Below are positions 1-64,000 of a DNA stretch of 64,000 bases, piece by piece. Within the stretch, counting starts at the first letter, position 1. Every line of letters starts with the position of its first letter. The notes beneath the pieces are model-generated. The model worked only from the letters and a program-made list of their open reading frames with translations. It did no database searches and was not told where the DNA came from. The position numbers and the translations under genes are program-made. The stretch is from Pristiophorus japonicus (taxonomy: Eukaryota), in assembly GCF_044704955.1 (NCBI RefSeq), contig NC_092006.1, positions 7,812,001 to 7,876,000 on the forward strand. Reading direction: 5' to 3'.

Positions 1-397
1 CCGTAAGCTTTTTTAAACCGCTTTCTCAACCTGCCCGGCCAGCTTCAACGATTTGTGCCCACACACCCCCAGGTCTCTGTTCATGCAGCCACTTTAGAAT
101 TGTACCCTTTACTTTATATTGATCTCCTCATTCTTCCGACCAAAATATATCACTTTGCAAATAGCCTAGTTTGCTTTGAGTGAAACGATTGGGCTTTGAT
201 TCCGCCCCGCCCCCGTCCTCCCCCACCCCCCCACGGTGCTCATCATCATTTTTGAACGAGACAACTCTGAATCTTGCACCACTTTATTTTATATATAAAA
301 AGAGGCACCAAATGAGATCCATACCGTCAACATCTGATGATTAAAAATTGATTCATTTTCACAACACGTATAGGCTCACCTTTTTAAATTTAGGAGT

Positions 398-888
398 AAA
401 AGACTTGGATTTATATAGCGCCTTTCACAACCACTGGACATCTCAAAGCGCTTTACAGCCAATGAAGTACATTTGGAGTGTGGTCACTGTTGTAATGTAC
501 TAAACGGGGCAACCAATTTGCACACAGCAAGCTCCCACACACAGCAATGTGGTGATGACCAGATGATCTGTTTTTTTGAGACAGTGTGGTGCTCCCTCAG
601 TACGGCGCTCCCTCAGTATCGCCCCTCCGACAGCGCAGTACGGCGCTCCCTTAGTACCGCCCCTCCAACAGCGCAGTACAGCGCTCCCTCAGTAACTCCA
701 CTCCGACGGTGCGGTGCTCCCTCAGTACTGCCCCTCCGACAGCGTGGCCCTGCACTTGGAGTGTCAGCGAAGATTGTTTTGTGCTCAAATCCCCGAAGCG
801 GGACTCGAACTCACGACCTACTGACTGAGATGCGAGTGTGCTGCCCACTGAGCCGCGAGTGTGCTGCCCATTGAGCCGCAGCTGACAC
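398..888 (-). mobile_element. DeuSINE (SacSINE1-like tRNA SINE), internally deleted, with degenerate 33-bp repeats
   Basis: tRNA-like head (tggctcagtgg A-box-like, gttcgagtccc B-box), Deu-domain text and tail aaaggcgctatataaat. Confidence 0.8.
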
Positions 889-1240
889 CGACAGCTGAGT
901 ACGCCCAGCCCGAACTGGAATATGATAATTTGCACTTTCTATCGACTGATACTTTGAATTTATATTGTCCAGCTGTTGTGGTGGGATGTGACCTCGGGCC
1001 TCTGGATCACTGGTGCAGTAACATAACCGCGACTCTAGTGCCCCCCCCACAACTTGCAGCAACTGCGGAGGTAACGTGTAAGGACCACGACTTTGAATCC
1101 GCGGAACGCACATCCGGACTCCGTTGCTGAAAACGCGACCAAGAGAATCGGAAATCGCAGTCGCGTGCCGGCAACATTCAAAATGAGAGAAATCTCGGGG
1201 CAACACCACGTGGGGCAGGTCCGCCCGGCTCCTCCAGCTG

Positions 1241-1689
1241 CGTGTAAACCCAGCAACGCAGTGATGGCAGCACGCCCCGCTAACAACGACCGAGGCCGTG
1301 AGCAGGGCACCACAATGTGTAAACCCAGCAACGCAGTGATGGCGGCACGCCCCGCTAACAACGACCGAGGCCGTGAGCAGGGCGCCACAATGTGTAAACC
1401 CAGCAACGCAGTGATGGCGGCACGCCCCGCTAACAACGACCGAGGCCGTGAGCAGGGCGCCACAATGTGTAAACCCAGCAACGCAGTGACGGTGGCATGC
1501 CCCGCTAACAACGACCGAGGCCGTGAGCAGGGGCGCCACAATGTGTAAACCCAGCAACGCAGTGACGGTGGCATGCCCCGCTAACAACGACCGAGGCCGT
1601 GAGCAGGGCGCCACAATGTGTAAACCCAGCAACGCAGTGATGGCGGCACGCCCCGCTAACAACGATCGGGGACGTGAGCAGGGGCGCCG
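1241..1689. repeat. 75-bp minisatellite, about 6 copies
   Basis: Unit tgtgtaaacccagcaacgcagtgatggcggcacgccccgctaacaacgaccgaggccgtgagcagggcgccacaa. Confidence 0.92.
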
Positions 1690-1904
1690 CGTCTGTGCAG
1701 CAGCAGTCTGGCGACCGGATGCCCCTTCAGCTTGTCGAGTGTTTTGCGTGCAGCTCGGAACATTAACAGAATGAACAGCACACCCATGCTGGGCAACTCA
1801 CAGCACCCAATCCACCTGTCCCATTCCATTATTTCCTCCAGCTCTACAGTTGTGAAAGCAGCATCACTGTAGTTTGTTCACTCCATTGTTCCACATTGAA
1901 TGTC

Positions 1905-2960
1905 TTACACGGGATGTACAGCACAGAAACAGGCCATTGGGCCCCATCGTTCCGTGCTGGGGTTTATGCTCCACACCAGCCCCCTCCCACTCGCCCCATC
2001 CCCATATCCTTCTATTCCTTTCTCCCCCATGTGTTTATTCAGCCTCCCCAGAAATGCATCGATACTATTCGCCTCAACCGCTCCCTGTGGCAGTGAGTTC
2101 CAAATTCTCACCCCTCTCTGGGTAAAGAAGTTTCTCCTGAATTCCCCATTGGGTTTCTTAGTGACTGTCTGATATTGATGGCCCCTAGTTCTGGTCTTCT
2201 CCACAAGTGGAAACATTCTCTCTACGTCTACCCTATCAAACCCTTAAAGACCTCTATCAGGTCACCCCTCAGCCTTCTCTTTTCTAGAGAAAACGAGCCC
2301 CGACAGTTATAACCACTCAGTTCTGGTATCATTCTGGCCAATCTTTTTTGAACCCTCACCAGTGCCTCTATATCCTTTTTAGAGACCAGAACTGTGCACA
2401 GTGCTCCCAAGTGTGGTCTAACCCAGGTATATGGAGACCAGAACTGTGCACAGTGCTCCAAGTGTGGTCTAACTCAGGTATATGGAGACCAGAACTGTGC
2501 ACAGTGCTCCAAGTGTGGTCTAACCCAGGTATGTGGAGACCAGAACTGTGCACAGTGCGCCAAGTGTGGTCTAACTCAGGTATATGGAGACCAGAACTGT
2601 GCAGAGTGTTCCCAAGTGTGGTCTAACCCAGGTATGTGGAGACCAGAATTGTGCACAGTGCTCCAAGTGTGGTCTAACTCAGGTATATGGAGACCAGAAC
2701 TGAACGGTGCTCCAAGTGTGGTCTAACCTGACCAGAACTGTTCAGTGCTCCAGGTGTGGTCTAACCAAGGTAATATGGAGACCAGAATAGTGCACAGTGC
2801 TCCAAGTGTGGTCTAACCAGGGTTCAATACAAGTTTAACGCAACCTCTCTGCTTTTCAATTCCAACCCTCTAGAAATGAACCCCAGTGTTTGGGTGGCTG
2901 GATATGGCCTTATTAACCTGCAGTGATCTGTGCATCTGTACCCACCGATCCCTCTGATCC
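1905..2960 (-). mobile_element. CR1 LINE 3' fragment containing a 51-bp tandem array (about 2382-2820)
   Basis: CR1 C-terminal motifs HCAQFWSP, RLRGDLIEVFK, RRNFFTQR.VRIWNSLP. The RPHLEHCAQFWSP segment is repeated about 8 times. Confidence 0.88.
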
Positions 2961-3234
2961 CTTAACACATATAGACCTGTATTTTCCTTTTGCACCACGT
3001 TACACCCTGAAATTTAGAATCCGGAGCTTTACAGATTCACTTCTTTTCAGTTGGGGCTGTTGGTTGGGTGCCTCGCTACCATCTACCTCAATAGGCAGAT
3101 GAGACATTGGTTCAATGTCTTCCCGAGGGCGGCGACTCTGGACGATACAGGAACAAAATGTCACCTCAGTGCTGCGTGAGAGCGTGTTCAAATCCCGCAA
3201 ACACAAGGTTTTTGTGAAAACAAGGTTTAATAAG

Positions 3235-3495
3235 GACATGAGAATTAGGAGCAGGAGTCGGGACACTTGGCCCCTCGAGCCTGCTCCGCCATTCAATGAG
3301 ATCACGGCTGATCTTCGACCTCAACTCCACTTTCCCGCCCGATCCCTCGATTCCACCCAGAGTGTCCAAAAATCTATCGATCTCCGTCTTGAATATACTC
3401 AATGACTGAGCCTCCACAGCCCTCTGGGGCAGAGAATTCCAAAGATACACCACCCTCTGAGTGAAGAAATTCCTCCTCATCACTGTCCTAAATGT
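3235..3495 (-). mobile_element. CR1 LINE 3' end
   Basis: MRRNFFTQRVVYLWNSLPQRAVEA plus the CR1 tail. Confidence 0.85.
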
Positions 3496-3814
3496 TTACA
3501 GAAGTGCTTTTGTATGTTCACATCATTAAGCACCACTTACTACCCGGTTTCCAGCCATTGAACGAAGACTTGGCCACAACTCCCAAACACATGTCCTTGA
3601 ATACAAATTAAGTCACACCGCAATAATCAAATATCTGCACATTATTTTTGTATATTAAACACAACTAAATTACAGCCTGCGATGCAAACCTGTTTACATA
3701 AAACGAATGTGAATTTGCAAGCTCACCATCCTTTGTGTAATTCAGCCTCTCGGCTCCATTTCTACTTTGCTCTTCATCCGAACTCCATCGTTTCAGATGA
3801 AGATAAACGTAAAA

Positions 3815-4633
3815 AAAGACTTGCGTTTAGATAACGCCTTTCACCACCTTAGGACGTCCCAAAGCGCTTTACAGCCGATGAAGTACTTTTGGAGTGTAAT
3901 CACTGTTGTAATGTGGGAAACGCGGCAACTCAATTTGCACACAGCAAGCTACCACACACAGCAATGTGATAATGACCCAGATCATCTGTTTCTGGTGTTA
4001 ATTGGTCGAAGATAAATATTGGCCCCAGGACACCGGGGAGAACTCCCCCTGCTCTTCTTCCAATAGTGGCTGTGGGATCTTTTGCGTCCACCCGAGAGGG
4101 AAGACGTCTCATCCGAAAGGCAGCCCCTCCGACAATGCAGCACCCTCTCAGTACTGCCCCTCCGACAGTGCGCCCCTCCCACAGTGCGGCGCTCCCTCAG
4201 CACCGCCCCTCCGACAGTGCGGCGCTCCCTCAGCACCGCCCCTCCGACAGTGCGGCGCTCCCTCAGCACCGCCCCTCCGACAGTGCGGCGCTCCCTCAGC
4301 ACCGCCCCTCCGACAGTGCGGCGCTCCCTCAGCACCGCCCCTCCGACAGTGCGGCGCTCCCTCAGACAGTGCGGTGCTCCCTCAGTACCGCCCCTCCGAC
4401 AGTGCGGCGCTCCCTCAGTACTGCCCCTCCGACAGTGCGGCACTCCCTCAGTACTGCACCTCCGACAGTGCGGCGCTCCCTCAGTACTGCCCCTCCGACA
4501 GTGCGGCGCTCCCTCAGCACTGGCACTGAGAGCGTCAGCCTGGATTTTTGTGTTCAAGTCTCTGGAGTGGGACTCTAACCCACATCCTTCTGACTCAAAG
4601 GCGAGAGTGCTACCCACTGAGCCACAACTGACA
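3815..4633 (-). mobile_element. Full-length DeuSINE with internal 33-bp minisatellite (about 12 copies, 4120-4520)
   Basis: tRNA-like head near 4633, Deu domain, tail near 3815; unit cagtaccgcccctccgacagtgcggcgctccct. Confidence 0.9.
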
Positions 4634-5019
4634 CTCTAGAGGTCAGTGACACTGTGGCACTAATGCCAACAAACACGCCTACAATCCTTAAGACTAGCTG
4701 TCTGAGATTCCGATTCTGGAAGATGGGCCTATCCACAAAGTAAGGAAGCACCGCCCCGCCCTGCCCTGGCGATTTGGTGTGCCGGGAAACAGCGGGGTTT
4801 GAACACGCCAAACAGACCTTCCAGTGGGCCCTTAATCATCTGAAAAGGGTTAAATTGCACTGTTCAGAATGCCCATGCTTAACCCAAAGGAAGACAATTC
4901 TGTCCTGCACTGCAGCTGTGTGGGGTATCAAACATGGGAGCAGCAGTCGGCCATACGGCCTCTTCGAGCCTGCTCTGCCGTTCAGTAAGATTACGGCAAG
5001 GCTGGATTGATTGCCCGTC

Positions 5020-5362
5020 CCAATTGCCCTCGAGAAGGCTTCTTCTTGAAGGAGCGGCCATTTCAGAGGGCAGTTTCGAGTCAACCACATTTCAGTTGGT
5101 CTGGAGTCACATGTCGGCCAGACCTGGTAAGGGTGGCAGATTTCCTTCTCTAAAAAAGGACATGAGTAAACCAGATGGGTTTTTACAACAATCCGACCGT
5201 TTCGTAGTCACCATTACTGCCGCTAGCTTTTTATTCCAGATTTATTTAATTGAAAATTCCCCCAGCTGCCGTGGTGGGATTTGAACTCGGGTCTCGGGAT
5301 CATTAGTCCACGGTCTGGATTACCAGTCAGGTAACATAACCGCTCTGCCACCGTACCCGCCA
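5020..5362 (-). mobile_element. Second tRNA-derived SINE family
   Basis: Head with gagttcaaatccc B-box; the same body recurs at about 35825-36295. Confidence 0.75.
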
Positions 5363-5754
5363 TTAGGTTTGTAAGCGACTGAAGACATGGCTCGAGTATT
5401 CTATCAGTCGCCGCCTGGCTATCAGACTTCTGCAAGCATCATTGCAGCCCCGAGCTGTCCGCTCTCTGTGTGCAACTCAGCTGAGCGCAGGACTGAGCCC
5501 AGTTGTGATGCCCAAAGCAGTTGAATGGTCCATGGCATTCTGGCGCCGTGGATTCCCCAGTAGCCCACGCAACAATGACTGCACTTCAAAGTAGTTTATG
5601 GCAGGTCAAATGCTTTGGGTTCTGAGCCCTGATAGATGGATCTACACAAGTGCAAGGCTTTAATTCTTTCGAATTCTCTCAGGCCTTTGTGTAAAGACGT
5701 TTTGCTTTTTAAATTGCCTCAATTCTAACTTTGAGATTACATTCCCTTTGTTAT

Positions 5755-6560
5755 ATTGTCTGAGGCTGAACCAGACTGTTCGCAGCCTTGATGTCCTATT
5801 TGACCCTGAAATGAGCTTCCGACTACATATCCGCGCCATCACTAAGATCGCCTATTTCCACCTCCGTAACATCGCCCGTCTCTGCCCCTGCCTCAGCTCA
5901 TCCGCTGCTGAAACCCTCATCCATGCCTTTACCACCTCTAGACTTGACTATTCCAACGCACTCCTGCCAGCTTCCCACCCTTCCGTAAACTTGAAAAACC
6001 ATTCTGCCCCGTGTCCTAACTCGCACTGAGTCCCGCTCACCCATCGCCCCCTGTGCTCACTGCCCCGTGTCCTAACTCACACCGAGTCCCGCTCACCCAT
6101 CGCCCCCTGTGCTCACAGCCCCGTGTCCTAACTCACACCGAGACCCGCTCACCCATCAACCCCTGTGCTTGCTGCCCCATGTCCTAACTCGCACCGAGTC
6201 CCGCTCACCCATCACCCCCTGCTCGGTGTCCTAACTCGCACCAAGTCCCGCTCACCCATCACCCCCTGTACTCGCTGACCTACAATGGCTCCTGGTTAAG
6301 CAACGCCTCGGTTTCAAAATGCTCATCCCTCCATGGCCCTTGCCCCCTCCCTATCTCAGTAACCTCCTCCAGCCCCACAACCCCATGAGATGTCTGCGCT
6401 CCTCTAATTCTGACCCGCTGAGCATCCCTGATTATAATCGTTCAACCATTGGTGGCCGTGCCTTCAGCAGCCTGGGCCCCAAGCTCTGGAACTCCCTCCC
6501 CAAACCACTCCGCCTTGAAGACTCTCCTTCAAACCGACCTCTTTGACCTAGCCTGTCCTA
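5755..6560 (+). mobile_element. L2-clade LINE 3' fragment with 56/57-bp tandem array (about 6005-6275)
   Basis: AYFHLRNIARL...AAETLIHAF..SRLDYSNALL and GGRAFS..GPKLWNSLP, typical L2 ORF2 C-terminus. Confidence 0.88.
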
Positions 6561-7179
6561 ATCGCTCTCTAGGTCATCATAGGCAGTCTCTTGGAATTGA
6601 GGAAGACTTGCTTCCACTCTAAAAATGAGCTCTCAGGTGGCTGAACAGTCCAATACGAGAGCCACAGTCCATGTCACAGGTGGGACAGACAGTGGTTGAG
6701 GGAAAGGGAGGGTGGGACTGGTTTGCCGAATGTTCTTTATGAGACTTGGTGTCGGATTTTGTCTTGAGAATTGCTCCTGTGAGGTTTAACTACATTAAAA
6801 AAGGTGCCGTCTTTGTTGTTCTGGATTTGCCCTCGATAATCGGCCAGACTGCCTCGTCCTTTATCAACTGCAAATACCTAGGGATAGCCAAAGGGTAAAC
6901 AGACCTAGTCGCCCATAGTTTATCCCGCGTGCAAACCATGCCAACACAGGAACACTGATCCTTGTCCATCTGTTGCTGGGGGTGCGAAGCCAGAGGAGCA
7001 ATGAGACCACAGCACAATAAAGGCTTGATGCGACCTCATGCTGCAGTGCATGTATACTGCTATCAAGCCCAGGAGGAGGAGCACACTGTGTCCGCTGGCA
7101 CGCACGAGGCCTTCCATGACCGGTGGGCACCGTATCGTCTGGAGCGCGTCGTGGATAATAGGATTAACATTATTATTGA

Positions 7180-7530
7180 AGCCTTTCAGATTTTATGGGG
7201 GGGCTTGACAGGGTAGATGCAGAGAGGATGTTTCTCCTCGTTGGGGAATCTAGAACTAAGGGGCACAAGGGGATCACCCATTTAAAACGGAAATGAGGAG
7301 GAATTTCTTCTCTGAAGGTCGTGAATCTGTGGAATTCTCTGCCCAAGAGAGCTGTGGAGGCTGGGTCATTGAATATATTTAAACGGTGGAGATAGACAGA
7401 TTTTTGAACGATAAGGGAGTGAACGGTTATGGGGAGCGGGCGGTGAAGTGGAGTCGAGGCCATGATCAAATCAGCTATGATCTTATTGAATGGCCGACTC
7501 CTGCTCCTATTTCTTATGTTATGTTCTTAT
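7180..7530 (+). mobile_element. CR1 LINE 3' end
   Basis: gatgcagagaggatgttt...aatctgtggaattctctgcc...tatttcttatgtt tail. Confidence 0.82.
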
Positions 7531-7834
7531 TAAAGTTTGATTAGATCGCTTTGGTTCTGTGGTTAGGTTCTTTATAGTTGTGCTCCGTGAAAAGGGAGAC
7601 ATTTTGTTCAGCCAGTCACAAATGTCGCATAAATATCACGCTCACGTCATTTTAACCCAGACCTATCACCACTACGCCCATAAAACTTGGCATTAAAGCC
7701 ACCATTTCATATCACTCAACCATCATATGTAGGGTGGCCCCGATTACTTAGTATTAAAGACACCCTCTGGATCACCGCTAAACCACTACCTAATCCATCG
7801 GCATTCCCAAATTGGTACTGAAGCAGTAATTTAG

Positions 7835-8250
7835 CCCATGCACCACCTTCAACATTCACTCCCTCCACCACCGGCGCACCGTGGCTGCAGTGTGTACCAT
7901 CTACAAGATGCACTGCAGCAACTCGCCAAGGCTTCTTCGGCAGCACCTTCCAAACCCGCGACTCTCTACCGCCTAGAAGGACAAGGGCAGCAGGTGCATG
8001 GGAACACCACCACCTCCACGCTCCCCTCCGAGTCACACACACACCATCCCGACTTGGAAATATATCGGCCGTTCCTTCATCGTCGCCGGGTCAAAATCCT
8101 GGAACTCCCTCCCTAACAGCACTGTGGGAGCACCTTCACCACACGGACTGCAGCGGTTCAAGGCGGCGGCTCACCACCATCTTCTGAATTAGGGATGGGC
8201 AATAAATGCCGGCCTTGCCAGCAACGCCCACATCCCAGGAACGAAGACAA
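7835..8250 (+). mobile_element. LINE 3' end (CR1/L2 superfamily), probable tail donor of the second SINE family
   Basis: SFIVAGSKSWNSLPNS...GLQRFKAAAHHHLL and tail gggatgggcaataaatgccggccttgccagc, similar to the SINE end at about 35825-35960. Confidence 0.75.
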
Positions 8251-8734
8251 GAAAAATCCCTTTCTCTCACTTCCGATCTCATACAATAATTCAAAAGTCC
8301 ATGTAAGGTATTAAAATGTCAAGTTTTACCCCCAAAAACCTGTCCGGAACCAGAACCTGTCACAGCCACAATATCTACAGGCTCCTAATTGAGCGTTGCA
8401 CGAACAAAGCAGGGATCGAGACTGGACAGCAATTAAATTGCGAATGAACTCACCCACATAATCAGACTTTGATGCCTTAAAGGGGCCGCACACCCAAAAA
8501 AAAACGAGGGGGAATTGCATAGATTTGTTCTTTAATAAAAACGAGAAAGATTGCTGGACACTGCGTACCCATCACGTCACACTTCCTCATCATACTTAAT
8601 TACAGGCAAATATCCTGCCGCTCGTACAGAAATCTCTTCCAACATTTGTCTTTAATTTTAATAAAAGCCAGTAATACTTTTTCAAATTGTAACATGAAAA
8701 GCCAAGTTATCGTGCGAGATCTGATGGGTGACAG

Positions 8735-9055
8735 AAGGACTTGCATTTATATAGTGCCTTTCACGGCCACTGGACGTCTCAAAGCGATTTATAGCCAATG
8801 AAGTACTTTTTGGAGTGTAGCCACTGTTGTAATGTGGGAAACGCGGCAGTCAATTTGCGCACAGCAAGCTCCCACACACAGCAATGTGATAATGACCCAG
8901 ATCAGCTGTTTTAGTGATGTTAGTTGAGGGATAAATATTGGCCCCAGGACACCGGGGAGCACTCCCCCTGCTCTTCTTCCAATAGTGGCCCCGGGATCTT
9001 TTACATCCACCGGAGGGGGGGCAGACGGGGCCTCGGTTTAACGTCTTATCTGAAA
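8735..9055 (-). mobile_element. DeuSINE 3' part
   Basis: Deu domain and tail, head missing. Confidence 0.85.
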
Positions 9056-9464
9056 TTGCACATCATTGGAAACCTGCTATTACGGGAAAAAAAATTGCAT
9101 CCAGCACACTTCCGTCAGACACGGAATAAAATAATTGGTGCCTTCAGCAATCAGGCGAAGGGCAGTTCTACACTTCCCACCATCCCGAGAACATTTCAAA
9201 CAATGTCCTCTCTCCTCCCTCGTGCAATGATCATTTCCTTTGTCACGCTCAATTATAGGCCAATTTATTCGAGGCAAATTTCCCGCAGCTCATTAACTCG
9301 TGCAGAAATTTCTCATGTCAATTTTTTTTCCTCTCCGACAAGCCATCAGGTACTTTTGAAGTTATGACGTGGGATAAAATTCGAGTCAACTCCTCGGGAG
9401 ATTCACTAATTTTTAAACAATAATGCATCGCACGTCCAACAGAATAGCTCCTGCTATCATATCA

Positions 9465-9678
9465 TGTCCTTGGACCAATATTTATCCCTCAATCAACATC
9501 ACTAAAAACAGACAATCTGGGTCATTATCACATTGCTGTGTGTGGGAGCTTGCTGTGCGCAAATTGGCTGCCACATTTCCCAACAGTGACTACACTTCAA
9601 AAGTACTTCATTGGCTGTAAAGCGCTTTGGGACGTCCGGTGGTCATTAAAGGCACTATATAAATGCAACTCTTTCTTT
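9465..9678 (+). mobile_element. DeuSINE 3' part
   Basis: Deu domain and tail in opposite orientation to the 8735 copy. Confidence 0.85.
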
Positions 9679-9896
9679 ACTACAAAAAATGTGCATCCTT
9701 TCCAAATCGGGATCAGTAGTGCATGGTATCATATTCATAGAAATTTAAATGCGCAGAAGGAGGCCCATTCGGCCCATCGTGTCCGCGCCGGCCGACAAAG
9801 AGCCTAATCCCACTTTCCAGCTCTTGGTCCGTAGCCCTGTAGGTTACGGCACTTCAGGCGCACATCCAAGTACTTTTTAAAATGCAACGAGGGTTA

Positions 9897-10150
9897 TTCA
9901 AGACGACTGGAGACCAGCTCTGCTGCACGGACCTAGTGCGTACACATATCACAAAACCTAGCTCTGTCAAGCCCGTGTGGTGGCTGGTGTGCAATGGCCA
10001 CCCCACGTTAAAAAAATCCACGCACAGGCATCATCCACCCGTCAAGATTTAGTTTGGCACCTGGAATTTTAGGTCCTTCATTGAAAAACCAGTGAACTTT
10101 TTGATGTGGACGCAAGTCATCCTCGATGCGAGGGACTGCCGATGATGATG
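9897..10150 (+). mobile_element. Short RTE-derived non-autonomous element with inverted 5' segment, inserted in a CR1 tail
   Basis: Ends in gagggactgccgatgatgatga; flanked by imperfect 16-bp TSD aaatgcaacgagggtt / aaatgcgatgagggtt. Confidence 0.75.
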
Positions 10151-10429
10151 AAATGCGATGAGGGTTTCTGCCTTAACCACCCTTTCAGGCAGTGAGTTCC
10201 AGACCCCCACCACCCTCCGGGTGAAAAAAAAGTTCTCCTCAAATCCCCCTACAATTTACTTTAAATGTCTGCCCCCTGGTTAATGACCTCTCTGTGAGAG
10301 GAATAGGTCCTTGCGACCCACTCTACCTCAACCCCTCAATTAAGTCTCCTCTCGGACTACTCTGTTCCAAAGAAAACAACCCCAGCCGAGCCAATCTTTC
10401 CTTATCGCTAAAATTCTCAAGTCCAGGCA

Positions 10430-13400
10430 ACATAGAAAATAGGTGCAGGAGTAGGCCATTCAGCCCTTCGAGCCTGCACCACCATTCAATATGATCATGA
10501 CTGATCATGCAACTTCAATACCCCATTACTGCTTTCTCTCCATACCCCTTGATCCCTTCAGCCATAAAGGCCACATCTAACTCCCTCTTGAATTTATCCA
10601 ATGAACTGGCATCAACGACTCTCTGCGGCAAGGAATGCCACAGGTCAACAACTCTGAGTGAAGAAGTTTCTCCTCATCTCGGTCCTAAATGGCCGACCGC
10701 TTATCCTAAGACTGTGACCCCTGGTTCTGGACTTCCCCAACATCGGGAACATTCTTCTCGCCTCTAACCTGTCCCGTCCCATCAGAATCTTATACGTTTC
10801 TATGAGATCCCCTCTCATCCTTCTAAACTCCAGTGTATAAAGGCCCAGTCGATCCAGTCTCTCCTCATATGTCAGTCCAGCCATCCCTGGAATCAGTCTA
10901 GTGAACCTTCGCTGCACTCCCTCAATAGCAAGAATGTCCTTCCTCAGATTAGGAGACCAAAACTGAACACAATATTCCAGGTGAGGCCTCACCAAGGCCC
11001 TGTACAACTGCAGTAAGACCTCCCTGCTCCTATACTCAAATCCCCTAGCTATGAAGGCCAACATACCATTTGCCTTCTTCACCGCCTGCTGTACCTGCAT
11101 GCCAACTTTCAATGACTGGTGAACCATGACACCCAGGTCTCGTTGCACCTCCCCTTTTCCTAATCTGCCACCATTCAGATAATATTCTGCCTTCGTATTT
11201 TTGCCACCAAATTGGATAACCTCACATTTATCCACATTATACTGTATCTGCCATGCATTTGCCCACTCACCTAACCTGTCCAAATCACCCTGCAGCCTCT
11301 TAGCACCCTCCTCACAGCTCACACGCCACCCAGTTTAGTGTCATCTGCAAACTTGGAGATATTACACTCAATTCCTGCATCCAAATCATTAATGTATATT
11401 GTAAAGAGTTGGGGTCCCAGCACCGAGCCCTGCGGCACTCCACTAGTCACTGCCTCCCATTCCGAAAAGGACCCATTTATCCCGACTCTCTGCTTCCTGT
11501 CTGCCAACCAGTTCTCTATCCATGCCAGTACATTACCCCCAATACCATGTGCTTTGATTTTGCACACCAATCTCTTATGTGGGACCTTGTCAAAGGCCTT
11601 TTGAAAGTCCAAATATACCACATCCACTGGTTCTCCCTTGTCCACTCTACTAGTTACATCCTCAAAAAATTCCAGAAGATTTGTCAAGCATGATTTCCCT
11701 TTCACAAATCCATGCTGGCTTGGACCGATCCTGTCACTGCTTTCCAAATGCGCTGCTACTTCATCTTTAATAAATTGATTCCAACATTTTCCCCACTACT
11801 GATGTCAGGCTAACCGGTCTATAATTTCCCGTTTTCTCTCTCCCTCCTTTTTTTAAAAAGCTATTTTAAAAATAGCTACCCTCCAGTATACATAGGAACT
11901 GATCCCGAGTCGATAGACTGTTGGAAAATGATCACCAATGCATCCACTATTTCTAGGGCCACTTCCTTAAGTACTCTGGGATGCAGACAATCAGGCCCCG
12001 GGGATTTGTCGGCCTTCAATCCCATCAATTTCCCCAACACAATTTCCCGCCTAATAAGGATATCCTTCAGTTCCTCCTTCTCACTAGACCCTCGGTCCCT
12101 AGTACATCCGGAAGGTCATTTGTGTCTTTCTTCCTTCATATTTGTTCAATTGGTCTGCCATTTTTTTGTTCCCCATTATTAACTCACCTGAGTCCGACTG
12201 CAAGGGACCTACGTTTGTTTTGACTAATCTTTTTCTCTTCACATATCTATAGACAGTTTTTATGTTCCCGGCAAGCTTCCTCTCGTACTCTATTTTCCTC
12301 CTCCTAATTAAACCCTTTGTTCTCCTCTGCTGAATTCTAAATTTCTCCCAGTTCTCAGATTTGCTGCTTTTTCTGGCCAATTTATCTGCCTCTTCCTTGG
12401 ATCTAACACGATCCTTAATTTCCCTTGTTAGCCACGGTTGAGCCACTTTCCGTTTTATTTTTACTCCAGACAGGGATGTACAACTGTTGAAGTTCATCCA
12501 TGTGATCTACAAATGTTTGCCATTGCCTATCCACTGTCAACCATTAAGTATAATTTGCCAGTCTATTCCAGCCAATTCACACCTCATGCTGTCCAAGTTA
12601 GCTTTCCTTAAGTTTAGGACCCTAGTTTCTGAATTAACTTTGTCACTCTCCATCTTAATAAAGAATTCTACCATATTATGGTCACTCTTCCCCAAGGGGC
12701 CTCGCACAACAAGATGCTAATTAGTCCCTTCTCATTACACACTCCAGGAAATCCTCCTCCACCGCATTGCCAGCAGTTTGGTTAGCCCAATCTATATGTA
12801 GATTAAAGTCGCCCATGATAACTGCTGTACCTTTATTGCACACATCCCTTATTTCTTGTTTGATGCTGTCCCCAACCTCACTACTACTGTTTGGTGGCCT
12901 GTACACAACTCCCACCTGCGTTTTCTGCCTTTTGGTATTCCGCAGCTCCACCCATACCGATTCCACATCATCCAAGCCAATGACCTTCCTTACGATTGCA
13001 TTAATTTCCTCTTTAACCAGCAACGCCACCCCGCCTCCTTTTCCTCTCTGCCTATCCTTCCTAAATGTTGAATACCCCTGGATGTTGAGTTCCCAGGCTT
13101 GGTCACCCTGGAGCCATGTCTCCGTGATGCCAATTACATCATATCCATTAACTGCTATCTGCGCAGTTAATTCGTCCACCTTATTCCGAATACTCCTCGC
13201 ATTGAGGCACAGAGCCTTCAGGCTTGTCTTTTTAACACACCTTGCCCCTTTAGAATTTTGCTGTAATGTTGCCCTTTTTGTTTTTTGCCTTGGGATTCCC
13301 TGCCCTCCACTTTTACTATTCTCCTTTCTATCTTTTGCCTCTGTCTCCCTTTTATTTCCCTCTGCCTCCCTGCATAGGTTCTCATCCCCCTGCCATGTTA

Positions 13401-14112
13401 GTTTAACTCCTCCCCAACAGCAGCAGCAAACACTCCCCCGAGGACATTGGTTCCGATCCTGCCCAGGTGCAGACCGTCCGGTTTGTACTGGCCCCACCTC
13501 CCCCAAAACCGGTTCCAATGTCCCAGGAATTTGAATCCCTCCCTTCTGCACCACGTATTCATCTGAGCTATCCTGCGATTCCTACTCTGACTCGCACGTG
13601 GCACTGGTAGCAATCCTGAGATTACTACTTTTGAGGTCCTACTTTTTAAATTTAGCTCCTAGCTCCCTAAATTCGTCTCGTAGGACCTCATCCCGTTTTT
13701 TTACCTATATCGTTGGTACCTATGTGCACCACGACAACTGGCTGTTCACCCTCCCTTTTCAGAATGTCCTGCACCCACTCCGAGACATCCTTGACCCTTG
13801 CACCAGGGAGGCAATATATCATCCTGGAGTCGCGGTTGCGGCCACAGAAACTCCTATCTATTCCCCTTACAATCGAATCCCCTATCACAATAGCTCTCCC
13901 ACTCTTTTTCCTGCCATCCTGTGCAGCAGAGCCACACACGGTGCCATGAACTTGGCTGCTGCTGCCCTCCCCTGATAAGTCATCCCCCTCAACAGTACCC
14001 AAGGCGGTGTATCTGATTTGCAGGGGGATGACCGCAGGGGACCCCTGCACTACCTTTCTTCCACTGCTCTTCCTGTTGGTCACCCATTTACTATCTGGCT
14101 GTGTAACCTGTA
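10430..14112 (-). mobile_element. Near full-length CR1 LINE, inactivated by frameshifts and deletions
   Basis: ORF1 SGNH-esterase motifs (GDSIVRG, VVHIGTND, DGLHL); APE endonuclease (LNARSIRNK, GITETWL, MGDFN); RT ([25 protein letters not shown]); CR1 tail. Split over several ORFs. Confidence 0.95.
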
Positions 14113-14390
14113 CCTGCCACATCTAACTCCCTTTTGAATATATCTAACGAACTGGCCTCAACAACTTTCTGTGGTAGAGAATTCCACAGGTTCACAATTC
14201 TCTGGGTGAAGAAGTTTCTCCTCATCTCGGTCCTAAATGGCTTACCCCTTATCCTTAGACTGTGACCCCTGATTCTGGACTTCCCCAACATCGGGAACAT
14301 TCTTCCTGCATCTAACTTGTCCAGTCCCGTCAGAATTTTATATGTTTCTATGAGATCCCCTCTCATTCTTCTAAATTCCAGTGAATATAA
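14113..14390 (-). mobile_element. CR1 LINE 3' fragment
   Basis: MRGDLIETYKIL...RRNFFTQRIVNLWNSLP. Confidence 0.88.
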
Positions 14391-15124
14391 TGCTCACCAC
14401 CACCTTCTCAATTAGGGATAGAAGAATCCTGTTGTATTTGCAATCACATCTTTCCTGTATTGCGATCGAGCTGGAAATCTTTATAATGCATTATACACCC
14501 AACTGTGCAACACTCCTGTCATTACGAAAAAAAGTATGTCCTCTCCAACTTTGCATGAGCAATGCCAGGGGAGATCCACTTTATCAGTTTTCTCGATCAA
14601 ACCTGTTAATGTTCAACTGTAAACAAACTGCAAAGTTGCAACCGAGTTCAGAGCGGAGCGTTTTGTAACGAGAAAAACAGTTCGCAAGAGCCAGCGCACG
14701 TGAATTCGCGCGAACCAAGCTGGTGACTGCTCACGCCACCAACCATTTTGAAAAACAAAATGGTGGCCGTGAAATGAATCCAAATGACATAAAATAGGTT
14801 TGACAAATACGTGCAGCTCCAGATGCAGACGGGAGCACCCTAAAAACGCGGCGGACTTTTCAAAACTTCACTGGGTTCCGCGACCCACCGATTGAGGTGC
14901 CGGGGTTCAGAGTTGTCTCCTGTCCAAAGACGCTGAAGAAAGTATCCCTTTGCTGCAAAAGCTACTGTCCAGCCCTCAGCCCTGGAATATTTTAAGCGAT
15001 TTTCACATCCTATTCTAAACACGGCAACTTTCCACTGCACAGATCCTAACTGGGTAGAATTTACCGCCATAGCAGGATTAACAAAACAATTTGTATTTTA
15101 TATAGCACCCAAGTGTTATCAAAC

Positions 15125-16010
15125 AAAATCAAAAAATTTGACATCAAGCCACATAACAAGAAATTACAGCAGGTGACCAAAAGCTGGGTCAAAGAGGTCG
15201 GTTTTAAGGAGCGTCTCGAAGGAGGAGAGAGAGGCGGAGAGGGTTAGGGAGGGAGTCCCAGAGCTTGGGGCCCAGGCAGCTGAAGGCACGGCCGCCGATG
15301 GCGGAGCCATTATAATCAGGGATGCTCAAAAGGGCAACATTAGAGCGCAGATATCTCGAGGGGGTTGTGGGGCTGGGGGAGATTACAGAGATTGGGAGGG
15401 GGCGAAAGCCATGGAGGGATTTGTGAACACGGATGAGAATTTTGAAATTGAGGCGTTGCTTAACCGGGAGCCAATGTAGGTCAGCGAGCACAGGGAGTGA
15501 TGGGTGAGCGGGACTCGGTGCGAGTTAGGACACGGGGCAGCGAGCACAGGGGGTGATGGGTGAGTGGGACTCGGTGCGAGTTAGGACACGGGGCAGCGAG
15601 CACAGGGGGTGATGGGTGAGCGGGACTCGGTGCAAGTTAGGACACGGGGCAGCGAGCACAGGGGCTGATGGGTGAGCGGGACTCGGTGCGAGTTAGGACA
15701 CGGGGCAGCGAGCACAGGGGGTGATGGGTGAGCGGGACTCAGTACGAGTTAGGACATGGGGCAAGCGAGCACAGGGGGTGATAGGTGAGCGGGACTCAGT
15801 GCGAGTTAGGACACGGGGCAGCGAGCACAGGGGGTGATGGGTGAGCAGGACTCAGTGCGAGTTAGGACACGGGGGCAGCGAGCACAGGGGGTGATGGGTG
15901 AGCAGGACTCAGTGCGAATTAGGACACGGGGGCAGCGAGCACAGGGGGTGATGGGTGAGCGGGACTCGGTGCGAATTAGGACACGGGCTGCCGAGTTTTT
16001 GAATGACCTC
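15125..16010 (-). mobile_element. L2 LINE 3' fragment with 56/57-bp array (about 9 copies, 15483-15990)
   Basis: NSAARVL.RT, LADLHWLPVKQR, GGRAFSCLGPKLWDSLP. Confidence 0.9.
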
Positions 16011-16494
16011 AAGCAACACACGAATTCCGCTAATCCACCTTGCAAGGGAACCGTTACTCTTCCAGGGATAAGAACAAATCACATCCCTCTTTCTCAGTCG
16101 CCAAGTGTCAAGCGGAACTTGAGGGAGTGGGAACTGCGCTCAGACAAAAACAGGCTGCGGCCCGGCGGGGAAATTGCGGCCGTGTAAACATTTAGACGCC
16201 GTGGATTTTGGGCTTGGCAAGCACCACTTGCACCCCAGCCTGGAACTCGATGTACCCAATTGCCGAATTCCCCACGTTACAACTTCAAAAAGATACTTCC
16301 GTTGGCTGTGAAGCACTTTGGGACGCTAGCCGGTCGTGAAAGGTGCTACAGAAATGCAGGTCTTTCTTTTAAATTCAATCCAAATGGCGGAATCCCAACG
16401 GAACAGAGGCGGCCAATCGGCTCATCGAGCCAGTGGCTGCTCTTTCCCTGTAGCCCGTGCAAAAATTCTTCCCCTTCAGAGTATACTACAGTAT

Positions 16495-17440
16495 TAGGCA
16501 GTCCCTCGTATCGAGGATAAACTGTTTCGACACCAAAAAGGGATGAGTTCATAGAAACATAGAAAATAGGTGCAGGAGCAGGCCATTCGGCCCTTCGAGC
16601 CTGCACCACCATTCAATATGATCATGGCTGATCATGCAACTTCAGTACCCCATTCCTGCTTTCTCTCCATACCCCTTGATCCCTTTAATAAGGGCCACAT
16701 CTAACGCCCTTTTGAATATATCCAACAAACTGGCCTCAACAACTTTCTGTGGTAGAGAATTCCACAGGTTCACAATTCTCTGAGTGAAGAAGTTTCTCCT
16801 CATCTCGGTCCCAAATGGCTTACCCCTTATCCTTAGACTGTGACCCCCTGGTTCTGGACTTCCCCAACATCGGGAACATTCTTCCTGCATCTAACCTGTC
16901 CAGTCCCGTCAGAAATTTTATATGTTTCTATGCGATCCCCTCTCATTCTTCGAAATTCCAGTGAATATAAGCCTAGTCGATCCAGTCTTTCTTCGTACAT
17001 CAGCCCTGCCATCCCGGGACAGGTGTTTCAATGAGGGACCTGACATTCTAGGTCCCGAACTACATCTTGAAGGATGGAAGACACCTGTGGGTGGATTTAT
17101 TTAACGTGTGGTGGCCGTTGCACACCAGCCACCACACGGGCTTGACAAGAGCTAGGACTTGGTCCAGACGACCTGAGACCAAGCTCTGCAGCACGGACCT
17201 AGTGGGCACACATACTCCTACTATCTATAGATCGCAGTGTGGGCTGGCACGTGCTGCCCCTGGGCCCCGATCTCGCGCCGCTCCTCCGCCCCGATCTCGA
17301 GCCGCTCCTCCGCCCCGATCTCGCGCCGCTCCTCCGCCCCGATCTCGAGCCGCTCCTCCGCCCCGATCTCGCGCCGCTCCTCCGCCCCCGATCAAAAATG
17401 GAGCAGTCAGTGACAGGACATCAATTAGTTTCCTCTTATC
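16495..17440 (-). mobile_element. RTE-derived short element interrupted by a CR1 3' end (about 16550-17017); includes a 24-bp x5 repeat at about 17265-17390
   Basis: The element body continues across the CR1 fragment; repeat unit gccccgatctcgcgccgctcctcc. Confidence 0.8.
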
Positions 17441-17919
17441 TTGGAGACATCAAATATCAACACACTGTTATTTGAAATATCAAAGTATTAAACAAGAGTA
17501 TTCCCTTTCAAAAGTTACGATTGAAACTGCTTTCACCGCCTCTTTCTGCATTCCAGATCGTGCAGAAAAATAAATGAAACCTCCGCTTTTAAAAAAAAAT
17601 AAAATAATATGCACGCTTTTGTTTTTGCACGGGTTGGGAATGCAAAGAAAGTACTCGGTCAACAAAATGCAAAAGGAAAAAAAAATGTAATTTTCCCTCC
17701 TCTTTGCAAAAAAAAACAATTATTAAAAGTAAAATAATTCAGAAAACAATCACATTTTGCATAATGCACCACGTTCTCTGCCACAATACAACAGTTTTTG
17801 TTTTACAAGAGAGAACAGCCTTAGGAAGGAATACATGCCTTTGCAAAAAAAAAGAATTACACTGCATTCTCCTGCAAAAAAAAGATATATGGAGCTGCCT
17901 GCAGTCAACCATGTTTATT

Positions 17920-19260
17920 GGAAGAGAGAAAGTGATAGAAAAAGGAGAGAAAGAAAAAAGGTATAAAAGGAGGAATGAGAAAGAGATGGAAAGAAAGGAG
18001 AAAGAAGGAATGAAAGGAGAGAAAGTGAGAAAGAAGGAATGAAAGGAGAGATAGAAATAAAGAGATAAAAAGAGAAAGAAAGGAAGGAGGGAGAAAAAGG
18101 AATGAAAGGGGAAAGGAGGGATAGAAATAAAGATAGAGAAAGAAGGAATGAAAGATAGAGAAAGAAGGAATGAAAGATAGAGAAAGAAGGAATGAAAGAT
18201 AGAGAAAGAAGGAATGAAAGATAGAGAAAGAAGGAATGAAAGATAGAGAAAGAAGGAATGAAAGATAGAGAAAGAAGGAATGAAAGAGAGAAAGAAGGAA
18301 TGAAAGGAGAGATAGAAATAGAGATAAAGAGAAAGAAAGAAGGAATGAAAGGAGAAAGGAGGGATAGAAATAAAGATAGAGAAAGAAGGAATGAAAGATA
18401 GAGAAAGAAGGAATGAAAGATAGAGAAAGAAGGAATGAAAGATAGAGAAAGAAGGAATGAAAGATAGAGAAAGAAGGAATGAAAGATAGAGAAAGAAGGA
18501 ATGAAAGATAGAGAAAGAAGGAATGAAAGATAGAGAAAGAAGGAATGAAAGATAGAGAAAGAAGGAATGAAAGATAGAGAAAGAAGGAATGAAAGGAGAG
18601 ATAGAAATAGAGATAAAGAGAAAGAAAGAAGGAATGAAAGGAGAAAGGAGGGATAGAAAAAGATAGAGAAAGAAGGAATGAAAGATAGAGAAAGAAGGAA
18701 TGGAAGGAGAGATAGAAATAAAGAGATAAAGAAAGAAAGGAAGGAAGGAGGGAGAAAAAGGAATGAAAGGGGAAAGGAGGGATAGAAATAAAGATAGAGA
18801 AAGAAGGAATGAAAGATAGATAAAGAAGGAATGAAAGATAGATAAAGAAGGAATGAAAGATAGATAAAGAAGGAATGAAAGATAGATAGAGAAAGAAGGA
18901 ATGAAAGATAGATAAAGAAGGAATGAAAGATAGATAGGAGAAAGAAGGAATGAAAGATAGATAGAGAAAGAAGGAATGAAAGAGAGACAGAGAAAGAAGG
19001 AATGAAAGATAGATAGAGAAAGAAGGAATGAAAGGAGAGAAAGAAGAGAATGAAAGGAGAGAAAGAAGAGAATGAAAGGAGAAAGGAAAGATAGAAAGAG
19101 AAAGAAATAAAGATAAAAGTAGAAAGAGAATGAAAGGAGAGAAAGGAATGAGAGAGAAATAGATAAAGAAGGAATGAAAGAAGAACGAAGGAAAAAGATA
19201 AAGGGAGAGAAAGAAGGAGAGAGATAAAAAGAGAAAGAGAGAGCTGAATGTGAGGGAGAG
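17920..19260. repeat. Purine-rich satellite (core unit gaaagaaggaatgaaagataga, 22 bp)
   Basis: About 1.3 kb with almost no C on the plus strand; source of the spurious F/S/L-rich 688-aa and 494-aa ORFs. Confidence 0.95.
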
Positions 19261-20080
19261 AACAGAGCGCTGGACAACATGGCGGGCCCGGGCTTCTTCA
19301 CCAAAAGCTGCCGGGGGCCGGGTTGGCTCGGCGGCAACAACAACAACAAAAGGCGGCGGGCGGCGGTGTTTATCGGAGAGCGCGAACACTCACTGACTGG
19401 GGCCGGCTCCGGGCTCCGGGCTCCGGGCGGGTGACGGCGGCGGGCAAATGGCGGAGAGAGAAAGATGTCGGCCCTCTCTCTCTCTCTCTCCTCTCTCCTC
19501 CCTCTCTCTCTCCCTCTCTCTCTCGATGTGTGTTTTGTTTTTTTTTTTCCTGTCGCGGGGGAGGTGAGCGGCCACGATGTCTGCCTTCCCCCTTTCCCCG
19601 CGGTGTCCCTGTCCCTCCCCGGACGGGCGGGACGCAGGCCCCCGCTCTCTCTCTCTCTCTCTCTCCCTCCCTCCCTCTCCCCAAGATGGCGGCGGGCTGT
19701 TGTCCGCTTTCTCTCTCGCCGCCGACAAAAAGCGGGAAAACAAAAAATCTGCCTTTTTCTCCCAAACGACCGGCTAGAAACCTTCCCGGCCTCGAACACA
19801 ACCAACCGCTGACAGAAACCCCCCTCGCCTTACCTCTGTTTTTTGTCCAGCTGCAAGAATGTTCATAAAAGACCAAACAGCCCCCCCCCCCTTCTTCTTC
19901 TTCTTCTTCTTCTTCTTCCCCCCCCCCCCACAACTCCTATATTTTTTCTTTCCTTTTGAGATTTCTGGAATTTTCTTTTTTTTTTTGCATCCGGTTTCCC
20001 CCCCCCACCCACCCCCTAAACTTCCCCCTCCCCTTCTCTCCTTCTTCCTCTGGGCCTGAGGTCACTTCCTGCCAGACCAT
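19260..20080. promoter_or_regulatory. CpG-island promoter / first-exon region of an unidentified gene (probably minus strand)
   Basis: CpG-rich, non-TE sequence. YY1-type motifs at 19276 (aacatggcgg), 19446 (aaatggcgg) and 19683 (aagatggcggc). ETS-type motif cacttcctg at 20063. Strong minus-strand donor GAG|GTAAGG at 19834/19833. Confidence 0.6.
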
Positions 20081-20199
20081 AATAACACAAGGGCCAGATT
20101 TTGTTGGCATTTTTCACCCCCTCCCCCCCCATCTCTTTCTGTCATCCCCCCCCCCCCGCAATCCCTCAAACCCCCCCCCCCCCCCAACACCGACCCCCG

Positions 20200-20890
20200 C
20201 CAAGCTTCACTAAAAATGGCTCTCTTCCAATTTGGTTGCGAGCTCCAAAGCGGGTCGCTCGCTCCCCAAGCTGCTCCGAAAATGGCTCTCCACAATTTGT
20301 TTGCGAGCACAAAAGCAGGCCACTCGTGCCTCTTCCCCAAGCTCCTCCAAAAATGGCTCCCAACAATGTGCTTGCAAGCACAGAAGGAGGCCGCTCATTC
20401 CCCTTCCCCCCCCCCCCCCCCCCCCACCACAATTCCCAAGCTCCTTCAAAAGTGGTTCCCAACAATTTGGTTGCGAGCACAGAAGGAGGCCCGCTCATTC
20501 CCCTCCCCAAGCTCCTCCAAAAATGGTTCCCAACAATTTGGTTGCAAGAACATAAGGAGGCCGCTCATTTCCGCCCCCCCCCCCCCCCGCACCACAATCC
20601 CCAAGCTCCTTCAAAAGTGGTTCCCAACAATTTGGTTGCGAGCACAGAAGGAGGCCCGCTCATTCCCCTCCCCAAGCTCCTCCAAAAATGGTTCCCAACA
20701 ATTTGGTTGCAAGAACATAAGGAGGCCGCTCATTCCCCCCACTCCCCCCCCCCCCCACCACAATCCCCAAGCTCCTTCAAAAGTGGTTCCCAACAATTTG
20801 GTTGCGAGCACAGAAGGAGGCCCGCTCATTCCCCTCCCCAAGCTCCTCCAAACATGGCTCCCAACAATTTGGTTGCAAGCACAACCTTTC
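20200..20890. repeat. About 70-bp unit x9 with variable poly-C spacers
   Basis: caagctcctccaaaaatggttcccaacaatttggttgc...ggaggccgctcattcccc repeated, with higher-order alternation of two variants. Confidence 0.88.
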
Positions 20891-21179
20891 CTTCGAAGCC
20901 CACCCCCCCCTCCCCCCCACCGGCCAGCTCAAATTGACGGCCAAATTGGCCACGGGTCACGTGTTACGGTTCGCAAATGTAATTAAGTTAATTTTATATA
21001 GCGCCTTTCACGACCGCCCGAACATCTCGAAGCGCTTTTACGAGCCGATGGAGTACTTTTTGGAGCGCGGTCGCTGTTGTAATGTGGGAAGAGCGGCAGC
21101 CGATTTGCGAGCAAGCAAGCTCCCACAAACAGCAACGTGATAATCACCAGATCATCTGAGGGGGGTTTTTTTTGTCATG

Positions 21180-23240
21180 CAAGAGCGTCTTCCCATTCCC
21201 AGATTTAGCGATTACTGAAACGTGGCTTAAAGAGGGGCAGGAAGGGCAGCTCAACATTCCTGGTTACAGGGTTTTCAGACCAGATTGACAGGGAGGGGGG
21301 GTTAAAAAAAGGAGAGGGCAGTGGCAATATTGGCTAAAGAAACAATTACAGAAGGGATGATATATTAGAAGGATCATCAAATGAGACTATATGGGTTGAA
21401 CTAAATAACAGAAAAGGGACAATCACACTGCTGGGAGTATACTATAGACCCCCCCAAACTGTCCGAGGGAGATAGAAGAGCAAATTTGTTGGCAAATTTC
21501 TGACGTGCAAAAACAATAGGGCAGTAACAGTGGGGGTTTCAATTACCCTAATATTAACTGGGATACAATCAGTATAAAATGTGTAGAGGGCACAGATTCC
21601 CTTAATTGCATTCAGGACAACTTTCTTAGCCAGTACGTAGCAAGTCCAACAAGAGGGGGGGCAGTTCTGGATTTCGTTTCAGGGAATGAAGCTGGGCAGG
21701 TGGAAGGATTATCAGTGCGAGTATTTTTGTGGTGGTGATCATAATTCAGTTCCGTTTTCGCATGGTTGTGGATAAGGATACAGATAAAACGGAAGTAGAG
21801 GTTCTTTTCGAACACTCGCCAGTTCTAACGAAGGGTCATCGACCTGAAACGTTAACTCTGTTTCTCTCTCCACAGATGCTGCCTGACCCGCTGAGATTTC
21901 CAGCACTGTTTTTATCTCCGATTCCAGCATCCGCAGTATTTTGCTTTTGCAAAGACTCTAAATTGTAGGGAAGGCCAGTTTTACTGAGTTGAGAGGTGAT
22001 GTAGAAAAAGGGGACTGGAAACAGCGACTTGAAGGTAAATCAGCGCCAGAGCAGCGAGAGGCGTTCAAGAGGGAGATACAAGGGGTTCAGGGTAAACATG
22101 TTCCCACAAAGAAAAAGGGTCGACCTGCCAAATTTAGAGCCCCCTGGATGACAGGGCGCACACAGGGTAAGGTGAGGCAAAAAAGGAAAGCTTATATCAG
22201 ACATCGAGAGCTCAACACCACAGAAAGCCCAGAACAGTATAGAAAGTGTCGGGGTAAAATCAAAAAGTAAATTAGGAAAGGAAAGAGAGGGCATGAAAAA
22301 ATGCTGGCACGTGGATCAAAGAAAACCCAAATATGTTTTATAATTACATAAAGAGCAAGAGGATAACGAAGGAAAGAGTTGGTCCAATTTGGGACCAAAA
22401 TGGCCATCTATGAATGGAGGTGGAGTTCTGTGGGTAAGTTACTTAATGAACACTTTGCAGCCGTCTTCACAAAAGAGGGAGACGATGCCAATGTTGAGGT
22501 TCAGGAGGAAGAAAGTGAAATGTTGGGCGGGTTAAACATAGTAAGAGAGGAAGTATTAAGGGGTTTAGCATCTTTGAAAGTCGACAAATCGCCAGGGCCA
22601 GATGAAATATATCCGAGGCTATTAAACGAAGCAAGGGAGGAAATTGCACAGGCTCTGACCATCATTTTCCAAACCTCCCTGGCAACAGGCGTGGTGCCAG
22701 AGGATTGGAGAACTGCAATTGTTTCAAAAGGGAGGAAGGGATAAACCAAGCGATTACGGGCCAGTTCGTTTAACCTCGGTGGTGGGCAAATTATTGGAAT
22801 CAATTCTGAGGGGCAGTATAAACCTTCATTTAGAAAGACACGGATTAATCAAGGACAGTCAGCATGGATTTGTTAAGGGCAGGTTGCGTCTGACTAAATT
22901 GATTGAATTTTTTTGACGAGGTAACCAAGAGGGCCGATGAGGGCAGTGCGTTTGATGTCGGCTACATGGATTTTGACAAGGCTTTTGACAAGGTTCCACA
23001 TGGCAGGCTGATCAAGAAAATAAAAGCCCATGGGATCCAAGGGGGAAGGGTAAATTGGATCCAAAATTGGCCCAGTTGCAGGAAGCCAAGAGTAATGGTT
23101 GATGGGCGTTTCTGCAACTGGAAGGCTGTTTCCAGTGGGGTTCCACAGGGAACAGTTATTGTCCCTTGTTTTTTGTCGTAGATATTAATGATTTAGACTT
23201 AAATATAGGGGTCATGATAAAGACGTTTGCAGATGCTACT
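21180..23240 (+). mobile_element. Older, degraded CR1 LINE ORF2 fragment
   Basis: ITETWL-type endonuclease remnant, [40 protein letters not shown]; many stops and frameshifts. Confidence 0.9.
21810..21950 (+). mobile_element. Probable Penelope-like element terminal fragment with minimal hammerhead-ribozyme relic
   Basis: agtt-CTAACGA-a-gggtc-atc-gacct-GAAA-cgtt-aact followed by cacagatgctgcctgacccgctgag; a partial second copy lies at about 38610-38685. Confidence 0.55.
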
Positions 23241-23274
23241 GGGACCAATATTTCTAAATCCATCTATGCCATTC

Positions 23275-24168
23275 GCCTTATATAGCGCCTATCACAGCCA
23301 ATGAAGTATTTTTTTCTGAAGTGTGCTCACTGTTGTATTGTGGGAAACGCGGCAGCCAATTTGCGCACAGCAAGCTCCCACACACAGCAATGTGATAATG
23401 ACCCAGATCATCTTTTTTTAGTGATGTTGGTTGAGGGATAAATATTGGCCACAGGACACCGGGGAGAACTCCCCCTGCTCTTCAAAATAGTTCCGTGGGA
23501 TCTTTTATGTTCACCTGAGCGAGCAGACGGGGCCTTGATTTAACGTCTCATCCGAAAGACGGCACCTCCGACAATGCAGCGCTCCCTCAGTACCGACCCT
23601 CCGACAGTGCGGCGCTCCCTCAGTACCGCCCCTCCGACAGTGCGGCGCTCCATCAGTACCGCCCCTCCGACAGTGCGGCGCTCCCTCAGTACCGCCCTTC
23701 CGACAGTGCGGCGCTCCCTCAGTACCGCCCTTCCGACAGTGCGGCGCTCCCTCAGTACCGCCCCTCCGACAGTGCGGCGCTCCCTCAGTACCACCCCTCC
23801 GACAGTGCGGCGCTCCCTCAGTACCGCCCCTCCGACAGTGCGGCGCTCCATCAGTACCGCCCCTCCGACAGTGCGGCGCTCCATCAGTACCGCCCCTCCG
23901 ACAGTGCGGCGCTCCATCAGTACCGCCCCTCCGACAGTGCGCCGCTCCCTCAGTACCGCCCCTCCGACAGTGCGGCGCTCCCTCAGTACCGCCCCTCCGA
24001 CAGTGCGGCGCTCCCTCAGTACCGCCCCTCCGACAGTGCGGCGCTCCCTCAGTACTGCACTGGGAGTGTCAGCCTGGATTTTTGAGCTCAAGGCTCTGGA
24101 ATGGGACTTGAACCCATGACCTTCTGACCCTGAGGCGATAGTGCTATCCACTGAGCCACAGCGGACAT
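23275..24168 (-). mobile_element. Full-length DeuSINE with 33-bp array (about 15 copies)
   Basis: Head, array 23563-24057, Deu domain and tail. Confidence 0.9.
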
Positions 24169-24619
24169 TCTAATTCATCCTGAGGTCGCTTTGAATGAAT
24201 TTGCCGTTGCAGACGGTAGCTTTTCTGACTCGCGCATGCTATAATAATATAAATTTCCCCAATCAAACGAACATTATCTGATAAAATGCTAAGCTGTCAC
24301 AATTGGACAGTTGCCAAGCAGAAAAGTTACCTGCAATTCCTAGAAATGGTTTACTAACATTGCTCAGACAGGGAAGATTTTATTTATGGCTGCATATAGT
24401 GGTACCAGCATTCTTGGCCAGAACATAGATGATAGGGTAATTCCTCTGTCAGTTGTGCCTGGAGACTGCGCTGCTGGAAGTGACTGGGATTGATTACACG
24501 CTCATCAATTGCAGTATGTAGCTTTCCGCCACTCCCTGCATTTTGCTGCGGAAATAATCCTGCTCTAATCGGGAGACTTTTGCTCATGAGTTCTGTTTGC
24601 TGTAGTGTGTCGAGACTCC

Positions 24620-25340
24620 ACTTAAATAGATTCTGTTGACTGAGCAAATAGAGTCTGTCTGCTGAGTAAATACATTCTGTTTACTGAGTAAATAGATTCT
24701 GTCTGCTGAGTAAATAGGCTAGTTGCTGTGTAAATAGACTCTGTCTGCTGAGTAAATAGACTAGTTGCTGAGTAAATAGATTCTGTTTACTGAATAAATG
24801 GACTGCTGAGTAAATAGATTCTGTCTGCTGAGTAAATAGATTCTGTTTGCTGAGTAAATATACTGTGCTGAGTAAATAGACTAGTTGCTGAGTAAATAGA
24901 TTCTGTTTACTGAGTAAATAGACTGCTGAGTAAATTGATTCTGTCTGTTGAGTAAATAGATTCTGTCTGCTGAGTAAATAGATTCTGTTTGCTGAGTAAA
25001 TATACTGTCTGCTGAGTGAATAGATTTTGTTTGCTGAGTAAATAGATTCTGTTTACTGAGTAAATAAGTAACTAGATTCAGTTTACTGAGTAAATAGACC
25101 CTGTTTGCTGAATAAATAGATTCTGTCTGCTGATGAAATAGATTCTGTCTGCTGATGAAATAGATTCTGTCTGCTGAGTAAATAGACTCATTCCTGAGTA
25201 AATAGACTGTTTGCTGAGTAAATAAACTCTGTCCGCTGACTAAATAGATTCTGTTTGCTGTGTAAATAGACTGCTGAGTAAATAGACACTGTCCGCTGAG
25301 TAAATAGACTGTTTGCTGAGGTAATTGACTCCGTTTGCTG
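24620..25340. repeat. About 22-bp satellite tgctgagtaaatagattctgt(c/t), about 30 copies
   Basis: Seen directly; a shorter inverted block of the same unit lies at about 25612-25746. Confidence 0.92.
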
Positions 25341-25976
25341 TAATTCCTGCCTCCAACTCATTGGCGGACACATTGGTGTCAATAGATTTTAACCCTACTT
25401 GCTCAGCAGAAACGTGTTGGGTGGGCGGTTATAATCGTCCCTGGGCTCTTACCTGTCCAAAAAACTGCCACGATCGCAACATCTGCCATGTTAACCTGCT
25501 CTCCTGAGCAGGCGGCAAGGTCACACGCGCCCGGAGCCGACAGGGTCCTCCTTCACATGGGCATGGTGTGGCCCGATGAAATCATTTAGACCCGACTGTA
25601 ATTTTAACTCGGGCAGACAGAGTCTACTTACTCAGCAAACAGATTCCATTTACTCAGCAATGAATCTATTTACTCAGCGGACAGAGTCTATTTACTCAGC
25701 GGACAGAGTCTATTTACTCAGCGGACAGAATCTATTTACTCAGCAACGAGTGAGGAATCCACCTGGAGTTAAAATCGGGGTCTGTTTCGGAGCTAAAATA
25801 AGGAGAAGGCCTTGCTGTGATTGGCATGAATGGCAGCCAGTCAGGAGCAATAATTCAAATTCATCTTCCAGCTCAGGGTTAGATCACTTTGAAAAAAAAA
25901 TAAACAAAGACTATTCAACTTTATCATTGAGAAAAATAAATATATTCTCCATAAAAATATCTTTCTGCTTTCTAAC

Positions 25977-27563
25977 TGTTGTGCACGCAAGCACTCTAAT
26001 AACGACTCCACGAGATAAGGGTATAGTCCTTGATCTGTAGTGACCTTAGTCCTTTATTGCAGCTCCGAGAGTGAGGATACCAAGAGGTGAGCTCTCTTTG
26101 AAACTTGGTTACCGCAGAGACACGATGTACAAATCTCTGGACAGTGGAGAAAGGATGTTCCGAACGTGCTCCTCATCCTGACGGCCACCTTTGTGTGCGG
26201 CTGCATCAAGCTGTGCACAGACCCACGGTACGCAAACACCAAGTGTCACTACGTGCTGAGGTTCTACCTGTCCCCGGTGTTGCGAAGGATGGGCCTGGCC
26301 ATGCTGCCGCGAAACGCCCCCACCAGTTGGACCATGCCTGTCCACCTGTCCTTCGTGGAAAAGTTCTTCACAAGAAACCCCTTTGACCACAAGGCCATAA
26401 AACAGTGGTCAGCACGTAACGTCCTGGACGCCCTCCGAAAGAAGGAGATGGTGGACCCTGTCAGGTGGTTCCCTGAGCGGACTGTCGAACTCGTTTGGCA
26501 GAACGTCTCATCGCCAGAGCTTTCACACAAGCACCAAGATGTAGCTTGGTTGGCGGTGAGGAGGGCCTTACTCGTCAGAGCGTTCATGTACAGCCGGCGT
26601 CTCAGCAGCACGGCACGGTGCCCCCGAGCCGGCTGCAGGGCGGACGAGGCTGTCACCCATCTCCTTCAGGATTGCCCCTTCGCGAGGCAGGTTTGGAAAG
26701 AGATGCAGTGGTTGCTGTCGAGGTTCATCCCGAGCAGCTCCGTAACACAGGACTCTGTGCTCTACGGGCTGTTCCCAGGGACACACACCCAGACTGACAT
26801 CACCTGCTGCTGGAGGGCCATCAACTCGGTCAAAGACGCTCTTTGGTCTTGCCGAGACTTGCTGGTCTTCCAGAGCAAGGAGATGTCCACAGCTGCGTGT
26901 TGCAGACTGGCGCAATCCACGATCCAGGATTACGTGCTGAGGGACGCACTGAAAATTGGTGCAGTCGCCGCAAAGGCACGGTGGGGAAGGGCCGCAGTTT
27001 AAAACCCTTCTGCCACGGTAAACCCGGGGCAGGAATCAGTACAAAACCCACCTCGGGCCGCACTTGTAACTTATTTTTTGTGTACATGGAGCACCATGAT
27101 CTGTAAACACCTGTGTAGTGCCATGTACAATGCAAGGTCTGTTTCGTAATGCACGTTGAAAAGAAAAATGTAAATGTACCGTCACCCATTCCGTGTACTG
27201 TATAGTGACACACGTAATGTAATTTGTCGAATGTACTACAAGGTATCCCGTATTGTACCAAATTGTACTTGAACTGAAAAGCAAGGAAATGTATCGAACG
27301 GAACTGTCGTCATCACCCAAATGTAGTGTATGGGATTGCTGGCCGCAGCTAAATGTACTGAACTGCTTTTGAATGGACTGTACAAATTTTTATATGAATA
27401 AAGTATATTTTGAAATAAAAAAAATTGGTTACCTGCAGTGTACAGGTGACCCTGAGGTCTCCAGCAGCAGCACCCTCTGGTGGTACAGGTATAGTGTATA
27501 CAGGGTGAAGATACCTTCAGTGGTCTAGTGTTACAGTACATACATTAACATGCATACATAAAA
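25977..27563 (-). mobile_element. Short solo LTR (Gypsy-like) interrupted by a Tx1 insertion
   Basis: Starts tgttg; minus-strand AATAAA at about 26053; imperfect 5-bp TSD ctaac/ctaat; shares caggtgaccct...ggtctcc with the LTR at 39286. Confidence 0.6.
26114..27424 (+). mobile_element. 5'-truncated Tx1/L1-clade LINE
   Basis: ORF to 27002 with C-terminal zinc motif CPRAGC..DEAVTHLLQDC; 3' UTR, AATAAA and A-tail; TSD ttggttacc at 26105 and 27425. Confidence 0.88.
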
Positions 27564-27614
27564 CTAATCGGCAAGACAATAACTCACAGCTGTTGCGTAA
27601 ATGTCTATGAGGCA

Positions 27615-28710
27615 CTTCATGGTATTGGGGGTATGTACTGACGTGGATAGAGAACTGGTTGGCAGACAGGAAGCAGAGAGTCGGGATGAACGGGTCCTTT
27701 TCAGAATAGCAGGCAGTGACTAGTGGGGTGCAGCAGGGCTCAGTGCTGGGACACCAGCTATTTACAACATATATTAAGGATTTGGATGAGGGACAGTAAG
27801 CTGGTTGGCAGTGTGAGCTGTGAGGAGGATGCTAAAAGGCTGCAGGGTGACTTGGACAGGTTAGGTGAGTGGGCAAATACATGGCAGATGCAGTATAATG
27901 TGGATAAATGTGAGGTTATCCACTTTGGTGGCAAAAACACGAAGGCAGAATATTATCTGAATGGCGGCAAATTAGGAAAAGGGGAGGTGCAACGAGACCT
28001 GGGTGTCATGGTACATCAATCATTAAACGTTGGCATGCAGGTACAGCAGGTGGTGAAGAAGGCAAATGGTATGTTGGCCTACATAGCGAGGGGATTTGAG
28101 TATAGGAGCAGGGAGGTCTTACTGCAGTTGTACAGGGCCTTAAGTGAGGCCTCACCTGGAATATTGTGTTCAGTTTTGGTCTCCTAATCTGAGGAAGGAC
28201 ATTCTTGCTATTGAGGGAGTGCAGTGAAGGTTCACCAGGCTGATTCACGGGATGGCAGGATTGACATATGAGGAGAGACTGGATTGACTGGGCCTGTATT
28301 CACTGGAATTTAGAAGGATGAGAGGGGATCTCATAGAAACATATAAAATTCTGATGGGACCGGACAAGTTAGATGCAGGAAGAATGTTCTCGATGTTGGG
28401 GAAGTCCAGAACCAGGGGACATAATCTAAGGATAAGGGGTAAGTCATTTAGGACCGAGATGAGGAGAAACTTCTTCACTCAGAGAATTGTGAACCTGTGG
28501 AATTCTCTACCGCAGAGAGCTGTTGAGGCCAGTTCATTGGATATATTCAAGAGGGAGTTAGATTTGGCTCTTAATGGCTAAAGGGATCAAGGGGTATGGA
28601 GAGAAAGCAGGAAAGGGGTACTGAGGTGAATGATCAGCCATGATCTTATTGAATGGTGGTGCAGGCTTGAAGGGCCGAATGGCCTACTCCTGCGCCTGTT
28701 TCTATCATAG
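27615..28710 (+). mobile_element. CR1 LINE 3' fragment
   Basis: LQGDLDRLGEWA..WQMQYNVDKC; MRGDLIETYK; CR1 tail. Confidence 0.9.
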
Positions 28711-29384
28711 AAAAGGAGTTGTTAATATTTTACATTTTGAAAATGGCTTGGGAATAAAGTTTTGAGAGCTCAGTTTGTTTAAAATTCCTCTTGGGAGCGG
28801 GGGGCGGGGGTGAAACAAAAAGAAATCCTCTTAGGATGAGGACAGACACTCCTGATTCTTCACCTCAGAGAAATGCCTGCTGGGAGATCCTGCAAACTGC
28901 ACCTGCTTTGAATCCACAGATGTGATTGGTCACTACCATCAACTGTTCTGGGCAAAAATATCCAGTCATAGGCATAGGCTTTAGAGATAGGCTGTGACCT
29001 TGAAGTAAACATTTTATTAACAGTATTAGGAGACACAAACAACAAATAGATTCAATTGTGAAATGCATAATTTTTATTGATATTTTTATTGCCGCTGAGA
29101 TTTCTACTTTTTTGGGACATTGGAAATTTCAGTTACTGAGAAAAAAAAAGCGTCTGATTTTTTTTTCTCTCAAAGTATTTCGAATGATTCCATTGCTTTA
29201 CCTGTTTTTATTGGTTTGTTTCTGTGATGTGAAATTCGATGTAATTCTGAGTTTAAAATGTGGATGGAGATACGTTTACCTACCCTGGTCCAAATCTCCT
29301 AATTGGACAGCACTTTCAAAGAGCACGATAGGCCGAGTGGCCTCCTTCTGCGCTGTGTCATTCTACGAACACAACCCAAAAACG

Positions 29385-30165
29385 ATTAGATAAAGTGGTT
29401 AAGAAGCCATAAGGAATACTTTCCTTGATTAGCCAACGCATAGAAGAGCAAGGAGGTTATGCTTGAACTGTATAAAACACTAGTTCGGCCACAGCTGGAG
29501 TATTGCGTGTAGTTCGGGTCACATTACAGGAAAGATGTGATTGCACTAGAGAAGGTACACAGGAGATTTACCATGATGTTCCCTGGACTGGAGAATTTTA
29601 GCTATGAGAGATTGGATAGGCTGGGTTTGTTTTCTTTGGAACAGAGGCGGCTGAGGGGAGACCTTATTGAGGTGCGTAAAATGATGAGGGGCCGAGGTAG
29701 AGTGGATAGGACGGACCTAATTCCCTTAGCAAAAGGGTCAACAACCAGGGGGCATAGATTAATCCCCTGGGAGGACAGACGCACCAACATCAGTGTCCTC
29801 GCCCAGGCTAACATCCCCAGCATTGAAGCACTGACCACACTCGATCAGCTTCGCTGGGCAGGCCACATCGATGGCTCGGAGAGGAATTTTCCCAGATTTT
29901 TTTTCTCCCTAAATTGACCTGGGTTTTTATCTGGATTTTGCCTCTCCCAGGAGATCACATGGCTCCGGTTGGGGTGGAGTGTAGAATGTTTCAGTGCAAG
30001 GGGTGTCGCAGTTGTGTGGGGCGGACTGGTTGGGCTGGGTGCTCTTTGCCTTTCCGCCATTGTTCAATGTTCATAGGTTTATATGTAACCTTCAGGGCTG
30101 CTGACCGAGGGCCGTGCGGCTCTTTGTCGGCCGGCGCGGACACGATGGGCCCAAATGGCTGTAAA
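29385..30165 (+). mobile_element. CR1 fragment with embedded RTE piece (about 29760-29870)
   Basis: RLRGDLIEV joined to IPWEDRRTNISVLAQANIPSIEALTTLDQLRWAGH. Confidence 0.8.
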
Positions 30166-30244
30166 TTTCTATGATTAGATTGATTAGTATTTGCCTTCAT
30201 TCCTGCACGGAGGGATGCGACCAACACCAGAGAAAGTTCGACAA

Positions 30245-30860
30245 TAAGAACATAAGAATTAGGAGCAGGAGTCAGCCATACGGCCCCTCGAGCCCGCTCT
30301 GCCATTCAATACGATCATGGCTGATCTGATCATGGACCGAGCTCCACTTCCCCGCCCGCTCCCCATAACCCCTTATCGTTTAAGAAAATATCTTAAATTT
30401 ATTCAATGTCCCAGCTTCCACAGCTCTCTGAGGCAGCGAATTCCACAGATTTACAAACCTCTGAGAGAAGAAATTTCTCCTCATCTCAGTTTTAAATGGA
30501 CGGCCCCTTATTCTAAGATCGTGCCCCCTAGTTCTAGTCACCCCCATCAGTGGAAACATCCTCTCTGCATTCACCTTGTCAAGCCCCCTCATAATCTTAT
30601 ACGTTTCGATAAGATCACCTCTCATTCTTCTGAATTCCAATGAGTAGAGGCCCAACCTACTCAACCTTTCCTCATAAATCAACCCCCGCATCCCCGGAAT
30701 CAACCGAGTGAACCTTCTCTGAACTGCCTCCAAAGCAAGTATATCCTTTCGTAAATATGGAAACCAAAACTGCACGCAGTACTCCAGGTGTGGCCTCACC
30801 AATACCCTGTATAACTGTAGTAAGACTTCCCTGCTTTTATACTCCATCCCCTAAGGCCAA
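30245..30860 (-). mobile_element. CR1 LINE 3' fragment
   Basis: MEYKSREVLLQLYRVLVRPHLEYCVQFW...LWNSLPQRAVEA. Confidence 0.92.
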
Positions 30861-32687
30861 GATACCATCAGACCAATTCTATCGTCGATCGGGAGTAGTC
30901 CTCTCCCTTCACTCCGGATCCGCTATATTTTATTCCATTTAATGTTTTACGCCCGACAGCCGTGAGGTTTGATCCTCTCCTAAAGTTCCCATCCAGCAGA
31001 GAATATACGGCAGACACAGGCCATTCGGCCCAACCAGTCCGTGCCGGCGTTTATGCTCCACACGAGCCTCCTCCCGTCTTTCCCCATCCAAATCTATCAG
31101 CATAACCCTCTATTCCCTTCTCTGCCATACGCTTGTCCAGCCTCCCCTTAAATGCCTCGACACTATTCGCCTCAACCCCTCCCTGTGGCAGCGAGTTCCA
31201 CATTCTCACCGCTCTCTGGGTAAAGAAGTTTCTCCTAAATTCCCCATTGTGGTTCTTGGCCCCTCCTTATCTCTTTCAGCCTCACAACCCCCCATGAGAT
31301 CTCTGCGCTCTTCCAATTCTGCCCTCGAGCATCCCCGATTATAATCGCTCCACCATCGGTGGCCGTGCCTTCTGTTGCCTGGGCCCCAAGCTCTGGAACT
31401 CCCTCCCTAAACCTCTCCGCCTCTCTTACCTCCTTTAAGACACTCCTTTTTAACTGAATTTAAATTCCCCCGGTGGGATTTGAACCCGGATCATTAATCC
31501 AGGGTCTGTATTACTGGTCCAGTAACATCATTGCTGTGACCGTTGCTGTGACTGCACTCCAAAAGTACTTCATTGGCTGTGAAGCGCTTTTTGGGCCGTC
31601 CTGAAGACAAGCACGTTCTTTCCTTGTTGTCCATTAATGCCGTTACTATCCAGTGCCTGGTATCCAGTCGTCGTGGACCCCCTTGCCACTGGACCAAGAC
31701 CGTGCTCTGTCGAGCCCGTGTGATAGCCAGTGTGCAATGGCCACCCCACGTTCAAAGAACTCACGCACAGCTATCTTCCGCTCCTCTAACGTGAAGGTCG
31801 GGACGTGGAACATCACACCTAAGGGCTGGTGTTAAGAGCGGAAGCAAGTCTTCCTCGATTCCGAGGGACTGCTTATGACTACCTCTTTGACCAAGCTTTT
31901 GGGCATATGCCGTAATTTCTTCTTAACTTCAAATTTATATTTCGTCTTCATCGTCCCCTCGAAATCGAGGAAGATTTGCTTCCACTCGAAAGGTGAGTTC
32001 TCAGGTGACTGAACAGGAATTAGTCTCTGTCACAGGTGGGACAGACAGTGGTTGAGGGAAAGGGTGGGTGGGGAGTCTGATGCAGTCTTACAACACTGCT
32101 GTGAAGCACCTTCGGACGTTAAAAGGCGCTATATAAATAGACGTCATGGTTGTTTGACCAGCTTATATTGATGGCCTCTAGTTATGCTCTTCCCCACAAG
32201 TGGAAACACTCTCTCTGTATCCACTCGATCAAAACCTTTCATCATTTTAATGAACTCGATTCAGTCACCCCCTTGGCCTTTTTTCAAGTGCAAAGAGACC
32301 CACTCTGTTCATCCTTTCCTGATTATGTCGACCCTCGCATTTCTGGTGTCATCCATGTAAATCTTATTTGCATTCTCTGCAGTATCTCTACAACCTTTTT
32401 GTAATAAACCTCAGCTCTCATTGTGCAACCCACTAATGGAGCTGTTACTGTTTGTGGTTTGTGTGGTCTTGGATGAACAAATTAAACATTATTTCTATCG
32501 TCCTCGCCCCAAGGCCAATTCTGCATCCGGGACATGAAATGTGGCCACCTTCTGGGTCACTGACAAAGAAGCCTCTAGTCTTGCATTTTAATGTCATTGT
32601 TCTCAGGATATGGCCTCGTTTATTGCCCCTCCCTGCCGTAAATTAGGTCAACTCTGATCACATTGGAAAACACAGCAATTTTCGCAC

Positions 32688-33981
32688 CAGTCGTGGCTCA
32701 GTGGGTCGCACTCTCTCTCGCATGCGCCTCGGAGCCAAAAGGTCGTTGGTTCAAATCCCACTCGAGAGACTTGAGCACATAATCCAGGCTGACACTCCCA
32801 GTGCAGTGCAAGTGCTGAGGGAGCGCCGCACTGTTGGAGGGGCAGTGCTGAGGGAGTGCCCCACTGTTGGAGGGGCGGTGCTGAGGGAGCGCCGCACTGT
32901 CGGAGGGGCGGTACTGAGGGAGTGCCACACTGTCGGAGGGGCGGTACTGAGGGAGCGCCGCACTGTCGGAGGGGGCGATACTGAGGGAGCGCCGCACTGT
33001 CGGAGGGGGCAATACTGAGGGAGCGCTGCACTGTCGGAGGGGGCAATACTGAGGGAGCGCTGCACTGTCGGAGGGGGCAATACTGAGGGAGCGCTGCACT
33101 GTCGGATGGGCGGTACTGAGGGAGCGCTGCACTGTCGGATGGGTGGTACTGAGGGAGCGCCGCACTGTCGGAGGGGCGGTGCTGAGGGAGTGCCGCACTG
33201 TCGGAGGGGCGGTGCTGAGCACCTCAAGTCTCGTCGCCGAGAGCATGCAGAAAGCAAGTACAGGCAGCGGAAGGAGCGTGCGACAAACCAGACTCCCCAC
33301 CCACCCTTTCCTTCAACCACTGTCTGTCCTACCTGTGACAGAGACTGTAATTACTGTATTGGACTGTATAGTCTTCCGAGTTCGAGGGACTGTCTATGAT
33401 GACGACTAAGGGAGTGCCGTACTGAGGGAACACTGCAGTCGGAGGGGCAGTACTGAGGGAGTGCCGCACTGTCGGAGGTGCCGTCTTTCGGAAGAGAAGT
33501 TCAACCGAGGCCCCGTCTGCCCCCTCAGGTGGATGTAAAAGATCCCGGGGCCACTATTGGAAGAAGAGCAGGGGGAGTTCTCCCCGGTGTCCTGGGGCCA
33601 ATGTTTATCCCTCAACCAACATCACTAAAACAGATGATCCGGGTCATTATCACATTGCTGTGTGTGGGAGCTTGCTGTGCGCAAATTGAGCTGCCGCGTT
33701 TCCCACAATACAACAGTGACTGCACGTAAAAACAAAGTAGTTGATTGGCTGTGAAGCGCTCTGGGGTGTCCTGAGAGCGCGAAAGGCGCAATAGAAACAT
33801 AGAAAATAGGTGCAGGAGTAGGCCATTCGGCCCTTCGAGCCTGCACCGCCATTCAATGAGTTCATGGCTGAACATGCAACTTCAGTACCCCATTCCTGCT
33901 TTCTCGCCATACCCCTTGATCCCCCGAGTAGTAAGGACTACATCTAACTCCTTGTTGAATATAGAAATGCAAGTCTTTCTT
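32688..33981 (+). mobile_element. DeuSINE with 33/34-bp array, interrupted by an RTE 3' end (about 33220-33408) and a CR1 tail (about 33793-33962)
   Basis: Head gtggctcagtggg...ggttcaaatccc; Deu domain resumes after each insert; ends next to the PSMB4 poly(A) signal. Confidence 0.85.
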
Positions 33982-33990
33982 TGAAGGTAT

Positions 33991-34000
33991 TTTATTTATT
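33991..34000 (-). terminator. PSMB4 polyadenylation signal (two overlapping AATAAA)
   Basis: Plus-strand tttatttatt reads AATAAATAAA on the minus strand, about 160 nt after the stop codon. Confidence 0.7.
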
Positions 34001-34156
34001 TGTGTGTTTTCCCACCCTTATAAAATATCGACATCACAGTAAATACAATGAAAAGATAAGTCGCAGCGCAGTGAACAATGGCTTTCAGTCAGTCCGTGTG
34101 GGGCGAAGCGTCTGCTCCCGTTGGTTTGTCAGCTGTTCCGCTAACTCCTCCGTCTT

Positions 34157-34169
34157 CTACTCAAACCCG
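34157..34169 (-). CDS. PSMB4: PSMB4 coding exon 8 (SGFE-stop)
   Basis: Acceptor tttctttatttcag, then C GGG TTT GAG TAG, completing the conserved C-terminus MISGFE. Exon lengths sum to 786 nt = 261 aa + stop. Confidence 0.93.
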
Positions 34170-34314
34170 CTGAAATAAAGAAACGCAGCGGTCATTAACA
34201 TTAGGGTGCGAGGACATCGAGGGGCCCCACTGTCCAGGGCAGAGATTGGACATCCACAGGCAATACTCTGCGAGAGCCTGCTGTTTCCCAACGTTCATCA
34301 TCATCTCCGATGGC

Positions 34315-34930
34315 GCGCTGTCGGAGGGGCGGTACTGAGGGAGCGCCGCACTGTCGGAGGGGCGGTACTGAGGGAGTGCCGCACTGTCGGAGGGGCGGCA
34401 CCGAGGGAGCGCCGCGCTGTCGGAGGGGCGGCACCGAGGGTCGGAGGGGCGGCACCGAGGGAGCGCCGCGCTGTCGGAGGGGCGGTACCGAGGGAGCGCC
34501 GCGCTGTCGGAGGGGCGGCACCGAGGGAGCGCCGCGCTGTCGGAGGGGCGGCACCGAGGGAGCGCCGCGCTGTCGGAGGGGCGGCGCTGAGGGAGCGCCG
34601 CGCTGTCGGAGGGGCGGTGCTGAGGGAGCGCCGCGCTGTCGGAGGGGCGGTGCTGAGGGAGCGCCGCGCTGTCGGAGGGGCAGCGCTGAGGGAGCGTGTC
34701 GGAGGGGCAGCACTGAGGGAGCGCCGCACTGTCGGAGGGGCAGTACTGAGGGAGCGCCGCACTGTCGGAGGGGCAGCACTGAGGGAGCGCCGCACTGTCG
34801 GAGGGGCAGCACTGAGGGAGCGCCGTACTGTCGGAGGGGCAGCACTGAGGGAGTGCCGCACTGTTGGGAGCTGCCGTCTATCGGATGGGACTCCTGTCTG
34901 CTCTCTCAGCTGGACGGAAAATCACCGGCG
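34315..34930 (+). repeat. DeuSINE-derived 33-bp array (about 17 copies) in PSMB4 intron 7
   Basis: Unit ctgtcggaggggcgg(t/c)ac(t/c)gagggagcgccgc(a/g); occupies most of the intron. Confidence 0.92.
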
Positions 34931-34949
34931 ACATCTCGCTCAAGTTTAC

Positions 34950-35038
34950 CTGATCATGTGCGCTATTTCCCAGTTGGTGTCCGTGGATAGCGGTCCCTCA
35001 ATCTCCACGCCAGCCGCGCTCACCGTCGCTATCTGGTA
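34950..35038 (-). CDS. PSMB4: PSMB4 coding exon 7
   Basis: Acceptor ttgcctccgcag. Reads [29 protein letters not shown]. Donor AG|GTAAAC; 89 nt. Confidence 0.96.
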
Positions 35039-35824
35039 CTGCGGAGGCAAACGGCAAACCGGTGGTTACATCGCTGCTGCGATGAGCAAAGGCGATTTAC
35101 AAGTGAAATATTGTCAGGAAGAACTGGTGAGCAATAAATCCCGCTGCAGCAGGCGAGGCTGGAAACCAATTAAGTCGGGAAACCGTTTGAAATGAAGTGA
35201 CTAATGAACACTGCAGCCAGGCAGTGGCAGGAGGTCAGGCTGGTGTTTGGCTCAGCAATTGCTCACGGGGCAATCTCCGACACTGGCCGCTGGCAGTGTC
35301 ACTTGCTGCCTGAATTCCCAATGTTACATCGAAATTTATCAGGATTAATTTCGCAGAATCTCGTCGCACAGGAGGATCCCATTGGGCCCACGGAGCCCGT
35401 GCTGTGCCGGCTCTGTGACAGAGCGATCCAATCAGTCCCACTCCCCCCCTGCTCTTTCCCCACAGCCCGGCACATTTCCCCCCTTCCGGTATTTACCCAA
35501 CTCCCCCGTTTGAAAGCCCCCGATTGAATCTGCTCCCACCGCCCTTTCAGGCAGCGCGTTCCCAATCACAACAACTCGCTGCGTCAAAAACACAGTCTCC
35601 CCATCTCCCCCCTCTGGTTCCATCGCCGATTATCGTCAATCTGTGTCCCCCTGGTTACCCACCCTCCTGCCCCCGGGAACAGTCTCTCCTGATTTACTCC
35701 TCAAAAACCCTCGTGATTCTGAACATCTCGGTTAAATCTCCGCCTTAACCCCGTCTCTGCTCAAAGGGGCAATACTGAGGGAGAACAATCCCAGCTTCTC
35801 CAGTCTCTACAAATAAAAAAAATT

Positions 35825-36295
35825 AATTCGCGGGATGAGTGCGTCGCTGGCAAGGACGGTATTTATTGCCCATCCCCCTAACTGCCCCTTGAGAAGGTGG
35901 TGGTGAGCCGCCTTCTTGAACCGCTGCAGTCCCGTGTGGTGAAGGTGCTCCCACAGCGTGACTTTGTCCGAGCGGTTTGTTACAGCCGAGTGGCTCTCTC
36001 GGCTGTTAAGAGTCAACCACGTCGCTGTGGGTCTGGAGTCACAAATAGGCCAGACCGGGGTAAGGGCGGCAGATTTCCTTCCGTGAAGGACATTAGTGAA
36101 CCAGATGGGTTTTTTTTTTTATGACAATCCGGTAGTTTCGTGGTCACCATTACTGATTCCAGCTTTTTAATTCCAGATTTATTTAATGAACTGAATTTAA
36201 ATTCCCCAGCTGCCGCGGTGGGATTTGAACTTGGGTCTCCTGATCTTTAGTCCAGGGTCTGGGTTACGAGTGCACTAACATAACCGCTACGCTGC
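35825..36295 (-). mobile_element. tRNA-derived SINE (same family as 5020-5362)
   Basis: B-box aagttcaaatccc; LINE-like tail. Confidence 0.78.
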
Positions 36296-36659
36296 AAGGC
36301 AGATGTTGAAGAAAAGAATTGTTCGTGCCACCAGCTGGCTGTCCGATCGGGACTAGTACCAGCCACTTGTCGTGGTCGTATGTCTATCCTAAGTGTGTGT
36401 TTGGCTATACTTGAACCACCACTCCCTTAATAAAATGCCTTATAACCCCCAAGACCCTTGCGGTTGTGTGTGTGTGTTACCTGTAATCCAAATCTTAGTG
36501 TCTCAGAGGCAGTGATGACGTGTTTGCGAGTGAATCCAAAATCATGAGCCCCAAAGCTTATTAGCCACCCTGGTTTTGCTCTCCCGAACCCCTTCCAAAT
36601 CTCTCGACTTCTGCACCCTCCTTTGAAGACCAGCTCGAAACCCATTTGTTAAACGCAGC

Positions 36660-37890
36660 TTTCAGTGCCCCCCTCCCCCCCTCCGTTGTTATTTCTGCGT
36701 CAAGCACCCTCGGAAAGGTGCCAGACTCGTGCGACACAGGTACTCTACCCGGGCGGACAGACGGCAATCGGGGTGGGTCTTCCCCCCCCCCTCTCCAAAC
36801 CTGACTGCAGCAGCATGGCTGAGCCAGCGCACAGCAGGATCCAACGTGTATCCTCCCAGGGCTGCGCGCACAGTCAGCGTTCTCTCTCTCTCTTAGGCCA
36901 ACGTCCCCAGCATTGACCACGCTGGACCAGCTTAGGTGGGCGGGCCACATTGTCCATGGCATGTTGGCCTTCATAGCGAGGGGATTTGAGTACAGGAGCA
37001 GGGAGGTCTTACTGCAGTTGTACAGGGCCTTGGTGAGGCCACACCTGGAATATTGTGTCCAGTTTTGGTCTCCTAATCTGAGGAAGGACGTTCTTGCTAT
37101 TGAGGGAGTGCAGCGAAGGTTCACCAGACTGATTCCCGGGATGGCAGGACTGACATGAGGAGAGACTGGATCGACTGGGCTTATATTCACTGGAATTTAG
37201 AAGAATGAGAGGGGACCTCATAGAAACGTATAAAATTCTGACGGGATTGGACAGGTTAGATGCGGGAAGAATGTTCCCGATGTTGGGGGAAGTCCAGAAC
37301 CAGGGGTCACAGACTAAGGATAAGGGGTAAGCCATTTAGGACCGAGATGAGGAGAAACTAGAGAATTGTGAACCTGTGGAATTCTCTACCACAGAAAGTT
37401 GTTGAGGCCAGTTTGTTAGATATATTCAAAAGGGAGTTAGATGTGGCCCTTACGGCTAAAGGGATCAAGGGGTATGGAGAGAAAGCAGGAATGGGGTACT
37501 GAAGTGCATCATCAGCCATGATCATATGGAAGGGCCGAATGGCCTACTCCCGCACCTATTTTCTATGTTTCTATGTCCGCGTGCCCGATACTGGGCTCCT
37601 GCAACAAGCACTCTACTCTGAGCTGCGTCACAGCAAGTGGGCAGAGAAAACGCTTCAAGGACACCCTTCAAAGCCTCCATGAAAAGAAATGCAACATCCC
37701 CACCGACACCTGGGAATCCCCGGCCCAAGACCCACTCAGAAGCAACTGAGAAGGCGCCGAACACCTCGAGTCTCTTCACCGGGAGCACGCGGAAGCCAAG
37801 CACAGACAGCGGAAGGAGCGCACAACAACCCAAGCACCCCCCCCACCCACCCACCCGTCCCTCCAACCACCGTCTGCTCCACCTGTGATA
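36660..37890 (+). mobile_element. RTE fragment interrupted by a CR1 3' fragment (about 36955-37575)
   Basis: TTLDQLRWAGHIV (RTE) fused to GMLAFIARGFEYRSREV (CR1); RTE sequence resumes after the CR1 tail. Confidence 0.85.
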
Positions 37891-37987
37891 GCACTTCATT
37901 GGCTGGAAAGCGCTTTGAGACGTTCAGTGGTCATGAAAGACACTATAGAAATGCAAGTCTTTTCCTCCCCTCCCTCTTCAATTCTTA

Positions 37988-38592
37988 GAATAAAAGCAGG
38001 GAAGTCTTGCTACAGTTATACAGGGTATTGGCGAGGCCACACCTGGAGTACTGCGTGCAGTTTTGGTTTCCATATTTACGAAAGGATATACTTGCTTTGG
38101 AGGCAGCTCAGAGAAGGTTCACTCGGTTGATTCCGGAGATGAGGGGGTTGTCTTATGAGGAAAGGTTGAGGAGTTTGGGCCTCTACTCATTGGAATTCAG
38201 AAGAATGAGAGGTGATCTTATCGAAACGTATAAGATTATGAGGGGGGCTCGACAAGGTGGATGCAGAGAGGATGTTTCCACTGATGGGGGAGACTAGAAC
38301 TAGGGGGCATGGTCTTAGAATAAAGGGCCGGCCCATTTAAAACTGAGATGAGGAGAAATTTCTTCTCTCAGAGGGTTGTAAATCTGTGGAATTCTCTGCC
38401 TCAGAGAGCTGTGGAAGCCGGGACATTGAATATATTTAAGACAGAGATAGACAGTTTCTTAACCGATAAGGGGGCGGGCAGGGAAGTGGAGCTGAGTCCA
38501 TGATCGGATCAGCCATGATCGTATTAAATGGCGGAGCAGGCTCGAGGGGCCGTATGGCCGACTCCTGCTCCTATTTCTGATGTTCTTATGTT
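37988..38592 (+). mobile_element. CR1 LINE 3' fragment
   Basis: LQLYRVLARPHLEYCVQFW...; tail tatttctgatgttcttatg. Confidence 0.9.
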
Positions 38593-38784
38593 CTCTAACA
38601 TTGTCCAGCTCCGACCTGAAACGTTAACTCTCGTTTCTCGCTCTGCACAGATGCTGCCCGACCCGCCGAGCGTTTCTCAGTATTAAAAGATGCCCGTTTG
38701 GCTGGCGATGGTCTCGGGTGCTGTCCCCAGTACCCGCCTTAACCCACGCCATACCCCCCCCCCCCCCCTCCTTCGGTCTCTTAC

Positions 38785-38901
38785 CCGGTTGTAGGAGCGG
38801 GCGTCCCGGTAATACAGGACCTTCAGGCAGCGCTCGATCAGCTGCCGGGCCTCGTCTTTCGAAATCAGCGGCCGATTTTCAGCCACCTCCCGCATCAGGG
38901 G
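38785..38901 (-). CDS. PSMB4: PSMB4 coding exon 6
   Basis: Acceptor cccacctctgcag. Reads [39 protein letters not shown]. Donor GTAAGA; 117 nt. Confidence 0.97.
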
Positions 38902-39016
38902 CTGCAGAGGTGGGAAGGGAAGGGGAGAGAATCAGCACAGGAGGGGGGCCGCAAGGAGCGGTTGAAACAGATTTCAGAAAGCGCGGGGCGCCGCGGCTGA
39001 AAGATGGAGAGCTCAC

Positions 39017-39098
39017 CTGTGCCAGATACGCCCCGAAGCCCGTTGCCACCGTCGGCGATTCGTAGGCAACGCCAAGCTTGTCCACGTAACCGAGGAAA
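39017..39098 (-). CDS. PSMB4: PSMB4 coding exon 5
   Basis: Acceptor tctcctctgcag. Reads [27 protein letters not shown]. Donor GTGAGC; 82 nt. Confidence 0.97.
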
Positions 39099-39143
39099 CT
39101 GCAGAGGAGATTTGGTAAACGGTTGAAAAAAAATATATATACA

Positions 39144-40057
39144 GGGGTGGAAATTCCGTCCGCAGTTGCCTCCCGACCGGAGAATTTTTACGCATCGTGG
39201 TTTCCGATTCCGGTGGGGAGACCTTCTCTTGCCCCGCCGCGCTCCCGTCCGGAGGGTTCCCACGCGCAGAAGGTGCAGTCACGTGTGTTAGGTTCAGAAT
39301 AAATCCACAGGACTGTATCGAGAGCTCAAAACTGCTGCAACCTTGGTCTCTTTATTCAGACTCCAGAGTGGGGAAGCAGCATTGTGAATCACCTTTTATA
39401 CCTGCTTGCCCCAGGGTGCACAGGTGACCCTTGGGTCTCCCACAGGCCTGCCCCCGAGCGGCGAGTCTTACATATTGGTGAGGTTTACATACAGACACAA
39501 CGTGTGACTGCTCAGCCAATCAGGTACAGTATACCACAGCTTACCCGTTAATAGCAACGGGAACTCCGTATTGACCAGTTCTCAGTGCTATTAATGGGGG
39601 AAAAAAAACTCTCGCTAATAAAAAATTAAAAAAACAGAGCTCACATAGTTAAAATTAATTGAAATTAAAGTTAATAAATGCCTTAGAAAAAAACTTTTAA
39701 AAAATTTTGTAAGTCAGGTTAAAAATAAACTTACCTTAGTGGGCAGAGTTTTACAAACAATTATTTAATTTAATTTTATTGTGTTTATGTATGTTTGAAA
39801 ACACTGTAAAAGCAGGCTACGTGACAGCTTTTTCCAGGCGCAAGAACTTTGAGGACGTTTGCTGGGCAAGATATGCGTAAATCACGCAATTGTGCTCGTA
39901 CCCGATCTGCGGATCATCGGTCCAGCTCCAGCTGGACAGAGCGGAAAAGCCGGTTTTCAGCACATGCGCATTGTGTGCCGAAAACCGGCTTTTCCCCGAT
40001 GCCTTCCCGGGTCTGTGGAAACTTCGTACGGGCCCGGGAGGTCGGAATTTCTACCCC
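39144..40057. mobile_element. Non-autonomous DNA transposon / MITE (possibly PIF-Harbinger type)
   Basis: 15-bp TIRs ggggtggaaattccg / cggaatttctacccc (14/15 match); no coding capacity seen. Confidence 0.6.
39286..39499 (-). mobile_element. Solo LTR nested in the MITE
   Basis: TG...CA ends, 5-bp TSD acgtg (39281 and 39500), minus-strand TATAAAAG and AATAAA. Confidence 0.78.
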
Positions 40058-40129
40058 ATTATCTCTCCATTTGGGCATCTCCTCGGACAGCTTTAACCGC
40101 GTGGCTACTGATGCGTTGTCGGCCGCATC

Positions 40130-41135
40130 ACAGAAAAGTTACGCCGCGGAAGGAGGCCATTCGGCCCATCGTGTCCCGCGCCGGCCGACAAAGAGCCACC
40201 CGGCCTAATCCCACTTTCCCGCTCTCGGTCCATAGCCCTGCAGGTTACGGCACTTCAAGTGTTACATCCAGGTACTTTTTAAATGTGGTGAGGGTTTCTG
40301 CCTCTACCACCCTTTCAGGCAGTGAGTTCCACCCCAGACCCCCACCACCCTCTGGGTGAAGACATTTCCCCTCAAATCCCCTCTAAACCCCCCCCCAATT
40401 ACTTTAAATCTATGGCCCCCTGGTTGTTGACCCCTCTGCCAAGGGAAACAGGTCCGTCCTATCCACTCTATCCAGGCCCCTCATCATTTTATACACCTCA
40501 ATCAGGTCTCCCCTCAGCCTCCTCTGTTCCAAAGAAAACAACTCCAGCCTATCCAATCTTTCCTCATTGCTAAAATTCTCCAGTCCTGGCAACATCCTGG
40601 TAAATCTCCTCTACACCCTCTCTAGTGCAACATCCTGGTAAATCTCCTCAATACCCTCTCCAGTGCAACATCCTGGTAAATCTCTGAACTCTCTCTAGTG
40701 CAATATCCTGGTAAATCTCCTCTGTACCCTCTCCAGTGCAACATCCTGGTAAATCTCCTCTGTACCCTCTCCAGTGCAACATCCTGGTAAATCTCTGAAC
40801 TCTCTCTAGTGCAATATCCTGGTAAATCTCCTCTGTACCCTCTCCAGTGCAACATCCTGGTAAATCTCCTCTGTACCCTCTCTAGTGCAACATCCTGGTA
40901 AATCTCCTCTGTACCCTCTCTAGTGCAACATCCTGGTAAATCTCCTCTGTACCCTCTCCAGTGCAACATCCTGGTAAATCTCCTCTGCACCCTCTCCAGT
41001 GCAATCACATCTTTCCTGTAATGTGGTGACCAGAACTGCACGCAGTACTCCAGCTGTGGCCTAACCAGTGTTTTATACAGTTCAAGCATAACCTCCCTGC
41101 TCTTGTATTCTATGCCTCGGCTAATAAAGGCAAGT
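40130..41135 (-). mobile_element. CR1 3' fragment with 38-bp tandem array (about 40588-41003, about 11 copies)
   Basis: Repeated ALERVQRRFTRML segment; unit agtgcaacatcctggtaaatctcctctgtaccctctcc. Confidence 0.9.
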
Positions 41136-41404
41136 AGTCTGTGTGCTCATCATGGATCGATCCCGGTCTCTCACTGCACAGATCTCGCTGGCTCCCGGAC
41201 CTGCGCACTGGCTGGGACAGGGCCTGGAGATGGTGGGAAAGTGCATCGCCACCCCGTCGCTCCATCCCACCCTGCCCCATGGAAGAAGTTATAAAGTGCA
41301 GCCCCAAAATTGCAGCCTTGCAATAAAATGACAAGAGTAATGGTCTATTAAATCCCTGTTTGTACTTGTGCCCAGAGGAGAAGACGCTATTTATACAGCG
41401 CCGT

Positions 41405-42180
41405 GTCAGGCCGTAGCTCAGTGAGCAGCAGTCTCTCTCGCCTCAGCGTCAGAAGGTCATGGGTTCCAGTCCCACTCCAGAGCGTTAAGTACAAAATTCA
41501 GGCCGCTACTCCAATGCCCCGCACTGTCGGAGGGGCGGTACTGAGGGAGCGCCGCACTGTCGGAGGGGCGGTACTGAGGGAGCGCCGCACTGTCGGAGGG
41601 GCGGTACTGAGGGAGCGCCGCACTGTCGGAGGGGCGGTACTGAGGGAGCGCCGCACTGTCGGAGGGGCGGTACTGAGGGAGCGCCGCACTGTCGGAGGGG
41701 CGGTACTGAGGGAGCGCCGCACTGTCGGAGGGGCGGTACTGAGGGAGCGCCGCACTGTCGGAGGGGCGGTACTGAGGGAGCGCCGCACTGTCGGAGGGGC
41801 GGTACTGAGGGAGCGCCGCACTGTCGGAGGGGCGGTACTGAGGGAGCGCCGCACTGTCGGAGGGGCAGTACTGAGGGAGTGCCGCACTGTCGGAGGGGCA
41901 GTACTGAGGGAGCGCCGCACTGTCGGAGGGGCAGTACTGAGGGAGCGCCGCACTGTCGGAGGGGCGGTACTGAGGGAGCGCCGCACTGTCGGAGGGGCGG
42001 TACTGAGGGAGCGCCGCACTGTCGGAGGGGCGGTACTGAGGGAGCGCCGCACTGTCGGAGGGGCGGTACTGAGGGAGTGCCGCACTGTGGGAGGGGCGGT
42101 ACTGAGGGAGCGCCGCACCGTCGGAGGGGCAGTACTGAGGGAGCCCCGCACTGTCGGAGCTGCCGTCTTTCGGATGAGAC
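41405..42180 (+). mobile_element. DeuSINE 5' part with homogeneous 33-bp array (about 19 copies)
   Basis: tRNA-like head at about 41405-41480; near-identical units 41520-42160. Confidence 0.92.
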
Positions 42181-42369
42181 TTCACTTAAGAACATGAATG
42201 AACCAGTTGGACCCAGCAACTCCCACGGTGCCAGATTATTGGATTCAATCTCACAACTTGGTGTGACTTGGTGGTTGGCACGCTCGACCAGCCCCTTGTA
42301 CCGAGGGCACGCTGCGAGTGTTTGAGGTTGGGCAGCGCGCTGTGGTCCTACGCGCTCCTTTCCACCCAC

Positions 42370-42432
42370 CTTTCGCCTTTGTTCATTCCGCCGATGATGA
42401 CTGTGTTCCACAGAGGGTTCATCTTGCACCTC
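42370..42432 (-). CDS. PSMB4: PSMB4 coding exon 4
   Basis: Acceptor tctctcttgcag. Reads RCKMNPLWNTVIIGGMNKGE. Donor AG|GTGGGT; 63 nt, phases match both neighbours. Confidence 0.96.
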
Positions 42433-42732
42433 CTGCAAGAGAGAGAAAAAGGTTGGCTTGGACGGGGCAGCTCTCGGTTAGCAAGTGGGGGTCTCTGGCC
42501 CCAGGATACCCCCACTCTTGTGCACTGGCCAACCAACGCACGCAGTGGCAAACATCGCGTTTAACATGGCTGCCAACAACGCGTATTGATTTTGTTGCAC
42601 ACCTCCGTACAAAGACCATCACTTCACACATCCTCTTTTCTACACAATTGCAGGGTTCACTCAAAGACGCACACATTTGATAACAGCACAGGTTACACTG
42701 GGACAAATTTTCAGTCCGTTTTCATACACGCG

Positions 42733-43068
42733 ATCGGGGGCCCAGGAGAGGCGAGGGCCCAGGGGCAGCACGGGCCCAGCCCACACTGTGCGATGTGTGC
42801 GTGCACTGGGCCCGTGCAGCAGAGCTGGTCTCCAGTCGTCTTGGTTAACCCTTGCCCCTGGACCAAGACCTCGCTCTGTCAAGCCCGTGTGGTGGCTGGT
42901 GTGCAACGGTCACCCCACGTTAAAAAAATCCACCCACAGGGATCTTCCACCCTTCAGGGTGGAGTTCGTGACCTGGAATATTAGGTCCTTCACTGAAACA
43001 CCTGTGAACCCATCCACTGGCGTGGAAGCAAGTCATCCTCGATACGAGGGACCACCCATGATGATAAT
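42733..43068 (+). mobile_element. RTE-derived short element
   Basis: Hairpin gcacgggcccag/ctgggcccgtgc, EFVTWNIRS remnant, tail gaagcaagtcatcctcgatacgagggac...atgatgata. Confidence 0.8.
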
Positions 43069-43079
43069 GCATTGATACA

Positions 43080-43510
43080 GCGCCTGTGGCGTCCTTAGGC
43101 GCTTCACAGGAGCGATTATCAAACACAATTTAACACCGAGCCACACAAGGAGATATTAGGGACAGGCGACCAAAAGCTGGGTCAAAGAGTTCGGTTTGAA
43201 GGAGCGTCTTAAAGGAAGAGAGAGAGGCGGAGTGGTTTAGGGAGGGAGTTCCAGAGCTCGGGGCCCAGGCAGCTGAAGGCACGGCCACCGATGGTGGAGC
43301 GATGGAAATCGGGGGATGCTCAGGAGGGCAGAATTAGAGGAGCGCAGAGATCTCGGGGGGGGGGGGTATGTGGGGCTAGAGGAGGTTACAGAGATAGGGA
43401 GGGGTGAGGAGGCCATGGAGGGATTTGAAAACGAGGACGAGAATTTTAAAATGGAGGCGGTGCCGGCCCGGGAGCCGATGTGGGTCATCGGGCACGGCGG
43501 GTGATGGGTA
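43080..43510 (-). mobile_element. L2 LINE 3' end
   Basis: Same L2 tail as at 15125-15480. Confidence 0.82.
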
Positions 43511-43574
43511 AACGCCACTGTGGCTGGATGCACTCAGCTGTAAGTGACTCCGCTGTAGAAAGAAGCAAGAGCCA

Positions 43575-44548
43575 TTTACAATCTATATTAACGACTTGGA
43601 AGAAGGGACTGAGTGTAACGGAGCCAAGTTTGCTGACGATACAAAGATGGGAGGAAAAGCAATGTGTGAGGAGGACACACACAATCTGCAGAAGGACCTC
43701 GACAGGCTAAGTGAGTGGGCAAAAGTTTGGCCGATGGAGTATAATGTGGGAAAGTGTGAGGTCGTGCACTTCGGCAGAAAAAAAAAATCAAAGAGCAAGT
43801 TATTATTTAAATGGAGAAAGATTGCAAAGTGCCGCAGTACAGCGGGACCTGGGGGTACTTGTGCATGAAACACAAAAGGATAGTATGCAGGTACAGCAAG
43901 TGATCAGGAAGGCCAATGGTATCTTGGCCTTTATCGCAAAGGGGATGGAGTATAAAAGCAGGGAAGTCTTGCTACAGTTATACAGGGTATTGGTGAGGCC
44001 ACACCTGGAATACTGCGTGCAGTTTTGGTCTCCGTATTTACGAAAGGATATACTTGCTTTGGAGGCAGTTCAGAGAAGGTTCACTCGGTTGATTCCGGGG
44101 ATGAGGGGGTTGACTTATGAGGAAAGGTTGAGTAGGTTGGGCCTCTACTCATTGAAATTCAAAAGAATGAGAGGTGATCTTATCGAAACGTATAAGATTA
44201 TGAGGGGGCTTGACAAGTGGATGCAGAGAGGATGTTTCCACTGATGGGGGAGACTAGAACTAGAGGGCATGATCTTAGAATAAGGGGCCGCCCATTTAAA
44301 ACTGAGATGAGGAGGAATTTCTTCTCTGAGGGTTGTAAATCTGTGGAATTTGCTGCCTCAGAGAGCTGTGGAAGCTGGGACATTAAATAAATTTAAGACA
44401 GAGATAGACAGTTTGTTAACCGAAAGGGATAAGGGGGCGGGGCAGGGAAGTGGAGCTGAGTCCATGATCGGATCAGCCATGATCGTATTAAATAGCGGAG
44501 CAGGCTCAAGGGGCCGAATGGCAGACTCCTGCTCCTATTTCTTATGTT
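43575..44548 (+). mobile_element. CR1 LINE 3' fragment
   Basis: [33 protein letters not shown]. Confidence 0.92.
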
Positions 44549-44575
44549 CGTCTGCTGCTCGCACAATAAGTTCAC

Positions 44576-44659
44576 CTGTTGTACATGACTCTGGTCAGCC
44601 AGGAATGGATCGCCTTCGGACTGTAGCTGTGACCATCTCCAAGCAGTTCTTCATCGATC
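44576..44659 (-). CDS. PSMB4: PSMB4 coding exon 3
   Basis: Acceptor tttctccccag. Reads [27 protein letters not shown]. Donor AG|GTGAAC; 84 nt. Not in the ORF track; translated by hand. Confidence 0.96.
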
Positions 44660-44904
44660 CTGGGGAGAAACGCAGAGAATTACATCGAATGTACAGCACA
44701 GAAACAGGCCATATACACGCTACTGATCTGAAATTGCGGGATGCCCACGGAGAGAAGCCTCAGGCAAACCGCACATTGGGACTGATGGCGTCACCAGAAT
44801 CACAGGCCTTGCGGTGTTTAATAAGAGTGTCTATTGATAACACCTATAGCCGTCAGCCAATGAATTGGAGGCGGGAGTCAGAGCAAACAATATATTTTAC
44901 AGCA

Positions 44905-47445
44905 GTCAAATTACTCAGCAAACAGAATCTACTTAAACAGCGCACATGCTCAACAGTCTGCAGAATCTATTTAAACAGCGCGCTACAACAGTCTGCAGAA
45001 TCTATTTAAACACACTGCAACAGTCTACAGAATCTATTTAAACACACTGCAACAGTCTGCAGAATCTATTTAAACACACTGCAACAGTCTGCAGAATCAA
45101 TTTAAACACACTACAACAGTCTACAGAATCTATTTAAACACACTGCAACAGTCTGCAGAATCTATTTAAACACACTGCAACAGTCTACAGAATCTATTTA
45201 AACACACTGCAACAGTCTGCAGAATCTATTTAAACACACTGCAACAGTCTGCAGAATCAATTTAAACACACTACAACAGTCTACAGAATCTATTTAAACA
45301 CACTGCAACAGTCTGCAGAATCAATTTAAACAGCGCGCTACAACAGTCTACAGAATCTATTTAAACACACTGCAACAGTCTGCAGAATCTATTTAAACAC
45401 ACTGCAACAGTTTGCAGAATCAATTTAAACAGCGCGCTACAACAGTCTACAGAATCTATTTAAACACACTGCAACAGTCTACAGAATCTATTTAAACACA
45501 CTGCAACAGTCTGCAGAATCTATTTAAACAGCACACTACAGCTAACAGTCTGCAGAATCTATTTAAACACCATCATCATCATCACAGGCGGTCCCTCGAA
45601 GCGAGGTGACTTGCTGCCACGCCAAAAAAGGATGAGTTTACAGGTGTTTCGATGAAGGACCCGATATTCCGGATCCCGAACTACATCCTGAAGGGTGGAA
45701 GATGCCGGTGTGTGGATTTTTTTTTTTAACGTGGGGTGGCCGTTGCACACCAGCCACCACACGGGGCTTGACAGAGCGAGGTCTTGGTCCAGGGGCAAGG
45801 ATTAACCAGGGCAACTGGAAACCAGCTCTGCTGCACGGAACCAGTGCGCCCACATATCGCACAGTGTGGGCTGGGCCCGTGCTGCCCCAAGATGACTGGA
45901 GCCCAGCTCTGCTGTACAGACTTAGTGCACACATCATCATCATCATAGGCAGCCCCTCGGAATCGAGGAAGACTTGCTTCCACTCTTAAAATGAGTCCTT
46001 AGATGGCTGAACAGTCCAATACGAGAGCCACAGTCCCTGTCACAGGTGGGACAGACAGTGGTTGAGGGAAGGGGAGGGTGGGACTGGTTTGCCGCACGCT
46101 CCTTCCGCTGTCTGCGCTTGGTTTCTGCACGCTCTCGGCGACGAGACTCGAGGTGCTCAGCGCCCTCCCGGATGCACTTCCTCCACTTAGGGCGGACTGG
46201 TCTTTGGGCCAGGGACTCCCAGGTGTCGGTGGGGATCTTGCACTTTATCAGGGAGGCTGTGAGGGTGTCCTTGAAGCATTTCCTCTGCCAACCTTGGGCC
46301 TGTTTGCCGTGAAGGAGTTCCGAGTAGAGCGCTCGCTTTGGGAGTCCCGTGTCGGGGGCATGTGGACAATGTGGCCCTGCCCAGCGGAGCTGGTCGAGTG
46401 TGGTCAGTGCTTCGATGCTGGGGATGTTGGCCTGGTCGAGGACGCTAACGTTGGTGCGTCTGTCCTCCCAGGGGATTTGCAGGATCTTGCAGAGACATCG
46501 TTGGTGGTATTTCTCCAGCGATTTGTGGTGTCTGCTGTATATGATCCATATAGGTATTTGTACACCATGGGCAGTCCATCGAGTCGAGGATGACTTGCTC
46601 CCACGGCAAAAAGTTCACAGGTGTTTCAATGAAGGACCTAATATTCCGGATCCCGAACTACATCCTGAAGGGTGGAAGATGCCTGTGGGTGGATTTTTTT
46701 AACGTGGGGTGACCGTTACACATCAGCCACCACACGGGCTTGACAGAGCGAGGTCTTGGTCTAGGGGCAAGGGTTAACCAGGACGACTGGAGACCAGCTC
46801 TGCTGCACGGACCCAGTGCGCACACATATCGCACAGTGTGGGCTGGACCCGTGCTGCCCCTGGGCCCTCGCCTCTTCTGGGCCTCGATCACGTCCCTCTA
46901 CAAACTCTCGCAGCTCCTTCGCCCCGACCTCGCCACTCCTGCTGTACCTGCCCACGCTCCAATCACCGACCTGGACCTTGATGACGTCACTGCTGCTCCC
47001 TTGGAGTGGTATGCCTCCACGCTGCTCCCGAGGCCGCTCGCCACTCCTTTTGTGGCCCCGACCTGCCACTGGTGTTCTCATGCAGGTTGGGGCCTCCATG
47101 CTATGCACACACTACAGCAGTCTACAGAATCTATTTAAACAGAACACTACAGCAAACAGTCTACAGAATCTATTTAAACAGATCACTATAAGCAAGCAGT
47201 CTACAGAATCTATTTAAACAATGCACTACAGCAGTCTACAAAATCTATTTAAACAACGCACTACAGCAAACAGTCTGCAGAATCTAATTAAACAACGCAC
47301 TACAGCAAACAGTCCACAGAATCTAGTTAAACACACTACAGCAAACAGTCTACAGAATCTATTTAAATACAGAAAACAGTCTACAGAATCTATTTATAAA
47401 CAGAACAGTGCAGAAAACAGTCTACAGAATCTATTTAAACAGCGC
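44905..47445. repeat. 32-bp satellite acactgcaacagtct(a/g)cagaatctatttaaac, split by RTE insertions (about 45570-47103)
   Basis: Arrays at about 44930-45570 and 47105-47445. The interval holds two RTE-derived short elements and an RTE 3' fragment (about 45935-46545), all minus strand. Confidence 0.88.
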
Positions 47446-47626
47446 AGTCTCCATTCCAGCCGGGAATAATTGGTGTCACTCTAGGCAGCTGTGTCATTAG
47501 CCGAGGGTCTCTATTACTGGCGTGCGGGCTTTCTCCCACTGGAGGACTCGCTAACGCCGCGCGGGAGTGAACAGGCGGCAGGCAGAGAGCGCCGACTGCA
47601 GCAAGGCCACCGCGCCCGTCACTTAC

Positions 47627-47833
47627 ATCATCTGCTCGATGGCCTGCTTGAGGTACTGGTAATCGGCGTAGTCGCCCGAGGCCCCCAGGATCGTGCTCTC
47701 GTTCACTTTCATCAGCCGGGGTATGTTGCGGAACCGCGCCATGGACCCGTAGGAGCCCAGCATATCGGCGGCAAGAATGACGCCGCCGTCGAACTTCAAC
47801 CCGAGCACCGAGGTACCCGTCACCATGGGACTC
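47627..47833 (-). CDS. PSMB4: PSMB4 coding exon 2
   Basis: Acceptor ttttttgcag. Reads [68 protein letters not shown], the proteasome beta-7 signature. Donor GTAAGT; 207 nt. Confidence 0.97.
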
Positions 47834-48052
47834 CTGCAAAAAACAAGGCCGCGTTAGCAACAGGAGGCCATTCAGCCCATCGAACTTCACCCGGAGGTCC
47901 CAGTCACCATGGGACTCCTGCAAAAAAACAAGGCCGCGTTAGGAACAGGAGGCCATTCAGCCCATCGAATTTCACCCCGAAGTACCCGTCACCATGGGAC
48001 TCCTGCAAAAAACAAGGCTGCATTAGCAACAGGCCATTCAGCCCATCAAACC
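47786..48052 (-). repeat. Tandem triplication (84/85-bp period) of the PSMB4 intron 1/exon 2 junction
   Basis: tcaccatgggactcctgcaaaaaa(a)caagg occurs three times, with acceptor junctions at 47833, 47917 and 48002. Confidence 0.92.
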
Positions 48053-48377
48053 CGTTCCTACTACTACTACTAGGCAGTCCCTAGTAACAAGGATGATGTT
48101 CACACCAACAAAAGATGGGATAACAGGTGTAACAATGAGTTACATCTTAAAGGATGGATTTTTTTAACATCGGGTGGCCGTTGCACACCAGCCACCACAC
48201 GGGCTTGACAGAGTTAGGTCTTGGTCCAGTGGCGAGGATTGACCAAGACGACTGGAGACCTGCTCTGCTGCACGATAGAGGTGCAAGGCCTTCCATGGCC
48301 AAATAGACAAGGTCATCATTCACTAGCTGGAACCCAGCCCCTGAAGAGCACCCGGGAGGGGTTGAAATGTACATTAG

Positions 48378-50430
48378 CGTCATGGTACATCAGTCATTGA
48401 AAGTTGGCATGCAGGTACAGCAGGCGGTGAAGAAGGCAAATGGCATGTTGGCCTTCATAGCGAGAGGATTTGAGTATAGGAGCAGGGAGGTCTTACTGCA
48501 GTTGTACATGGCCTTGGTGAGACCATACCTGGGATATTGTGTTCAGTCTTGGTTTTCTAATCTGAAGGAGGACATTCTTGCTATTGAGGGAGTGCAGCGA
48601 AGGTTCGCCAGACTGATTCCCAGGATGGCAGGACTGACATATCAAGAAAGATTGCATTGACTAGGCTTATACTCACTGGAGTTTAGAAGAACGAGAGGGG
48701 ATCTCATAGAAACATATAAAATTCTGACGGGATTGGACAGGTTAGATGCAGGAAGAATGTTCCTGATGTTGGGGAAGTCCAGAACCAGGGGGTCATAGTC
48801 TAAGGATAATGGGTAAGCCATTTAGGACCGAGATGAGGAGAAACTTCTTCACTCAGAGAGTTGTGAACCTGTGGGATTCGCTGCCTCAGAGAGCTGTGGA
48901 AGCTGGGACATTGAATAAATTGAAGACAGAAATAGACAGTTTCTTAACCGATAAGGGGATAAGGGGGCGGGCAGGGAAGTGGAGCTGAGTCCATGATCAG
49001 ATCAGCCATGATCTTACTAAATGGCGGAGCAGGCTCGAGGGGTCGTATGGCCCACTCCTGCTCCTATTTCTTATGTTCTTCTGTTTGTCCTGAGATGAAG
49101 AAAGGCACTATAGAAATACATCTTTTTTTTGATGGGGGTGGGGGAAGAAGAGAAGTGGGGCAAGTTTGATTCCCGGCTATGCGGGAGGCAATACATTCCT
49201 ATTTCGAGGGGACATCGGGCACATATGCCACACCTTCCATGGGCGAACAGCGGCGCGCACACACACACACGCATGGGGAGGGTTGGAAAAGGGAATGTTG
49301 GCCACTCACAACCTGCAGCCCAGATCAGGGCCCAGGAGAGCGGAGGTCCCAGGGGCAGCACGGGCCCAGCCCACACTGTGCGATACGTGTGCGCGCTAGG
49401 TCGTGCAGCAGAGCTGGTCTCCAGTCATCCTGGTTAACCCTCGCCACTGGACTGAGACCGAGCTTTTTTCTATCCTTCACTGAAACACCTGTGAACTCAT
49501 CCCTTTTCGGCATGGAAGCAAGTCATCCTCGTTTCGAGGGACTGCCTATGATGATGATGATAAAGCCTCAGTCCCTTTGAAGATTCACTCAACTAGAAGT
49601 GGCTGGAGGACAGGGACAGAGAAGAGAGGCAAGAGGATTAAGAGTGTAAGAATTAGGAGTCAGGAGTAGGCCGTTCAAGCCCGCTCCACCATTCAACAAG
49701 ATCACGGCCGATCTGATCTTGGCCTCAACACCACTTGCCCCCTCCCCATAACCCACAACTCTCTTGTCATTCAAAAAACTCTATCTATCTCCATCTTGAA
49801 TATATTCAATGAACATAAGAAATAGGAGCAGGAGTCGGCCATACGGGCCCTCGAGCCTGCTCCGCCATTTAAGATCATGGACTCAGCTCCACTTCCCCGC
49901 CTGCTCCCCATAACCCTTCACTCCCTTATCGCTCAAAAATCTGTCTATCTCTGTCTTAAATTTATTCAATGTCCCGGCTTCCACAGCTCTCTGAGGCAGC
50001 GAATTCCACAGATTTACAACCCTCTGAGAGAAGAAATTTCTCCTCATCTCAGTTTTAAATGGGCGGCCCCTTATTCTAAGACCATGCCCCCTAGTTCTAG
50101 TCTTCTTTAGGACCGAGATGAGGAGAAACTTCTTCACTCAGAGAATTGTGAACCTGTGGAATTCTCTACCACAGAAAGTTGTTGAGGCCAGTTCGTTGGA
50201 TATATTCAAAAGGGAGTTAGATGTGGCCCTTGCAGCTAAAGGGATCGAGGGGGTATGGAGAGAAAGCAGGAATGGGGTACTGAGGGAATGATCAGCCATG
50301 ACCTTATTGAATGGCGGTGCAGGCTCGAAGGGCCGAATGGCCTCCCCCTGCTCCTATTTTCTATGTTTCTATCAGTGGAAACATCCTCTCTGCATCCACC
50401 TTGTCGAGCCCCCTCATAATCTTATACATT
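48378..50430. mobile_element. Cluster of CR1 3' fragments in both orientations plus an RTE-derived short element (about 49322-49560)
   Basis: CR1 motifs on + (48378-49080, 50105-50370) and on - (49645-50103, 50370-50428). Confidence 0.85.
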
Positions 50431-50805
50431 GCGTGTGTGTGGGGTGGAAACCCTGAGGCGAGCGGGCAGGGGAAGGCATTGACCTTCTCTAACACCCACC
50501 CACAAAAAAAACCCCCATCTATTGAGCCACGGGGGGCATCGCAGCTGGGTTGGCGGTGCCCCCCATAGCCGAATAGCAAAGGGGAAAAAATTATGGGCTT
50601 CATTTCCCCGCTGCAGCCTTCTGAAATAGTTGTTGGAGGAGGAAATGGGGGGGGGGGGGAGAAGCCCATCTTGCTGGAGGAAGAGGAAGGAGAGGGAAGA
50701 AGAAGAAAAAAATCTCCATTTTGTCTTCCATGAGACAGCGAAAAAAAAATTAAACATTATTTTTTAAGTTTCTTTTTAAAAAGATTGCCTCTGGCCCATA
50801 CTCAC

Positions 50806-50936
50806 AGCGTGTGCCGCGCCGGCCCCGTCTGGCTGGCCGGTAGCGAGTAGAAGCTGCCCGGACTGGCGCCTCCACCGCCCCACATTCCCAGGCCGCCCAG
50901 CCGCAGTTCCAGCCCCGGTCCGCTCGCCGCCGCCAT
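50806..50936 (-). CDS. PSMB4: PSMB4 coding exon 1 (N-terminal propeptide)
   Basis: ATG at 50936 in aagATGgcggc. Reads MAAASGPGLELRLGGLGMWGGGGASPGSFYSLPASQTGPARHT, resembling human GLWAGGPAPGQFYRIP...GPITRT. Donor GTGAGT at 50805; 131 nt, phase 2. Confidence 0.88.
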
Positions 50937-50964
50937 CTTACCCGCACTGAAGGGGAGAGGGAGG

Positions 50965-51960
50965 GGCACACCACTGCTCCCCGGGGGGGGGGAATCCAGG
51001 CCTTCAACACAATACCAAATCTCACCCAATCCCCACCCACACCCCTCTCACACACACACCCCGCATTATCTCATTTACTTAACTCAGCTTAGTCACTATT
51101 GTCCGCGGCTCGGCTGCTTATTCACGCTCTAAAGATCTTATTTTTGCATTCGTATTACCTTGGGAGTGAATGGTGCAGTCCCTGTCGCCAGGGCACACCA
51201 CTCTGCCCAGGGAGGGGGGGGAACTATCCCTGAACACAACACCAATTTTCACCCAATCCCCACCCACACCCCTCTCTCACACACACCCCGCATTATCTCA
51301 TTTATCTAACTCAGCTTAGTCACTATTGTCCGCGGCTCGGCTGCTTATTCACCCTTTAAAGATCACATTTTTGCATTCGTATTACCTTGGGAGTGAATGG
51401 TGCAGTCCCTGTCGCCAGGGCACACCACTCTGCCCAGGGAGGGGGGGGGAACTATCCCTGAACACAACACCAATTTTCACCCAATCTCCACCCACACCCC
51501 TCTCACACACAGACACCCCGCATCATGTCACCAAACTAACTCAGCTTAATCACCATTGCCCGCTGCTCAGCTGCTTATTCACTCTTTAAACACCATTATC
51601 TTTTAATTGTCATTACCTTCTGAGTGAATGGTGCAGTCGCTGTCAATCAAACTGCGGCAGGGCACACCATTCTATCCAACGGGGGGAACTATGCCTGAAC
51701 ACAACACCAATTCTCACCTAATCCCCACCCACATCACTCTCACACACACACCCCGTATCACAGCATTAAAATAACCCATAGAAATCACATTTCCCCGCTG
51801 CTCAGCTGCTTCTTCACGCGTTAAAGACCATATATTTTTATTGTCATTACCTTCAGAGTGAATGATGCAGTCCGTGTCAATCAAACTTGGCCAGGGCATA
51901 CCATTCTGCCCAGGGGGGGAACTATTTGGGGAACTATCCCTGAACACAACACCAATCCTC
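50965..51960. repeat. About 230-245-bp unit x4 immediately upstream of the PSMB4 ATG
   Basis: acacaacaccaat...aactcagctt...ttacctt...gagtgaatg...gggcacacca...ggggaactat recurs at about 51007, 51234, 51462, 51699 and 51944. Confidence 0.88.
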
Positions 51961-52014
51961 CGCCCCCCCCCCCCCTACACAATGCACACACCTCTCACAC
52001 CTACATCCCACACT

Positions 52015-52915
52015 AGCTCAATTTGCGCACAGCAAGCTCCCACACACAGCGATGTGATAATGACCCGGATCATCTGTTTTCGTGATGTTGGTTGAGGGAT
52101 AAATATTGGCCCCAGGACACCGGGGAGAACTCCCCCTGCTCTTCTTCCAATAGTGGCCCCGGGATCTTTTACATCCACCTGAGAGGGCAGACGGGGCCTC
52201 GGTTTAACGTCTCGTCCGAAAGACGGCTCCTTCAACAGTGCGGCGCTCCCTCAGTACTGCCCCTCCGACAGTGCGGCACTCCCTCAGTACTGCCCCTCCG
52301 ACAGTGCGGCACTCCCTCAGTACTGCCCCTCCGACAGTGCGACGCTCCCTCAGTACTGCCCCTCCGACAGTGCGGCACTCCCTCAGTACTGCCCCTCCGA
52401 CAGTGCGGCACTCCCTCAGTACTGCCCCTCCGACAGTACGGCGCTCCCTCAGTACTGCCCCTCCGACAGTGCGGCACTCCCTCAGTACTGCCCCTCCGAC
52501 AGTGCAGCGCTCCCTCAGTACTGCCCCTCCGACAGTGCGGCACTCCCTCAGTACGGCCCCTCCGACAGTACGGCGCTCCCTCAGTACTGCCCCTCCAACA
52601 GCACGGCGCTCCCTCAGTACTGCCCCTCCGACAGTGCGGCACTCCCTCAGTACTGTCTCTCCGACAGTGCGGCGCTCCCTCAGTACCGCCCCTCCGACAG
52701 TGCGGCGCTCCCTCAGTACTGCCCCTCCGACAGTGCGGCGTTCCCTCAGCACTGCCCCTCCGACAGCGCAGTGCGGCGCTCCCTCAGCACTGCACTGGGA
52801 GTGTTCGCCTGGATTACGGGTTTGAGTCTCTGGAGTGGGGCTGGAACCCACGACCTTCTGACTCGGAGGCGAGAGAGAGAGAGAGAGAGTAAGCGACCCA
52901 CTGATCCACGGCTGA
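52015..52915 (-). mobile_element. DeuSINE with 33-bp array (about 17 copies)
   Basis: Head near 52915, array 52228-52792, Deu domain. Confidence 0.9.
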
Positions 52916-53139
52916 TACTAATGACCGAATCCGCTTCCCTCTGTTGCCACGGCGATCAGCCCCTCCGACAATGCGTCTTTTCAGACCTCCACTGTCTGTG
53001 CTGGGATATTTCTAAATGGATTGGGTGTTGCGGTGTTGTGTACTGTTGTTCTGTGGAGAATAATGGGACTAACAATGGGAATGTAAAGTAATTGAGGCTT
53101 TAAATTACATGAGAAACTGCAAATGCTAAATCTAAACTG

Positions 53140-53680
53140 ATTGTATTTGTCCTCCTGTGTTTATCCCTTTCTCCCTCATGTGTTTATCCAGCTTCCCCTT
53201 AAATGCCTCGATACTATTCGCCTCAACCCCTCCCTGTGGCAGCGAGTTCCACATTCTCACCGCTCTCTGGGTAAAGAAGTTTCTTCTGAATTCCCGATTG
53301 GATTTCTTGGTGACAATCTTATATTGATGGCCTCTAGTTATGTTCTTCCCCACAAGTGGAAACACTCTCTCTGTATCCGCTCGATCAAAACCTTTCATCA
53401 TTTTAAAGACTTCTATTAGGTCACCCCCTCACCCCTCTTCAAGAGAAAAGAGACCCAGCCTGTTCATCCTTTCCTGATATGTATACCCTCGCATTTCTGG
53501 TATCATCCTTGTAAATCTTCTCTGCACCCTCTCCGGTGCCTCTATATCCTGTTTATAATACGGCGACCAGAGCTGTACGCAGCGCTCCAAGTGTGGTCAA
53601 AACCAAGGTTCGATACAGGTTCGGCATAACTTCCCTACTTTTCAATTCTATCCCTCGAGAAATAAACCTTTCTCACCGCT
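53140..53680 (-). mobile_element. CR1 LINE 3' fragment
   Basis: FRRNFFTQRAVRMWNSLPQG. Confidence 0.85.
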
Positions 53681-54229
53681 CTCTGGAGTTCTTGGTTTGC
53701 CTTGCTAACCTGTGTCGCAACCTTTAAAGTCCTGGGCCCAATATTTATCCCTCAACCAACATTAAAAAAAAAACCAGACGACCTGGGTCATTATCAGATC
53801 GCTGTGTGTGGGAGCTTGCTGTGCGCAAATTGAGCTGCCGCGTTTCCCACAATACAACATAGAGGCATAGAAAATAGGTGCAGGAAAATCGGTCCATTCG
53901 GCCCGTCGAAACCTGCACCACCATTCAATACGATCATGGCTGATCATGAAATGCACAAAAGCGAGTGCTGTTTTTAAATGCACAGCAAACCCATGATGAG
54001 ATTGGGGGCGGAGTGGAAAAATGCAGAGTAATGGTTCAGAGAATCGCTAACTTGGGCTGCAAAGAGTTAAAGGTGTATCTGATTTTTTTTGTGGGCTTTT
54101 TTTTAATATTGGCACGTATCAGGCGCTATGTTACTTAAAGGGAAGTCTCTGGACTTTCATACACGCTCTGTGTGTATGTGTGTGTGTCTGGACGTTGCAT
54201 CACTCTCACATATTACACAATATTCTCAA

Positions 54230-54770
54230 CACCTCCCCCAACGCACTGCCCAGCCGAACTTTGTGAGGCGCGTTCAGCCTGTCAGAAGAGGATTTCGTGC
54301 TTTTTAAAAAAAAAAAAGGATGGGTAAGTTGGAAAAATACTCTTTGTTTTGTCTTTGGAAGCTGCTGGCCTTTCTTGGGGAGCTTCCAGCCTTCTGTCGT
54401 GACAACGCTGCAACCTTTGCAAAGGCGAGCTAGCAACGGGATCAGAGCCCGGTCACTCGCACCCCAGCCCGAGAGAAATGTCGAGTGCTGGGGCCCATTC
54501 CGTCCCGGGTGGGAGGGTCGTAAAAGAGTGGGGGCGGGGGGGGCGGGGGGGGGGGGTTCGGCCATCAGCAGTGACTTCTCGACATTGATATGACGCACAA
54601 GAGCGATGCCCCGAAGTGTGCGGTGGAGGCTGAGCCACAGCGGGGCCAACGAGGAGAGGTCGTCGAAAGTCCGGTCGGGATTCTGCTGTTATTCACTTCC
54701 CGACCGAATCGTGTTCGTTCTGTTCGTTGGTTGCCGTTTGTTTCCGCTGAGTTAATAGCCCTTCAACTAG
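54230..54770. promoter_or_regulatory. CpG-rich unique segment, candidate PSMB4 promoter
   Basis: CpG-rich non-repeat DNA with GC boxes (ggggcgggg near 54531) and an ETS-like cacttccc near 54694, about 3.5 kb upstream of the PSMB4 ATG exon. Confidence 0.4.
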
Positions 54771-54805
54771 GCTGGAGTTTAATATTTTGATATTTCAAAT
54801 GACAG

Positions 54806-57800
54806 TGTCATGTGTGTACTTTTGGGATCACTTGCCACCAGATGGCGTCACTGTTGGAGGCCATTGGACTGCTCGCACGTGTGTGCAGCCCCAGGTATAA
54901 AAGGCCAGCCATTTTGTATATTAGTCACTTTGGGCCTTAATAAAGCGGAGCCAAGGTTATACCTCTTGGAGTTAAACAGTACTCAGTCTAACAGTTTTAA
55001 AAAAGGAGGGAGAGAGAAAGCAGGGAATTATAGACCGGTCAGCCTGACCTCAGTAGTGGGTAAAATGATGGAATCAGTTATTAAGGATGTCATAGCAGCG
55101 TATTTGGAAAATGGTGACATGATAGGTCCAAGTCAGCATGGATTTGTGAAAGGGAAATCACGCTTGACAAATGTTCTGGAATTTTTTGAGGATGTTTCCA
55201 GTAGAGTGGACAAAGGAGAACCAGTTGATGTGGTGTATTTGGACTTTCAGAAGGCTTTCGACAAGGTCCCACACAAGAGATTAATGTGCAAAGTTAAAGC
55301 ACATGGGATTGGGGGTAGTGTGCTGACGTGGATTGAGAACTGGTTGTCAGACAGGAAGCAAAGAGTAGGAGTAAACGGGTACTTTTCAGAATGGCAGGCA
55401 GTGACTAGTGGGGTACCGCAAGGTTCTGTGCTGGGGCCCCAGCTGTTTACATTGTACATTAATGATTTGGATGAGGGGATTAAATGTATTATCTCCAAAT
55501 TTGCGTATGACACTAAATTGGGTGGCAGTGTGAGCTGCGAGGAGGATGCTATGAGGCTGCAGAGTAACTTGGATAGGTTAGGTGAGTGGGCAATTGCATG
55601 GCAGATGAATTATAATGTGGATAAATGTGAGGTTATCCACTTTGGTGGTAAAAACAGAGAGACAGACTATTATCTGAATGGCGACAGATTAGGAAAAGGG
55701 GAGGTGCAACGAGACCTGGGTGTCATGGTACATCAGTCATTGAAGGTTGGCATGCAGGTACAGCAGGCGGTTAAGAAAGCAAATGGCATGTTGGCCTTCA
55801 TAGCGAGGGGATTTGAGTACAGGGGCAGGGAGGTGTTGCTACAGTTGTGCAGGGCCTTGGTGAGGCCACACCTGGAGCATTGTGTACAGTTTTGGTCTCC
55901 TAACTTGAGGAAGGACATTCTTGCTATTGAGGGAGTGCAGCGAAGGTTCACCAGACTGATTCCCGGGATGGCGGGACTGACCTATCAAGAAAGACTGGAT
56001 CAACTGGGCTTGTATTCATTGGAGTTCAGAAGGATGAGAGGGGATCTCATAGAAACGTTTAAAATTCTGACGGGTTTAGACAGGTTAGATGCAGGAAGAA
56101 TGTTCCCAATGTTGGGGAAGTCCAGAACCAGAGGTCACAGTCTAAGGATAAGGGGTAAGCCATTTAGGACCGAGATGAGGAGAAACTTCTTCACCCAGAG
56201 AGTGGTGAACCTGTGGAATTCTCTACCACAGAAAGTTGTTGAGGCCAATTCACTAAATATATTCAAAAAGGAGTTAGATGAAGTCCTTACTACTCGGGGG
56301 AGCAAGGGGTATGGCGAGAAAGCAGGAATGGGGTACTGAAGTTGCATGTTCAGCCATGAACTCATTGAATGGCGGTGCAGGCTCGAAGGGCCGAATGGCC
56401 TACTCCTGCACCTATTTTCTATGTTTCTATTGCATACACAACATTTGGCGACGAGACAACAAGAACCTTTGCATGCAAGAATGAGCACAATTGGATTATT
56501 GGAGCGATTTGTGGAAGGAGAAGATTGGGCAGACTTTGTGAGCCGTTTCAGCGAGCTCTTCGTGGCCAACAAAATGGAGGAGGTTGGTGATGCAGATCGG
56601 CGCTGGGCGCTGTTCCTCACGGTTTGCAGTCCAAAAATTTATGGTCTGATAAAGAATCTACTCCTGCCTGTGAGTCCAACAGAGAAGTCGTATGAAGAAT
56701 TGTGTACACAGGTAGAGGACCACCTTGAGCCAGACGAAGGCACCATCATCTCGAGATACAGATTTTACGTGCACGTTCGCTCAGAGGGCCAGAATGGGGC
56801 GGAATTCGTTGCCCGACCTGAGACGTCTAGCGGGGACCGTGTAAGTTCGGGGCTGTGTTGGCAGACATGCTGCGGGACTTCTTTGTAATCGGCATCAACC
56901 GCGAGGTGACCCTGCGTAAACTACTGGCGGTGGAGACGTTGGACTTGAACAGGGCCATCACGATCGCTCAGTCGTGCATGACGATGGATCGAAGTCTAAA
57001 GCAGCTATCAGTGAAAAATCGAAACTCGGCAAGTACTGTAAATATGATTGATTCGGCGTTCGGCAGAGCAGCACATGGCAGGGCCTACCCGACTGCGTAC
57101 GCGAAACCTGTGGCTACCCATAGTCCGCCAGCGGGAATGCATCCGATTTCTCCGTGTTGGCGTTGTGGGGGAAATCACCGGCACCGGCAGTGCCGATTTA
57201 AGCAATATAGTTGCAAAGGCTGTCTGAGAGTGGGGCATCTCCAGCGCAAGTGCCCGCAGATGAGCAAGCGTGCTGCGACACACCACGTGGAGGATGATGG
57301 TCAGACTAGCGCAGATCCGGATAGGCAATCCGAGATACCAGAGGAGGAAGTGTATGGACTGTACTTGTTCCTAACTAATAGCAAACCGATAATGACCAAC
57401 GTGAAATTTAATGGGGTGCCGGTATCGATGGAACTGGACACAGGAGCGAGTCAATCGATGATGAGTCAGAGGGCATTCGACAAGCTGTGGGATACTAAAG
57501 CTTTGAGGCCCAGGCTTAGTCCAGTCAATGTCAAGTTGTGCACGTACACCAAAGGACTCATAACGGTGATTGGTAGTACCACAATTAAAGTGTCGTATGA
57601 TGGTGCGGTTCACGAGTTACCGCCATGGATTGTCCCAGGCAATGGCCCAATGCTGTTTGGCAGGAACTGGCTTGAAAAAAAATCAGATGAAACTGGAACG
57701 ACATCAAGGCGCTGTAGTCGGAGGAAGATACACGTGCCCAAGTTCCCCTCGCTGTTCGAACCAGGCATCAGCAACTTCACGGGAGCCAAGATGCAGATCC

Positions 57801-58051
57801 ACGTGGACTCAGATGTAAGACCAGTCCATCATAAAGCTTGGGCAGTTCCAGATATGAAGAGGGAGAAGGTCGAAATCGAATTGGACAGACTCCAGCGTGA
57901 AGGGATCATATCACCGGTTGAATTTAATGAATGGGCCAGCCCCATTGTTCCTGTGCTGAAAAGTGATGGCACAGTCAGAATCTGTGGAGACTACAAGGCC
58001 ACGATCAACAGGGTTTCGAAACAGGAGCAGTACCCGTTACCGAAGGCTGAT
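54806..58051 (+). mobile_element. Ty3/Gypsy LTR retrotransposon, 5' half (LTR, PBS, gag, protease, start of RT)
   Basis: LTR tgtca...acaaca (54806-56443, split by CR1) with TATAAAA and AATAAA; PBS tggcgacgag at 56446; gag from ATG 56481 with two CCHC-type knuckles; protease LDTGAS; RT start WASPIVPVLKSDGTVRICGDYK. Frameshifted and truncated by an RTE fragment. Confidence 0.93.
54995..56430 (+). mobile_element. CR1 LINE RT fragment inserted in the Gypsy LTR
   Basis: Open RT frame to 56339, but the catalytic motif reads FAYDTK instead of FADDTK. Confidence 0.93.
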
Positions 58052-58455
58052 GACTCCCAGGTGTCGGTGGGGATGTTGCACTTTATCAGGGAGGCTTTGA
58101 GGGTGGTCCCTGTAACGTTTCCTCTGCCCACCTTTGGCTCGTTTGCCGTGAAGGAGTTCCGAGTAGAGCGCTTGCTTTGGGAGTCTCGTGTCGGGGCATG
58201 CGGACAATGTGGCCCTGCCCAGCGGAGCTGGTCGAGGGTGGTCAGTGCTTCGATGCTGGGGACGTTGGCCTGGTCGAGGACGCTAACGTTGGTGCGTCTG
58301 TCCTCCCAGGGGATTTGCAGGATCTTGCGGAGACATCGTTGGTGGTATTTCTCCAGGGACTTGAGGTGTCTACTGTACATGGTCCATGTCTCTGAGCCAC
58401 ACAGGAGGGCGGGTATCACTACAGCCCTGTAGACCATGAGCTTGGTGGCTCATGT
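58052..58455 (-). mobile_element. RTE (BovB-like) LINE ORF fragment
   Basis: VYRAVVIPALLCGSETWT...HQRCLRKILQIPWEDRRTN...QLRWAG. Confidence 0.9.
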
Positions 58456-59525
58456 GAGGAGACTAATTGATGTTCTGTTACCAACTGCTCCATTTTTGAT
58501 CAGGGCCCAGGAGCATCGTGATTGGGGGCCTGGGAGAGGCGCGAGTTCGGGGCCCAGAAGAGCCGAGGGCCCAGGGGGCAGCACGGGCCCAGCCCACACT
58601 GTGCGATATGTGCGCGCACTGGGTCTGTGCAGCAGAGCTGGTCTCCAGTCATCTTGGTTAACCCTTGCCACTGGACCAAGACCTCGCTCTGTCAAGCCCG
58701 TGTGGTGGCTGGTGTGCAACAGCCACCCTGTTAATACGGATTCTTTTTCCCTCAATCTGTTTCAGCGAATACACTGACACGAACACCTTGCCTTTTCTGT
58801 AAGGGACCTTTATTGAAGATTCTCCGGCCGGGACTTGTCAAGACAAAGGGACACTCTCAATCAGAGCCTGTTTACCTTCCCCTGGACAAGCCCCTTTTCA
58901 GCGCGACACAACAACAGTTATACATTTTCAAAACAGAACACATTTGATTCGCACTTGGTCTATCCAATCCCTTTCTGCCTCCCCCCCTCCCCCCGAGTAC
59001 GTCCAATGGCAGGCAAGAAAGTCTCCCAATTAGGGCTGGTGTCAGGGTCAGGTTAGTTATAGCTTCGCTACACTGTCTTCCCTTATCAGTAAAGAACCCA
59101 ATTAGTTTCCCTACCTCCTTATCAGTAAAAGCCATTACTTTTCTCCTCCTATCTAGGATTGCTTTCTTTCTTTGTGCTGCCTTGCGTCTTTCTCATGACC
59201 CGTGTCTAACCTCAACCTCAACTCTTGGTAACCCCTTTTTTTCCTGTCGATTCTGCAGTTGTCTGCATCTTGACATTTCTTTAGCTATTTTCCCATGATT
59301 CCCTATCTCCATCCTTTTGCCACATTCTCTAGCCATCTACCACATTCGCAACCCTTCTTTACACATTCTCAACCCCACGTTAAAAAAATCCACCCACAGG
59401 CATCTTCCACCCTTCAGGATGTAGTTCGGGATCTGGAATATTAGGTCCTTCATTGAAACACCTGTGAACTCATCCCTTTTTGGCGTGGAAGCAAGTCATC
59501 CTCGTTCCAAGGGACTGCCTATTAC
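58455..59525 (+). mobile_element. RTE-derived short element interrupted by a solo LTR
   Basis: Body gccaccc|...|accccacgttaaaaaaatcc continues across the insert. Confidence 0.82.
58729..59371 (-). mobile_element. 643-bp solo LTR (ERV1-like or Gypsy)
   Basis: TG...CA ends, perfect 4-bp TSD accc (58725 and 59372), minus-strand AATAAA near 58810. Confidence 0.8.
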
Positions 59526-59534
59526 TATACGTAT

Positions 59535-59905
59535 GGGTTACAGAAATAGGGAGGGGTGTAGGGGCTGGAGGAGGTTACAGAGATGAGGGGAGGGGGCGAG
59601 GGCCATGGAGGGATTTGTAAACAAGGATGATAATTTTGAAATCGAGGCATTGCTTAACCGGGAGACAATGTAGGTCAGTCAGCACAGGGGGTGATGGGTG
59701 AGCGGGACTCGGTGCGAGTTAGGACTAGGGGGCAGTGAGCACAGGGGGCGATGGGTGAGCGGGACTCGGTGCGAGTTAGGACACGGGGGCAGTGAGCACA
59801 GGGGGCGATGGGTGAGCGGGACTCGGTGCGAGTTGGGACACGGGGGCAGTGAGCACAGGGGGCGATGGGTGAGCGGGACTCGGTGCGAGTTAGGACACGG
59901 GCTGC
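59535..59905 (-). mobile_element. L2 fragment with 57-bp array (4 copies)
   Basis: NAARVLTRTESRSPIAPCA repeated. Confidence 0.88.
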
Positions 59906-59939
59906 ATTTTCATAATGGTGCAGCAAAGATGTTATGTTA

Positions 59940-61592
59940 CGAAGGAAGACACAAATAACCTTCCGGAAGTACTAGGGGACCGAGGGGCTAGTGAGAAGGA
60001 GGAACTGAAGGATATTCTTATTAGGCGGGAAATTGTGTTAGGGAAATTGATGGCATTGAAGGCCGATAAATCCCTAGGGCCTGATAGTCTACATCCCAGA
60101 GTACTTAAGGAAGTGGCCCTAGAAATAGTGGATGCATTGGTGATCAGTTTCCAACAGTCTATCGACTCTGGATCAGTTCCTATGTAACACCACTTTTTAA
60201 AAAAGGAGGGAGAGAGAAAATGGTTAGCCTGACATTAGTAGTGGGGAAAATATTGGAATCAATTATGAAAAATGAAATAACAGCGCATTTGGAAAGCAGT
60301 GACAGAATCGGTCCAAGTCAGCATGGATTAATGAAAGGGAAATCATGCTTGACAAATCTTCTGGAATTTTTTGAGGATGTAACTAGTAGAGTGGACAAGG
60401 GAGAACCAGTGGATGTGGTGTATTTGGACTTTCAAAAGGCTTTTGACAAGGTCCCACACAAGAGATTAGTGTGCAACATTAAAGCACATGGTATTGGGGG
60501 TAATGTACTGATTGGCAGACAGGAAGCAGTGAGTCGGGATAAACGGGTCCTTTTCAGAATGGCAGGCAGTGACTACTGGAGTGCCGCAGGGCTCAGTGCT
60601 GGGACTCCAACTATTTACAATATACATTCATGATTTGGATGAAGGAATTGAATGTAATATCTCCAAGTTTGCAGATGACACTAAGCTGGGTGGCGGTGTG
60701 AGCTGTGAGGAGGATGCTAAGAGGCTGCAGGGTGACTTGGATAGGTTAGGTGAGTGGGCAAATGCATGGCAGATGAAGTATAATGTGGATAAATGTGAGG
60801 TTATCCACTTTGGGGGCAGAAACAAGAAGGCAGAATATTATCTGAATGGTGACAGATTAGGAAAAGAGGAAGTGCAACGAGACCTGGGTGTCATGGTACA
60901 TCAGTCATTGAAAGTTGGCATGCAGGTACAGCAGGTGGTGAAGAAGGCAAATGATATGTTGGCCTTCATAGCGAGGGGATTTGAGTATAGGAGCAGGGAG
61001 GTCTTACTGCAGTTGTACAGGGCCTTGGTGAGGCCTCACCTGGAATACTGTGTTCAGTTTTGGTCTCCTAATCTGAGGAAGGACGTTCTTGCTATTGAGG
61101 GAGTGCAGCGAAGGTTCACCAGACTGATTCCTGGGATGGCAGGACTGACATATGAGGAGAGACTGGATCGACTGGGCTTATATTCACTGGAGTTTAGAAA
61201 GATGAGAGGGGATCTCATAGAAACATATAAACTTCTGACAGGACGGGACAGGTTAGATGCAGGAAGAATGTTCCCGATGTTGGGGAAGTCCAGAACCAGG
61301 GGTCACAGTCTAAGGATAAGGGGTAAGCCATTTAGGACCGAGATGAGGAGAAACTTCTTCACTCAGAGAGTTGTGAACCTGTGGAATTCTCTACCACAGA
61401 AAGTAGTGGAGGCCAGTTCGTTAGATATATTCAAGAGGGAGTTGGATGTGGTCCTTACGGCCAAAGGGATCAAGGGGTATGGAGAGAAAGCAGGAATGGG
61501 GTACTGAAGTTGCATGATCAGCCATGATCATATTGAATGGTGGTGCGGGCTCGAAGGGCCGAATGGCCTACTCCTGCACCTATTTTCTATGC
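59940..61592 (+). mobile_element. CR1 LINE ORF2 fragment (RT and tail)
   Basis: [24 protein letters not shown]; small deletions cause frameshifts. Confidence 0.93.
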
Positions 61593-61619
61593 CTCTCCTG
61601 TCCATCAGCAAGTATATTG

Positions 61620-62537
61620 AAAAAGAACTTGCATTTATATAGCGCCTTTCACGACCACCGGACGTCTCAAAGCACTTTACTGCCAATGTAGTACTTTTGG
61701 AGTGCAGTCTCTGTTGTATTGTGGGAAACACGGCAGCCAATTTGCGCACAGCAAGCTCCCACACACAGCAATGTGATAATGACCCAGATCATCCGTTTTA
61801 GTGATGTTGGTTGAGGGATAAATATTGGGCCCAGGACACCGGGGAGAACTCCCTCTGCTCTTCTTCGAAATAGTGCCATGGGATCTTTTACGTCCACCCG
61901 AGAGGGCAGATGAGGCCTCGGTTTAATGTCTCATCCGAAAGACGGCACCTCCGACAGTGCGGCGCTCCCTCAGTACTGCCCCTCCGACAGTGCGGCACTC
62001 CCTCAGTACCACCCCTCCAACAGTGCGGCGCCCCCTCACTACTGCCCCTCCGACAGTGCGGCGCTCCCTCAGTACCACCCCTTCGACAGTGCGGTGCTCC
62101 CTCAGTACCGCCCCTCCGACAGTGCGGCGCTCCCTCAGTACCGCCCCTCCGACAGTGCAGCGCTCCCTCAGCACCGCCCCTCCGACAGTGCGACGCTCCC
62201 TCAGCACCGCCCCTCCGACAGTGCGGCGCTCCCTCAGCACCGCCCCTCTGACAGTGCGGCGCTCCCTCAGCACCGCCCCTCCGACAGTGCGGCGCTCCTT
62301 CAGTACTGCCCCTCCGACAATGCGGCGCTCCCTCAGTACCGCCCCTCCGACAGTGCGGCGCTCCCTCAGTACCGCCCCTCCGACAGTGCGGCGCTCCCTC
62401 AGCACTGCCCCTCCGACAGTACGGCGCTCCCTCAGTACTGCCCCTCCGACAGTGCGCCGCTCCCTCAGTACCGCCCCTCCGACAGTGCGGCGCTCCCTCA
62501 GCACTGCCCCTCCGACAGTACGGCGCTCCCTCAGTAT
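61620..62537 (-). mobile_element. DeuSINE lacking head, with 33-bp array (about 18 copies)
   Basis: Tail, Deu domain, array 61947-62537. Confidence 0.9.
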
Positions 62538-62744
62538 GCTGTATGTTTGTTCACAGAGGCTAGGACAGAGTGCCAATGGACAAGCAACATGAGAGGGAGG
62601 AGCACCAAATAGTTTTACTACAGAATGTAAACAATCTGTGGCTGTTTGGATTGGATCCAGCGAAGGCACAAACTAAAGAAACAAGCCACATTTAATACAT
62701 TGGACTCTTGAACTTGTGGTTTATGATTAAATCTTTCCCTTCCT

Positions 62745-63445
62745 ACTCCAATGCACTCCTGGCTGACCTCCCACATGCTACCCGACCTAAACTAGAGGTG
62801 GTCCAAAACTCGGCTGCCCCCGTGTCCTAACTCGCACCGAGTCCCGCTCACCCATCACCCCCTGTGCTCGCTGTCCCCGTGTCCTAACTCGCACCGAGTC
62901 CCGCTCACCCATCACCCCCTGTGCTCGCTGTCCCCGTGTCCTAACTCGCACCGAGTCCCGCTCACCCATCACCCTCTGTGCTCACTGCCCCGTGTCCTAA
63001 CTCGCACCGAGTCCCGCTCACCCATCACCCCCTGTGCTCACTGTCCCCGTGTCCTAACTCGCACCGAGTCCCGCTCACCCATCGCCCACTGTGCTCGCTG
63101 ACCTACATTGGCTCCTGGTTAAGCAACGCTTCGATTTCAAAATTTTCATTTTCAAATCCCTCCATGTCCCTCGTCTCTCTACCTCTGTAATCCCCTCCAG
63201 CCCCACAACCCCCTGAGATCTCTGCGCTCCTCCAATTCTGCCCTCCTGAGCATCCCTGATTATAATCGCTCCACCATCGGTGGCCGTGCCTTCAGCTGCC
63301 TGGGCCCCAAGCTCTGGAACTCCCTCCCTAAACCTCTCCGCCTCTCTCTCCTCCTTCAAGGCGCTCCTTAAAACCTACCTCTTTGACCAAGCTTTTGGTC
63401 ACCTGTCCTAATTTCTTCTCCTGTGGCTCGGTGTTAAATTTTTGT
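62745..63445 (+). mobile_element. L2 3' fragment with 56/57-bp array (5 copies)
   Basis: Same unit and tail as the other L2 copies. Confidence 0.88.
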
Positions 63446-63449
63446 CTTA

Positions 63450-63967
63450 TAACATAAGAAATAGGAGCAGGAGTCGGCCATACGGCCCCTTGAGCCTGCT
63501 CCGCCATTTAATACGATCATGGCTGATCCGATCATGGACTCAGCTCCACTTCCCTGCCCGCCCCCTTATCGGTTAAGAAACTGTCTATTTCTGTCTTAAA
63601 TATATTCAATGTCCCAGCCTCCACAGCTCTCTGAGGCAGCGAATTCCACAGATTTACAACCCTCTGAGAGAAGAAATTCCTCCTCATCTCAGTTTTAAAT
63701 GGGCCGCCCCTTATTCTAAGACCATGCCCCCGAGTTCTAGTCTCCCCCATCAGTGGAAACATCCTCTCTGCATCCACCTTGTCGAGCCCCCTCATAACCT
63801 TATACGTTTCGATAAGATCACCTCTCATTCTTCTAAACTCCAATGAGTAGAGGCCCAACCTGCTCAACCTTTCCTCATAAGTCAACCCCCTCATCCCCGG
63901 AATCAACCGAGTGAACCTTCTCTGAACTGCCTCCAAAGCAAGTATATCCTTTCGTAAATATGGAAAG
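63450..63967 (-). mobile_element. CR1 LINE 3' fragment
   Basis: FPYLRKDILALEAVQRRFTRL...LWNSLPQRAVEA. Confidence 0.9.
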
Positions 63968-64000
63968 CAATAGCGCTCCTGTGAAGCGCCTTGGGACATT

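What the first reader, a model, noticed from the sequence alone, without database searches (positions are those of the whole stretch)
47786..48052. Triplicated PSMB4 exon-2 splice acceptor: two upstream decoy 3' splice sites that both lead to a stop
Seen: the intron 1/exon 2 junction occurs three times in tandem. Each copy keeps a branch-point-like CTAAC/CTAAT, a U-tract and CAG. Both upstream copies (junctions 47917 and 48002) share a small deletion and read [12 protein letters not shown], so using them would give 291- or 376-nt exons with a premature stop. The duplication breakpoint sits on microhomology between the exon (gccgtcgaac) and an intronic CR1-tail remnant (cccatcgaac). Inference: in a core proteasome gene these are either silenced decoys or a lineage-specific poison-acceptor/NMD switch.
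Basis: partly seen in the sequence, partly recalled or inferred. Interest (0 to 1): 0.7.

Follow-up and report, generated by a model that had tools for sequence, protein, structure and literature searches.

The report
Triplicated but unused PSMB4 splice acceptor
The splice signal in front of exon 2 of a proteasome gene, likely of a shark, is present three times in a row, but the assembled transcripts seen use only the copy next to the real exon, so the two extra copies are likely harmless leftovers of an old duplication, much like a known human variant in the CBS gene.

Summary
The triplication is real: an 85-bp unit, 2.9 copies, with acceptors at 47833 (A), 47917 (B) and 48002 (C) in an intact, single-copy PSMB4. 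Use of B or C would give 291- or 376-nt exons with a stop at codon 54. A DNA run that may be the assembly's source holds 0.98 of the sampled words. In 3 of 3 spliced runs (one study), contigs join donor 50806 straight to A. A close lay of one run shows no contig using B or C, although a variant contig at 0.2% of the main depth survived there. The unit starts in a CR1 LINE tail that supplies the branch-point-like motif and forms tandem arrays at 7 of 12 other loci. The copies differ by 6-10%, so the event is old. A stop is the default outcome of such a duplication, not a sign of design. Best reading: passively ignored decoys, likely through exon definition, like human CBS 844ins68. A poison switch has no support but was not tested under NMD block. 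Unexplained: 4 of 4 substitutions before the stop are synonymous, and three tighten a hairpin over B. The scan noted a similar donor array elsewhere in this genome.

The parts
47808..48051 (-). Tandem array of three intron 1/exon 2 junction units, period 84-85 nt
50806..50936 (-). PSMB4 exon 1 (coding part) with the GT donor at 50805
   Evidence: spliced joint
48003..48050 (-). Intronic part of copy C: CR1-tail remnant, CTAAT (branch A predicted at 48023), extra AG at -17, T-tract, CAG
47966..48002 (-). Exon-start copy C, 37 nt with the 7-nt deletion; TGA begins at 47974; weak possible donor after 47976
47918..47965 (-). Intronic part of copy B: CR1-tail remnant, CTAAC (branch A predicted at 47939), T7 tract, CAG
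47881..47917 (-). Exon-start copy B, 37 nt with the 7-nt deletion; TGA begins at 47889; three substitutions that tighten a local hairpin; weak possible donor after 47891
47834..47880 (-). Intronic part of the used acceptor A: CR1-tail remnant, CTAAC (branch A predicted at 47854), T6 tract, CAG
47627..47833 (-). PSMB4 exon 2, 207 nt, in frame; best PDB match proteasome subunit beta type-4 (E 5e-33)
44576..44659 (-). PSMB4 exon 3 (84 nt); exon 2 to exon 3 splice seen as a loose end in three runs
34157..42432 (-). PSMB4 exons 4-8 (63, 82, 117, 89 and 13 coding nt); the eight exons give an unbroken 261-aa frame
   Evidence: boundaries placed by hand from sequence

Best explanation
This is an old tandem triplication of the PSMB4 intron 1/exon 2 junction in which assembled transcripts use only the downstream acceptor, likely because only that copy is followed by the full exon and pairs with the exon 2 donor at a normal distance. 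Shown: three near-identical acceptors; direct splicing to A in contigs of three runs; a CR1 tail at the start of each unit that holds the branch-point-like motif; the same tail forming tandem arrays elsewhere. Inferred history: a CR1 tail came to lie in the branch-point region; a 91-nt duplication from the tail into exon 2 (2-4 nt of microhomology) made a second acceptor; slippage between two CTCGG repeats removed 7 nt; a second duplication made the third copy; the copies then drifted about 5% each. Inferred mechanism: with flanking introns of 2972 and 2967 nt the exon is defined across the exon, which favours A (207 nt) over B (291 nt) and C (376 nt). Any leak to B or C would give a premature stop and be wasted, without regulatory meaning.
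For: The joint 47832-50805 (exon 1 to A) has depth 2874, 1966 and 2342 in X5, X6 and X7 and 0 in DNA run X1; it skips both upstream acceptors; none of the 15 listed joints reaches 47917 or 48002 (468 joints not shown). In all three runs a contig has 23 or more letters on both sides of the joint, so it passes the positions +16 and +22 where B and C diverge from A (inference). In the close lay of X5, 22 contigs were laid; one 169-nt contig runs unbroken from exon 2 into exon 1; the five loose ends and one joint listed for X5 include none at B or C; a one-mismatch variant contig at depth 8.37 survived beside one at 3475 in exon 2. Intron lengths. Human data show that exon-defined exons shift towards the acceptor nearest across the exon and towards shorter exons (PMC9225289, section 9 and passages read). 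Precedent: CBS 844ins68, where the distal of two duplicated sites is strongly favoured and normal mRNA is made (PMC2630376 and PMC1802585, passages read). The 25-nt tail word occurs 23 times exactly in G000 (control 0) and lies in a tandem array at 7 of 12 fetched loci. B and C keep GTG (Val) where exon A now has TTG (Leu), while the top PDB chain has Val and organism B has GTG, so the copies predate a coding change in the exon.
Against: Contigs show presence, not absence, and drop rare forms; the three spliced runs come from one study, are not on record as RNA, and may be other individuals than the genome; only 1 of 3 was laid closely. The same human study reports an overall preference for the upstream 3' site that is only 'significantly reduced' under exon definition, so exon definition alone may not give near-exclusive use of A. 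A and B are identical from -14 to +15 apart from one T, so core signals do not explain the choice. 4 of 4 substitutions in the nine codons before the stop are synonymous (naive p 0.005, post hoc), and B's three tighten a hairpin (1.4% of 20,000 random triples do as well); pure drift does not predict either pattern.
Confidence: 0.72

Rival explanations
1. The decoys are unused because they are actively masked: G-runs bound by hnRNP H/F between the sites (as in CBS 844ins68) or a selected hairpin over B's AG/exon start, with C weakened by an extra AG and an altered branch motif.
For: B's three substitutions turn three mismatches into pairs in a 9-bp hairpin that includes the acceptor G: -14.2 versus -8.5 kcal/mol for the inferred ancestor; reached by 1.4% of 20,000 random triples and 27 of 1134 synonymous triples. 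C has CTAAT and an extra AG at -17. Each spacer holds three G-runs; G-runs promote the distal site in CBS (PMC1802585, passage).
Against: In native context the predicted unpaired probability at AG|G is no lower for B (0.08-0.15) or C (0.13-0.20) than for the used site A (0.06-0.09) in 4 of 4 window sizes. The first 84 nt of the real exon also hold three G-runs. Both intronic changes in C are CpG-type transitions. Short template switches can create such hairpin-perfecting clusters without selection (PMC5453318, PMC8794818; search listing and abstract starts only).
Confidence: 0.15
2. B and C are regulated poison acceptors that tune PSMB4 output through NMD in some tissue or under proteasome stress.
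For: Both acceptors keep an intact branch-like motif, T-tract and CAG after 6-10% divergence. The stop lies 260 and 345 nt before the end of exon 2 with six junctions downstream. Steady-state contigs can miss decay-sensitive forms.
Against: Contigs of 3 of 3 runs join across both sites to A. A stop is the default outcome for this duplication. The stop is at coding nt 160, where decay is often inefficient (PMC12776119). With about 4 substitutions per 80-nt copy, survival of the short core motifs needs no selection (inference). No paper linking PSMB4 to a poison exon was listed.
Confidence: 0.06
3. The exon-start copies work as 27-nt in-frame micro-exons: acceptor C (or B) pairs with a weak GT donor just before the stop and adds a second SPMVTGTSG near the start of the mature subunit.
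For: A GT after nt +27 in both copies gives a symmetric 27-nt exon and an open frame, [22 protein letters not shown]. This would explain why 4 of 4 substitutions in those 27 nt are synonymous.
Against: The donors match the consensus at only 4 (C) and 5 (B) of 9 positions, against 5-7 for the gene's seven real donors; B would leave a 57-nt intron. Contigs of three runs join exon 1 straight to A, and no X5 contig shows the insert.
Confidence: 0.04
4. The triplication is an assembly artefact.
For: All DNA runs that hold it well (X1-X4) come from one sample that may be the assembly's source.
Against: The copies differ by 5-8 substitutions plus indels per pair, unlike a mis-assembled copy. X1 holds 0.98 of 52 sampled 31-letter words across 47560-48110.
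Confidence: 0.01

Closest known systems
Human CBS 844ins68 allele (PMC2630376 and PMC1802585, passages read; the primary papers Romano 2002 and Tsai 1996 were not held)
   Same: Natural tandem duplication of an intron/exon junction; two near-identical 3' splice sites less than 100 nt apart; the downstream site is used and normal mRNA is made; G-runs lie between the sites.
   Different: Three copies, not two; 84-85 nt units; copies diverged by 6-10%, so likely old rather than a recent polymorphism; the unit starts in a CR1 tail that carries the branch-like motif; no disease mutation is rescued; no hnRNP H data.
Human F7 intron 7 37-bp VNTR (PMC1557585, abstract read)
   Same: A tandem repeat spans an exon-intron boundary and multiplies a splice site; the copies normally stay silent and the exon-proximal site is used.
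   Different: F7 repeats a donor, this locus an acceptor; F7 is a variable human minisatellite with near-identical units.
CR1-tail minisatellites of this genome (L009-L011, L013, L017, L019, L020)
   Same: The same tail word lies in the repeat unit.
   Different: Those units are 37-43 bp of tail alone, in most loci with 35 or more copies; here the 85-bp unit also takes in a host acceptor and 37-44 nt of exon, in three copies.
Poison exons / AS-NMD switches such as SR-protein poison exons (search listing only; features otherwise recalled)
   Same: Use of the alternative site would bring in a premature stop upstream of several junctions.
   Different: No isoform seen, no shown conservation, no shown regulation; the stop is start-proximal.

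Membership tests
Naturally duplicated silent 3' splice site (CBS 844ins68 type) | Tandem duplication that spans the intron/exon junction and copies the acceptor | tested here: met
Naturally duplicated silent 3' splice site (CBS 844ins68 type) | The downstream, exon-proximal site is used and normal mRNA is made | tested here: met
   Joint exon 1 to 47833 in contigs of 3 of 3 spliced runs, one study; rare forms not excluded
Naturally duplicated silent 3' splice site (CBS 844ins68 type) | G-runs between the sites silence the upstream site | tested here: inconclusive
   Three G-runs in each spacer but also three in the first 84 nt of the real exon; binding and mutation not testable
Naturally duplicated silent 3' splice site (CBS 844ins68 type) | Presence/absence polymorphism in the population | not testable with these tools
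   Only one DNA sample of organism A was listed
Poison exon / AS-NMD switch | Premature stop more than 50-55 nt upstream of the last junction | tested here: met
   Stop at codon 54 with six downstream junctions; but start-proximal, nt 160
Poison exon / AS-NMD switch | The unproductive isoform is made | tested here: not met
   Contigs join across B and C to A in 3 of 3 runs; none uses B or C in the close lay of X5. Contigs only, no NMD block, so a rare form is not excluded
Poison exon / AS-NMD switch | The poison element is conserved across species | tested here: inconclusive
   One low-depth contig of organism B aligns to exon 2 and 10 nt of intron, then runs on for 174 letters with no listed piece on the copies; organisms C and D gave no exon 2 cover
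Poison exon / AS-NMD switch | Use changes with a condition or rises under NMD inhibition | not testable with these tools
   No raw reads or treated samples were offered
CR1-tail minisatellite | Unit contains the CR1 3' tail | tested here: met
CR1-tail minisatellite | Unit is about 40 bp of tail alone | tested here: not met
   Unit is 84-85 bp and includes host acceptor and exon start
PSMB4 (proteasome beta-7) gene | Exon 2 peptide matches beta type-4; intact frame; single locus | tested here: met
   PDB E 5e-33; 261-aa frame over eight exons; 1 match in G000

The most novel reading that the evidence does not exclude
A retroposon-tail-seeded duplication has given a core 20S proteasome gene a lineage-specific splice switch: in some tissue or under proteotoxic stress the upstream copies are used, either as poison acceptors gated by the hairpin over B or as a 27-nt in-frame micro-exon that lengthens the N-terminus of mature beta-7, and the synonymous-only and hairpin-tightening substitutions are the trace of selection on that switch.
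Probability: 0.08. Interest if true: 0.65.

Novelty: new member of a known kind. Interest (0 to 1): 0.2.

Why it matters
As read here it matters little: it is one more natural case in which a duplicated splice site is ignored in favour of the copy next to the full exon. It has modest value as a ready-made three-site test of acceptor choice in a cartilaginous fish, since A and B are identical from -14 to +15 apart from one T, and as an example of a LINE tail that likely supplies the branch point of an essential gene's intron. If the upstream sites proved to be regulated, it would be a young splice switch on a core proteasome subunit; searches listed no paper on such a switch in PSMB4.

Tried and rejected
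No RNA holder was listed as such by the run search; X5-X7 were taken as RNA only because their contigs are spliced. X5 has no cover at 47902-47939 and 47978-48053; cover alone proves nothing, and the argument rests on the joint across this part. The RNA depth of 690-940 in bin 47928-48044 looked like use of the copies; the close lay puts it on 47940-47977, the CR1 tail word, which is as deep or deeper in organisms B, C and D, so it comes from repeats elsewhere. The joint 47885-47940 joins two tail words with other letters between and also occurs in organism B; rejected as a repeat from another locus. Organism B (X10): one 783-nt contig at depth 4.2 aligns to 47619-47843 with 19 differences and runs on for 174 letters with no listed piece or joint on the copies; a weak hint that the triplication is absent there, since the letters were not shown and 256 pieces were not listed. 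Organisms C and D (X12, X13) gave no exon 2 cover. Of 15 listed runs, 7 were laid. RNA structure as the selector: accessibility does not separate A from B or C. G-run count: no difference. A PSMB4 paralogue or pseudogene as donor of B's letters: one locus only in G000. The first exon model had exon 3/4 boundaries off by one base; corrected. Romano 2002, Tsai 1996 and Lindeboom 2016 were not held, so they are cited only through other papers. No MaxEnt scoring was available; donor matches are plain counts. No supplements were read.

Full report
Observation. The minus strand at 47786-48052 holds three tandem copies of the intron 1/exon 2 junction. TRF gives 47808-48051, period 85, 2.9 copies, 88% matches. 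The first exon bases are 47833 (A), 47917 (B) and 48002 (C), and the upstream donor follows 50806. A gives a 207-nt in-frame exon; B and C would give 291 and 376 nt and stop at codon 54, coding nt 160. The gene is PSMB4: the exon 2 peptide matches proteasome beta type-4 chains at E 5e-33, eight exons give an unbroken 261-aa frame, and G000 has one such locus.

Is it real DNA? The best DNA run, which may be the assembly's source, holds 0.98 of 52 sampled words over 47560-48110; three more runs of the same sample hold 0.77. The copies differ by 8 of 81 (B-C), 5 of 84 (A-B) and 5 of 81 (A-C) substitutions plus indels once the 7-nt gap is placed by hand (B-C; the other two counted). This is not what a mis-assembled copy looks like. 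No second individual was available.

Anatomy and origin. Each unit begins in a CR1-type LINE 3' tail. The 25-nt tail word occurs 23 times exactly in G000, control 0; 4 of 12 fetched loci carry CR1 ORF2-like C-terminal peptides upstream (family label recalled), and 7 of 12 lie in tandem arrays of 37-43 bp built from the tail. The branch-point-like CTAAC/CTAAT falls in the part that matches these tail units, so the tail likely supplies the branch point of this intron (inference). The 7-nt deletion shared by B and C lies between two CTCGG repeats 7 nt apart, which fits slippage. B and C keep GTG where exon A has TTG; the top PDB chain has Val there and organism B has GTG, so the copies are older than that change. 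Each copy carries about 4 substitutions in 80 nt, against 12 synonymous differences in roughly 50 sites between organisms A and B, which puts the event very roughly at a third of the time since that split; C's +33 letter also matches organism B, so homoplasy or conversion blurs this estimate. Local duplication is common here: 18% of the window is in tandem arrays, and 1 of 16 exon ends of the gene lies in one.

Which acceptor is used? X5, X6 and X7 (organism A, three samples, one study) are not on record as RNA but are spliced. All three join 50806 to 47833, at depth 2874, 1966 and 2342; DNA run X1 shows 0. None of the 15 listed joints reaches B or C; 468 weaker joints were not shown. In each run a contig has at least 23 letters on both sides of the joint and so passes the positions where B (+16) and C (+22) diverge (inference). 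The close lay of X5 placed 22 contigs; a 169-nt contig runs from exon 2 into exon 1 without a break; the five loose ends and one joint listed for X5 include none at B or C; and a one-mismatch variant at depth 8.37 survived beside a contig at 3475. That suggests, but does not prove, that a B or C isoform near 1% would have left a contig. Contigs drop rare forms, and no raw reads were offered.

How it likely works. A and B are identical from -14 to +15 but for one T, so the choice must come from context. Both flanking introns are near 3 kb, which points to exon definition. In human data, exon definition shifts choice towards the site nearest across the exon and towards shorter exons, although an overall upstream preference for 3' sites is only reduced (PMC9225289, section 9 and passages). 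Only A is followed by the whole exon and gives a length under 250 nt. I take this as the most likely mechanism (0.72); it is inferred, not shown. Active masking is the main rival (0.15): B's three substitutions tighten a hairpin over its acceptor (-14.2 versus -8.5 kcal/mol; 1.4% of 20,000 random triples), but predicted accessibility in context is no lower at B or C than at A in 4 of 4 window sizes, and G-run counts are equal.

The stop is not evidence of design. The undeleted 91-nt unit would shift the frame, and the 84-nt B spacer holds three in-frame stops. The stop is start-proximal, where decay is often weak, with a boundary that varies from about 22 to 100 codons by gene (PMC12776119, passages); codon 54 is within that range, so NMD sensitivity is uncertain either way.

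What stays unexplained. All 4 substitutions in the nine codons before the stop are synonymous (naive p 0.005, post hoc). Three of them are the hairpin changes in B, so the two patterns are not independent; short template switches are a known source of such clusters (PMC5453318, PMC8794818; listing only). A GT after nt +27 in both copies could define a 27-nt in-frame micro-exon, but the donors are weak (4 and 5 of 9 matches) and no contig shows it.

Relatives. This is a weak hint that the array is lineage-specific.

Comparison and novelty. [quoted passage not shown] It meets the two core features of that kind and fails the 'isoform is made' test for a poison exon at the depth available. Searches listed no paper on this locus. 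Earlier notes of this scan describe a donor array in STKLD1 and a LINE-tail acceptor-like satellite in the same genome (not checked here). Verdict: new member of a known kind, interest 0.2; most novel reading 0.08.

Noticed in passing
window 42433-44575 (minus strand): A 2143-nt GT-AG intron at an AG|G site splits an 84-nt and a 63-nt exon that together make 147 nt; human PSMB4 has, from recall, one 147-nt exon 3 and seven exons, so this may be an intron gained in this lineage or lost in mammals.
   Followed up: partly
window 50964-51878: A 227-bp unit repeated 4 times ends 28 nt upstream of the PSMB4 start codon, so the likely promoter or 5' UTR region is itself tandemly duplicated.
   Followed up: no
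window 47799: Exon 2 has TTG (Leu) where copies B and C, organism B and the top PDB chain have Val; the change also removes a GT inside the exon.
   Followed up: partly
window 48057-48345: A dispersed repeat with a short (TAG)n end lies directly upstream of copy C; 39 other places in G000 match its end. It may have truncated the CR1 copy whose tail remains.
   Followed up: partly
window about 50828: Contigs of X6 and X7 break about 23 nt inside exon 1, and in X6 the upstream piece has lower depth, which may mark a heterozygous site in the propeptide coding part (inference).
   Followed up: no
L009-L011, L017, L019, L020: Minisatellites of 39-43 bp built from the CR1 3' tail, 1.4 kb to at least 3 kb long, several clustered on single contigs.
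   Followed up: partly
window 47109-47442 and 44951-45570: Two related 32-39 bp minisatellites in PSMB4 intron 2, similar to the 22/44-bp arrays at 24623-25751.
   Followed up: no
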